A stretch of 64,000 bases of DNA, from positions 13,702,001 to 13,766,000 of the forward strand of contig CM068749.1 of the NCBI GenBank assembly GCA_035084275.1, written 5' to 3'. Below are positions 1-64,000 of this stretch, piece after piece. This DNA comes from Hydrolagus colliei. Its lineage: Eukaryota. Both the position numbers and the translations under genes were made by a program. Numbering within the stretch: position 1 is the first letter of the stretch; every line of letters begins with the position of its first letter. The notes under the pieces are model-generated. The model ran no database searches and was not told the origin of the DNA. It saw only the letters and a list, made by a program, of their open reading frames with translations.

Positions 1-1149
1 TCTGCTGCTTCCCCACCATCACCACCACCTGTGGAGTTAGTATATTGATGCGTATCTGTCTCCTGCAGAGGCTAGACAGATGTTCCCTGAGAAAAAGTCA
101 AACACTGAAAAGTTGAAGCTTTTAATTGAGACCTTCAGCCCTTATTTGTAGTTAAAATTTGAAATGGATAGTCTTTAGTCTTCCAGATGTTAGATTTAAC
201 TATTTAGTCAGAAGGCAGGTTGCCTTTCTAAACTGCCAGCCCTAGCGTCCCTTCAGCAGAGGTATTTTAATCTTTGTTTGTGCAGTTAGCTAGTTAAATC
301 ATCAAATGGAATGACTCTTGCAGTGTCGTTCTGCAGTGGACACTGTACATCACAGCAGATTGAAGGAGGAGGTTAACCTCAGCAGGTAGTGCAGCTTGTG
401 GAGGTAATTGGAACATGAATAATTGCTTCTTCCACTGAGTCAGCTGAAGCAGCATCCACTGCCAACTATGGCAGTAAGAGAAAACCTCTACTAATAGGTA
501 GAATCATCTGATAAGTTGTTTGTTAATGGTGCTCAGGCGCCATTCACCTCTCTAGAGAGCTTTTAAAGAAGAGGCCCTATGAGCACTTGAAGTTGATTTG
601 TGTTTTTCCTCCAGTCGCAGTAAATAAGCAGAACTGGAGACAAGAATGAATGAGTTGTCCTTAGGATTACGAGGCACGCTTTGGATTCTTAAGGCAAGGT
701 GAGAGGGAGGAGAAATAAAGGACAGAAGCACCTGTACATCATTTTCATCGCACTGCAACCATGTACCTGTACATGGAAGCAGAGAATAGGTTTCAATGCA
801 ACCTATATCATTGCATTTTATGTATTTATCCCCAAAGAAGAAAGGTTTGATAAATGCTTCTTTCGGGAAGCTGAATTTTTGAAAATATGTAATATGCAGA
901 GGTGTTAAAGGCTGAATCTATAGCTGATGGTAACAAACATCTGACTCCATGTTCGTCAGAGGAAGTGATTAAACTGATACTAATGTGTGAAGGAATTTGA
1001 CTTTTGTCAATAAGGAAATGCATGAAAATATTATTATAATATGCTAATAAAATGAAATGCTAATAGTAAATGGAGGAACATAGATAGGATGGAATATTGA
1101 AGAGTGATATCAAATGGGATTTGAAGCCTTGAAGAAGAATGGGAGTCGA

Positions 1150-1218
1150 TTGGCTCATGTGGAGAAAAATGCACATCTGATGGGGTGAATGGCCTGTTCC
1201 TGTACTGTAATATTCTGA
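1150..1218 (+). mobile_element. CR1-type LINE 3' end remnant
   Basis: GATGGGGTGAATGGCCTGTTCCTGTACTGTAATATTCT resembles the CR1 3' terminal stem-loop and tail; related to other copies in this window. Confidence 0.5.
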
Positions 1219-2811
1219 ACCGAAAATGCACAATTAGAACAACCAGTGTGCTCCTTTCATGAGGAACTCTTGTGAATTCCAGATACATTTTCTGCCCTAA
1301 TACTCTACAACAGATGCATGGGATACATCTTTTTAAAAGAATAACATACTGTGGAGACTAATTTGCAGGTCGGGTTAACCATATGCTAAATGTATATAGG
1401 ATCTTTCATGATGTAACAAAACAATGAAAAGGATTCCAGGTGATTCTGTTTTCACTTTACGATTCATAGGGAATGCTGCGTGAAGGGCCAAGGTCCATAA
1501 ATGCAGGACATTAAGCCTGAAGGAAGGAGAGAAGGAAAAAATAAAGCATAATATTTTAGTTGGGCAAAACCAAGCTTGGGATTCATATATGTCTGTCATA
1601 TAAACTAACTCTTGCCTCTCCTCAGAAGTGGCTGACAGTCATTTTGATAATCCCCAAAGAGAAGTTTAAGTATTAAATTCAAATGCTGTCACAGGCCAAC
1701 TGTTACTTATTGGCAAGTGAGTAATGGGGCTAGTATGAATGTTTAGCTGCCTGACACAGAAAGACAAAATTAATTAAAATACTTTCCAAGTCCACTGTTT
1801 ATTGCTAAATGGGAGAAAAAGAGAGAAAAATAATTGTGACTTCAACTGCACACAGAAGCAGATTAAAATATTAGTTTAATGGCAATGGAGGAAGAGTAAA
1901 CTAGTTCTCCAGTCATGACGTTGTGCTACCTACCACATGATGCAATATCAATTAATCCAAAGGGATTTAACAAAACATCTCCTCTATAACATATAAGCAG
2001 TTGAACACTACCGGACTGAAAATTGTTGCCTATTCAATTGCCTATTCAATTCAAGTATCATTTTGATAAATTTTAAATTCTTTCCAAGTACTGTATCTTT
2101 TTCCTAACTTTCTATGGTCTGGGAATGGGAACGCATCTGCAAATAGCAGAGGGTTTCATGAATCATCTTCACAGCCCCTACCTTTTATACAGTTTTCGTG
2201 TAAGCATTTGTGCCTTGGAAAATTTTCAACATTTCAATTAATTGACTTCAGAGGTAGTTGGCAGTTTAAATCATTGCATCCCAGAGATTTGAATTTGACA
2301 TCAGCAAGCTGCAATAAGATGCCTGAATGCTCTGAACGGCAACTAGAGTCTGCAGTGATACATTTCAAGCAGCTAACCTATAGCTAGTATAAGTCTCTAG
2401 CCAAACTTGTCTAACTGGATGGAAAGCAGCCTAGCAGTGATAGGGATGAGCAAAAATAATTCATTCCCTTTTAACCTGGAATCTGTAATCTTCTGTATAA
2501 CTTTGGAAAAATAGTGTTCATTGGTACTGTATTTTGGTATAACATCAGGATTAATTTACAGCATATATGAGTACTAAGTGTGCAATAAATTTGACACATG
2601 CCAGGTTTCTAATTCAGTGCAACTCACCCTTAAAAACAGGGTGAGTTAAAAACTCACCCGTAAAAACAGACAATGCTTTGCTTGCAAGCTTCTTTTAAAG
2701 GGAAGTGAAAGTGTGAACGTTTTTGCTCAGTCCTAGCGGTGTTTTTTTTTTGGTGGAATCAAAAGTGCAAAGGAACAAAGTAATAGCCAATATTATAACA
2801 AAAGAACTGAC

Positions 2812-2979
2812 CTATGCAAACATTCTCATCGTCCAGCTCTGCGGAAGCATTTCTGTGGTAGCCGAGCCTGCATAACTGACAGTGATGGCCTCTAGTGTTG
2901 TGTTTACAGCTCACACAAATGACTGTGGTTAGTAGTTCGATGTAACTGCACCGTTTCGAGTGGCCGAAGCATTCGCAGT
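2812..2979 (-). CDS. NTNG1: NTNG1 laminin EGF-like 2 exon (168 nt, phase 1-1), [16 protein letters not shown]...DDENVCI
   Basis: Lies within ORF 2759..3100. Acceptor ttcttccttgcaag|AC, donor ATAG|gtcagt. Complete 8-Cys LE module typical of netrin-G. Confidence 0.95.
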
Positions 2980-5900
2980 CTTGCAAGGAAGAACAAAAAT
3001 GTATACAGAATGTATACAATTGCAAATTTAGAGCAGATTGCATGCGTTTACTAATAAAGTATGGAAAGGAAATGGCTGAATGGGAGGGAGGTACAAACAC
3101 ATTAGCAATGAATATAAAACATTAAGACTTGTGGCTTGACATATTTGCTTGCATTGGCATCAGGCAGATGACAATGGATGGATCTCAGTCGTGGAACAAT
3201 GGAACTGAATTAAACTGCATTGATTTCTTCATGCAGCTGGGAAGTATATATTTGAAAAGTAGATTTGCCTTTCAAGTAATTTCAGAATTTTCTGCTTTGA
3301 TTTACAGACAAGCTGACATTACACTCTACACCACATCTTGCCTCCCAAGACCTATATGTCAGTTAAAAGAAAACTGAAAGAATACACAATTGGGCAACAT
3401 ATCTGAATCATACTAATTCAGGTCCAGATCAAATTTAATTGACCAAACTCTTAGCAAAATCTTTATAAAGTAATAAATACATGCTATTGCATGTCACATA
3501 AACAACGATGGGTTTTGCTGGTATTTTCACCTGACATCACCGCCAATTTGAAATGAGCCTACTATTGTACTTGGCAACAGATATGTAAAGAGAAATACAG
3601 GTGAAACAACGCACTCTATAGGATAACGCATGTACTCCTCATTCATATTCAGGGTAACAGAATTTGTAATTGAATTAGTGCAAGCATGGCTGGGAATTTT
3701 GTTGGGGGCGATGCAGGTTTAACAACTGATTCCTTTTTATCTGATATTGTTTAAGGTGAAAGTTTGTGCCACTGATTATTCACCGTCTAATATTTTATAT
3801 AGAAAGACTTTGGCAGTCAGAATAGAGACTATTACTGTGCATTCATTCTTATGTACACAGCACCTTAGCTCTTCCCTATAAACAAAATGTATTGCTAAAG
3901 TTACACATCAAAATGGAAAATATTACATTTGCTATTCTCTGCAAGGTACCTGATCAACTATTCATCCTGTTTAACCTCGTGACTCACTGACTGAAGTGGT
4001 TTTTGCCTCCAAATAGTTCAAACAGGTAATTTATAAGTGAAAAAATCAGATTGATATTACAATTACAAATAAGAGGATTCTGAATATTCCTAAAGTAGAT
4101 ACATTATAATTTAAAACAGGATGATGAAGGCACAATAATTTCTCAGTAAATAACTATGTAATTTCACATTAAATATCTTAAGAAATTACAAGAAGATCCA
4201 ACATTTTCATTATTTTTCCAGTTTCCAAACTGATTTGACTTGCATCAACTATTTTTATATTTTAGGAGGACTGAAAAAAATATTTTCTGCAAAGAAAGGC
4301 TATTATTTACATCCAAAATGTTCTCAAGAAGCTCATTTGAATTTAAGAGGCTTAACATCTCATCTAAAAAAAAGGCACATTAAATTGGCAAGAATTACAA
4401 CTTAAATGTATTCATTCTATTTGAAAGGGCAACACATATTTCTTAAGTTTGTACCTGAAACATTAATCTTTATTCATAAAAGAAACTGATCATCCACTCT
4501 CACCTCGCAGACTCCAAAATGTTCAGTATTTTAATACTTTGGATTTTGCTTTGATATGAATAATGCATGACCCAATCCTGCTTCACAATATAATTTAGCA
4601 TTACATTGTTTGAATAAAAATTAAGTATTTTCTTAACCAGTGCAAAACTTTAATGTATACTTAATTCATTAAAGCATTTAAGAGTCCAATTTAAAAAAAA
4701 TCCTCATGCTAACAGTAGTTTCTCCACCTAAATCAAAAACATGGTTTAATGTTACACATATGGTACATGTTTGGAAACTACCCCAATAACTAAGAATGCA
4801 GCACTGAACCAAACTGAGCAAGAAGAGTTTAACCTCTTGACACCCAAGCCCCTGTAGAGTTAATCTGGGGGCACCAAAATTGATCACCCTCTACCTATAG
4901 ATGGCGAAACACTGAAGAGAGAGTTTCTGATTCTGATCACTGCTCATTGGCTGCAACTTACACTCCTCACCTCCACCATCAAGAGGCTGTGTGGAAATTG
5001 TGGATTGGTTTGATTCATTCGCTCCACAGTTAAACAGTCTACTGGTACTCACTCCCCAGGTTCCAACTTGAAAAATGGTTTGCATTGAAAAAGTGAAGGG
5101 GGGCTACTGGTACCCAGGAAACTAACTCCCCCAGAATGACTTGGTGTGATGAGTGGAGAAATGGGAGGTGAAGTCTAAAAAACTATCTTTGGGATGCTTT
5201 GAATTTTCAGTAAATTCCTGATAAATCGACTCTGGCTTAACTTGGCATGATCATTTAAGTCACTCTGTTGCCAACATCCCTGCTGTTTCTGATGCAAAAT
5301 GTTAATGTTTACTTTGACTAGAGAGATGTTTTTAACATAGACAGTGCACGCTAAAGCTGTAAAAACAACACAAATTAGTTTTATTAAAAACATGCCTTTT
5401 GTATCTAAGACAATGCAAACTAGACTATAGGAGTGGGAATGAGTAATAGAGAAGCTGTTACAATAATTTCCCTTTATTGTCAAAGGTTATAAGGATTAAT
5501 ATGACATTCACAAAACCAGCAGACTCTACATCAATATAGCGTCTAATCTTTAGAAAAACTGAGGCATGATAACGTTCCTTACATTTAAAAAAATGAATCA
5601 TGACTTTTTTTTAAAGAGCGCTGGGAATAGCCAGAAAATAATTTTGTGCATTTGTACTATACTATTTATTCAATTAAAACTAGGCTGAATAGTAAGCAAT
5701 TTCTGAACTAGAAAAAAAATCACCAAGCAGCTGATCATAATAATCATTTATATTTGTCTTTTATTTGTCAGACAACAGGCTGTGAAAATAATTTCTAGTG
5801 GTACTTACTATCTTTGTATAATCTGTGTTTCATAGCATCTCTTCATTTATTAAGGGTGATCAATAATACAAGCTTCCTACTATATTAACTGTGCTCCACC

Positions 5901-6879
5901 GATTTTAGGGTGCTGGTTATTATGCATTGTCACTACATATGCATTAGTTCATGCTGTTGGAAATATGATAGAATTCCTCATAAAAATAATCTACACTGTA
6001 CCACGCTGAACAGAATTTTAATTATGAACCTTTGGCTTGTGCATGTAGCCTATCTGACAGTGCTTTAGGTTGTCTGAATACAAAGAGTTATCCTTTCATG
6101 CTGCACTTTCGCTTAATACATTGGCATCCATAATTTACTCTGATGGCAGAATTTCATAGTGAAGCTGTTCAGAGATACCACCTGAAAAATATGCTACAGT
6201 GAATGAAAACCTGTGCAGAACTTTGCAGTCACCTTTACAACGAAATACACTGGCCAATTTGGTTCTGCTGTAGAGGTATCCTCAAATGCCAAGTAATATT
6301 TTCAATGTGCCAAAAAATACTATCCTTACAAATATTCACTGTATGCTAAATCTGTGTGCAAACACCATATGGAACCCCTGTGAATCCTCTTGAACAGATA
6401 AAAGTTTCACTTTTGATAGCAAAATAAGTTCTTTTAATTGATACTACACCTGAGCTGACTAAATTTTATGTGCACGGAAAAACCCCATTTCTGAAACATC
6501 ACTTGGGATCATGAGTACCAGGATTATTTTAAATGGATTGATATATATTGCTTCTAGTCCAAGATCAGATTAAATAGAATATGGTATTAATTTAGTCAAA
6601 TGAACTGTAAACTCCAGGCTTGCTGTTCACGTGAACAAGTGATTGTTGTGGTGAAAAACTATACCAACCTTCATTCAATAGACCCCATATTGTAAATTAA
6701 AGCTGTGTCAAATTCTGTAACCCATCAGTCAGATAAAGCTGATTATCACATTAGTATGTCATAAAATGTACTGGTAATTTTAATCTAGTTGCCTATCATG
6801 CTTGCAAATTCATTTGTCAATAATAAAGAACAACTAAATTCAGGGAAAATAGGAAACATGTTTTGGGCCCTATAAAATA

Positions 6880-7053
6880 ATAATTTGGTCACTCAATTTA
6901 TGACTGTTTGTGGGACACTGCTGTGCGCAACTGGCGGCCGTGTTTCGTCCACGTAGATACAGCCAATCCACTTTACAGTATATTCTGTGAATTGCTTTGA
7001 GATGTCTATAAGATGTGAAAAGCACTATATCAAATGCAAGTATTATTATTATT
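6880..7053 (+). mobile_element. SINE, 3' half, with L2-like tail and (TAT)n end
   Basis: Shares GACTGTTTGTGGGACACTGCTGTG..CACTTTACAGTATATTCTGTGAA..AAATGCAAG(TAT)n with copies at 15328, 22744, 55938 and 57110. Confidence 0.8.
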
Positions 7054-7363
7054 ACATTTTGCTTTTATCGTTTTTAGAGCCCTCTTCTTATTCACAATTA
7101 TGTGAAACTCAAAACTTACTTTTTTTTCTCTCCACAGAGTTTATATCCCAAGCCATATGACGAGGGGTTCTGAATATATTTTTAAAATCATAATATGTAT
7201 TTGATCAATGATACAAGTTTTACTTTTGCTACAATTTCCATACTTACTTATTTTCATATATATATATTTAAAAATATGATGCAGTGTTCAGCCACACTGC
7301 CAAAAGTCAATGATGAAGAGTGCAATCAAAGAAGTGTTTTTTTTAAATTAAAAAGATGATTAA

Positions 7364-7508
7364 GGGATAAAGGGATTAAGGGATATGGGCATAAAGCGGG
7401 TAGGTGGAGTTAGAATAGATCAGCCATGATCTTATTGAATGGCGGGGCAGGCTCGAGGGGCCAAATGGCCTACTCCTGCTCCTAATTCTTACATTCTTGT
7501 GATTCTTG
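7364..7508 (+). mobile_element. CR1 LINE 3' end
   Basis: AAGGGATATGGG..GATCAGCCATGATCTTATTGAATGGCGGGGCAGGCTCGAGGGGCCAAATGGCCTACTCCTGCTCCTAATTCTT with an ATTCTT-type tandem tail. Confidence 0.8.
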
Positions 7509-8711
7509 GCATAACTATTATCAGTCACTGCAAAGAGAAATTGCTCAGTCAGAGCAAATTTGAAAGAGAAATTGGATGTTTTGAAGAATACTCTAAATAC
7601 AAAAAAATGGACGATTCCTGTTAAACAGAATGAATGCAATGTGAATGGAGTAATTATGACCCAGTTTTACTACTATGGTATCATTATCTCTATTTAACAA
7701 TAATTCTATATCCTTTCTCTGCTGACAGTTGTCTGCATAACCAATGCATAACTATAGAAGAATGTATTGTAATGTAAGATCAAATATTTCCTCAACAATA
7801 ATGCAGATGCCGAGGGAACACAATGAAGTGGCCATTTTATTTTTATGTAAGCCCAACTATCTAAAGGCTGATACCGTTATTTTATTTCGGAAGAATAAAA
7901 TAAAATGTGTTAAAATTCTGTAGATTGGGATCTATCTTGTGCTGATCACTAAAAATAACAAATAATAAACCAGAAATTAAAGAATTTTTTTAAATAAAAG
8001 ATCTAGCAATCAGATATAGCTGTGATATTATGTGATTTCTGTGATTTATATTATGAGAATGAACAATGTAATTTGCAGGGTGAAACGTTGTCAAAAATAA
8101 GGTCAGTCTAGGGGTACCATATCTATGACATATCATATCCTTTAAAATGCTTTACAATGCTTTTATCAAAGTATACCAAATATATATTTATAATACACAG
8201 TATTTTACTAAACCACTCTTGTTAAGGAATTGGGTTAAAAGCTAAAATAATAGGACTTGGAAACAAAACTACTGTTTACACTAAATGCCTCTATTTCTTG
8301 CCAAATGATTAAAGATTTATGTTGCACTCTAATCACATGGACAAGGCTAATCTAAATATGAGACGAAAGTGCTGTGTTGGTGATTGTGCACTCATACTTC
8401 ACATCTGTATCGGGCATAGTTTAACAAACTGAAATGCTGAAAAAGTCTTATTATTAAACTAATCCACAACTAATTCTCTAAATTTGTTCCTCTAAATTTG
8501 TTTGACCAATAACAAGATCCAGTGTAATCGTGAGTTATACTAACACATGCTAACACATGTCATCATACTATTTGTTAAGTCACCATGCCTCAGTTTGTAG
8601 CCACACACTAACAAATCACAGGTTATTCGATTCATACAGTTCTAAGGTCTCACACTACAGAAAAGCAACACAGGAAAGAACTGTATTAATCTCACACACA
8701 AGGATTCCTAC

Positions 8712-8777
8712 CTGGATTCTTGTTTAAAACTTCAAGAGAAGAAAATGTTGGCCTCATATTATCCAATTTTGGAGTAG
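8712..8777 (-). CDS. NTNG1: NTNG1 second 66-nt cassette exon (phase 1-1), (A)TPKLDNMRPTFSSLEVLNKNP; tandem CAGCAG acceptor allows a 69-nt form ending at 8780
   Basis: tgtgcagcag|CTACTCC...AATCCAG|gtagga, open in frame. 40/66 nt and 9/22 aa identical to exon 14015-14080. Resembles the recalled human exon VAPKLALSTVSSVQVANHKR. Confidence 0.85.
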
Positions 8778-11700
8778 CTGCTGCACAGGTTTAAAAAATT
8801 AAGAAGGAAAGCATAATTTCCAGGTCTGTTTGCGTTTTTCTCTTTGAACTCAACATTGTTTGGTAAAAATAGAATGTTGGTACAATATATAGAATCTTAT
8901 GAAATTAATCTCTAATGCAAGGTGGGTAGCCTTTCGAAACGCCAATTTAAGTAACTTGTTTTTCCATTTACTTAACCATGGGAATGGCAGTAGAAAATTA
9001 CACATAATAGAAATATGGTAGAAACCTACATTCATGTGGTATTCACCAGAACAAAAGATCCAGTGTTATTTCAGTAGAAGAAAATGTAAAAGCACTCTCC
9101 CATACTGCTCAATGTTAAAATCTGTAGAATTAGTCTTCGTTGAGGTTCTCCAGAGAGCCATGTTTCCAAGTTTCACAAATTATTTTCACTCTCTCCCCAC
9201 ACTAACCACCCACACGCATACAAACTCTTTGCTCCTAAAGCATTGGTTCATGGTGGAGTATAGTTCTACTGATTGTCTCCTGTACCCTGTCCCATTGCAC
9301 TGTCTATGAGTGTAGATCCAGATAATGTGTGTCATCAGATTAAGTTCATATCTCAGCCCTGTCCTGACCTTGGAATTTATCCACACCTTCATACAGCGGT
9401 TGGTGAATAGCTATCAGGAACGAGAACCCAGATAATTTTTTCCCCTCCCCATCCATAACAAAAGAGTGTCGAGGTCAAGTCTGCCAGATATGTAACCTGG
9501 TATCTTTTGAATCTGTAACACACCTGACCCCAACCCTGCTTTACATTCAACAAAATAAGTAGTGCACCTTTTGTTCGCCATGACAGTGTCTACACTCCTC
9601 CTCCCATTCCCTCAAGGCAGTGTTAACACTGAGCAAACAACACTGGCCTGCAGAATCTCATCTAAGAACAGTCTATTTAACTAATGCGTCAGCCCCTGCT
9701 TCACTTCATCACAAGCTCAAACGAACGACCGCAGAACACTCCCCAACCATTTCAAGTAATTAGTACATATCGCTCGTATTAAATGAAGACAAAGATACAG
9801 TACAATCGTACATTTGCTGCAAGGGAGGACTGAACTACAAGTTAAATATACATGAGTAACCAACACAAGACATCCTAAAACTGACTGTGATGTGATGTTA
9901 ATTATTTCCTCTTGACTTCAGCTTTTGTGCCCACACAGATGCTGAAGTCTTATTAAAATATCTTACTTAATTTGCTTGATTCAATTTCATGTTCAATTTA
10001 ACAGTACTTTCTCCCCTTTCCATATTTTCTGGTACATCAAAAAGATTACTCCAAGATGATATATTCTAATCTATTCCTGTGTCTGGACAGAAAAGCGAAT
10101 AGAGAACCCTCATCAGCCTGGAAAGAGTTATACCTGTCCTTATTTAAAATTCTTTATTTGAGAAGACCAGGAATAATATTGCTCGACAGCAGTAAAATTA
10201 TTTTACTTATAAACTCACAACATTAGAACAAATGAAACATGTCAATTGTCATGTCTACTGGCGCCAATTCAGATTCCAGTCTTCCAGTGAAGACTGACAT
10301 TTGAAGAGATACTTCTTATCGTGTTGAAGAAAATGACGTATTTCCATGTCTGAGCCCTACGGGCAGTAGCTATTATTGCAAATATAAATTGAAAGATCAT
10401 TGATAGTTAATCAGATTTTAACTCATAAAAATCATCATTCTGCATGGTTATAAATACAAACTTATGTAAGCAGATCTCCGTAGATTTGACACCAGAGTTT
10501 CTGAATCTGGGCATCTCCAGAGTATTGATATTAGCTGCTGTGCTTTACAGTTTGCACATTTATCAGACTCAAAATGGTACTGATGGAATTGATTGCTGTT
10601 TAAAAGAATATTCAAATTACATTACCGGTACTCCATCAGTGCATAACTCTATCAAGTATTATGAAGCTTAATTTTGAGCTAAATCATTGGATAATGGTTG
10701 CTTCTGAAACACACAATCGAGTTTATTGCAATTAATATTTTCAAATTCAAACTGAATTAATCTTGCGTACAGCTTTGTTTTGGTAACATTTTGCAAATGA
10801 CTTCCAGTTGACAGAAAGTGCCACCACTTACTACTCAATGAAAGAGCAAAATGAATAACAAATTCTGTTGGGGAATCAGGTGCCACAAGGCATTAGAGCA
10901 CTGGGGTTTCACTTGGTTTGAATCCATCCCATGGCTTCAGTTTCTCCTGTAACTTGTCTTCATGAAATGGATTTGTTTCAGTGGGTTTGGGCCAACAGAA
11001 AAAAATGCACTATGATTTGGCACAAATTTTGTATGAAGCTGTTTCACCAACAAAAGCCACAAAGATAATTACTAGGAGAGTTGGCAATGGTGTTGTACGG
11101 GCTCTCATCCAGAATTAGGGTTAACATGTGCTATTAAACAGGAATAGAATCCGATTCACATCTCTTTCTGGTACCTCTTGAAGTTGACATTAGGTGGAAA
11201 AAGTAGAAGAAACTTTTTGTCACAAAGCACCCACATCACTCACTTCATTCACAAAAGTATTCGAACCAATGGTTTAAATAAAGTAAATTGTGGGTTCATT
11301 CTCTTTGTCCTCTGTAACATCATGGCATTTTGTTGGTCTTCGGTGAGATCATGATGGGAACAAACCTCAAAAGTTGCAAGTGTTAAAGCCAGATTTCCTT
11401 ATTAATCAAAGAATGCAAGGAGTGCAAGAGATAATTCTGAGCATTCAATATCAATCCAATTTTTAAACCTGGTAGTCTCGTCCTTACATGTTCACAAGAA
11501 GATTCCATTCTACACAAGCAAAATAAAGATTGAAGATGACTACTGTTACCAACCGGTGCGTGACAGATCTCCGTGCTATAATCTGAAGTTCAGTTCCCTT
11601 CCAGGTAGAAATCAAAATACAGAGTAAATTATTTGTCTGCTGAAGTAGGGTTGTGGGAGGAAACATTAGATCATCAGAAGGTTCAAGGCTTTTCCCTTGC

Positions 11701-12570
11701 CTTCTCTACACAAATCCTCTGGGCCCATTTGCTCTTAGCTATGATTGTGGTTTATTTCATAGAACATCTGCTCTCAGTAGCTTTAACTCCAGCTGCACCC
11801 CATTCCTATGCCAAATACTGTATACACCATTTTGTCTTATGCATTGATCTGCGTTTATCAACATAGTCAAAGTTATTGTGTTGTTGATTTACGTTTATTC
11901 TAAACATTTATTTTTGTCAGCTGGATATCTGAAACACGTTGAAGAATAGTGGCCCTATCCTTAATAGGTCTTTCAAATATAGTTGTAGACATTATCCTGA
12001 TAAATAGTCATATACCCAACACTTTGCATTGACATCAGGAATTCATGATATGACGTGTTATTCTTTTAAGATAAAGGGACAGAAGTATTTTAATCTTTGT
12101 TTCTATTCATATTTTTTCTGAACTCTCATACATCTAAGCAACATGAAAAGTCTGTGCACTAAGGATCTTCACACTGTAGAAACAGGCTGGGACGAATCAA
12201 GCTGGTTACACAAATCACTAACCTTTGAGAGACACATCCTCCAAATCTGTGACACCCATCTGTCAACAGACAGTCTTCACGGCAATAATGAAAAAAGCTT
12301 TGACCTCTCAATAAGGAATCAGGGATAATTGGAGGAACGAGTGGATAAAAATAAAATACAAAATGATGGAAGACTTTTTTGATATTGTACAGAATGACAT
12401 CTACTGTACAGGACCAAAATGGGACACTCAGCCCAATAAGTCCATGCCACTGTTTGTCCTCCACATGAATCTCCCACCTCCTAATTCTGTCTCCCTATCC
12501 ATCTCTATTCCTTTCTCCACGCACACTGCCAAATTTGGTAAATTTACTGAGCAGCAAGGAATATGATATA

Positions 12571-12773
12571 CAGTAAAAGCCTGTTTATCCGGCACCCTTG
12601 GGATCTGGCCAATGCCGGTTAAAGCGCATGCCGGATTTTCGGCCGAAAACACCCCCCCAAAAAAATGCATTTTTCCGGATAAATTCCGGTTAATCGAATG
12701 CGGACTTTTTTTTAAAGTGCCGGATTTACAAAAGTTACAGTTGATCGGGTGCCGGATAAATGGGCTTTTACTG
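12571..12773. mobile_element. Tc1/mariner (Tigger/pogo-like) MITE, 203 bp
   Basis: About 27-bp terminal inverted repeats CAGTAAAAGCCTGTTTATCCGGCACCC / GGGTGCCGGATAAATGGGCTTTTACTG, TA on both sides, internal CCGGAT/CCGGTT repeats. Confidence 0.9.
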
Positions 12774-14014
12774 TACTTGCTCACCTAGGTCTGTAAAGTT
12801 ACTACTGAGAGGAAGTACGGGTGTTTTTGACAACAAAAGTGGCTCCAAAAAATAATTTAAAGTGAAAAAAAAGTATTACATATATTGGGAAGGCGCCCAG
12901 ACCTACCTGTATTGAAGACAGCCACTCCTTCCTGGTATTTCCACATAAAATGGTGGAAGTATCAAGTCACATATACCCGCAAATAAAATGGCAATGCAAA
13001 ACACCGCTCAACTAATAAAATATTACTTCTGCACTCTTGTGCAATGTGAGCTTTTATTACGCCAAACTCATGCCAATACTATAAACCTGAATGAAACGGG
13101 TTCCAGTGCATGTTTAAAGTACATTTTTTAGAAAGCATGCAGTAGAATACAACAGATGCACTAGAGAAACACAAGTGAATTAAATAAATTATATTTTGTA
13201 GATTTTATTTATCGAAAGCATTCCACCAGTTTGTTTTGATGAACTAAAGGTCTAAAGAATTACAATGCCCACATTAGAACAGTAATCCCTCTATTGCCCA
13301 TGAATTTTTATGACGCCGGATTGAATTACAGTACGGTACCATATGTTTTCAGGTGTCCTGAAACCTGCAGGTATTAAATACGAGGAATCGCTCTTTACAC
13401 AGAAGCTGTTGGTAAGTTCCTAACTGCATAAGTTCAATAACTCATTTATGGTGCAATTAGGATATAAATCTAGAAAAAACAGCTAATTTTCCACTGATGC
13501 TTTTCCATTACCATGAATACAGTTTTGTGCTATAGCAGACCTGTGTGAAATAACGGTTCTACATTATTTTTTTCCTATTACATGCACTACATGATTAAAT
13601 GCAAAATAAATACTTGTAAATAAATGATATTCCTTAACCTTCCTGGGAAATAAATCAATAAGTATTTCAAATTTACACACAATACCTGAATTCGAAAATA
13701 GAGAGTAGTCTTCCCCAGTTCAGTTCTGGTTCTTAACTATCTATACAAAATAATTCTAGTGATTCTTTTTCATATAATTATAATATTTCACACCAGATGT
13801 GATAGATATTTTGGAAGATACTCTTTCATACCAAAAACTTAGGTTGTAGGATACAGGAAATATCAATGCATATTTGTGTATAGTTTTCTGAAAGTAATAT
13901 TCTGCAACCTATCTGAGAAGGCAAGCACTTTCAAAGCACAGCTATTGAACATCCCCACAAGAAATATTGTATTTCTTATGGTCTAGACCGGTAGTATTGT
14001 TTCAGAAATCCTAC

Positions 14015-14080
14015 CTTGCTTTGGGATAGCAACTTCTAGAGATGAAACACTTGGGTGTGTCCTATCATGTTTTGGATGAG
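14015..14080 (-). CDS. NTNG1: NTNG1 66-nt cassette exon (phase 1-1), (P)HPKHDRTHPSVSSLEVAIPKQ
   Basis: tttttcctaatgcatgcag|CTCATCC...AAGCAAG|gtagga, open in frame. Aligns without gaps to the recalled human alternative exon NPPKFNRIWPNISSLEVSNPKQ. Confidence 0.88.
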
Positions 14081-14787
14081 CTGCATGCATTAGGAAAAAT
14101 CAGGAATTATTAATCCTAACTAGAGAAAAATGTTTCACAAAACTGAAAGGACAAACACATCGATCATAGACAGCTGTTAATGCAATTGTCCAAAATGCAT
14201 TTGCATATTGCATGACTGCAACAGCTTTATAGACAAACAAGAGATGTTTCCAGAAATCTGAGGAACTTTTTCTGGAAGCCATCATATATATTTAGATACA
14301 CTAAATAAACATTCAGTAGTGGTGTAATGATTTCCTACCAAAGACCATTTTAATTTGATTTATTTTATTAGAGAACATGAAGTCAGCAGTGAAACCTTCG
14401 GTCGATTCTTGGTTGACTTTACTTTTCCCCTCTATATTTTGCCAACCCTGATAATTTTATCTCCCCAATATTTCTTTTGCTGTTTTTGTTTCTGCCAAGA
14501 AAATGGTTTGTCCTACAAATACTTTGGCACGTGAACTGACCGACATTGCCTCTGAAGTTCTTTGAGAAGATTTTGACATTTTAGATGTTATAAAATATAC
14601 GATGGTTATACTGTATATACCAATAGGAAAAAGGTAGCAGAAACCAAAAGGAGTAATATTTTTGCAAAACAGTGACAATTACTTCTACTGTAATAATAAT
14701 AATCCTTGTGATATGATGCCTTTCACTTTGTGAGGACATCTTCTGCTTTGCAGAATTTAAGGTAAAGTACAGTGTAGGCTCCGTCCT

Positions 14788-15044
14788 TATGGAAATTTTC
14801 CGATATCAATATATCGGTTTGCCCATATCGACATATATCGATATATCGATATCGCGTTTTTTTTTGTCCATTCCGGTGTGTGCGCGTGCATTTGGATATC
14901 GACAAGGTAAGTTGAAAAAGTATGTATTATACCGATATATCAATATATCGCTGGACACGATATAACAAATTTTTAGATATATCGATATATTTTAAATTCC
15001 GATATCGGCATATCGATATGAAAATTATATCGGATATAACCATA
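14788..15044. mobile_element. CGATAT/ATATCG-rich element, probably a non-autonomous hAT-like DNA transposon
   Basis: Dense CGATAT/ATATCG motifs in both orientations; imperfect inverted ends TATGGAAATTTTCCGATAT / ATATCGGATATAACCATA. No clear target-site duplication. Confidence 0.55.
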
Positions 15045-15327
15045 TATAGTACAATGACACTATTTGGGAAGTGAATAGAAGCCTTCTATATATTTTGCAG
15101 CTCTGTAGTTGGCTATGAAATCACACAAAAATGATAGTCCTTCAACTGGAGGGCACAAAACATTTTCATAAAAAATCCAGATGACAATGTATTGAGAAAA
15201 TACCGTAGAGCTAACTGACCCCAGTACCCCCAAAAAGATATATTGCAAGGAATTAGAACATCAAATTCCATGGGATATGTTACTTAAAGTAAACTACATG
15301 TGTACACATGACAAAGAAAGATGTTGT

Positions 15328-15713
15328 GGAGCCCTGTAGCTTAGTAGTTATAGCACTTGCCTCTCAAGCTAGAGGACCTCAGTTCAATTATCAGGCAGCG
15401 TGAAATGTTAAGCAAGTTTCCTTATTCCACATCCCTCTGTTTACCTAGTGGAAAGTAGGAACCTGATTGTTAGTTGATTGTTGGATCGCTTTTCCCGGGG
15501 TAATCCCTTCAAAATATTTTTTTTAAAAACGAATCATTTGGTGACTCAATCCACAACTGTTTGTGGCCCACTGCTGTGTGCAATTGGTTGCTGTGTTTCG
15601 CCCACAAAATGTAGTGTCATTTCACTTTACATTATATTCTGTGAAGCGCTTTGAGATATCTCAAAGATGTGATAGGCGCTACATAAAATGTAAGGATTAT
15701 CATTAGTATTATT
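15328..15713 (+). mobile_element. Near full-length tRNA-derived SINE with L2-like tail
   Basis: Head with A-box-like TAGCTTAGTAG and B-box-like AGTTCAATT; body shared with other copies; tail AATGTAAGGATTATCATTAGTATTATT. Confidence 0.85.
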
Positions 15714-16170
15714 TCTATCTTGGTTTGGTTTAATGAAAGGCTCTCTCAAACCATCAACCGTTTTGCTTTCCAAAAATACTGCCCTGTCAGCAAACTGTGA
15801 ATTGCTTAAACCATACATTACAAAGATAGAAACAGGTAGGGGTGACATTTCTCTGTACCTTTGAATATGCTTGAAACATATCTTACACTTTAAATTCCAT
15901 CCCCAGTGTAGACCAAAAGCAATGCTGAGCATCGAGAAGGAAAGAACAAGTACTATCTCTTGTATGAGTAACTGAATGGAGAAATTGTTGTTTGCAGTAG
16001 AGAACTTCCATTATCTAAAGCATAGACATCCTTGATGCACTTGTAACAAATACTTTTTTGCTGTTATGGAAGTGTTATGATCTCAAATTGAAGAGATGTG
16101 GCTTCAAATCACTTTGTTAGTAATAGTTAGTCAACCAGAACAGAGATTCAGAAATGTATAAGTCAATGAG

Positions 16171-16206
16171 TATGTATGTATGTATGTAAGTATGTATGTA
16201 TGTATG
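16171..16206 (+). repeat. (TATG)n microsatellite
   Basis: TATGTATGTATGTATGTAAGTATGTATGTATGTATG. Confidence 0.9.
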
Positions 16207-18530
16207 CACGCATGCATACAATTAATTAATTAAATTTTGTACTAACTTTGAGACCAGCCAAAAGAATTACAATGGTCTTTTCCAGTCCTGTATATTCCTC
16301 TGGTCCCATTTACCAGCTCGCAAAAATGGGAGAAGCTCAAATATAGCTGGTTGCACTCATGCCATCTACAACCCTGTACCATTAGATAGCCCTGGACCAT
16401 GACAATTCACAGCATCTTTAAGTGCATTGAGATCAGAGCCACTGCAATACCCAAAGGACCACTGGAGTTAGTCGCAGATATGAATAACAGGCCTTCTATA
16501 TTCCCTGCAGCTCTGAAGTTCATCTAGACAGCTATTCAACAAGGGAAACTTGCTAAACCCAGGAAATACTAACAGAAAGAGGACCTTCATTATATATATA
16601 TTTACTGTAATACTATACAGTACATATATTAAAAAAACACAAGAAACTCTTCTACCTTTGAAATTACACAGTGCGTAAGAAAATATTGGTTTAGTAAACA
16701 TCTTAAAAGTATATAAATGATATCTGTTAATAAAATAAAAAGTCAATGTTACAAAATTAAAGAAAAGTAATGATATGCTTCTTATGTTTTTGTAGATGTA
16801 CTGATGCAAGACCAGTATTTGTAATATACAGGGATTAAGGCAGGAGAACTGGGCTAAGACTACAAAGTTATTCAGTAAATCATCAGTGAAAGATCTTGGA
16901 ACTCAAACCAATGAAATTCTTTACCTTAGAACTGCTTTGGTTTCAAAAAATTACGGTCTCACATTTCACATGGTCATAGCCTCGAGAGCACTATATCTTA
17001 AAACTTCAGACAGTTCAAAATGTTAGAACATTCTCAAATTTGCAAGTCGGATTTCCACAGTTCGCCTTATGAACGTTGGACAATTTTGCATGATTGTACA
17101 TGTCAAGACAGTTTAAAAAAATTCCCAGAAGGCATAAAACCCAAACCATCTGATTTAAAGATAAGAGTGTGCTGCACTGACATTGAACAGACTTAAAGCA
17201 AAGACCATGAGAAATTTCCAGTCTCCAGGCGTTTAAGACAAATAACCCTTACAGAAATTGGCCTCTAAGATATTTGTGTTGTGCTTTTTTTCCCGATTTG
17301 TAGGCATGAATACATTAAATTAAAGCTTACGTTGCGAGCTACTATTTTTCTGCAATCTACATCCAGAAACGTTAGGTGATGAAATGACAACCTGCCAACT
17401 GATGTTTGCACATTAAATCCAGGGCTTTTCTTAGTATAATTACTTTCAAGGTGGTAGAACTGAGCAAATCAAATGCTAATTAAGTGAAACCAGGTCTGTA
17501 AAACCTATGATTTGATGTGATGTGGCAGATGGCAGCCTATTATTATGTGACTTGGCTGCACTACGAATGGATGAGAATCCGAAAGGCAAACTTGCGTAAT
17601 GCAGTACCTGACTTAATCTCTGTTATTATTAAGCATGACTGAATCTAGTAACAATCTAGTAAGCAATTAACGATGTGATGGATGGTTGTGCAAGGCATTA
17701 TAAGTTGTTTATTTTTAGCCACATTTGTGTCAGTTAATATAGGTGTCCATCGCTATAGGTTTAAGGTGGTTTTTTTTCAGATTTTCTTGACCATTGTCAT
17801 CTAGGTTTAAAATTCATCACAGCCGGTGAGGGCTCCGCCTATGATAAAATGAGAATGGGGCAATGAATGAATGATGGAATCCCCACCTTCCCATGAAGTA
17901 TTTCAGTGTGACAGGTGGCGTGAAAACACTTTCCTGATCTGTTGTTTCAGTTGATTCAGCAATATGGTTCAAATTCTGCAGCGAGAATTTATGCGGCACA
18001 TTGAATGGAAAAGTTACTTGTAGTAAAACTGCTGAGAAACTACTAACCCACAGGAGGTGCATTTTCATACAGAGCAATCCGTCATTTTAACTACTGTACC
18101 TTCAAAATTATATCTTTTTCCTCAGCTGACTGAATCCAGAGCTAATTGTATCGTCCAACAATATGCATTGATTTTCCTGTAGCCCTTCTTTATTTTAAAA
18201 ATAGAAAGAGACGCGGAGAGATTGCCCAGGACAGTCTGCCTCCATTAGTCAAAGAATCCGTTGGCGTTTTGTGCTGTTCCAAACAGCCAGTAGTTTTAAC
18301 CAAACATCTGATACTGAATTTCCAATTAGATTTAATTTAACCAAACCCCAGACCTTCAACTTTGGTGAGAGCAACATTAATAAAACACCATTTTAAAATT
18401 CAGTTCAAATTCATATCTTATAGTGTGATCGAACAGGAATCACCAATAGAGGATACTGTTGTGATGGAAAATACATCATACTGAACTCAGCTCTGACATG
18501 ATTTATGTCCAATCACTTCTGGTTACCAAT

Positions 18531-18893
18531 AAGATCCACTCACTCATTTTCAAATCCCTTCATGCCCTCACACCTCCCTACCTATCTGATCTGCTTGCCC
18601 CCCCCCAATGGACCACCTGCTGCTTCCGCTCCGCTGGCTCTGACCTCTTGTTTGTCCCTCGTCCCCTCCGTTCCACATTAGTGGCAATGATTTCAGCCAA
18701 TTCACCTGAACATCTGGAACTCTCTCCAACAATTCCTCTGCCTTGCCCATTCCCTTGCCACCTTGAAATCCCACCCAAAGACATTTCTTTTTGATTGTGC
18801 TAATGGTCACCTCCGACCTCCCTCTCCCCGGCTCGAATCTCTAGGCGCTACCTCTCATAATGGGTGCTATATAAATGCAAGACCTCTTGTTTG
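18531..18893 (+). mobile_element. Degenerate L2 LINE 3' fragment
   Basis: Translates KIHSLIFKSLHALTPPYLSDLL..RSAGSDLLFVPR, homologous to the L2 at 19919; ends GCTATATAAATGCAAG. Confidence 0.8.
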
Positions 18894-19918
18894 TCCCTCA
18901 AGACAAAGAGTTGATAGTTATGACTCAAGAGTCAAGGTAAACAACTCCTGCTATGAATGACTATATATTAGTCCCCAATATGTGTGTATATTTAATTTGC
19001 TTTATGATTTTTACTGAGCCAACAGCAGAAATCAAGATAATTCACAGTGGATAGGATTTGGCTGATATCTTACCAAGTCAGACTGATCAAATGCAATCAA
19101 AGTGATGGTGGCACCTTATTGAAACATCAGAAATATGAGAGCAGAGGCAGCCTTCCCCACTGTCAAACATGTCAATACCAATATCTGTTTGCGATGAATC
19201 AACCATGCAAATAGCACTCAAAGTGCTAGACAGGAGGCAAAATAAAGCCATAAATCTATCAGTGACAGAAAAGTACTTTCATTTGGTGCCTTTCACGTGA
19301 AAGATTTTTTAAAAGCATTTAAAGTAGTGGTTGACTACGAGCAAGAATTTAGAGTTGACTAAAGGCACGATCAGAGAGTTAAGTCTTTCGGTGTTTTTTT
19401 AAAAGGAAGTCGTAGTGAGGTGAAATGGTTTTAGAAGAGAATTGCAGAGGTCAGTTGCTGAAAGCTTTGCTTACCTGTATTTGAGAGATGGGGGGAATAG
19501 GCATCCTAAGATTAGTAAAAATCTTAAAGAAAGAAAATATGTGCTGATGTCTTTTAAAGCTTATTGGTGATTCAAATATCTTGCTATTGCTTTTTTTAAA
19601 TGACCAAATGTTCTTGGAATAGTTGATTTGCATTATTCACCCAATGTAAACCAATTCTAAGGCCTGAAATTTCTCCTGTGATCATTTTGGCTTTAAATTT
19701 ACGATTAGGCAAAACTGAGAAAAAAAATCTTGCATTCAGCATTTTAAGAAGATTCCGTTTTTCTATGTTATATACTGTATATGGAATAGAGTAGTGGTGG
19801 CTAACCAGACCTATAAGATATGCCCCACCCCACCCGAACATTTGCACTAGTCTAGCTAAATCTGTGTACACTTGTATGTTTCTAGGTTTTTCTTGAATGA
19901 ATATATCTTATTTCCACC

Positions 19919-20610
19919 TATTTCCATCTGCGCAACATTGCCAGGCTCCGCAACTATCTAACCCCCACTGCCGAAACACTCGTGCATGCATACATCACCT
20001 CACGGCTGGATTACGGAAATTCTCTCCTAGTCGGCCACCCCAGTTCCTCCATTCATAGGCTGCAGGCCATCCAAAACTCTGCAGCCCGTGTACTATCCCG
20101 CACCCGCCTCCGTGACCACATAACCCCCACCCTCGCCCGTCTCCACTGACTCCCCATCCTCCAGAGGATCGAGTTTAAGATCCTCGTCCTCACCTACAAG
20201 GCCTTACACGGCCTTGCCCCATCCTACCTAACCGATCTACTCTCCCCCTACACGCCCACCCGGACCCTCCGTTCAACAGGACTTGGCCTGCTCCAAGCCC
20301 CCCGCCCGAACCGCCCCACCATCGGAGGCCGGGCCTTCAGTTTCTCCGCTCCCACCTTATGGAATGCCATCCCTCAATCCCTCCATTTCGTCTCTTCCCT
20401 TTCCTCTTTCAAGGCCGATTTGAAGACTTTCCTCTTCGATTGTGCCTTTTGTTCCACCCCGAACTCTTTTACCTCCCCTTCGTGTTTCACCCCTTCCCAA
20501 ACACTCCCCTCCCAGCTCGGGTCACACGCCTCTTGTTCAGCGCCTTGGGACGTCCTCCCGACGTGAAAGGCGCTCTATAAATGTAAATTGTTGTTGTTGT
20601 TGTTGTTGTT
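19919..20610 (+). mobile_element. 5'-truncated L2 LINE (C-terminal ORF2 plus 3' UTR and (TTG)n tail)
   Basis: Frame YFHLRNIARLR..LVHAYITSRLDYGNSLL..LQAIQNSAARVL..HITPTLARLH*LPILQRIEFKILVLTYKALHGLAPSYL..GGRAFSFSAPTLWNAIP..FKADLKTFLF; one W-to-stop change; (TTG)n tail. Confidence 0.93.
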
Positions 20611-22642
20611 ATGGCATAAAATGTATTTTGTTGGCCAACCAAAAAAGATTACTTTTGACATGTGATATAATGTCCAGATCAAATGTTGCAACCTGCCTTA
20701 TTTTCATTTCACCTGCACAATAGTTTCTCTCATATCTAGCTCTCCTACTACACACGGGGAAGAGAAGTAAAGAATAAACTGTAAAATATAATAACATTGG
20801 CACGTAGCACAGGATGTATCAGAGAGCTAAAAATGGAAGCTGAGTGTAGGAAGGTTCATTCAATATAAAGGACTTTCTGTGGTTAGGTGATGTGATGAAT
20901 TGACCAAATAAATCTTTAGTGCAGTAGGAAATATATGCAGCATTATTGCCCTTTTCCTTCCCAATGGACAGCATCCACTCTTTGACTCCGTACCCAGCTA
21001 AAAGCGAACATCAACGTGTCACCCATCAGTGAGCTGCTTCACTGGAAATTCAACAGATTGGAACTGGGTCAGTCCTGCATATGGATTGAGAGCTGTCTGA
21101 GGCGGCACAATTCAGTTCTGCCTGAGTTCTGCTATATCCTTGGCCAATATTATATTCTTATCGGCTTGGATGCCTCAAAATCAGATTCACCATCTGTCTG
21201 GATGTCAATCTGAAGAATTTCCGGTGAAGCCAATCAATGAGGCGTGCCACTGATGTTAGCCGAGTGGCTCTCATCTATGTATACAGCTCTAAAATGGAAA
21301 GACTGTTGGAAACAAAAACAACTTTATTTGCAAATATAGCATCTCCTTCCATTTACATATAGTTTGCCTAATGGAGGTAAGATGGTACTCTATAACAGAG
21401 ACAAAATATAAATGCTTATATGCTTCCAAGACCATATTACTCCTCATGTCAAGTATCAACCTTCATCGTTCCAAAAACTAGTAATTCTGAATGTTGGTCA
21501 ACTTATTACCTTTATCCTTTTGTTTTATATGGCATGAATTTAAAAAAATGGTTTCACTGCTGACATTTCTAAATTACTTTAGTACCCATTATATTTAACA
21601 TGTAAAATGCTAATCATCTTAATCATTTTCACAAATCACCAGTTTTGGGGCTGGAGTCAATTCAAACTCATTTTAATGTATCATTCAAATGTGTGTGATA
21701 GGTTTTACTCCCGCAAAACATTGCTCTGTAACAATTGAACTTAGTTTTGAAATAAAATGGGGTAAGGAATGCCTTTTGTTTGTTCTCAACAGCAGTCAGA
21801 GATGAATAGGAAATCATTGCAGCCATTTAATCGCTGTGCATTGTGTTGTGATTAAAAACAAACATTTTTATCATACACATTTTAAGGAGCCATCATGAAA
21901 TTAAAAAGGAATGAATAATTCTGACCATTCAGCACCTGTGGTACATCGATCCAAGCATCAGAACTATCCTACAAAATGGGCACCTTGCTTACAGTCAGTA
22001 TGTTTATGTATTATTTAATAAAGACAATGGGGGATTGACTAGTCTTGCAAGTTGACAGCAAAACATCTGCTAACGGATGTTGGCTTTTAATGTGGTGGAT
22101 GGTTTGGAATGGCATGGTCAGCATGCGAATGGCTGGATAAATAGGAAGAGAGTTCATGCAAAATACCAGAAATAGAAAGTGCACCGATTCAGGCAGAAAT
22201 ATTTATTTAACCCATCTTCCATTTCTGCATTTAGGTTGCTGTGTCAGGATTTTGCAGGAATCGTTGCGTTGAAATAGTGGAAAGTTAACAGTTTTCCAAA
22301 ATGTCACTTACCCATTCTCATAAAATATTCTTGCCAAGCATGTTTTCAGCCCAGCCTTTTCCTTTCAGTCAAGATGCATGTCAAATACATTATGACAGCC
22401 TGTCTACTCCGTGCACAACAGTTTTTTTTTCAAGATGCTAATTCCTTTTTTTTGTGAAAACAAGTACAGGTACTAGCAGATTTTGCCTATATTCTCTGCT
22501 GTGTGCAGTCTGCAGTTAGTAAAAGATGAACAAAATACCTGGAAGCTCATATTAAATGATTTACCCCACACAGAAATGGACAAAGGGCAAGTCGATTTTA
22601 AGAAGATCTTAAGTAGATCTTATTAGAGGAGAATGTACTTAC

Positions 22643-22669
22643 GCCGACTGCTGATGGTATTAGGAAGGC
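22643..22669 (-). CDS. NTNG1: NTNG1 27-nt micro-exon (phase 1-1), (C)LPNTISSR
   Basis: Long T-rich tract ending ctgtctttcag|GCCTTCCTAATACCATCAGCAGTCGGC|gtaagt. T|GC gives the eighth Cys of LE1. Size and position match the recalled human 27-nt exon CIPSISSIG. Confidence 0.9.
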
Positions 22670-22743
22670 CTGAAAGACAGTAAAAAAACAAAATCAATAA
22701 CTTCACAGCTCACAGCTCACATGCTTTAATATGTCAATCTCTT

Positions 22744-22990
22744 GGGGCTCCCATGACAGTGCAGTTAGAAACTCTTGGGCAAGTTTCCTTGCTCCACATT
22801 CCTAATAAGAATCACTCCAAAAAATAATAACTTGGTCACTTCAGTCAATGACTGTTTGTGTGCAATTGGTTGCCTTATTTCACCCACATATATATAGTCA
22901 ATTCACTTTACAGTGTATTCTATGAAGTGCTTTGAGACATCTAGAAGACGTGAAAAGCATATATCAAATGCAAGGATTATTATTATTATT
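22744..22990 (+). mobile_element. Internally deleted SINE of the 15328 family
   Basis: TTGGGCAAGTTTCCTTGCTCCACAT..GACTGTTTGTG..AAATGCAAGGA(TTA)n; begins about 75 nt upstream of the micro-exon acceptor. Confidence 0.8.
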
Positions 22991-23159
22991 TTATTAACGC
23001 AAGGGAATGTTCACCACAATTTTTGAAAAGGAATTCTACAATATGTGAACCCACAGCTTAATGGAAGCACTTAAGGTTCATTCTTATCTAGATTTCTGCA
23101 TTGAGAGCTATGTCATCTGCCACCTAGCAGCTCCTCGTGAATAAAATCCACGTGAAATT

Positions 23160-23532
23160 AAAAAAACTTGCATTTTTGTAGTGTTTTACTATGTCTCCAA
23201 GTACTTTGAAAGTAATTCTGGTCAAGTGAGTTTACCTGTTTTGTAGGCGCATTTGGGAACAACTTGCTCTGTCTAAATGTTACAAATAACCATGAGGGTC
23301 ACTTTGTCTATGAGTCGGCAAAAATGGACAGGTCATTGGGTGGAATTCCCTTTTGTTTTAAATAGTGCCTCCAATCTTGTAGCATCCAAAACTGGTTTAA
23401 CTTTTCATCTGAAAGTTAACATCCCTGACAGTTCAACACATCCTTCAGTGGAGTATTGGTCTAGACTAGAAACTGATGTCTTCAACCTTCTAACCCTGAG
23501 GTAAAGTACAACAAACTGAGCCAAGCTGACAC
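23160..23532 (-). mobile_element. Old tRNA-headed SINE (Deu-domain-like), degenerate
   Basis: Reverse strand begins GTGTCAGCTTGGCTCAGTTTG..CTCAGGGTTAGAAGGTTGAAG, contains CTGAAGGA..ACTGTCAGGGATG..TTTCAGATGAAAAGTTAAACC, ends AAATGCAAGTT. Confidence 0.55.
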
Positions 23533-24522
23533 TTGCTAACTCCACATTTACTACCCAACTATTTTGACTGTGTAACGAACAGTGACGATTATACCATCAA
23601 CAGGAACTTGATACCTTGCCGGAAACTTTCAAAGAAACTTCAGTCATTTACTACCAATATGCATTTTTCTGCATGAATTTTACATTATGGAAAATACCTA
23701 AGAGTAGCATGGGGTTAAAGGCTCAAATATAAAGATTTACAAACATTGTATTGGACCCAATAGTATATGACTATTTTTTATTTCATAAGCATTTTATCAC
23801 TGTGCACAATGTAACAGAAATCTTGGCCCACAGAATACAGTATTATGAAATGCATTTAGTCATAATATTGATTATTCACCACATTGATTTTCTCTGTCCT
23901 ACTTCGGTTCCCAAGATGAATAATTAAGAGAATAGTGCTTAGTTTATGATCCAAGTGCAATATATATTTAAACGTTTTGATCATGTTACCATTTATGTTG
24001 CGTGATAGAATTAAGTTAAGACACGCTGCAGGTCACTCACGCTGCAGCTACAATGGACCAGCTGCCACAGACACACGAGACGTTTGAGTAAGATGTGAGT
24101 AATCACTGACGGGACTGGTGAGTCACATCACTTTGGTGCGGAGCTGGCCAGAGCTTTGTGTGCTTCTCCTCAAACATAAGGCATTGTATGGTGTCAAACA
24201 ATTGTTGGTGAGGCCTTTCCTTTCAGTGTTTTAGAAGCATTGATGTGTTGAACTGAACTGAAGGTGGCACAGCAGACTGCCAAACAAATTATGTGGCAAA
24301 AGCTGGCTTCATACCAACTGTAGTAAGAAAACTAAATCCTTTGATGGTGACCTGGCATAAACTGATGCCAGCCTATGCCAGCAGTTTACCTGCCCTTTAT
24401 TGCCACCGATTGGTTGATGCAGCACTTGTGGCAAACATTCAGCACATCTGCATGCATTATCACTCCAGAAGAGGTGAAACTAACAATGTGAAATCAAAGA
24501 CTGTGGCTACATTTTAATAGTA

Positions 24523-25298
24523 CAGGTATCCCTCCCCAACCGTGGGGGATACGTTCCTCTAAACCTCCGCGGTTGGTAAAATCGCGGTTGGAAAATGCAG
24601 GGCCCTATGGGAAACATGGGGATAGGGGAAGTAAGTTTGTGTTTCGTAGAACTAAACAATGAGGGGTGGGCAGTGGTGAGGGGTGGGCAGTGGGGTGACA
24701 TGGAGGGCTGTCTGACTGACTGACTGACCTACAGAGAGAGAGAGAGAGACACACACACAGAGGATGGGGGGGTGGGGGGTGATACGGAAGGCTGGGGTGG
24801 GCTGTCTGTCTGACCTAGAGAGAGAGAAATCAATGGAGAAGGTGTGGTGGGTGACACAAAGGGATGGGGGTGCTGTCTGACTGACTGACTGACTGACTGA
24901 TACAGACACGGAGAGAGAGAGAGTGAGGGGGGTTGGAAGGAAGAGAAGGTGAAATAGAGAGAAAGTGAGTCAGAGAGAGATACACTTACACACACAGAGA
25001 AAGGATGAAAAAAAGCGACAATAAATTCATGTCACTGTATTTATCTTAATCCTAAGAGAGAAGCGTTGTCGCCGGTTGATTGCAACATTACAACTGGGTC
25101 CTAGTGCTATACGCTAGCGCAAAGCGACATCGAGGCTGGTTGATGCAACTGAGTCCTAGCCTAAATGCTAATGTTAGTGTTAAAACCCATGGATAAGCAA
25201 GGGTTATAAGCCATGGTTAGCAAGGGTTGTCGCATTTAGCAAACAGTGGATGTGTGAGTTTCGCAGTTGACGAGGTCGCGGTTGGGGTGGGATACCTG
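24523..25298. mobile_element. Tigger-like non-autonomous DNA transposon, 776 bp, with internal microsatellites
   Basis: TIRs CAGGTATCCCTCCCCAACCG / CGGTTGGGGTGGGATACCTG, TA on both sides; internal (GACT)n, (GA)n and (CA)n tracts. Confidence 0.9.
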
Positions 25299-26040
25299 TA
25301 CGTGAAAAATTCTGATAAATGTTGCATTGTGAGAATGTCAAATCCATAGCTCACAAGGTAGTTCCATTGACTACACAAGATAGTTCCATTAACACATTGA
25401 AATGTCAAGTTAAAACAACAAATTGTCCTACATTGAATATTATTACCTAGACGAGTAAAATCACACCCATTATTTGCATCCCTTCATCACATTTAATGTT
25501 TTGGAAATTCAAAAATGACACACACATTGTTAAGAAATCAGCAAAGAATTACCACAAATAAGATCTTATTGTCTGGAGAAAAGCATCTTGCCTTCTGTTA
25601 AATGCAGACAACTGTAGGGAAAATCCAGGTCACTGCATTGGATGCTGCATTGGTGAAAGTTGGTCCATTCTGTTCATTGGCATTTTGATTGACAGGTTCT
25701 GAGGCTATTGCTCTGGGAATGTGGGTGATCGATTGGGATAGTCATTCAACAAAATAATCCAAAATCACCTTTGGGCCCTGAGATGAATGTTGGTTTTAGA
25801 AACATTAAAACAGCCCCATTTCAAAGTGCATTAAAACAACTTGCATTATAACAGAAAACAGACCCACAAACTGCGGAAAATAAGGATTTCTGCAGATTTC
25901 CGATCCTTTCCTTCTAAAGATTTTCCTTTGAAGGAAAATCGTACTCTTGCTATTGGGTTATTAAAAATAAATATTATCAATGAGTAAATTCTGGGATTTG
26001 ACTGAATTGAGGACAGGATGAAGGCATTCTCTTGTCAATT

Positions 26041-26827
26041 ATGAGAAATGAGCAGCTAGAGGGAAATAGACTAGTACAAACCGGACCTCAATTTGGAGAA
26101 GCTGCAACGATGACTAGAAAAAGCCAGATGGGTGCTGGATTGCCCAACGCTGTCATCTATTGCCTCAGAAACAAAAATCTTTAAATCCACCCCAAATCTT
26201 TAAAATCTCAAAAATGCTATGAATGGCATATTACTTCTCCAGTAAATCAAGGATTAGTACGCTTGCTTGCAACTGCAATCTCTGCAGAGGTATAAAATAC
26301 CAGTGAGATATTATTCAGCACTCCTGCCTAATCTGTCTGTGAGACAGAGTGAGCTCTGCTGGGATACTGCCAATAATAGTGGTGACAGAGGCAACCAAAG
26401 TCAACACTGGAGGCGTAGAGTGGTAGCAATGTCATAATGAAATATGCATTTAACATGGCAAGAAGTTAAATCGTATGTGACAAGCTGAGAAGGAAGTGAG
26501 GACTTGTTTTGTCTTGTTTTACTTTAATAAGTGATAAACTCTGCCGTACAGATGCTGCGTTTGCATTTAACCATTTATCCCAGAAGTTTTCATGCCAGAC
26601 CGAGTACCTCTATAATGGATTTTATCTCTTTAAAGCAAAACATTTGAAAACCAAAGGGAAAATGTCATTCTCTTCTCTTCGGTGATAGGGGTCTGATGAG
26701 AAATGAGCTGCTAGAGGGCAACAGATTTGTACAAACTATATCTCAAGTTGGAGAAACTGGCACACTAACTAAAAGAAGTTACACGGGTGCTGGGCTGCCC
26801 AACAATGCCATCCATTTCCTCAGAAAC
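26041..26827 (+). repeat. Diverged direct duplication: 26041-26172 vs 26696-26827
   Basis: Ungapped manual alignment, 103/132 identical. Confidence 0.9.
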
Positions 26828-29800
26828 AATATAAAAATATAAATAATTGACACATCAAATATGGTTCGAACACCAGTTTTATGCCACTGTACCACCAACC
26901 GCAATTCATGGAATGAATACCTGGATGAAGTCTCACTGCAATGCAATTTCCAACAATCTAACTGCTCTCAGTAAATTGTGTGCTGGTGCACAAAAGCAAT
27001 TTCCTTTGTGAATACATTTTACTTACTCTATAAGATTAAGCCACAAAATGTAAGAGAAAGCATCAACAGTGTGAATAAGGGCCACTACCCAGGCGGAGAG
27101 ACATTATATCATCAAGTGCATCATGTGTTGTACATATACGCATCGGAAGTAACATAGAGACAGGAGGCCATCCATCCAACAGCCTGATGGAAGTAACAAA
27201 TGTACAGGAATAGGCTATTCATCCATCAAGCATGTTCTGCATAAAGTGGGTCCATCTGTAAATCTGCTAGTTCAATACCAATTGTTACTAATGAGTGGTT
27301 CTATATAGTATTTTTCAATTCAGTAATATATTAATCTTTTGTTATTGTACACTATTGTCAATCACCTGATGTGAAAGGCAAGACATAAAGGTAAATTTGT
27401 ACTGTATTGTTAATTTTTATTGTATATGAATTTAACAAATTTAAAAAGAACATGTCAATAGCAGAACATTTATTACAGAATAAGACACCTATGCATAAAA
27501 ATTAATGACAGTGTAAGCAATGACGTTAATATATTCAATTCAATCAACCAATTAGTTTTGAAAACGATTTTGGCTTGGAGCAGTCGATTTTTAACGACTT
27601 GTACTGTTATTAGGATTTAGTACTGTAAAAAGAGTAGGGCTGACAATTTTGGGAGTCCAGATCAAAGGTGAACATCAACAGGTCAAAATACATTCTAGGA
27701 TTGGGTTAATCAATAACTGCAATGCGCAGTGATATATTTCCTGAAATGCCATTATTGGATGTCACCCAGTAGATTGACGAAAGGCAAGAGATCTCATGTT
27801 GCATGCTTTCTGGCAAATTATCAAACCAGATACATCTGATCTGTAAGAAAATTCCAATCTAGGAATAAGACTAGCATAATAGGTCACTTCTAATAGCAAT
27901 ACTTCTCTTTTTACAATGTAACAATATCATGTCATGGAGGTAATCAATATTATGCAATGATTTAATTTGATGAAGCAAACTTAAGCTAAGTTTTATCAAT
28001 ATTTCACAATGATTTAATTCTGCAAAGTAAACTTAGAAAGCTCTTTTGCGTGCATAAGCACTCATCTTGATATGTTTGAATGAGTGAAAACAATGAGTGA
28101 ATTAGGGCTGTGCTTATTAATCAATTATAATTCATTCAAATAGACAGAAATGTAATTAACCATGGAATCAAAGGTGTATACATAGGCTGCACGGAAAGAC
28201 TCAGTATATTTGATTTGGGGATTCATATCCTGCCCAGCGGAGGACTGGTGACATTAACAAAATAACCCAACAAACACTGATATGTACATTTGATTTTCAT
28301 CTAATTATCTGGCCATTTCACCCACAAGCTGAATTTAAAGTTATGTGTCATGGTTTATTCAGTCTATTGATAAAATATTACTCAGCAAAACACTGGTCTC
28401 ATAATATACCTGTTATTTAAAATAATAGATTAAACTATCCAAACATTAATTAATCAAATTGGAAGTGTACCTCATGGGCTTCAGATTGTTCAAGTCAAAT
28501 TAATTATGATCAAACTATGCTATGTGCAAATCTTGCTGTCCAATCGGACACACTGCTAAGAGTCTGAGCAAGATTCCACTGACATGGTCTACATATGGAA
28601 TGAATGGTCTTTCCTCACTCCATGTGTTTTTTACCCTTGGGACTCTGTCCAGATTTGTCTCAAAACCAGTCAATCTTAACTGAATCTCCACTGAGTTACA
28701 GTCCACACTAGAGATTAAAACAATTTATCTGACTACCGAGTAATTGCATCTGATGTGGATTTGCAAAACTAAGCAGTTCTGCAAAAAAGAGTGTTGGTTC
28801 TGCGGATGTATTCTGTCAAGCATTGTGTGAGACATTGTGGGGACATTGCTGGAGGTTTTATTTTCCCTCATCACAAGTCTGGCAGCTGTTTGCTCCATGG
28901 AAGACACAACTTTAGCAGAGCCTGTGTGTCACCATTCCTAGTCCAGAGGGGCTAAATCTTGTGGTTCAGGAGCCACAGCATCAGCTGTTAAGAAAAGTCC
29001 CTAGATGTTTGGGAACATTTTAGAAGCATGCAACTGTGTACAATTACATTTTGCCTGCCTGTAACTTGCCTATTTATTTGCCATGTATGCTCTTGGTGGC
29101 TGTTATATTTTGAAGAAACAAAGGATGGATCAAAAATAATCAAGTTAGCAAAGAAAAGTAGCCAGATCTAAAGACCTAAATAACGTTGGTTACCAGCGCC
29201 TCTTACTGAATGTTCCCGTGTTTATTTCTGTACTTTTAAAACCTATTTGTTTAAGCAGTGACACAATACTTATGGCTTTGTTTGGGGAAGTGAGGTGAGA
29301 GAGGGAGATGATTGAGCCCACGATATAACTGGGAGATGAATGGACATAAACAGTCAAATAACAAGATTCTTTAGCATTTTGCAGGTATCTACTAACAGGT
29401 GAAAACCATGCCTTGGGATGTCCTTACATTGTTGTTCTATATAAATAAATATAAATTATATATAAATGTAAACACTCTTTCATTGTGTTATAATGTAAGG
29501 ATGAAACATGGATATAAACAGGCTGGTACTCTGGATCTAACAAGTATTTCCCACCAACAAGCTTTGATCTTAATGTCTCCGAGAATCGAGACAGAATAAA
29601 ATCATGTCAGGACTCTGAAAGCTCAACCAATCACATATACTATGTTTAGCAGCAAACCCACGTTCACAGAATGGCACTTTGGGTGGAAAGTAATTTTATT
29701 CTCTAAAAGATAGCGTGTAATCAATGCCACTGTGCAAAATCTGAAAATATAACACAAGTCTGGGTCAGTTTGCTTCTGGTGATCCTGGGCTACAGACAAG

Positions 29801-32800
29801 ATAGCAAATAAGCAGAGGATCACCTGATGGCTAGAAAATCTACTGAAAAATTGGTTGAAAGGAGCTTGCAATTTAGAATTTGAGGGCTGCTGTCAATCTT
29901 TGCGAGTTTCAGAAACACTACTGACTGTGATTGTCAATCTACCAGTAAGTCAATGCATAAATCAGCAATCATTTATTGCCTTAGTCAAATCTGTCTTCTG
30001 CTTCACTGTGAACTAAGAAACTCCAGCAGTAAGAGATGTAAGCTCTTCCGCTATCTTCCATTTATTAGGTGGAGCTTCCACAAACATCAGAATATCCCCC
30101 TCCACCTACTCGATGCTTAATGTTGTGTCCTAAACACTTTTAACCTTTTTTTTAAAAAAATGCTTCTAAATATGATAGATATAGAAGCAGATTTGTGATG
30201 ATCATTTGTCCCTCGTAAGGATTCTTTCTGCGATCAATAGAATGAGAATTTAGTAAGCCCATAGCAAGTTTTATGAAATGTTAGCCTGCCAGCGCATCAG
30301 CAAATAAATAAATAAGTTATGCATCAAAGGATTTTTTGAAGCAGTTTATGTTGACTAAGCATTCAAGCATGTTCATGGGGATATACCTTTTGCTATAATT
30401 TTCTACAAATGTTCAACTGTTTTGAAAGAACAATAAACCTAAACATCTGCTCTAAGCAAGTTCTATCCCTGGGAAAACATGGCCCGTAGAGAGCATCATG
30501 AAGTTCAGTGGTGTAAGGAAACGCGCAGGATAGGCGCAAGTCAAATTCAGCTGATAAATGTCAGAAAAACACAGGAAGTATAAAGTAGCAATATTCATAC
30601 ATTTCAATGTAAAAGGGTTTATTCGTGTTTTTAAAAATATTTTGGTAGCTGCACTTTAAATCATATTGTAACATCTTTTGCACAGTATTTAGTAAGCACT
30701 GTGTGCTTACTTACTCTTGTTATGTTCTGTTGCAAATAATTTTAACAGCAAACTTTAAATTCAGTTGAAATGTGGGTAAACTGCTATACACTTTCCCGGA
30801 TTTATTGTACATTTGAGAGTACTGCATGAAACATTTCAAAGTCATACAAATGTGTGTGATTTTATCATTATGCATTACCAGGATAAAGTTGTACCAACAT
30901 GATGAAATATTACTGGGGCATTAGAAGGAAACATGATTTATTCTATTGTTTTAGCAACAGCAGACAGTTTTAGGAAAAACAACATGAAAGCCATTTGATT
31001 CTCTACCAACAGTTTGCAAACTTGCAGTGAAAAAATAGGCATTAAAGGTAAGGGGGAAAAGAGCCTGTACGTCCCTTAAAATGACCTGAAGTGTGCATGG
31101 TTGTGGGTGAAATACTTTGTCTACTCCCTCTTTAGTGGCCTGACCCATTTGATTTTCTCAAATCACTAGTATCAACCAGGGTGCAGATTAGTTTAAACTA
31201 TGGATGTTATTTTAATTTTATGGCATGGTTAGAATATTCAATTTAAAAATACGAATGAGAGAAAATAAACTGGAAAAATTCAACTGTTCCTTCTAAACTA
31301 CGTATGGCCATTCCAGCAGCAACATGGAAAACAGCACTTCAATTTAGGAATGTAAATTGTGGCAATGCCACAAAAAGAGTTTACATGCCTACACTTCTGG
31401 ATCTTACAAGCTTCAATGGAAGGGCAATACTTGAATGGTTAAATTCAGTTAATTCTTTATCTATTGTTGTTTTTGCAGAGCTGTCTGAGATACTTTCAGC
31501 TCCTTTGTACTGTCTAGCAGACAGTTCTGTCATATCATAAAGTGTTCTGTTGCAAAGCTTTAGAAATTTAATTCAAGCCAAGTTGCCAGAGCTGTCTGAT
31601 ATCAGACTATCTTATCTTCCTCACAGCTGTGTAGCACAGCTGATAACCTTTTCCTGGATGGACTGATAAAACCTCTCAGATCTCCCTTGACAACCACCTC
31701 CTGTGCTGCCATGTTTAGTGGAGGGAGTTTTCTATTAAGGCTTACATTTCGTTTGTAATTGTAAAATTTAAAATTGTATTTTTACAAGAGAAATTAACGT
31801 TAAGTTCACACACTATACTGGGCAATCTTCATACTGTGGATGAAATTTGTGTTTTACCGGTAAGATTGGTAGGTGAGTACATTTCACTTGATAACTTACT
31901 TGCTCAGAAATAATTTTGTTAACGTTAGTGTTTCATTTCATAAAAGACTACAAAACAAATATGGATCCACAGCATGAGCACTATTTATGCTGAGAGCTGA
32001 AAGGACTTATTTTTCAGCTGAATATGTTTCCCACTGTCAGAGGCAATAGAAATCTGTTGGAAATGTCAGCAACATCCGTGGGGATTTGTATTACATTTGG
32101 AAGCGATTGCAGCCATATTGTTTCCTTAATTTTTGGCTCTGATTTTAATCCCATCTTTATTTCGTTTGGACCATACACTATTCTCTGTACTGGCAATCTT
32201 CCTTTATGAATGCCACTTAGCCTCTGGGAGATACATGAGAACAATGTGGTTGACTTGCCATCTGATTTCCACTCTCTTCCTGTGGGGAGATACTTAGCAT
32301 CTTCTTGTTGGTTCCCTTGATGAGCTACCAGAGATTGGAAGGGAATCATGGGAAACGTGTAACATTTTACCATTCTTCTGCACAGTGCATTTTGCAACTG
32401 ATCTGTTCTCCTATTGCCACAGTATTGTCAGAGAGAGACTCCCTTAATCTTACATTTTCTATTTTTAACAAAACGGTACCAAAGCAGCAACGCTGAATGC
32501 CGGAACTTTTATTTGACATTGATAGTTTTATGAGGCAGCAAAGTAATTTACATTTAATAAGGCTGCCTGATGATTCTGTTTCACTTTTGTGTATCAGATT
32601 AATTGATCACTGACTTTAAACAGCAGACAAATATAAAGAGTGGCTGGAGTATCAATTGTAGTAGCAGAGGATTGCAGTTCTCTTTTTTTTATATTTATAG
32701 ATAGAATAGACTCCAGTGTTAAGTATTATGATAACCATTCAGTTGAGTATTTTGGCATTAATGGCAGTGGGTGGCAATTTTTATTCACAGTTTTCAACAT

Positions 32801-35111
32801 TTTAAAGGGGAAATCTATAATTGGATAAATAATTCAAACACAAATCTCTTCTTCCTGTTTATAACGTTAGGGACCATTCACGTCATAGTTGTTTGTGCAA
32901 TTGTGCTGTATGCAAATTGGCTTATATATTACCTTGCAAAATACACGGATACTAACTACACTCTCCGACAAATCAAGTGAAACACTTTTGAGTTGACCTC
33001 TTGGCATGAAAAGCAATTACACTCTTATCACATATTCAACACAGGATATAACAATGAAAGTGCCTTTCATATTGAGAGGACGTTGCAAAGTTCTTGATAC
33101 GATTCACTATACAGTGTACTGACTGTGTATTCTGTGGGCCAAGATGGGAGACCGTCCAAAAATCAACTCTCGAGTGAAAAGGATAATAATAATCTATTTC
33201 CATAGGATCTGTGGGTCAGTTGTACCTGCCTATATCTATTGACCTAACACACATTCGTTCATTGCAGTGAGCACTAACCAAGAATGAATTATTGATTGTG
33301 ATTCCAAATACAGGTGAGTCCATCCAAATGAAAACAATAAAGATAAATCAATATTTTAAGGACTAGGAAATCCACAAGAAATCCTGAGTTCTCGAGAATC
33401 ATGTCAAATTTATGTCAAACAAATGTTTCAAGTTTTACTTGGTTTGTGCTTTGTGATTTTCTAACTAACTACTGAAAGTGTTCCATAGTCATGAAAATAA
33501 AGATTTCCTATGATTCCTCCAGTCCAAATAACAGCTCTTGACTGGTCTCTGGAACATGAGCTCACCAAAATAATCATTAGTTTCAGATGTATTGGAAATG
33601 GCAGTTCCAATAGCAGGCTGAAGCACTATACTATTATTTCGGTTGGGAACTGGTTTAGATAGTTATCCAAAACAAACAGACAAGGAGCAAACCTCCCGTC
33701 AACCGGACTGTCACCAAAGAAAATTAAACATCGATTAAACATCTCATGCATTCCATTATGTTAACACACAAATATTGTTGTTTTCTGGCCTGAAAAGATG
33801 TGAAATTAAAGAATTTATAGTGTGCAGCTTCACCCTAGCGATGGATCTGCCCCTCATTAATTACATTTTTTATTTGAATTCTTTTCAATCTTTGAAAGTC
33901 GAAACAGAAGATATGGTGCAGACCCACTGGATCGGATATTTTAACAAAAAACAGATACATGTGTCACACACATGAAGCAGAGTTCACTGCATCATCTGAA
34001 AGGCAATTAGATAGACACTTGAAGAATAAAAATCTGAAACGGTATGGGTGGAAACATCGGGAATATGGGAAAAGTCTCTTGGCATAGGTACCTTGAGCCA
34101 AAAGGCTTCCAACTGTGCTGAACTTTCTGCAGGATTATAAAATACCTTGGATTTGGTTGTCCATGCGCTATTCTTTCAGGCCACATGTAATGGATCCCTT
34201 GTCTGATCTCTTCATTCTGCACTTCAAAAACCTTAGATAATGGCCTTTCAGTATATAATTTACACCTCCTGTACATTTCTTCACTGAGTTGCCTTTATGG
34301 CCTCTTGGCTTCACTCGAGCTCCTTCAGCTTTAGATGGCAGATGAGACCACAGACTGTTCCTAGTGTCACTCTATGTTAAGCATATAAAAGGTGTGATTT
34401 TGTTGTGAGGTGTGACAGACAGTCTTTGCATTTCCTCCTGCTGAGGTGAGATCCTTCGCTTGACAGTTCCTCTCTCCAGCCTCACCACCCAATGTAAAAG
34501 CCAAGAGTTTATACATTGAATTGTTTGCATTGGTGTGAGAGTAGAATGTCAGACATTCTACTCAAACCCATGACCTTTGGGATGTGAAGTAAGAGTGTTG
34601 ATCACAATATGTGACTTATATGTGGCTTATAAGAATTTTACAAGTAATGATGGGACAACAACAATAGTTATGTCAATAAAGTTGCTCAGTGTGGTACAGT
34701 TCAACATTGATAAATGTATAATGAGTTTACATAGATCAGTTTATGGTTGGGTCAAAATGTTTTCTAACACGTGTCATTATTGTGCTGCAATTTAATGTAA
34801 ATTAACATTGGGCAAGTTATTTTAACAAGGTTTAGGGTGCTGAGCAATGGAAACAAGGATGATTAAAATCTATTTTATTTTACAGTGGTATCAGCAATAT
34901 GTAGTTAAGTGTTATACCTGGATGAGGAAATCTATAGTTGCACTGAATGCAATCTGTTTTATCTGCACAATTTTGCGCTTGAATTACGTGTATGTTTCAT
35001 AAACATGACACTTTATCTTTAAGATGTAATATTATATCCCAGAAGATTGGCTAGTATCAGTTAGGTCACATATTCATGGGCAAGCAGAACTGCATTAGAA
35101 GCATAGATACC

Positions 35112-35370
35112 AGCCTGGCTCACTTGGTAGCAGGCTTGCCTTTGAGTCAGAAGATTGTGGATTCAAGCCCCAAGACCAGCCTGACATTCCAATACAGTGC
35201 TGGAGGATAAATACATTGTTAGAGATGCCATCCTTGAGGCAAATTGAGGTCCCATCTGTAAGTTCAAGTAGACACTAACAATCCCATGGCACTAATTGAA
35301 AAGAGAAACTCTTTGAGAGGTTCTCCCACTGCGAAACGCACTATATGAAATGCACTGATAATTATTATCG
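35112..35370 (+). mobile_element. Old Deu-domain-like tRNA SINE
   Basis: TGGCTCACTTGGTAGCA..TGAGTCAGAAGATTGTGGATTCAAGCCC head; CTGACATTCCAATACAGTGCTGGAGG..GATGCCATC..ATCCCATGGCACTAATTGAA body. Confidence 0.65.
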
Positions 35371-37750
35371 ATCAGATTCAAAATGAATCAGATAGATCTA
35401 TGATTGATTGTTGACTCAATCAAAAAAAAACTCACAAATGAATTAGATGTGAGACTTCAGAATTATTAACTTGTGTGACATTAATGGCAGAAAGTGTCGT
35501 TTTTGCTGAAAAAAGTGGGACATATCATGAAACATCAGTCATGTGGGATTTGTTCTTGATGGTTCAGGGTTGCACTTGCAGACGTGGAACATCTGGTAAT
35601 ACACAGTCTCCGTTGCGATCAAGAGGAAACCCTCAGGCTGAGCTGAGCACTGGTGAAGTCAGCATCTTCTCAACCGTGCACTGTGAAAACGGCCAGTATT
35701 TGTGCATTGGTCTGAACCTCATTTCAAGCGGGTGCAGGCTCACGGCATAGTGCCTAGTTGGCCACCATGACTCAGGGGATATCAATACTGAACAAGGACT
35801 GTTTGCCTTTCAGGTTTGGGATGCTCCGTGGCCACTGTGTACAGATGCTGAGGGAATCCCTTACTCTAAAGCCCAGCTTCTTATGAGGCAAGGAGAAAAG
35901 GCTGTCACAACCCGATTTGGCCATGTACTGTAGTTAGTTGGTTTGTGAATGACACGTACATTAATTGTAAACACAGCTCTGGTGAAAGCACCTGAGTTTT
36001 ACGCTCTCTTGTGTGCAACGTGTGAGGTTGTAACACATTTGAAAAACACAAACCATTTTAAAATAAATTTTCCATTTCTTCTCTTCTATCAACAGAGATC
36101 ATATCCCTTCTCTGAAGAATGGCATTGGTATTGTAGGATGTCAAGATGAATACACCTTAACCACTTAGAAAAGATATTGGAAATGTAAGATAAATGCAGG
36201 GCCTGGAGATGTGCTGCCTTGTGTCTTCATGCCATGATAATACCCATGCTTCTAACATTTGCCATGTTTTAATTTCTTTTTTCTCCCTATTTAGCATAAA
36301 ATTTCTAACCGCATTTCTTAACCGTTCCTTTGGTAAATACCACAAGGAACGAGTAAAGAAACACCACTGCACACAAAACTTTATATTCATTGAAATCATA
36401 ATATTACACAGCAAAGACACAACTCAGAAGGCTCAATCTCTCATTATATGGCATCGACACCAATATTAATGATGAATTGATTTATTTTACTGTTAACTAT
36501 TTCCCTACAATCATGGAACATTACAGTTTAATTCTTATTATTCTGTAGTACAACATTAATATTTTATTCACCAGACAAAGGGACGCATTTCAATTAAATA
36601 AGTAAATAATATTTCTTTGATAAAGGCATTATGTACAATGGGAACTTATGACAGCTATTATATTCATGTTATTGTTCAGAAAAAAGCTTGGGCAATCCTC
36701 AGAGGATACATTCATATTTACTCAATCAGATTAAATGCAATTTCTCTATCTTTTTGTTCCATCACTTACATTTTCATTTGCTAAACAAAGAAATGTTTAT
36801 TTTGATCATTATATCAAATGATTCACCGTACGTAGTATATTACTACATTTAATATCTTTAATGAAATATATGAATCTTTGAAGACTGAAACACTATTTGT
36901 TCAGCTTTCATTGCATAAGCTTATTCATCAAATATCTTCAAATAAATGAATCATTATCAAAAAGTAGAATTCGACAAATAATACAGAATGTTAAATCATA
37001 AGAACGGGGATAACCAAATAATCATTGCATCACTTTGATATAGAAATGTTACTAAAATGCGATTGTTAAAAATGTGAGTCTTCTTAATCCTCAAAGTACA
37101 CCACTCTGAATTTGCAATTAGTAAACGTTTGATCCTTTTATGGCTTATGCTCTATTTGACCTAAGGAACCAATAGTTTTGCCTCTGCCCCTATTCTGTAG
37201 AAATGTATCATCAGATGAGGGCGATATTCACCCGAAAAGCACCCAAAAATGGCCATCAGATGCCACTATAAGCACATCGATTTTACACTTGAATGACAAT
37301 ATAATATAGGCTCATCACGTCAGAGATGTCTCAAAATGCTTCACAGGATTTTATGGTGACGTGTAGTGACTGTGTATTTATAGGTAAACGAATGAAGAAA
37401 ATGTTATTAATTGAAAACATGATCTCTATGGGGAGTTTATTTAGGTTGTGGAGTGTACAGGATTCAATGGAAGACATATTATGTGGAGAGTTGTATGGTG
37501 ACCCAAGCAATGGCCACATCCTGTCAATGTACAATAAATGGCTTAATTTTGATGGCACATAATACAATACAGTGCCTAGAACTGCTCCTCTGTTAATCGC
37601 TGTTGAAATTAACTGCTTTAGGCTAACTGAGGCAAGCAAAGAGATAATACAGAATCATTTTCCGTACTGTGCATAGCATTGTGCACATCAATATATGTCT
37701 CAGAATCATAAACACACTCCTTGCTTTCCATTTTGTAATCAGTATGTTGA

Positions 37751-37820
37751 CTACAACAACAACAACTTTGATTTATAGAGCGCTCTCCATGCCGGATGGC
37801 GTCTCAGAGCGCTTCACAAT
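37751..37820 (-). mobile_element. Isolated L2-type 3' tail
   Basis: (CAA)n..ATTTATAGAGCGCTCTCCATGCCGGATGGCGTCTCAGAGCGCTT; similar tails at about 42115-42180(+), 43555-43625(-), 45078-45115(+), 50535 and 54916. Confidence 0.75.
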
Positions 37821-37919
37821 GACGGATCCCGACTAGTATTCTAATTGCAATTAAATATAAAGAAAAATAATTCTACACGTATAGCAGCAGTTGCGTCTGC
37901 ATTAAGGAACGTTACTCAC

Positions 37920-38092
37920 AGATATTTGCAGTTCCTTTAGGAATGGGCAGATATGAACCAGATCTCCATTGCCGGCCCTGAAAGGCTTTCTTGCATCTTC
38001 CACAGTCTTGTCCAGTCGTGTTGTGCTCACAGACGCAAGCTAGATTCCCATTCTCCAAGATGCAGTTGTTAGCATGAAGGTTGCATTTGCAC
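37920..38092 (-). CDS. NTNG1: NTNG1 laminin EGF-like 1 exon (173 nt, phase 2 to 1), [10 protein letters not shown]...PIPKGTANI
   Basis: Lies within ORF 37912..38109. Acceptor ttttaag|G, donor T|gtgagt. AG+G completes Arg with the previous exon. LE cysteine pattern CxC..HA..C..CxCxHNTTG.DC..C. Confidence 0.96.
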
Positions 38093-38185
38093 CTTAAAAT
38101 AAAGGACAAGTGTTATTGAAAATGACTTAAATCGAATAGCAAGTTATTCCTTTTTCTGACTGCTGACCATTTGGTCCCTTTTACC

Positions 38186-38264
38186 TAGAATAATACAGCA
38201 CAGAAACAGACCATTTGGCCCAACTGGTCTATGGCAGGATTTATGGTCCACATGTGCATCCTCC
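38186..38264 (-). mobile_element. CR1-type 3' end remnant
   Basis: TAGAATAATACAGCACAGAAACAGACCATTTGGCCCAACTGGTCTATG, the reverse complement of a CR1 tail; a similar remnant is at about 44806-44850. Confidence 0.6.
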
Positions 38265-41200
38265 TTAATTTTAGAGCTCCTTCCCTAGCAACTACAAATA
38301 TATGAAACTCATTAGGGAAAAAATACATTTGTGTAAAAAAAATTATATGGAGCTAAAATGGAATGGACACATATATATATACAGTATATGTATTGTGTTG
38401 ACATTTGGTTAGACGATTGATGGATTTCTTTGCTGATCCTACTTTTCCCTGTTGCTTTTCAATTTTCCTTAAATACTCAACAACAAATTACATGTATATT
38501 TGTATAGCTCCTTTCACGTTGGGCAGATTTCTCAAGGCTCTGAACAGACACGATACTCACAAACATGAATGATATTTGCAAAGGGGGCTTCTCAGAAAAA
38601 AGGGTGAGTATAAAATTGAATGTGAATTCAGTTGAAATCGACCGAAACACAGAGACTTGGAGTCAAACTGAAATTTACATTACTGAACCAAAGGTAAATC
38701 GATTGATGGGCTACAAGTATCCATACAACAATGAATAAAAATATTATTGTGCATACAAAACCTACTGCAGGATGCATCCAAGTATAAGTTATTTATTCCT
38801 TTGAATATTTTGTTTCCATTACTCATTATGGGGCAAAACACAGTTTCTATCAAACTGAAATTTGAAGCTTGACACTCTGTAATGGATTGGAAATATCTTA
38901 AATAACAGCATTACTTCTTTAACAGCAGAAATGTGTAAGAATGTGACAGAGATGAATGCAGTGTATTGTTATACATAAACATACAAAGCAATCCCCAGAG
39001 GAATACTCCAGTTATTCAATCAAAGATCACAATAATTTCATGTTATTGTTAACATTTTCATGCACACCAAGGTTTACTTTGTGATTTATATAAAAAGATG
39101 AGAAAAGTTTACTGTATCTTTGTACAGGGAAAAAATAATGAAGTGTGGATCACAGTGCATTAGTCCTAATTAGGTTGTAAACTTTAACCCTGAAGCAAAA
39201 AGAGTTTAATATACAGTTATTAGAACCCTGATATATTCTTATACCTTTCATTCCTCACATTCCGCAGTTTTACTTTCCAATTAATACGAAAAGAACAAAT
39301 TTAGAATAATCTAAAGGTTAAAGCCTGAATTCATTCAAACATTCACCTCTATGGCTGTGGCTTTCAGTAAAGGAACAAGAATTTAAACCTTTTTTAAGCA
39401 ATAAAAAAGTTGAAGGATAGCATTCTGCAGTCTTCATCAGTTCATGTTGTACAATAAGCAGTAAGAATGGGCTTCATTTGACACATCATTATAACAAGAG
39501 CTGGTCTATTAGTATATAATCAGTGCTGCCACCAGAAATGGCCTAACATTACATACTCAGTATAGCAATAAAGAATAGCCTAGTTGATTAGCCTTAGATA
39601 CTTCATTATACTGAAATGGCACACGGCCAACTTTGACTTAGAATCTAATTTCGCAGATTCAGTAACTGAGGCTGACCTAAACAACACTGAAGAAGGTTAA
39701 TGCTTCAATTACTCCTGAAGATAGAAGCAAATGGCAGTGGTAAGTCTTTAACTAAATGTTATAGCTCTAGTGTCTATTATTATGTCGGTTTTCAAGCAAA
39801 TGAAAATAGGATGCAATTTGTATAGGGTAGACACCCAGAGGTCAGCTCACTGCTTACATCTTCATGTCACCCAGGATCATGTATAATAACATGTATAATA
39901 ACAGCATAATGTAGTATCATAAAGTGTATAGTGACAACAATCTTAAGCAGAGGTATTGGGGTAACTTTTTGTTTCTATTTATACTCTTTGGGATATATTT
40001 TGATGCCTATGATTGATTACAAAATACACCATTTAGGATATATTTTGATCACTACATTTTACAGTAACTCCCACGAATACGCTTTGCAATGCCCTCCCAA
40101 GGAGTAATGGACTGTATGAAATGCAAGCATTATTATTTGTTATGACAATTTTATTTGACACACTGTTAGTGGTAGATTAGAGGCATTTGGGAATCGGGAC
40201 TAACAACTCAACTCTTGGCAGAGCAACTTCATTTGTCAGTTATCAGCCCAGATGCATACCATGTCAAGCATCCTTTGTAAAATCTTGGCTACCTCTTGCG
40301 AATCCAGTTTCTCCTTTCTATTTTCTGCAAGTGAACTCACTTTTCAGGAGCATACGAATCAAGGTCACTTATATGTCTTAGGAACAGGGTTGGGGGGTGA
40401 TGTAGTTTCAATTAACTCTTGACTATTGTGTCAGAGCTTCATTTAGCGTTTCATGCAATCACATTTTACATTAAACAATATAGTGACAGGATGAATGTCA
40501 ATTTCCTAGGGATGAGCTACTTGGAACTATTCCTTCTGTTTTTGTTGGCTTCACTGGAAGCGTGCATGCTTCAGTCCACATTAGTTTGGCTAATACAGAG
40601 TAATATTTTAGCTCTCATTTTCCTGCATTAACGGTGCATGAAGATGAACATTTGGCTTCAGTTATATAGTCTTGACTGTAACCAAGAAATCAGATTCTAG
40701 TAAAGACTACTGGATGTAGAATACTTTTGAACAAAGTAAGTCACAGAGGCTTTACCAAAATATACTGTAAAAGTGATTCACTCCTGACACCGTTCAAAGT
40801 GATATTGTAAAATTAAGGTAAACTTGATTTATCTGCTGCTACTCTAAGTAAATGCACACTGCTGTATTAGCAGCGAGTACCTTATCTGCTGTAGTGTTTG
40901 CCCACAGGGGTTTCTGGCTTGAAGTAAATTGCTAATGACACAGCGGCTTTAACCTGTCACTTGCCGTGCGTGCAGAGATTTCACCACTCACCAGAGGCTG
41001 AGCCACTAGATGGGGTGAGTGCCCAACAATGCAGCATAAACCACATGCTTCCTTCTTCTGTCCCAGAAAACCACATGTCCCGCCTGCCTATCTGCCAATG
41101 CATACAGCAAACCTATCATTAAAAATCATGGATGAGTAAGTGGTCTGCTTCCCCAGCTGGCTGACGAGGCCAACTTCTGGGCAGCTATGACAGGAGGGAG

Positions 41201-41544
41201 GGGATAGTGAGAAATAAGTAAACAGTATTGACAACATATATTAACACATCATGTCAAGGTAGAATGTGGACGGGGTAAAAGCTGACAATTCATTTTCCTT
41301 TATGTGGTGTTGCGGCTTGGGTATGTACAGCACACAAATTGGTATCAACTGCAAATACAGTCTTCTGAAATACTGGATCAATTCTATTCTACAGCTATCA
41401 TAGCAGTGAAGCTGATATCTCCATTTAAAATCATTATAGGTTCAGTAGGTGTGGAAGTGGCATGGATCTCACCCACACTCTACAAGACTGTCTCTTGTAT
41501 CAATGATGTGCAATTCCCTGTATCATATGTACACCAATGTCAGC

Positions 41545-41690
41545 ATTTGCACTCAGGGTCATTAGAATATGGAATGCCTTACCACAAATGGCTGTTGAAT
41601 CTGAGCCCAGGGCAGCCTTTAAAAGGGAATTGGATAAATACTTCAGGGAAAACCAGGGGTATGGAATTAGGACAGATAGTTCCAGTGAAG
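41545..41690 (+). mobile_element. CR1 LINE ORF2 C-terminal fragment
   Basis: ORF 41537..41737 contains RVIRIWNALPQMAVES..AFKRELDKYF..QGYG, the characteristic end of CR1 ORF2. Confidence 0.8.
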
Positions 41691-42264
41691 GAATTAGCAC
41701 TGACGTAAGACCAAAGTCTCTTTTATTCATTGAGTAATTCAAGTCTACATGTGCTCTATAAATAAGGTATTCAAAATACAACAGTGTCTGTACACTTCTG
41801 TACTGATGAATGATCGATATAGCAAATACCAAATCAAGTTGATCAGTCTTTCTGGACCACAGCAAAGATGAACACAGCAAAAGACAGGTGCGTAACCTTC
41901 ACTGACATCTGTGAAACTACACTATTTCAAAAAGATCAAATATTGAAATATTACCAAACAGAAAGCCATGCTAACAAATTAAGACTTAAACCTACGTTGT
42001 ACGTTCTGAAATGCACTGAATTTCATTATAACACACCTCTTAAACCTCACCTCAATCCTCCATAGGAAATCTGTACCACAGATTTCTCATCATTCTCCCA
42101 TTGGTGTGAACTCTAAGCACTCTGTGACCTGCCCCGGTGTGGAGGGTGCTATATAAATGCAAGTTATTGTTGTTGTTGACTCAAACATTATCTCTCAAAT
42201 ATGCTCTTAGATGCCTTCAAAAGACAAAGCTGTACACAAACCCTGCTGTAACTGACGGTTTCCT

Positions 42265-44433
42265 CGAGTATAAATGCGCTGCCTTGCTGCCTCAACTTGG
42301 ATTTGTGACTGAATTAATTTATCTGTGCATAAAATTTCATATTGGATCTCTACAATCACAAAATCAAGGGTTTACATGCAATAATTTGTTCGCCCCCTCC
42401 TCCTGATTTCTTTTTACACATTTATGTTTCCAGTTTCAATCTCAGTTACTATTACCTTATTTAGCTTCCCTCTCCCATTCTCCATCTCAAAAGGTGATCA
42501 GCTAACTTGCTCCCAGATTGCCCTTGCCCTCAGGTCTCCAACTACAAGTTAAAGCAAGAGTGGGTCAGCTCTTTGTGACCTGGGTGACACGATGAGTACA
42601 TGAGGAGTTATACTAAGCACAGAAATAGCTTCTTGTGACCACAAGCAGGAAAAGATCATGCATGTTACATATAATTCAAAGTCTTCGCTAGCAACACACA
42701 ATAAAATAGAGATTTAATGGGAATTGAATAATTCTGATAAAACTGTTGAGAAATAATACCATGAGATCTCTCATTTTAAATAGTTGGAATTTATTATTCA
42801 GCTTGCTGCTGCATCTAACCCAATGCTAGCAGTTCAGTGCTGCTTACCTTCCCACCTGACAGCTTATCTGACATTGCAAAAGCTGCCTGATCACATCTCG
42901 AGCCCTGTGAAAGGAAATTCCAGCCTCTTACAATTTTATTCTATATTAGGAAACTACCATCATATAGCTATTAAAGCACCACAATTTAGTCAGCAATCAT
43001 CTCATTTTATTCTTCAAAGAAGCAATCTTAACCTGCAAAAATCAGTTTTACATCATTAATGATATTTACCTAGATATTCAAATTTAATTCTTAAGGTCAT
43101 GATTGATGCCACTGACTAACAACACAAAGCTTTCCCATCACTCCATTGCCTATATATGAATTTATTATCTGACCACAATCACCTCCTTTTGTCTATTTCT
43201 CTTTTCATGAACATTATGCAGTATATGTTTTTCCCCATTATGGAAGTTGTGTAATGATAGTTTTTGTCAGATGAAAAACTGTTTTCCAAAAAGGGGTGAG
43301 GGAGGGAAGGTGAAATCACACATGAACTCATGATTATCACCAGTGGCAATTAGCCATCAAATATCTTATTATTCCCCCACCTCCTCCGAAGTAGCAACTG
43401 AACTAACATCCTGTTCAAGTCGCTCTCAATCTCACTTCTTAAGCAATGATGCTACTTTCTTCAGTCTCTCATTTTCTTGCTTTCACAATAAAATAACATT
43501 TACTTTTAGACATTAATCAGAATAATTAAAAAGTACAACCATATTTTGTTTTACTACTACAGCAACAACTTGCATGCACTGTATATAGAGGCCCTCACAC
43601 AGGGTAGAGTCTCAGAGCGCTTTCCGCGAAGTACATTGAGCCTCAAACCGCTTCTGTTGCTGATTGGACTAATCTGCCATGATCAGGACAACCTGTAAGT
43701 CATAATGAGATTCAGCAACTCATCTGCTGCTAGTGACATGGTCCTATTTTCTGCACTGGTGAATTATGACTGGTGCCCTATTCCGAAACCTCATATTTGA
43801 CTTTTTTGTTCCCAAAACGTTACTCACCTCTTGCAGTTAAACTGATGGCAAATAAAACAAATCTGATTTATTCCATTACTATAAAGAGGTTTCAGAAACC
43901 GGATACCTGATGAGCAGTGTAAAATCTGATCACAATGTTACTCTAGCTTTGGCAATGTTTCAATCCTTCTTTTCCTCTGAACATGATCGTATTTTACCCA
44001 ACAACAAATAACTAGGGAAGTGAAAAATTAAACCAGATAAATCCAACTATAGAGTGGATGTATTAACTGTGTTCCTTGTGTAATAACATCGTGACTACAA
44101 CAATCTCTCTCTCTTTCCCCAGTAATTCTTAGAAATCCACCCTATTATTTACAGTGTAACAGAAGAAATCACTCCTCTTTTAAGGTATTGTTGCTACATG
44201 AGTAGATCTATAAATGTAGGTTCTCTTGCACTTTAAATTCACTACTTTGCTGCCTCGATGGTAGGATTCATTACTGAATTAATAGAATGAACTCTGTAAA
44301 TACATTTACGCATTCTATCTCTACAGTCACAAAATGAAGGGTTTACATGCAATAATTTTCTCCCCACTTCTGCCATGAACTTTTAAAACACTTGTGTTTC
44401 CATCTTCAATTTTAGTTAGTCATCTTCTTTAGC
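42265..44433 (+). repeat. Diverged direct duplication: about 42265-42465 vs 44200-44433
   Basis: Cores 42346-42387 and 44317-44358 are 40/42 identical; the flanks align loosely. Confidence 0.85.
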
Positions 44434-44999
44434 AAATTGGACAGCGCATTCAAATTGTTGGTCTTTGCACAGACTCATAGTGGTAATTAGTCACATAGCT
44501 CTATGATTCATTCATCAGAGTAATGGCATCTATCGCCAAAATGGCTCATTGAATTTAATATTTCATACCTGCTGAGAGGAGTTTTAAGATAGTGGCCATC
44601 TGGAGAAGACTAAAGCAACATACATTTTACTCGACATAATGGGAGTATTAAACAACATCTGTGTTTGTGATCATTTCCATTACAAGTAAGGTTGTAGAAA
44701 ATAAACCTTAATTTATTTATTTTAATTTAAATTAAATTGCCACAGCTGTTCTATGAGTTAAAAAAAACTCATTAGGAAATGCAGGAAATGGTGGAGCATC
44801 CAGGTCATAGAATCATAGAAAGTTTACAGCACAGGAAGAGGCCATATGTTCGATGGTGATCACTAAGTAGCTTTATTTTAAGACTTTATTTTACTCAAGA
44901 AGGAGAACCTCATTGAATCAATCAGATCATTGTTAATCAGTTATAAGATCTTTGTTATTTCTGTCACTAAGTACTGTATAGCACTGTTGGTCCTAATCT

Positions 45000-45041
45000 C
45001 TTAATATCCTTGCTGCAATTATTTGCAGCAAGGATATTAAG
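45000..45041. repeat. Perfect 19-bp inverted repeat with 4-nt loop
   Basis: CTTAATATCCTTGCTGCAA-TTAT-TTGCAGCAAGGATATTAAG. Confidence 0.95.
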
Positions 45042-46407
45042 TAGGCAGTAGGGGGTAAAGATTTGAGCCTCTACCCTTCATGAAGGGCGCTATATAAACG
45101 CAAGTTGTTGCTGTTGGTTTGTTGCTGTGAAGAACTAATACTGGTTACTTTCTATGAAGCCAGAATACCTGGGAGTGTTGAATTAAATGACCATGGGAAG
45201 TGGCTAGTAACCCCATCTTCACTGGCTTTTGAAGAGCTACTTAACTTTCTTGCATTGAATCTTAATTAGTTTCTAAGATGACTATGCTCCAATGAGGCAA
45301 AATTCTAGCTCCAGTAAATAAATGAAGCATTCGCTATATGGAAACACTGTACTGAGGTTAAGATTTATTCACTCATCATAATCCCTGCTCCTGACTGGCA
45401 AAATGATGCGTATACTGTGAAGAAACCGTAGATTTCAGGCCTTGCAGTTGTGCATATTAAGAGCTTCAGTTATTTCAGTCATACCCTGTAAAGCCGAGTT
45501 TGCTATTCGCATGGAATGTGGAATAGATGTGGAAATGGAATGGGATTTATTTTGCATGGTTGTCAGAGCTTTCAATCTTGGGAATTATCTGTGCTGAGAT
45601 TGTAAATCTCTTATTTGTGGGGCAGTCAGCTTCATGAATGAAATTTCAAGCAATCATCATAAAACCCGATGCTATTTCCACACACATTCCACACTCAGCT
45701 GCTCAACGTTTATCAACACGGAAAATAAAAGTGATTTAATCTGATTCTGGTTCAACTGAAGGTATCTCCCACCCTTCGCAAGCCGATTCACCATCTGATT
45801 TCATTTCCGATCGAGCTTACTGTCTGCTATATTTTCAGATGACATAACATTCAGTAACCAGGCTACTGTTTCTTGCATGCGAAAGCTGACAAAGAAATAT
45901 CATTGAATGATATGAGGCAGGATTTTTTTGGGAAAAAATTCATTGAATCAAATTTGTAAAGTGACGTTGGTCTTTCACATGGATTTCTTCGGCAGCCTGC
46001 ATTGTCGCCTGTCAACTCATCACCTTGGATGTACGTACGTTCACTTTCGATTGGGGTGTTGCTTCAATCCTAATACAGACTTGTTTGCCACCACCTTCTC
46101 CTAACTCCCCAATCTTAAATTTATGATATTAGATATTCAATCTTCACAATTTTTACCAATTGCAGGAGATCTGAAAACCAGTTTTCTGCAATTCAAAAGT
46201 GCTCAGATGCTGTACTGCGTTTAACTACTAAAATACTATGGTAGTTGCAATGATTTGTGTACAAGGGTACACATTTCCTGTTTAATTAGAAGAGGAAAGA
46301 TTGAGCAACTGAATCGTTTGGCAGTTTACATATTTGGCAAATCTGCAACTCCATTTTTATTTTTGTTAAGCTAAGCATATCTTGAGGTGTTTGTGTTTAG
46401 TTTAATG

Positions 46408-46645
46408 CAATGGCTTCCAAACTTTGAATAGCGGTGCCCCCACTAAACTCAGCAAAGTGTTCGTTGCGCCCCCACCTCCTTCACACTTGGCTCCACCCAC
46501 TCCAGACCCCTGCCGGAGCTCCACTGGTGACCGCTGGGTCGGTATGGCCCGCGAGCAGGGATGGAGCCGACCGACCAAATTCCTCGGCTCCACACACACT
46601 CAGGGACTCGAGACACTAAAGCTCCGCGCCCCCACAGCCAATACA
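46408..46645 (+). mobile_element. GC/CpG-rich fragment, likely one end of a hAT-Charlie-like transposon
   Basis: Starts CAATGGCTTCCAAACTTT (close to a CAGTGGTTCCCAAACT-type TIR); repeated GCGCCCCCAC motifs; sharp GC rise; no second TIR seen. Confidence 0.5.
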
Positions 46646-49154
46646 AAATAATTAAATAAGTGAGACTAATAAGGAGGTTCTATTGATTAATGCTATTGAG
46701 AATCCTTATTGCCTAAGGTTGAATTTTAGATTAAAATAGCAGTTAATCTAGAATTAACAATAAATAGGTTCAATAGCTTCAAGAACGATAGGTTACATGC
46801 AATTTATTGCGTGAAAAAATATGCAAAATGTTGTGATAATGATCATTTGAACTGGTGATATAATTGTATCACAGATCTTATGTTTCACCCTTTAGTATCT
46901 GTATTTACTGCTGCACTTTTTCAGTTTATGTCTAACGTCGGATATAGCGACTACATTTTGAAGGATATTGGAGATTTAAAATTATAAACAATCTGCACAG
47001 TAGCTCCATTTTAGGATTTTACCCTTTTGCTGAATCATAGAAAATAATTTTTCTAATGGGTTTATCCTGGCATATTGATCAACGCAAATATTTCCCCAGA
47101 TATTAGTTCTACTTAGCTACATGAATATTTTGTTGGATGTGTGCTGTTTTTAAAAGTGATGCTGCCAGCGTAATCAAATAGCTTGGACAATGAGAAATAA
47201 CAGAATGCGGTTTGAGACTAAAATCTTTAATAGCAATCACTGAAGAAGACTTTTTAACTGTTTTGACCAAAAATCACATCAAATTTGATGTGCTGCAGCT
47301 GCTGGTGATCAGTTTCATGCTCCCCATGATGTTAATAACAGAGCACACAGATCCTGGCAATTCCTATTTTATTCTCTATATATTAATGTCCTATCTAAAC
47401 CATTAGGAATATTTCTCTTCAATTGTTAATTAACATGAATAGCATAATGCAATACAGCTAATGCTACTTGATACTCTTTAATGTACCTTCCATTACAGAT
47501 ATTATTCTAGCATTAGTGTGACTGTAAATTAACATGAGATAAAGACTAGCAGGGGCTCACTTTAATTAAGGAGTTGGCACAATGCAGTGTACGATAAATC
47601 ACGTGAGAAAATCTCCCTGAATTAGACATGTAGCACATCTATAAATGAGAATTCCTCCATAAAGAAATTATGATTGTTAAATAATGAATTTACACCATAT
47701 TAGTGGTTTGGTAAGCTAGCTAGCTGACACACAAGTAATTCTCCAAACCAAACTGTTCAGCCTTCCACATGTGTTTGGATTCTATTTGTTTGATATGGAT
47801 CATGCACTCTCTCACCTTGGGGTTACACCCTGCTTACCTCATCCTAGAGAGTAGGTCAAAGTTTATAAAAGCTAAGGCTTGGGATAACTCGGAGTTTGCA
47901 TTGAGTTTAACCAGCTATAACCGAGAAATGGAGCGTGAAGTGGGGGAAAGACGGAAAGAGAGAAGGACAGGTGGCATAGGAGCATTTGGAGAAGCTTTAC
48001 AGGTGAGATATAAAGATAAATAGAGAGTGGGTTGAGAATGGAAGGAATTTCAGAGGATAGTGACTGAAGATCTGATGGTTTGGCCACTGGTGGTGGTGCT
48101 GGGAAGGTGAGGCGAGCAGAAGACCCAGGAAAACCATCTGCCAATTAATTAACAACTGGGTTCCTTCTTACTGATAGGTAAGCAGAGGCATGTGGATAAG
48201 GTTTCGCTCTGTTCAGGCATCAAACCCAGGTTCTCTCGAATGCTCTAACCAATACGCTACAGGACTCTGATAAGGACAGGACTTGATAAGACTGAAGATG
48301 CATGGGGGCTACACAGGTTTATCCTGCTGTACGTTCACACGTTTACACATTTCAAAATCTCAGTGTAGCAGAATAAGGCAGCTTTATTTTTGCTGTGGAA
48401 CACATGAAAACAAATCAAGCAACATGCAGATTGAAGAGAAAGCCTTCATCTACCTGGTGCTGCATGGGGCCTGATTGATGTAGAGGAAATGTTTACTAAT
48501 TTGCTGTTAGATGCAATCTTCAAATGAAACTTTACAATCACAATAATTACTGAAGGATTTGCAATATCAACAAGGAAAGATAAATACAGTGCCAGTGATA
48601 GCAGATTGTTATTCTGCAAACAGTTCACATTGAATATGGGCACAACACTTCCTAATTCAATGTCAAGAAGTGTCAGTGGGTGAGCCATCTTGATTTTAGT
48701 GCAATTCATTTTTGCACAACATCCTATTGCTGTGCGGTTCCTGATTTTTACTCTATCCCATGTGTTTAATTTACATAGGGCAATAGCCTCATCGACCAGA
48801 TCTGCTTCCTATCTTTTCAGTCTGCTGCCTTTGTTGTTTGTTTGAAGTTAATAATGTGAGAAAGAAAACAAAAAGATTTTTGTTTTATTTGAGATATTCA
48901 TTTATCAGAAAATACATCGAAAAAGTCTCACCTTGATTAAGGTTTTTTAAAAAATGATTTTAAACACTTATTTTCAAATTAAAGTATTGAAAAATTATGG
49001 GAAAACATGTAACAGATGATATTACTGGTGATAATAACAGGTGTCGCATTTTAATTTTTGTATATACACACACTGTGTATTGTCAGTAATCGTGACATGA
49101 TTGACTTCTAACCTAATGCATGGTATCGACCTTGAAATAATGAAAAGATCTTAC

Positions 49155-49798
49155 CTTCCTTGTATTTCGATGTTGGATATAGCGTAGAAGTACTTTGACA
49201 GATTATGTTCATCCACAATTGTTGCACCAGTTGCAGGCCGAAGCAGTCGGATCCTTAGGTCTGTGACCGTGAAAAAGTCCCTTAGATTTTTGGTCGTGTC
49301 CAACTGTCCGTAAAGTGAAGCCATATTATGGAGATAGGGTCCCCCGAAAAGTGCAAATCTGTCTTTGATTTCAAAGCGGACCATTTTGTCCATTTTCCAC
49401 ACGTAGCCTCTAGAGTACTCCTCTGTGCAAATTATGTCCAGGACTGACTTCTGAGACAAATCGTACACCGTTTTGGGCTCCATTCGGAAAGCGTTTAAAC
49501 AGTCGGCCGCGTAGAACTGATATGGCTGCCATGTTCGACCGTAATCCAGGGATTTTTCAAGAATCATTTGCTCTGGACGTTCAGATTCGAAAGTAATGAC
49601 GATGTCTTGAGTCAGCTCGATGGTTTTGTTCCAGGATAACGTGATGTTGACCAACAGAGGCCTTGGGTAGTTTTTCCAGGAAACACTTTGCCAAAACGTA
49701 TTTGGAATTCGTCCTTCATGATCAAGCATCAACTCTGGAGGGTGAGCAAGCTCAGGTGTGCTAGCATCACATTCGTTATTGCACATGTATGGGTTTTC
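49155..49798 (-). CDS. NTNG1: NTNG1 laminin N-terminal domain exon (644 nt, phase 0 to 2), [10 protein letters not shown]...ISNIEIQGR
   Basis: Lies within ORF 49151..49915. Acceptor tttcag|GAAAAC, donor AAG|gtaaga. LN motifs [49 protein letters not shown]. Confidence 0.96.
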
Positions 49799-49935
49799 CT
49801 GAAATTGGATGTAGAGAAGCAAATTAGGAACTAATTTATCTCGGTCCACAACATTTATCTCAACCAAAGTTTGAAGTTCAGGCAAAACAAACAAGTCTTG
49901 TACTGTGGAGTTCATTGTTCAAGAATAGTTAGCTT

Positions 49936-50075
49936 ACTGCCTGATACCCAAACTGTTTCTCAATGAGTTCAATATCCTAGCCTCAACCGCTCTTCCTAGC
50001 AACAAGTTCCACCCATGCATTACATTTTGGGCAAAGAAATACCTCCTGGTTTCTGCCCCAGTCCTTCACAATCCT
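49936..50075 (-). mobile_element. Degenerate CR1 fragment
   Basis: CCTCAACCGCTCTTCCTAGCAACAAGTTCCACCCATGCATTACATTTTGGGCAAAGAAA resembles the antisense of the CR1 ORF2 C-terminal FF.QRV..WN.LP region. Confidence 0.5.
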
Positions 50076-50534
50076 GACCTTGGGTTCTTATGTCATGCTG
50101 CCTTCACAAGCCCATTCCCTGGCTGACATAGGACAACAATGTGAAACCAGCTTGGAAAACTCAGCATTTATAAACTTGTATTAATCACGTGGAGCCCTCA
50201 AATTGTGAAGGAGATGGGAGTTTTTCTGTAATATGTCATTTGGCACTACAAAAGATATTGCTCAATAACTCACAGGCAAAAAGATCATTATTTTTCAGGG
50301 AGTTTCTGTTACCAGAATTCCTTTTAGTTTATAGCTATATCCACAGACTACAGTGTGTAAGAGTTAGCACTTTGGCATTTTTATTCAATGCACTTAACAC
50401 ATTACACTGCATTTCAATAGACCCTAGAACAGTATTTGGAGCATGGTACTTATAATTACATGCTACATAACCTTATCCTACAATGCTAACTGAAAGATAT
50501 ATTATCTTCACGGAGGATTGTCAAATTGCATATT

Positions 50535-50703
50535 AACAACAACACCTTTCATTTATATAACGCCCTCCACGCCGGACAGCGTCTCAGAGCACTTTACAAT
50601 AGCGGATATTAATGGATTGAGACATTCAATTCTACACTGTAGCACTGCAAAGCACTGTCTGGTGTAAAGGGTGCAATATAACTGCAAGTTGTTGTTGTTG
50701 TTG
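50535..50703. mobile_element. Two L2-type tails in inverted orientation
   Basis: Left arm (AAC)n..ATTTATATAACGCCCTCCACGCCGGACAGCG..AGCACTTTACAAT; right arm ACTGTAGCACT..CACTGTCTGGTGTAAAGGGTGCAATATAACTGCAAG(TTG)n. Confidence 0.75.
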
Positions 50704-53700
50704 TACATTAGCTGAATACAAATTCTGGTGACATGAATAACATCAGTCTGGGTTGAAGGACCGGAAAACAAGCAATAATGAGCACAAAAATGCAAAGTAA
50801 AGAAAATTATTTCAAACCATCAATAGAAATACTTATATACTTGTATCTCAACTTATACATTTGCCTGATGACAGCTACTAACCATTTATTCAATACATGG
50901 AAAAGGTTCAATGCAAATTAAAGTGGCTTGAACTGTCATATGAATAGCTGTTAAATGCGCTTAGAGGGAAAAGCAAATTTATATTCGTTCATATGATGTT
51001 AAAGCTATTCCTCCAACACTTAGTTTGGCCCTCGGCATTCTTGTTTTCAACAAGAATGTATGAAAATGGAAGCATTTAAAGACAGAACTGGATAAACTGT
51101 CAGTAAATCTTCATAAAATCTTCCAAGGTTCCTTAACCAGAATAAAGAACCTTCCCTCATATATGCTGTGTACCACCAAACTTGCAGCTTTTTTTCCTGA
51201 CCTGCCATTATTACTCCCACAGGTCCATCAGCAACAGATGTGAATAATCACACATGGTTGCCCTATAAATCATCATGTGATTAAATTACAAAATCTATTG
51301 GTCGAGGTCTGGAGATGTAATAGAGGTGAAAGAGAAAAGCTGTTGAGACTGAATAGCTCTTACGACTCGGTGTTCATACAAACAGCATGGGATCTGTCAT
51401 TGAATTGGAATTGGCAAAGTCACATGGACTCTCACACTGGGTTGAAAAATGCCGCATTTATTTGGGGTTTTTTTGTGTCAAATTTTCTCTCCTTTTCTGC
51501 TGATGGTTCTGACCCGTGCTTGGGTTGATATGGTTGATAGCCATCCTCTAGTGCCTGACTCAAGTAGCAATACAACTACCACAACTTGCACCGATAAGGC
51601 TCTTAGATCAAATGCAAGGCTTATCATTATTATTGTTATCAACTGCAAACAAATAGTAATCCATGATTTGGTACAGCACCTATAATGGCATAGGTATCAA
51701 TAAAGAAACATTCAATACATAAACATTTATTTGGTTGGCTGACCAAAATGTTTAGAGTATGAGCTCAAAGTTCCCAACATTGAGCGAAGTTAAGTTTTTA
51801 ATGGTTCAAGAATTAAAATATTTGTTCAAATTGGCAATATTTTGCAAGATATTGATGAAGTAATTATACATCGGTTAAGAAGCTGTTACTAACAGCAACC
51901 AAACCATCTATGGCAGTGTTTTCTTTTAATTCACTGCGGTATCTTCAATGGCGCAATTGCCAAAGCATTTTTAAGGGCACCAATTTGTCACAGCCCTTCC
52001 TGTCAAATAGAAGTGTGTAATTTTGGACATGATCAGAGCGAATAACTAGCCATTGTTCGCAAATTCTGGAAAACATTAAATTACACTTTTATAGTTTTAC
52101 ATATCAAGCAAATATGCAATGTTGGTTCTCAATGTATTTTATATGTTTAAAATGAAATGAAAATAAGAATTGCTATCCACTTTTTTACATGGATGGTGTC
52201 CCTTTAAAGTGGGGTGACCTTACAAAGAAGCTTTAAAGCAGAAACTTTTTTAAACAAATTATTGAATTGCACCATGTTTGTTCTGCTATATTCTCACAAT
52301 GTGACACAAAAATGAAATAATAACACTGAGGTTAAAACTCAGAAAAATACACCAATCCCTGGGACAGATGCTGTAACAGTAGTCCCTTGTCTCAGTTAAA
52401 TTCTATCCATCCCTGAAGCCACTGAAACAATGCCAAATTGGGGACACTGAACAATTTCACAACAGCTCGATTTGTTTCCCTTTTAATTCCCTATCAAACC
52501 AATTTTGTGGTTTTGATTAGATTCTTTGTAGTGGGATTATATGTGCAATAATGTGGACCCAATGTGCATTACTCAGGGACACTTAATAACAAAACCATAT
52601 GTGTTCCATCATATATTAGCCGGTCTTGGATGGCAAGACATCTGCTTAATTATACCTCCATAGTGCCCAAGAGAAAGATAACTGTGTAAACCGAAAAATA
52701 GGTTTACATCATGAAAACATTTAAAATATATTAATTACCACACAGCATATGATTTGAAAATTCTAAAGTGGGAAGAATAACCCCTACTTGCTAGGAAATA
52801 TTCCGTTGTCACTTTGCAGCATTTTTGTTTGATGTAATTAGGAGCATTTACTGAGGTCTCCTCTCTTGTGCTGAGTTTATCATTAGGAAATATTTCTCAG
52901 GAGTGCTATTTGGAAAGTCATTTGCAGCGCAAAATGACTTTTGTTTCATCTTTGAAAGCAGGGCTGGCAGACAATTGGAGGAACAAATTCCACAGGTTGA
53001 TAGGACTCCCAGGCTTCTATCTGTACACAAATACATTGAGCAAATCTGTGTTCATGCATAAAATGCCCCATCTACACATTTGTGATGCTCAGCACAAAAT
53101 CATTGGAGGCACAATGTCAGACAAGCTCAGGAGCATAATCTAGGCATCTGCTGCCCCCATTGCATTGGAGACTGAGTCAAAATTAACAGGATTTAATCAT
53201 CTGGTTAGATGAGAGAAGCTAGGAATGTCTTTGCCTGTATGCCTGGAATTCAGAACCTTCTAGAAAAGAAAAAAGCCCTTGGATAATTAATAGTCACTTC
53301 ACTTGAGAGAAAAAAGTGACCAGAAAATTAAAGCATAGTATATTGAAGCATTTTGCAGCCGAGATGCTCCCTGCCACAAAGTACATTAGTATTATATCAT
53401 TGCCATCAGATAAACCCTGCTCCCTTGAAGAGATCTGCTAGAAAAGCAATCATATTGAAATCACTTACAGTCTATTCTACTGTAACAGTAATAAACGTGA
53501 ATATGTTATGTATTCTGCACAATGACTTTAATAGTAAACAAATGGATGGTAGAGCTTACTGGGTAATCAGACAGCGTTCAATTCATTGGTATAAGTGGAC
53601 ATTTGGAGAATAAACATCCTCAAGGCAATAAATATTGACATTGCCAGCATGCAATGAACCAGGTGAATATGGGGACTCAGACTTTTTTTTCATGCTTTAC

Positions 53701-54915
53701 TATCCCGCCTCACAACCAAACAGCCAAGGATGTCCGTACATAATTTGGGTTTTATTTTTAGAACTGTGTGAGGCTTTTTAAAATGCACATTTCCTGAGGT
53801 GCATCCAGGCAAACTGTTACCTGTGAAATTGTGCAGGAAGCAAATAATGACATACCTATGCCTTTCTGCACCAAAATCCAAAGGTGACCCACGGGGAATA
53901 GGTAGATACTCCACAATAATAATTACTTATATTTGACAACTTCTGTTTTTCCAATATGTTCTCATTCACTGAGGGCTTTAACACAAAGTCGGAGCTGGAG
54001 TAAATAACCCAAAGTTAGACTTCTCTTTCCATCTGTGCAGATTTGTTGGTCTTCATCCTGAGAAGCTTCAACAATGACCTAACAAGCTCAACTGTACTTC
54101 TTGACAGAAATTGGCTGGCCACTTTGACAAATGTTTTTGAGCCTCGGTGGAATAAGATCACAGAGGGAACTAATTTGTTTCCGTTCATGAATGAGCCTGC
54201 TCACCAGTTACTGAAATCCACTGGTTCACTAACTACAGTGAAGTGAGCAGAAAAAAATGTAATTAGAATGAAAAAGGGTATTATGAGAAATTCGGTCAGG
54301 AGATGTTCATTAGTATTTTGCTCAACATCGGCATTAGCTGCAAATGCAATCTTATTTGGTTGGAATAATTCATTTTCATATTTTGTCATATTAGAATTAA
54401 TTTGATATGCATAGTTAGATCATGTTATTGCTTTATAATTTGCTTAGTTTAGTTCATGATAAAATATTATTTTTAAAATAAGTTTAGAATGTAAAGTAGA
54501 GCAGTATATCTGATCTTCGGATTTCTTGGTTGCAACCTGATAGAAAGGATAGGAGTAAGTAATATTAGAATTTAAAAAAAAAATCTTAAAATGCACAGCA
54601 TTTTGAATTAATTGGAAAACAGATGTGTGGATATTCATACAGTCATGGGTAAAGCAATTTGATAACAACAATCACAACAACTACAATATTAGACTTGTAT
54701 AGGTTGGGAGGACATCGCAAAGCCCTGAATAGAATGATGCATAGGTACAACATCTGTCTAGAACTGTGGATATATCAGGCAAACTTCCCACTTTTACCCC
54801 AAATGGTATCTTAACCTCTCATAAGAGGCTGCTCAACCGAACCAAAATGGCACAAAACAGTACTGATCCAGTCAGCTTCCTCATTCTGTTATACTTTCCA
54901 GCCCTATTGTGCTAT

Positions 54916-55395
54916 ACAACAACAACAACAACGTGTATTTATATAGCGCCCTCCATGCCAGACGCTGTCTAAGAGTGGAGCCCGGGGCCGAACCAGGAGG
55001 AGGGGGAAGGTGACCATGAGCGCAGTCGAACAGAAAGGTCTTCAGGAAAATGCAAAAGGGGTGTGGTGAAGGGATTGAGGGAGGGAATTCCAGAATTTCG
55101 GGGTGTAGTGGAGGATTAGGGGGACAAGGAGGAGGTGGATGGGTGGGTGGGGGTGCAGAGGAGTGGAGGCATTTAAATACAAGATTGAGGATCTTGAAGT
55201 TGATCCACTCTGAGAGAAGGAGCCAGTGAAGTCTGGCAAGGACTGGGATAATCAGGGAGTGAAGTTTGGTTCAGGTGAGAATGCGGGCGTTCAATATGAG
55301 CTGGATTTTATGAATGATGGCAGAGGGCAGATTGGCAAGGTGGGCATTGGAGTAGTCCAGCTGAGAGGTGATAGGCATGGACCAGGGTTTTGGCA
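54916..55395 (-). mobile_element. Degenerate L2 LINE 3' fragment
   Basis: (CAA)n tail and ATTTATATAGCGCCCTCC; reverse strand encodes pieces such as FWNSLPQSL and carries ATCAACTTCAAGATCCTC. Confidence 0.8.
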
Positions 55396-55937
55396 GCTTT
55401 TGTATACCTAACTTAAGGTAACTGTATACCTTACTTCCCACTCCAATCTTCCCATTTGTGATAGCACAAACTCTAACTCAATATGCCAACCCTTTCCCAC
55501 TCATTGGAAAAGCATAAAATAGCAATGTTAATATGTTTATTAAAAAGCTATATCTATTTCCTTTGAAAGGCTAATCTCCCCTTATCATACTCACTACCAC
55601 TTCGGGATGTGGTCTTGCTAATTAGCAGTGCAAATCATTATTAGGAAGGTTAGAGTCAATTTAAATTAAACCAAATTAAAGGGGGGAAGATGACATTAAC
55701 AGGAGCAAAGCTATTCTAAGCTGCAAAATGGAATAAGAACAACCCTGTCCAATTAAACCATGAAGTCTACAACTTTTCTGCAAAATTTAGGATTTGCGAC
55801 GATACATTTTAAAAGCTACCAGAGTTAAACCATATGTGTATCAAAGGTAATTGTAAATCTAGAGGCAATGAACCTCAAGTATACCATTTGTTTTGCGCCA
55901 AACCATAGAAAAACGTAAGAAGGAAACACACAACTGT

Positions 55938-56068
55938 TAGTGGGTCACTGCTGTGTGCAATTGGCTGCTTCGTTTTGCCCACAAAGTGTACAATCTATTC
56001 ACTTTATAGTGTATTCTATGAAGTATTTTGAGATGTCTCATAGACATGCTAGATGTAAGCCTTATTAT
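55938..56068 (+). mobile_element. SINE 3' fragment, 15328 family
   Basis: CACTGCTGTGTGCAATTGGCTGC..TTCACTTTATAGTGTATTCTATGAAG. Confidence 0.7.
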
Positions 56069-57109
56069 ATGGATCAGAGGTACTAACTCTCTAGAATTAA
56101 TGAGCAGAAAAATTGGCATTTTCTCATCTACACATTACAGCACTTAACACCACATTGTACTTTTTTTTAAAAGAAGTAGCTTTCTCTTTTTAATGGGTAA
56201 ATCACTGCCCAGAATGGTACTGAATAACAGTCAACTTAAAGGCCCGTGCTTGATTTATTTTGTTTTAGGTAGAATTGGATTCTGTATCTCTGGGCTGGCA
56301 AGGGACAATCAACAATAACAAACTGTATTGGTATAGCGTCTTTCACATCAGGGGGATGCCCCAAGGCGTTGGATACCCAAGCTGGGGTTTGGAGTCAAGA
56401 GGGGTAGAGGGCAGAATGAGCGGGCAGGTTGTTAAGGTTTTAGTAGGTCACAGGGATAAGGAGGAGCCAGACTGTGAAGGGTTTTAAGAGTTAGGACAAG
56501 GATCTTAAACTTGGAAAAAAATTCAGACAAGAAGATTTTGAGAAAATGGTAACATTCAGATATCACACATCAGGCATCATCTATCTGGGTCATACTTTCT
56601 CATTACTATATTCTTAGGTTTTAAAATGATTCAAATAGCTATGCAAGGTTTAAAGAGGGAGTCATGACTTTGAGGAGATTCATTAATTTGCTGGACCCTT
56701 GTTAGGGGATAACCAAAGATCATGTGTTATGCAAATGAGGCTTGGATAAAAGCGGAGATTCTTTGCTCCATTTTCATTCAGCAATTACGTGAGTCAATCT
56801 CTCCCAAAACATAATTGCGATTCATCTAGATAGAAATGAGACTCTGATGACCTCCCTTACATCAGGGGCCTTGTTTCAATTCAAATGATAAAACTTTCCA
56901 CCACAAAAAAGCTAAATTCTATTTCTAATTTTCCACAAATGTTCCATGTACTCACTTAGAATGCGACATTAAGACCCATCAACAGACATTAATACTTAAC
57001 ACTACTCGAATTGCACAGGTGATGTTCCTTGGATCCAGTATAAGCTGCTCTACTGATAATTTCTCACAGCAAGCTGAATTATTGCATTTGACTTTTCTTG
57101 ACTTAAAAT

Positions 57110-57376
57110 TGGTCTCTAGCAAGCAAGAAACCCAACAGGGTAAAACCTTGGGCAAGTTTTCTTACTCCACATGCCTGATAATAATCCGTGAAGAATAAAA
57201 GAAAATAAAAATTGATCACTTCAATCCACGACTGTTTGTGGGACACTGTTGTGTGCATTTGGCTGCTACATTTTATGCATGAATGTACAGTCAATTCACT
57301 TTGCAGTATATTCTGTGAAGTGCTTTGAGACGTCTAGAAGATTGAAATACACTATATCAAATCCAGGGATTATTCT
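57110..57376 (+). mobile_element. SINE, 15328 family
   Basis: TTGGGCAAGTTTTCTTACTCCACATGCCT..GACTGTTTGTGGGACACTG..CACTATATCAAATCCAGGGATTATT. Confidence 0.8.
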
Positions 57377-59344
57377 TAGACCTCATCTGAAATCCCTTTA
57401 TGACCTTGGACCCGTTCATCCAGCTTCTTATTTGACTGCAGACATTTCCACTAAAGTTTGTTAAAATTTTCTCACCTAGTATGTTTTATTTACAGTACTA
57501 AGATTATGCTAGTTCCCACAGACCTTGGAGGTAAAATTAGCAGCATTCTAAAATTATGTTATCATGTGATAATTATCACATTGAATGTGTTATGAAGCAC
57601 CAATGAATAATCTGATATTGTTAGCCAACTACGAACATACTTATGAGACTCCTTTCACATTAGAACTCCCATATTCAGCTTCTTGTCTTACAGAAAGATA
57701 ACTTCTTACACTGTGCTCCATCTCATAATTCTCTGTGCATATTTGCCTTATGCATTTTATATCAACCAATCCTTTTGTTTGTGTGTGCATTCGTAAAATG
57801 CCTGAGGAACTCTAATGTTATCAACTTTTTGTACACTGTATATCATAATTGAGTTGATACGTATCATTACTTCTGCATTTTCAATTGACGAGTGACAGTA
57901 AAAACAAAATGAAAATAACTTGCAAAAACACGTTTGGTTTTCTTTGGGAGAAAATACATAAATATACACAAAATATATAGGTCATTTTTGCTGTAGCTGT
58001 TTCTTTAGCTTTGAAGAGATTACAACTGTGTTGTGATGCCCATCTAAAGGAAACTAAAGATTTAAGGGTTGATATACTTTGAGGCATATGATAGCTGAAC
58101 ATATATTTGTGCTTGAGGTACAGGTTTTATAACTTGTGATTCATTTCTGATGTCCTATTTCATTGGCTCCATCCACTTTGCCTTGAGATATTCTTTAGTT
58201 CCGAGATATTGTATAAGATTTGATTTTTCACTGTAAAATGTTTCCAAATTAGCACCAAGTTCATTTTCTACAGAATACAAAGAAAGTACGGAAGCAGAGA
58301 ATGTGGAGATGGCTGAGACAGTGCAGCATAACTGAGCAACACACAACCTGCAAAAGCAGCATGTCCTTAAATATACCCATATAACCTTGGATCCTACAGG
58401 GGAAATTTGTGCTTTTGGCACAATCTTCTAGTCCTTAAGGGAATCCCTGCTCTAGAAATTCTGCGTTGGTGCCAAATGCAGTCCGTACTTCGACTGAAAT
58501 GTTAAATTGTGGTCCAGCCTGCCCGTTCAGGTGGATACTAACGGAGAATCATCCCCAGTGTTTTAGATGTAGCGGGTAGCAGAACAACAGACCACATGTT
58601 TAGTGTTGCAAGTGCTTGTCAGTCACATGATAAAATGACTTGTCACTGAAGCATTTGTCACATATTAAAGGATAAAAAATGTTTACGACTAAACCTGGGA
58701 CACCATTGTCCCTTTACAAACTCCTCACATTCTGTACCAAAGTGCCCTCTTTGAGTTGAACTAAAATGCTTAGAGAAAGACAAAAGAAAATGATAAAATC
58801 AGCTTCATGACAGTGAACCAATTTCAGCGCATAATGTCTTGAAATATGGAACACTGCAGAAAATGTTTCAAGTCTGACTGGCAACAGAATGTAGCCCCAT
58901 GTCAGACTGGTTCCTTTGCCACTTGTGTCAATTGACATCCAGTCTTTTCTATGGATGCATCACAAAATATTGATCTGGCAAGAGAAAAAGACAAAAAATA
59001 CATACACCAAGATCAATTTGATTTTCTTTCAAGTGGATGATTTGTCTGCTGCAGTGTTTTCATCTGTGAGTGGGATTTCCTCTCAAGTTTCACAACTCCC
59101 AAAGCAATCAATAATCCATAACCACAACTAATTTTAAAAATTCTCATTCGAGTGCCTTTTGATGTCTCGTAATGTTTTTGTTAACATGGAGTCGCAAAAT
59201 AATGTCAACAAGTAAACTCCACTCTCATAACCTTGCCCTTTGTGATCCAAGCATTTTTCATCTTACAACAAGGTGTGGATTATTGTGAAAGCCTTAGAAC
59301 ACAAATAATAAATAACACTAACTTCTTAGAGTGCAGAACAAGTG

Positions 59345-59650
59345 TGAGGTTGGTTCAGTTGGTACATTCTTGTTGCTAGGTCACAACTTTGTGGGTTCAA
59401 ACCCCACATTGGGACTTTGAGCTCACAGTGTAGGCTGACACAACAGTGCATTAAAGATCCCATGTCACTCAGTGTCCAAGCCAGCAAATCTCCAAATAAA
59501 TTGGTTGTTGATTGTATGGTTGTTTGTGTTATGCCGCTGTATGCAAATTGGTTGTTTTGTAAGTCTCCAAAAACACTTTACAGCTAATACTTATCAATCA
59601 CTTTGAGTTTTTTTCATGTTATAAGCACTATATCAAATCAAGGCTTATGA
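59345..59650 (+). mobile_element. Old tRNA-headed SINE (Deu-like), degenerate
   Basis: TTGGTTCAGTTGGTA..GTGGGTTCAAACCCCAC..TAGGCTGACAC..TTAAAGATCCCATGTCACT..GCACTATATCAAAT. Confidence 0.6.
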
Positions 59651-62600
59651 TCACGGTACTATATTCTCTTGTATTACTGTACTGTAATGTCGACCATCTC
59701 ATAATGAAGGTAAGTTATGTGTGCATGAATTTGGTCCACAATCTAACAATTACCAGGAATATTTCATTTTAGATAAAATTTATACAAACTTCAATTAACT
59801 TGAATCTACTGAAAAGAGTGAATTTTTAAAACGTAAATTGAATTATGAAATAGTGAAATTTTTCAGTTTTGAAAATGCATATTTTTAATCAGGTAGAAGA
59901 TATATTCTAATATCAGCTGTTTATTCAAGACATGATATTATGTTTCTACTCATTTACATTGAACCAGATTTTCAAGCCATTGTGGTTCATGGGTTTAGAA
60001 CTTTCCATGCAGTAAAAACACAATTTTGAAGCTAAGTTTATAGTGTAGCAGACAATATTTTACACCTTCTAGGGCTCAGCCATTTAAATGTTCATCTGAT
60101 GGAATTCATATTGTACATAAATTGAAGGATACAGTTTTGTAAGTCTCCTAAACTTTGTCAGATACAAATGAATCACATTGCACAAATGCAGCCCTCCATA
60201 AATTGTGTTGTCTGTTGTTCGTGTGCTGTGGAGTGAAATATCAGTTTGTGCTGTTATTACATTGCATCACAATTTACTATGTCCCTGCCTCTTTTTTTTT
60301 AGTAAGTTTGTTGATTTCTCCCATCAACTCCCACACCTATTGCCATTATCCTGTCTCAGCTACTGTTTGACTGGACAGAGTCTGATTAACCGGAATGGTT
60401 GGCAATGGTTTGACAAATTATTAAATGTTGTAATACAATTTGCAAGAATGACTCCTAAAACTTTGCTGTGTGTATGTGTACTAAATACATATACCATTTG
60501 CACAACAATAAAATAGTCTGATGAGGTTTTTATGACAGTGATTGATTGTCAGTATCCATTGTCATTTGGAGCTTTATTGTTACATTCCGGCTTACTTAAC
60601 TCTCAATGTTCACATCTTAAAATTAATCCATCAAGCTACCCTCAGCAAACCTCCTGGTAGTCCATTCCTGACATTAATTGCTCTGTTTGAGAAATATAAA
60701 GGCCTCAAAAAGGTCCACTTTTGAGATATGACAATACTACTTTGCATACATTGGTACCTTAGCTGTTTAAGAAAAGGTGTTGGATAGCCTGAGGGCATTG
60801 AACAATTCGTCTGGCAAGTAACCTTGTAATTAAAACATGAATGGAGGGGCCATTTTCAGCATATCTGCAAAGAAGCACCAAAGGGATTCTGATAAGGTGT
60901 TTGCTCTGCTGAGTGATGCTCTGAATGTATTTCCTGTTAATATTATACTGAAGGAACCCACCAGCCATCAATCAGCTTTTCAATAAAGAATCTGAGCCAG
61001 ATGGACCTATAATTATGACATCCAGGCGCTAGAGTTTAGGGATACATTGACTGATTGAAATACATCATTTGTCTTTTCTGCCGATAGAATGGATGTTTGT
61101 AGAATATTTGAACCATACACTTCACATCAATCTCAAGGTTTTCCTGACAAACAATTTGAATGTTCTTGGCACACTGTATTTGAATGCACTTTTCTATAAT
61201 GCTCTTGAATAGATTCACATTTTGTTTCCCTTCACCAATGCACACCCGTCTATGAATTATTGCCACCAGTTGGGAATGACAAACAGGCAGGACATAGACA
61301 GACAGTTGCACGGCTTCTGACCCAACACTACTTCATGGTTTAGTTGACAGAAGATATACTTGTCGTGAAACAAGACAAATGGAAAGGCAAGTTTTCCCTG
61401 AGGCAGGATACTACATTTAATAACCCAGATGAAATCTGGCAAAATATATCACGCTGACGGTTGGGAAATATGAGAGCCAACCAGTAGTGGGAGTTCAATC
61501 TGAAAGCATTGTGGTTTGAAGCATGCAACTTGCCAGCTCTATCACTGAATCCCTTCTTACAGCTGTCTTTTATTGTGAACTCCTGACTGTGATGTGTTCA
61601 TACATTGGATTTATTGTTAACAATTCCACCACACTAAGAAACATAAATTAAACCTTGCCCCATAGTCCAGGGATAGAGAAGCAATATGCTTGCTGCTTTA
61701 GGTCATTTGGTCTATACTAATGCCCAGGGAGGGAAGGTGTTTTAATATAAGCATCATATATTATGGAAGCCGTTCATGCAATCCTGGAGGGTGAGCTGTA
61801 CAACTTATTAATCCTTGTTATTTCAGCAAATCCACCAAACATTTGACATTTATTTCATTTTCAACGTTATAAGTGTTGCTGTCTTGGATTTATATTGTTT
61901 TGTGAGGCTTTTATGTGACTAAACACCAAGTCATTATCCCCAGCTAAAATACCTGCTATTTGCAAGCTAAAATCCCAAAGTTAATTTGGAGATTATTAAG
62001 TAAAGAAGTTAGTTGCCCAATAAAGAACAATCCTGTAAATTGCTGTCAAATCATATTGCAATTCAATCAGTTGCTTTGTTATAGTCAATTTTTACAGCAT
62101 CGAGTGCTCGATTAGGAGGTTAATGATTTAGCAAGTGCAAGATAATCAGCATTATTGGGCCAGTAACTGGCTGAAACATTCAACCCAAGATAACAGATGC
62201 AGAGAGACAGGATACAATTGGTACGAAAATAAAAGCATTTACTTGTATACTGTTTAAGGGTTGAAGAAACAATAAATCATACTTTAAATCTGGACATTTT
62301 TAGAATGTCTAATTTATGAACTCCTAAACCGAAAATGAAAAATTCTGGTATTAATTATAATAGATGTGTACAATTTTTCATAAGCATGACTTTTTGGGGT
62401 TGAATAAAATTGCAACTTGGAAAATGAATGAAAAGGACACTTTGAAAATAATGTAAAAAGTATGTTTCACCTCCCATTCCTCGATCATCTATTGCCTACT
62501 TTTATTTACCGACACCATCAGAACGGTGGATTTTACTGTTCAATATTTCTCGGGTAATGAAGTGTTGTTACATTAGAACAATGCAGTTTCTTTCACACCT

Positions 62601-64000
62601 AACGTTTTCAGAGAACCAAATCAAAAACGCACTAAAGCAGATTTCAACCCTGGTTGGAGATTGGTAGGTTCATAACAGAGAAATTAGTTTTTGCTCCACA
62701 AAAGGTTCATTCAGACAAATACATCTGAAGGATGGGTAGATTAGATGGATGCTAAAGACCCATTATACTGGTTGAAAATGGAAGGAAGTTTGTCCGAATG
62801 TTCTGGCCAACAATCCTCTGCATAAACTGGTCATTCTCTTTATGGTTATTTGTGGGACATTATTGTGGGCAATTTGGTAATTAGATTTGACAGAAATTAA
62901 ACATGAAGCTCATTCAATTTTTTTTCGTCTAAGCATCTATTTGAATGCACAGATTGTTTTTGTCAGGGAGGAATATTTTGCAGAAAATATATTTTATATT
63001 TACAGAAACAATTATTGATATGAAGTTTACTGGTTGATAAGGACTTTGAGGAATATGTACCAACAAGTCTCTGAAATATGTAAGGAATTGTAGTGATAGT
63101 TCTTATTTTCTGTTTAATTGCATTCTGTATTGAACACTTAGTAGGTGGTGACGTTTTTATAATTGGCTGCAAATATAAATATTTTAATCTATAATCTCCT
63201 GGGTCATGATCCACACAATTTGCATATTAAACCCCAAATTCTCCTTCTAAGAGTGTTGGTAGCATGGGAATAAAAATAACAAAAGGGTTCACCTGTAGGC
63301 ACGTCTGGAATGCAGTGAAAGTGAAGACACTGAATGATCTACACTGGATTGGACAAGAGAGTTCACTTATACAATCAGGTCACGTGAGAGAATTTTGCAT
63401 GGGATCTGTACTTTGAAAAACCGTGGTATTTACTAAATTGTGCCCTTAGTCTAATAAGCAAAGGAAAAAAACATAATTTATAACTGTCAAAGGCCTATTG
63501 CTAGTAAGCAAGAAATTTCCATTGATATTTGAGCCTCAGTGTATCCGCTGATCTCTAACCTATCAAAGGAAAGGCAGTTGCAGATTAGATTTTTTTCTCA
63601 GGATGTGCGGATTCAGGTGTCAGCCATTGAATTTGAGTCAACCATCAAATCTGCCTTTCCATTTTGGAAGGCAGCTGCTTTGAAATATCCTTTGATCATT
63701 TTTTGTTTGATATTACAAGTCGGGCTATTTTCATTAATACTATTGCAGCTGTGCACCATCCCATTGTACCAGTTACTAGCCTGAGTAGCAACAAGTAGGA
63801 CTGTGAATGATCTGAGCATGCTTTATTCATCTCCATATACAGTACCTAAGGCAAGGGTACCTGATCACAATGATGATAAAGATATTAGATAATAAAACAT
63901 GGATAGACTTCTACTATTGTTTAACATGATCAAATTATACATCCACAAAATATACAGTCATTTCACCTTACCATATATACTGTACTGTAAAGTATTTTAA

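What the first reader, a model, noticed from the sequence alone, without database searches (positions are those of the whole stretch)
8712..14080. The two NTNG1 'unknown-domain' cassette exons are tandem duplicates of one 66-nt exon
Seen: exons 14015-14080 (PHPKHDRTHPSVSSLEVAIPKQ) and 8712-8777 (ATPKLDNMRPTFSSLEVLNKNP) are both 66 nt and phase 1-1, share GCAG|CT acceptors and AG|GTAGGA donors, and align without gaps (40/66 nt, 9/22 aa; motif PKxDxxxPxxSSLEV). Recalled: human NTNG1 has alternative exons of 22 and 20 aa encoding a region of unknown function. Inference: the region arose by exon duplication early in jawed vertebrates, the second copy later shortened in the human lineage, and SSLEV is a conserved motif whose copy number (0-2) is set by splicing in the stalk between LE1 and LE2. 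I cannot confirm whether this has already been described.
Basis: partly seen in the sequence, partly recalled or inferred. Interest (0 to 1): 0.75.

Follow-up and report, generated by a model that had tools for sequence, protein, structure and literature searches.

The report
Twin stalk exons in netrin-G1
In a ghost-shark-type fish, the synapse-wiring gene netrin-G1 carries two 66-base exon-like copies of one short module, which shows that the gene's 'unknown domain' (exons 6 and 7 in humans) likely arose by exon duplication and would let splicing set zero, one or two copies of a floppy stalk motif.

Summary
Confirmed. The window holds a chimaera NTNG1 (LN exon 97% identical to Callorhinchus milii). 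Segments A (14015-14080) and B (8712-8777) are 66 nt, phase 1-1, 40/66 nt identical without gaps. Each is the other's best match among all 66-mers of the window; the flanks share nothing. A is the orthologue of human exon 6 (14/21 aa to coelacanth). B sits alone in the exon-7 slot but looks like exon 6. Bony-vertebrate exons 6 and 7 are themselves homologous (0 of 1000 shuffles reach the score), so the duplication idea holds. Corrections: exon 7 is already 20 aa in coelacanth and ray-finned fish, so the shortening is not human-specific. Literal SSLEV is in 0 of 24 bony exon-7 variants. B's orthology to exon 7 and the date are unresolved (no history rejected by AU tests). Hagfish NTNG models carry two motif copies too. 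B's inclusion in mRNA is not shown. The stalk is predicted disordered; one preprint links it to LAR binding. The mechanism is well known; I found no printed statement of this case in 10 searches, nor an NTNG1 note in two look-ups of this scan.

The parts
49155..49798 (-). NTNG1 exon encoding most of the laminin N-terminal (LN) domain
   Evidence: 97% identical over 214 aa to C. milii netrin-G1; best PDB match netrin-G1 3zyj_B; AG/GT ends
37920..38092 (-). NTNG1 exon encoding LE1, donor in phase 1
   Evidence: tblastn 93% to C. milii; splice sites
22643..22669 (-). 27-nt exon 5, phase 1-1, start of the stalk
   Evidence: sequence; matches the 9-aa segment of C. milii models P0001, P0122, P0123 at 8 of 9 residues
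14084..14089 (-). TGCATG element (RBFOX-type motif, name recalled) overlapping the acceptor tract of exon A; function untested
   Evidence: 26 such hexamers on the minus strand of the window
14015..14080 (-). Cassette exon A, 66 nt, orthologue of human/mouse NTNG1 exon 6
   Evidence: present in 3 of 6 C. milii protein models; 14/21 aa to coelacanth and caecilian exon 6, 12/21 to mouse
8712..8777 (-). Predicted cassette exon B, 66 nt (69 nt from the upstream acceptor at 8780), duplicate of A, in the exon-7 position
   Evidence: 40/66 nt to A; 22.5 bits on the exon-6 profile; 9/19 aa to coelacanth exon 7 with a 2-aa gap; in 0 of 6 C. milii models
2812..2979 (-). NTNG1 exon encoding LE2 (exon 8), end of the stalk
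   Evidence: tblastn 87% to a shark netrin-G1-like LE2; splice sites

Best explanation
A and B are two homologous 66-nt, frame-preserving segments with intact splice sites in the LE1-LE2 stalk of a chimaera NTNG1; they likely come from one old tandem exon duplication that likely also gave human exons 6 and 7, and splicing would set zero, one or two copies of a predicted disordered 22-residue module. In this reading B is the exon-7 counterpart that stayed close to the ancestral module, while exon 7 lost two residues and drifted on the bony-vertebrate stem (inferred, about 0.55). The module (PK-x-x-R/H-x-x-P-S-x-SS-L-E-V-x-N/I-x-K) likely works as a short extracellular contact motif on a flexible linker. 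Its inclusion would change both the reach of the NGL-1-binding head and a side-on contact with a LAR-type phosphatase in the same membrane (inferred from one preprint's statement, about 0.35; a pure spacer role is the alternative). Shown: homology, frame, position, homology of bony exons 6 and 7, independent inclusion in orthologue models. Inferred: inclusion of B, orthology of B, date, binding role.
For: A-B similarity far above chance. Flanks of 300 nt are no more alike than random window pairs (85% and 15% of about 400 pairs score as high), so the copy is old. The whole exon 5-exon 8 span is in the window and holds exactly two exon-6-like hits and no exon-7-like hit (best -3.9 bits). Bony exon 6 versus exon 7: 4 of 4 pairs p=0.0002; family mean 18.95 versus -8.97 +/- 4.1 shuffled, 0 of 1000 reach it. 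A is closer to coelacanth exon 6 (14/21) than to B (9/21). B scores 32 against coelacanth exon 7 where A scores 15. A chimaera-only duplication is the worst of 4 trees in 6 of 6 runs (p-AU 0.07-0.14). Exon 6 is as conserved between chimaera and coelacanth (14/21) as the C-terminal EGF (27/40), and more than exon 5 (3/9) or the GPI tail (19/34). AlphaFold2 on the coelacanth two-exon form: mean pLDDT 82, stalk residues 371-407 below 50 with no secondary structure. Preprint 10.1101/034645 (passages) states that the exon 6-7 region binds LAR laterally, citing Song et al. 2013.
Against: B is exon-6-like, not exon-7-like: 22.5 bits versus under 3. Its mean score against the exon-7 family (17.0) lies inside the range of ordinary exon-6 sequences (12.1-23.4). 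B groups with exon 7 at only 49% bootstrap, and none of 4 or 5 histories is rejected. B is in 0 of 6 C. milii models. Of 120 shark and ray proteins 14 carry an exon-6 hit, only 1 has two (identical copies), and none has an exon-7 hit. Neutral simulations keep splice sites, open frame and the observed identity in 1.4% to 30% of runs, depending on how much change is put on B, so selection on B is only weakly shown. No NOVA-type YCAY enrichment around A or B. The LAR link is second-hand; the primary paper could not be read, and a review says in vivo confirmation is lacking (PMC8711739, passage).
Confidence: 0.55

Rival explanations
1. Repeated duplication: exon 6 was copied independently more than once (or overwrote exon 7 by gene conversion in the cartilaginous-fish stem), so B is a younger paralogue of A and not the orthologue of bony exon 7.
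For: B is exon-6-like by profile; sawshark exon 6 is 12/21 identical to both A and B; one sevengill-shark model has two identical 16-aa copies (P0143); hagfish models have two exon-6-like copies; trees of this kind fit as well as the single-duplication tree.
Against: Needs two or more gains plus loss or absence of exon 7 in cartilaginous fish; the chimaera-only version is the worst tree in 6 of 6 runs; flanks retain no similarity; B and coelacanth exon 7 share the start T-P-K-L and P-T, where A does not.
Confidence: 0.3
2. B is a silent or decaying duplicate (pseudo-exon) that is rarely or never spliced in; only A is functional in chimaeras.
For: B is absent from 6 of 6 C. milii protein models; no shark or ray model shows a distinct second cassette; neutral survival of the observed features reaches 16-30% if much of the change lies on A's side.
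Against: No stop, no indel, AG and GT intact, donor 7 of 9 to the consensus, while the flanks have decayed to background; 1.4% neutral survival if all 26 changes lie on B, indels not even counted; two related runs show no change in B, though they are too close to weigh much (3 differences in a 545-base contig).
Confidence: 0.15
3. The exons are real and duplicated but act only as a length-tuning, probably O-glycosylated spacer, with no specific binding partner.
For: Predicted disorder; about one third Ser/Thr/Pro in both exons; the same position in NTNG2 holds Ser/Thr/Pro-rich stretches of up to about 850 residues in representative proteins; ray-finned fish trimmed exon 6 to 14-16 aa; 7 shark models carry a strongly diverged 22-aa insert.
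Against: Position-specific conservation from sharks to mammals and in hagfish (shuffle p 0.001 and 0.0003) is more than a spacer needs; the core P-S-x-SS-L is what ray-finned fish kept when trimming.
Confidence: 0.35
4. Chance or compositional similarity between two unrelated intronic or exonic segments.
For: Short sequences with Ser/Pro bias; shared splice-site bases add to identity.
Against: Shuffles that keep composition, rank 1 among all 66-mers, independent profile hit, equal length and phase.
Confidence: 0.01

Closest known systems
Human/mouse NTNG1 exons 6 and 7, the 'unknown (Ukd) domain' (bioRxiv 10.1101/034645, passages; review PMC6408995, passages)
   Same: Same gene, same place between LE1 and LE2, two frame-preserving cassettes; A is the clear exon-6 orthologue. 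Isoforms with and without the exons, Nova control of exon 7 and a LAR link are already reported.
   Different: The passages read treat the region as unrelated to any known protein and compare G1 with G2, not exon 6 with exon 7. In the chimaera both cassettes are 66 nt and clearly alike; in bony vertebrates the second is 19-20 aa and diverged.
Tandem exon duplication-derived substitutions (PMC8373072, abstract listing and supplement search; PMC9741552; PMC9013439, passages)
   Same: Neighbouring homologous exons of equal phase in one gene, of ancient origin.
   Different: Those catalogues cover either-or substitutions; here both copies can be included together in orthologue models. NTNG1 is not in the PMC8373072 supplement, where the controls FGFR2 and NEBL are found.
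Mini-exon codes of synaptic adhesion proteins: neurexin splice site 4 (PMC5938020, passage) and LAR-RPTP meA/meB (search listing)
   Same: Short alternatively spliced inserts in an ectodomain that tune partner binding.
   Different: Those inserts sit in or between folded binding domains with proven effects; here the insert is a duplicated, predicted disordered stalk motif and its partner is not established.

Membership tests
NTNG1 (netrin-G1) gene | LN domain groups with NTNG1, not NTNG2 | tested here: met
   97% to C. milii NTNG1; sister to it (93/85) inside the NTNG1 clade (100/100)
Tandem exon duplication | Two neighbouring segments of one gene, same strand, homologous above chance | tested here: met
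Tandem exon duplication | Same phase, compatible length, intact splice sites and open frame | tested here: met
   66 nt, phase 1-1, AG/GT, five combinations in frame
Tandem exon duplication | Both copies are used in mRNA | tested here: inconclusive
   A is in 3 of 6 C. milii protein models, B in 0 of 6; no spliced reads were available to test
Mutually exclusive / substitution-type duplicated exons | Only one copy is included per transcript | tested here: not met
   Orthologue models include both exons (coelacanth P0476, axolotl P0375, newt P0479, sturgeon P0167, colugo P0234); A and B lie over 5 kb apart. Not tested in the chimaera itself.
NTNG1 Ukd exon 6 | 22-aa cassette directly after exon 5 with the exon-6 sequence | tested here: met
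   A: 36.6 bits on the non-chimaera exon-6 profile, 14/21 aa to coelacanth
NTNG1 Ukd exon 7 | Second cassette between exon 6 and the LE2 exon | tested here: met
   B is the only other hit in the complete span
NTNG1 Ukd exon 7 | 19-20 aa length and exon-7 sequence profile | tested here: not met
   B is 22 aa and scores under 3 bits on the exon-7 profile
NTNG1 Ukd exon 7 | Orthology by descent | tested here: inconclusive
   49% bootstrap; AU tests reject none of 4 or 5 histories
NTNG1 Ukd exon 7 | Nova-dependent inclusion (stated for mouse exon 7 in 10.1101/034645) | tested here: inconclusive
   YCAY counts 6 and 1 per 300 nt around B versus background 5.4 +/- 2.5; a count is no test of regulation
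NTNG1 Ukd region | Lateral binding to LAR | not testable with these tools
Decayed intronic exon copy | Lost splice site, stop codon or frameshift | tested here: not met

The most novel reading that the evidence does not exclude
The netrin-G1 'unknown domain' is a short extracellular binding motif over 500 million years old, present in two copies already in hagfish, chimaera and bony vertebrates (by one pre-vertebrate-crown duplication or by repeated ones). Neurons dose it 0-2 by splicing to set how strongly netrin-G1 recruits a LAR-type phosphatase, and the bony-vertebrate second copy was retuned to a different affinity or partner.
Probability: 0.2. Interest if true: 0.65.

Novelty: new member of a known kind. 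Interest (0 to 1): 0.4.

Why it matters
NTNG1 isoforms differ in exons 6 and 7, their levels change in development and in psychiatric disease samples (passages), and the region is described as unrelated to any known protein. Seeing it as two copies of one conserved module names the residues to mutate (PK, P-S-x-SS, the following hydrophobic and Asn positions) and predicts a dose effect of copy number. That makes the 'unknown domain' directly testable. The evolutionary mechanism itself, tandem exon duplication, is ordinary.

Tried and rejected
RNA evidence: no RNA holder listed. The four runs laid were contigs with even intron cover and showed no joint between the exons. One guessed-RNA contig ends exactly at A's last base (X17), but that run covers introns evenly, so I give it no weight. 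Differences inside B for the most distant organism could not be read because the table was cut (643 rows not shown). No whole genome is held. A region search with the C. milii stalk returned only 2 C. milii proteins of 4 candidates. A locus search with B alone was too short. A 185-nt, 77% match between the regions around A and B is a dispersed repeat with 4 further long copies in the window and is out of register, so it is not part of the duplication. The tandem acceptor of B looked like the optional first residue of ray-finned exon 7, but in the alignments the two are one codon out of register (my reading), so I do not count it as shared. NTNG2 stalks: 0 of 7 tested gave a significant match to either profile (p 0.14-0.99). 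The Eptatretus second copy was not significant (p 0.26) because my cut left the segment too short for the 21-residue window. The first AlphaFold run failed (mean pLDDT 36.5); the first topology test printed nothing and was redone; four rows (2 hagfish, 2 amphioxus) were dropped from the first gene tree by a failed anchor and included. Identical rows were collapsed before exon trees (26 and 28 rows kept). Pfam has no family for either peptide. No complex prediction was sent.
Full report
Observation. On the minus strand, segment A (14080-14015) and segment B (8777-8712) are both 66 nt, with acceptors ending GCAG and donors GTAGGA. They are 40/66 identical without gaps, 36/61 without boundary bases, and 9 of 21 fully encoded residues match. 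0 of 100,000 base shuffles and 1 of 100,000 codon or residue shuffles reach these scores. Each is the other's best match among all 66-mers on both strands; the next best are 33 and 34. B has a tandem CAG-CAG acceptor that allows a 69-nt form.

Gene. The large upstream exon (49798-49155) is 97% identical over 214 aa to C. milii netrin-G1, matches PDB netrin-G1 better than netrin-G2 (E 2.5e-111 versus 3e-89), and is sister to C. milii inside the NTNG1 clade. The window is thus from a chimaera-type fish. Exon order is LN, LE1 (38092-37920), 27-nt exon 5 (22669-22643), A, B, LE2 (2979-2812); all five combinations tested are in frame. The whole exon 5-exon 8 span is present. A profile of exon 6 built from sharks, coelacanth and tetrapods finds A and B as its two top hits in six frames (22.7 and 9.2 bits, next 0.6); an exon-7 profile finds nothing (best -3.9).

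Age and selection. The 300-nt flanks are no more alike than random pairs of the window, whereas introns of a related organism's contigs still align at about 89% (125 differences over 8000-9131). So the copy is old. A is as conserved between chimaera and coelacanth (14/21) as the C-terminal EGF (27/40), and more than exon 5 (3/9) and the GPI tail (19/34). For B, selection is suggested but not shown: neutral substitution-only simulations keep both splice sites, an open frame and the observed identity in 1.4%, 16% or 30% of 20,000 runs for 26, 18 or 13 changes. A is in 3 of 6 C. milii protein models, B in none.

Relation to human exons 6 and 7. A is the exon-6 orthologue (36.6 bits). Bony-vertebrate exons 6 and 7 are homologous to each other: 4 of 4 within-group pairs give p=0.0002, and the family mean is 18.95 against -8.97 +/- 4.1 for shuffled columns, with 0 of 1000 reaching it. 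Exon 7 is 19-20 aa in coelacanth, newt, axolotl, colugo and ray-finned fish, so the two-residue loss dates at least to the bony-vertebrate stem. Ray-finned fish separately trimmed exon 6 to 14-16 aa. SSLEV occurs in 11 of 17 exon-6 sequences and 0 of 24 distinct bony exon-7 variants. Axolotl models show none, exon 6 only, exon 7 only and both, so the cassettes are independent, not mutually exclusive.

Is B exon 7? By position yes; by sequence it is exon-6-like (22.5 bits versus under 3). It does best with coelacanth exon 7 (score 32 versus 15 for A; 9/19 identical with a two-residue gap), but its mean against the exon-7 family (17.0) is within the range of ordinary exon-6 sequences (12.1-23.4). 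On 21 columns, AU tests reject none of four histories. A chimaera-only duplication is worst in 6 of 6 runs (p-AU 0.07-0.14), and the free tree joins B to exon 7 at 49%. Of 120 shark and ray proteins retrieved, 14 have an exon-6 hit, one has two identical copies, none has an exon-7 hit, and 0 of the 15 ray proteins has either; these are gene models, not genome scans. One duplication is the simplest account, and I put it at about 0.55.

Hagfish. Myxine and Eptatretus netrin-G models have a 67-68 residue stalk with two exon-6-like segments (Myxine: best p=0.001, second non-overlapping p=0.0003 in 3000 shuffles). An Eptatretus model that skips from exon 5 to the second segment (P0377) hints that it is a separate exon of about 20 aa; I could not check this on DNA. 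The hagfish gene is not resolved against NTNG1 and NTNG2, and five histories including hagfish are all compatible (p-AU 0.18-0.75). Amphioxus models have no stalk; 0 of 7 NTNG2 stalks match the profiles.

How it likely works. AlphaFold2 on the coelacanth two-exon form (91-row alignment) gives a confident LN-LE1 head and pLDDT under 50 with no secondary structure over residues 371-407, inside exons 6-7 (364-405). Solved structures lack the region. The module is about one third Ser/Thr/Pro; mammals have an N-glycan sequon in exon 6 that chimaera A and B lack. Preprint 10.1101/034645 states that the region binds LAR laterally and that Nova controls exon 7 (passages). A review confirms the netrin-G1-LAR cis contact and says it is unconfirmed in vivo (PMC8711739, passage). 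I commit to a short contact motif on a flexible linker whose dose is set by splicing (about 0.35), with a pure spacer role about as likely. YCAY counts are at background; a TGCATG element overlaps A's acceptor tract, untested.

What is known. Exons 6 and 7, their isoforms and disease links are published (passages of 10.1101/034645, 10.1101/034413, PMC6408995, PMC11753516, PMC5938020). [quoted passage not shown] Single mentions in PMC4930328, 10.1101/305904 and PMC3429604 added nothing on exon origin. [quoted passage not shown] NTNG1 is absent from the supplement of PMC8373072 (controls found), from the one held file of PMC9741552 (no control run) and from the main text of PMC9013439; the first two list substitution events only. 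Not seen: Song 2013 and Nakashiba 2000 (not held), Meerabux 2005 and Ule 2005 (not tried), and the closed bioRxiv supplement with a G1-versus-G2 alignment of this region, which may bear on novelty. The likeness is visible in mammalian sequences alone, so prior notice cannot be excluded. Two look-ups of this scan's notes showed no NTNG1 item (8 of 26 notes displayed; 0).

Verdict. A real, old tandem exon duplication in a well-studied gene, apparently not written up, with a useful testable consequence. New member of a known kind; interest 0.4.

Noticed in passing
proteins (not in the window): Many sharks have several 'netrin-G1-like' records, often on two long contigs per species. A tree shows two paralogue groups in Heterodontus, Stegostoma, Cetorhinus, Carcharodon and Scyliorhinus. 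Heptranchias has records on at least 10 short scaffolds and Pristiophorus a 31-member cluster. Rays look single-copy. Possible NTNG1 expansion in sharks, or partly assembly duplication; one search found nothing on it.
   Followed up: partly
P0143 (Heptranchias model XP_067834075.1): Two identical 16-aa exon-6-like segments in tandem: a recent re-duplication or a gene-model artefact in a multi-copy region.
   Followed up: no
P0376, P0206, P0377, P0378 (hagfish netrin-G models): Stalk with two exon-6-like segments separated by a Gly-rich stretch.
   Followed up: partly
P0174-P0183, P0187 and others: NTNG2-like representatives carry Ser/Thr/Pro- or Glu-rich insertions of up to about 850 residues at the same LE1-LE2 position, many ending in a conserved short segment before LE2; names were not looked up for these.
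   Followed up: no
P0430, P0433 (Carcharodon, Cetorhinus): One shark paralogue has a diverged 22-aa cassette followed by a further insert of about 83 aa in the stalk.
   Followed up: no
window 12566-12775: Very high-copy element in the A-B intron (summed depth near 950,000 in run X6, 17,000 in X12) with a joint on opposite strands, suggesting inverted ends; not seen at high depth in X13 or X17.
   Followed up: no
window 15524-15708, 6871-7054, 22857-22988, 55929-56052, 57221-57379: Dispersed repeat of about 185 nt, copies 76-80% alike.
   Followed up: partly
window 20150-20563 and 54884-55270: Open frames resembling the end of a LINE reverse transcriptase (resemblance recalled, not tested).
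   Followed up: no
window 14084-14089: TGCATG overlaps the acceptor tract of exon A; two GCATG lie 124 and 162 nt downstream of B. Background is 0.3 GCATG per 300 nt.
   Followed up: no
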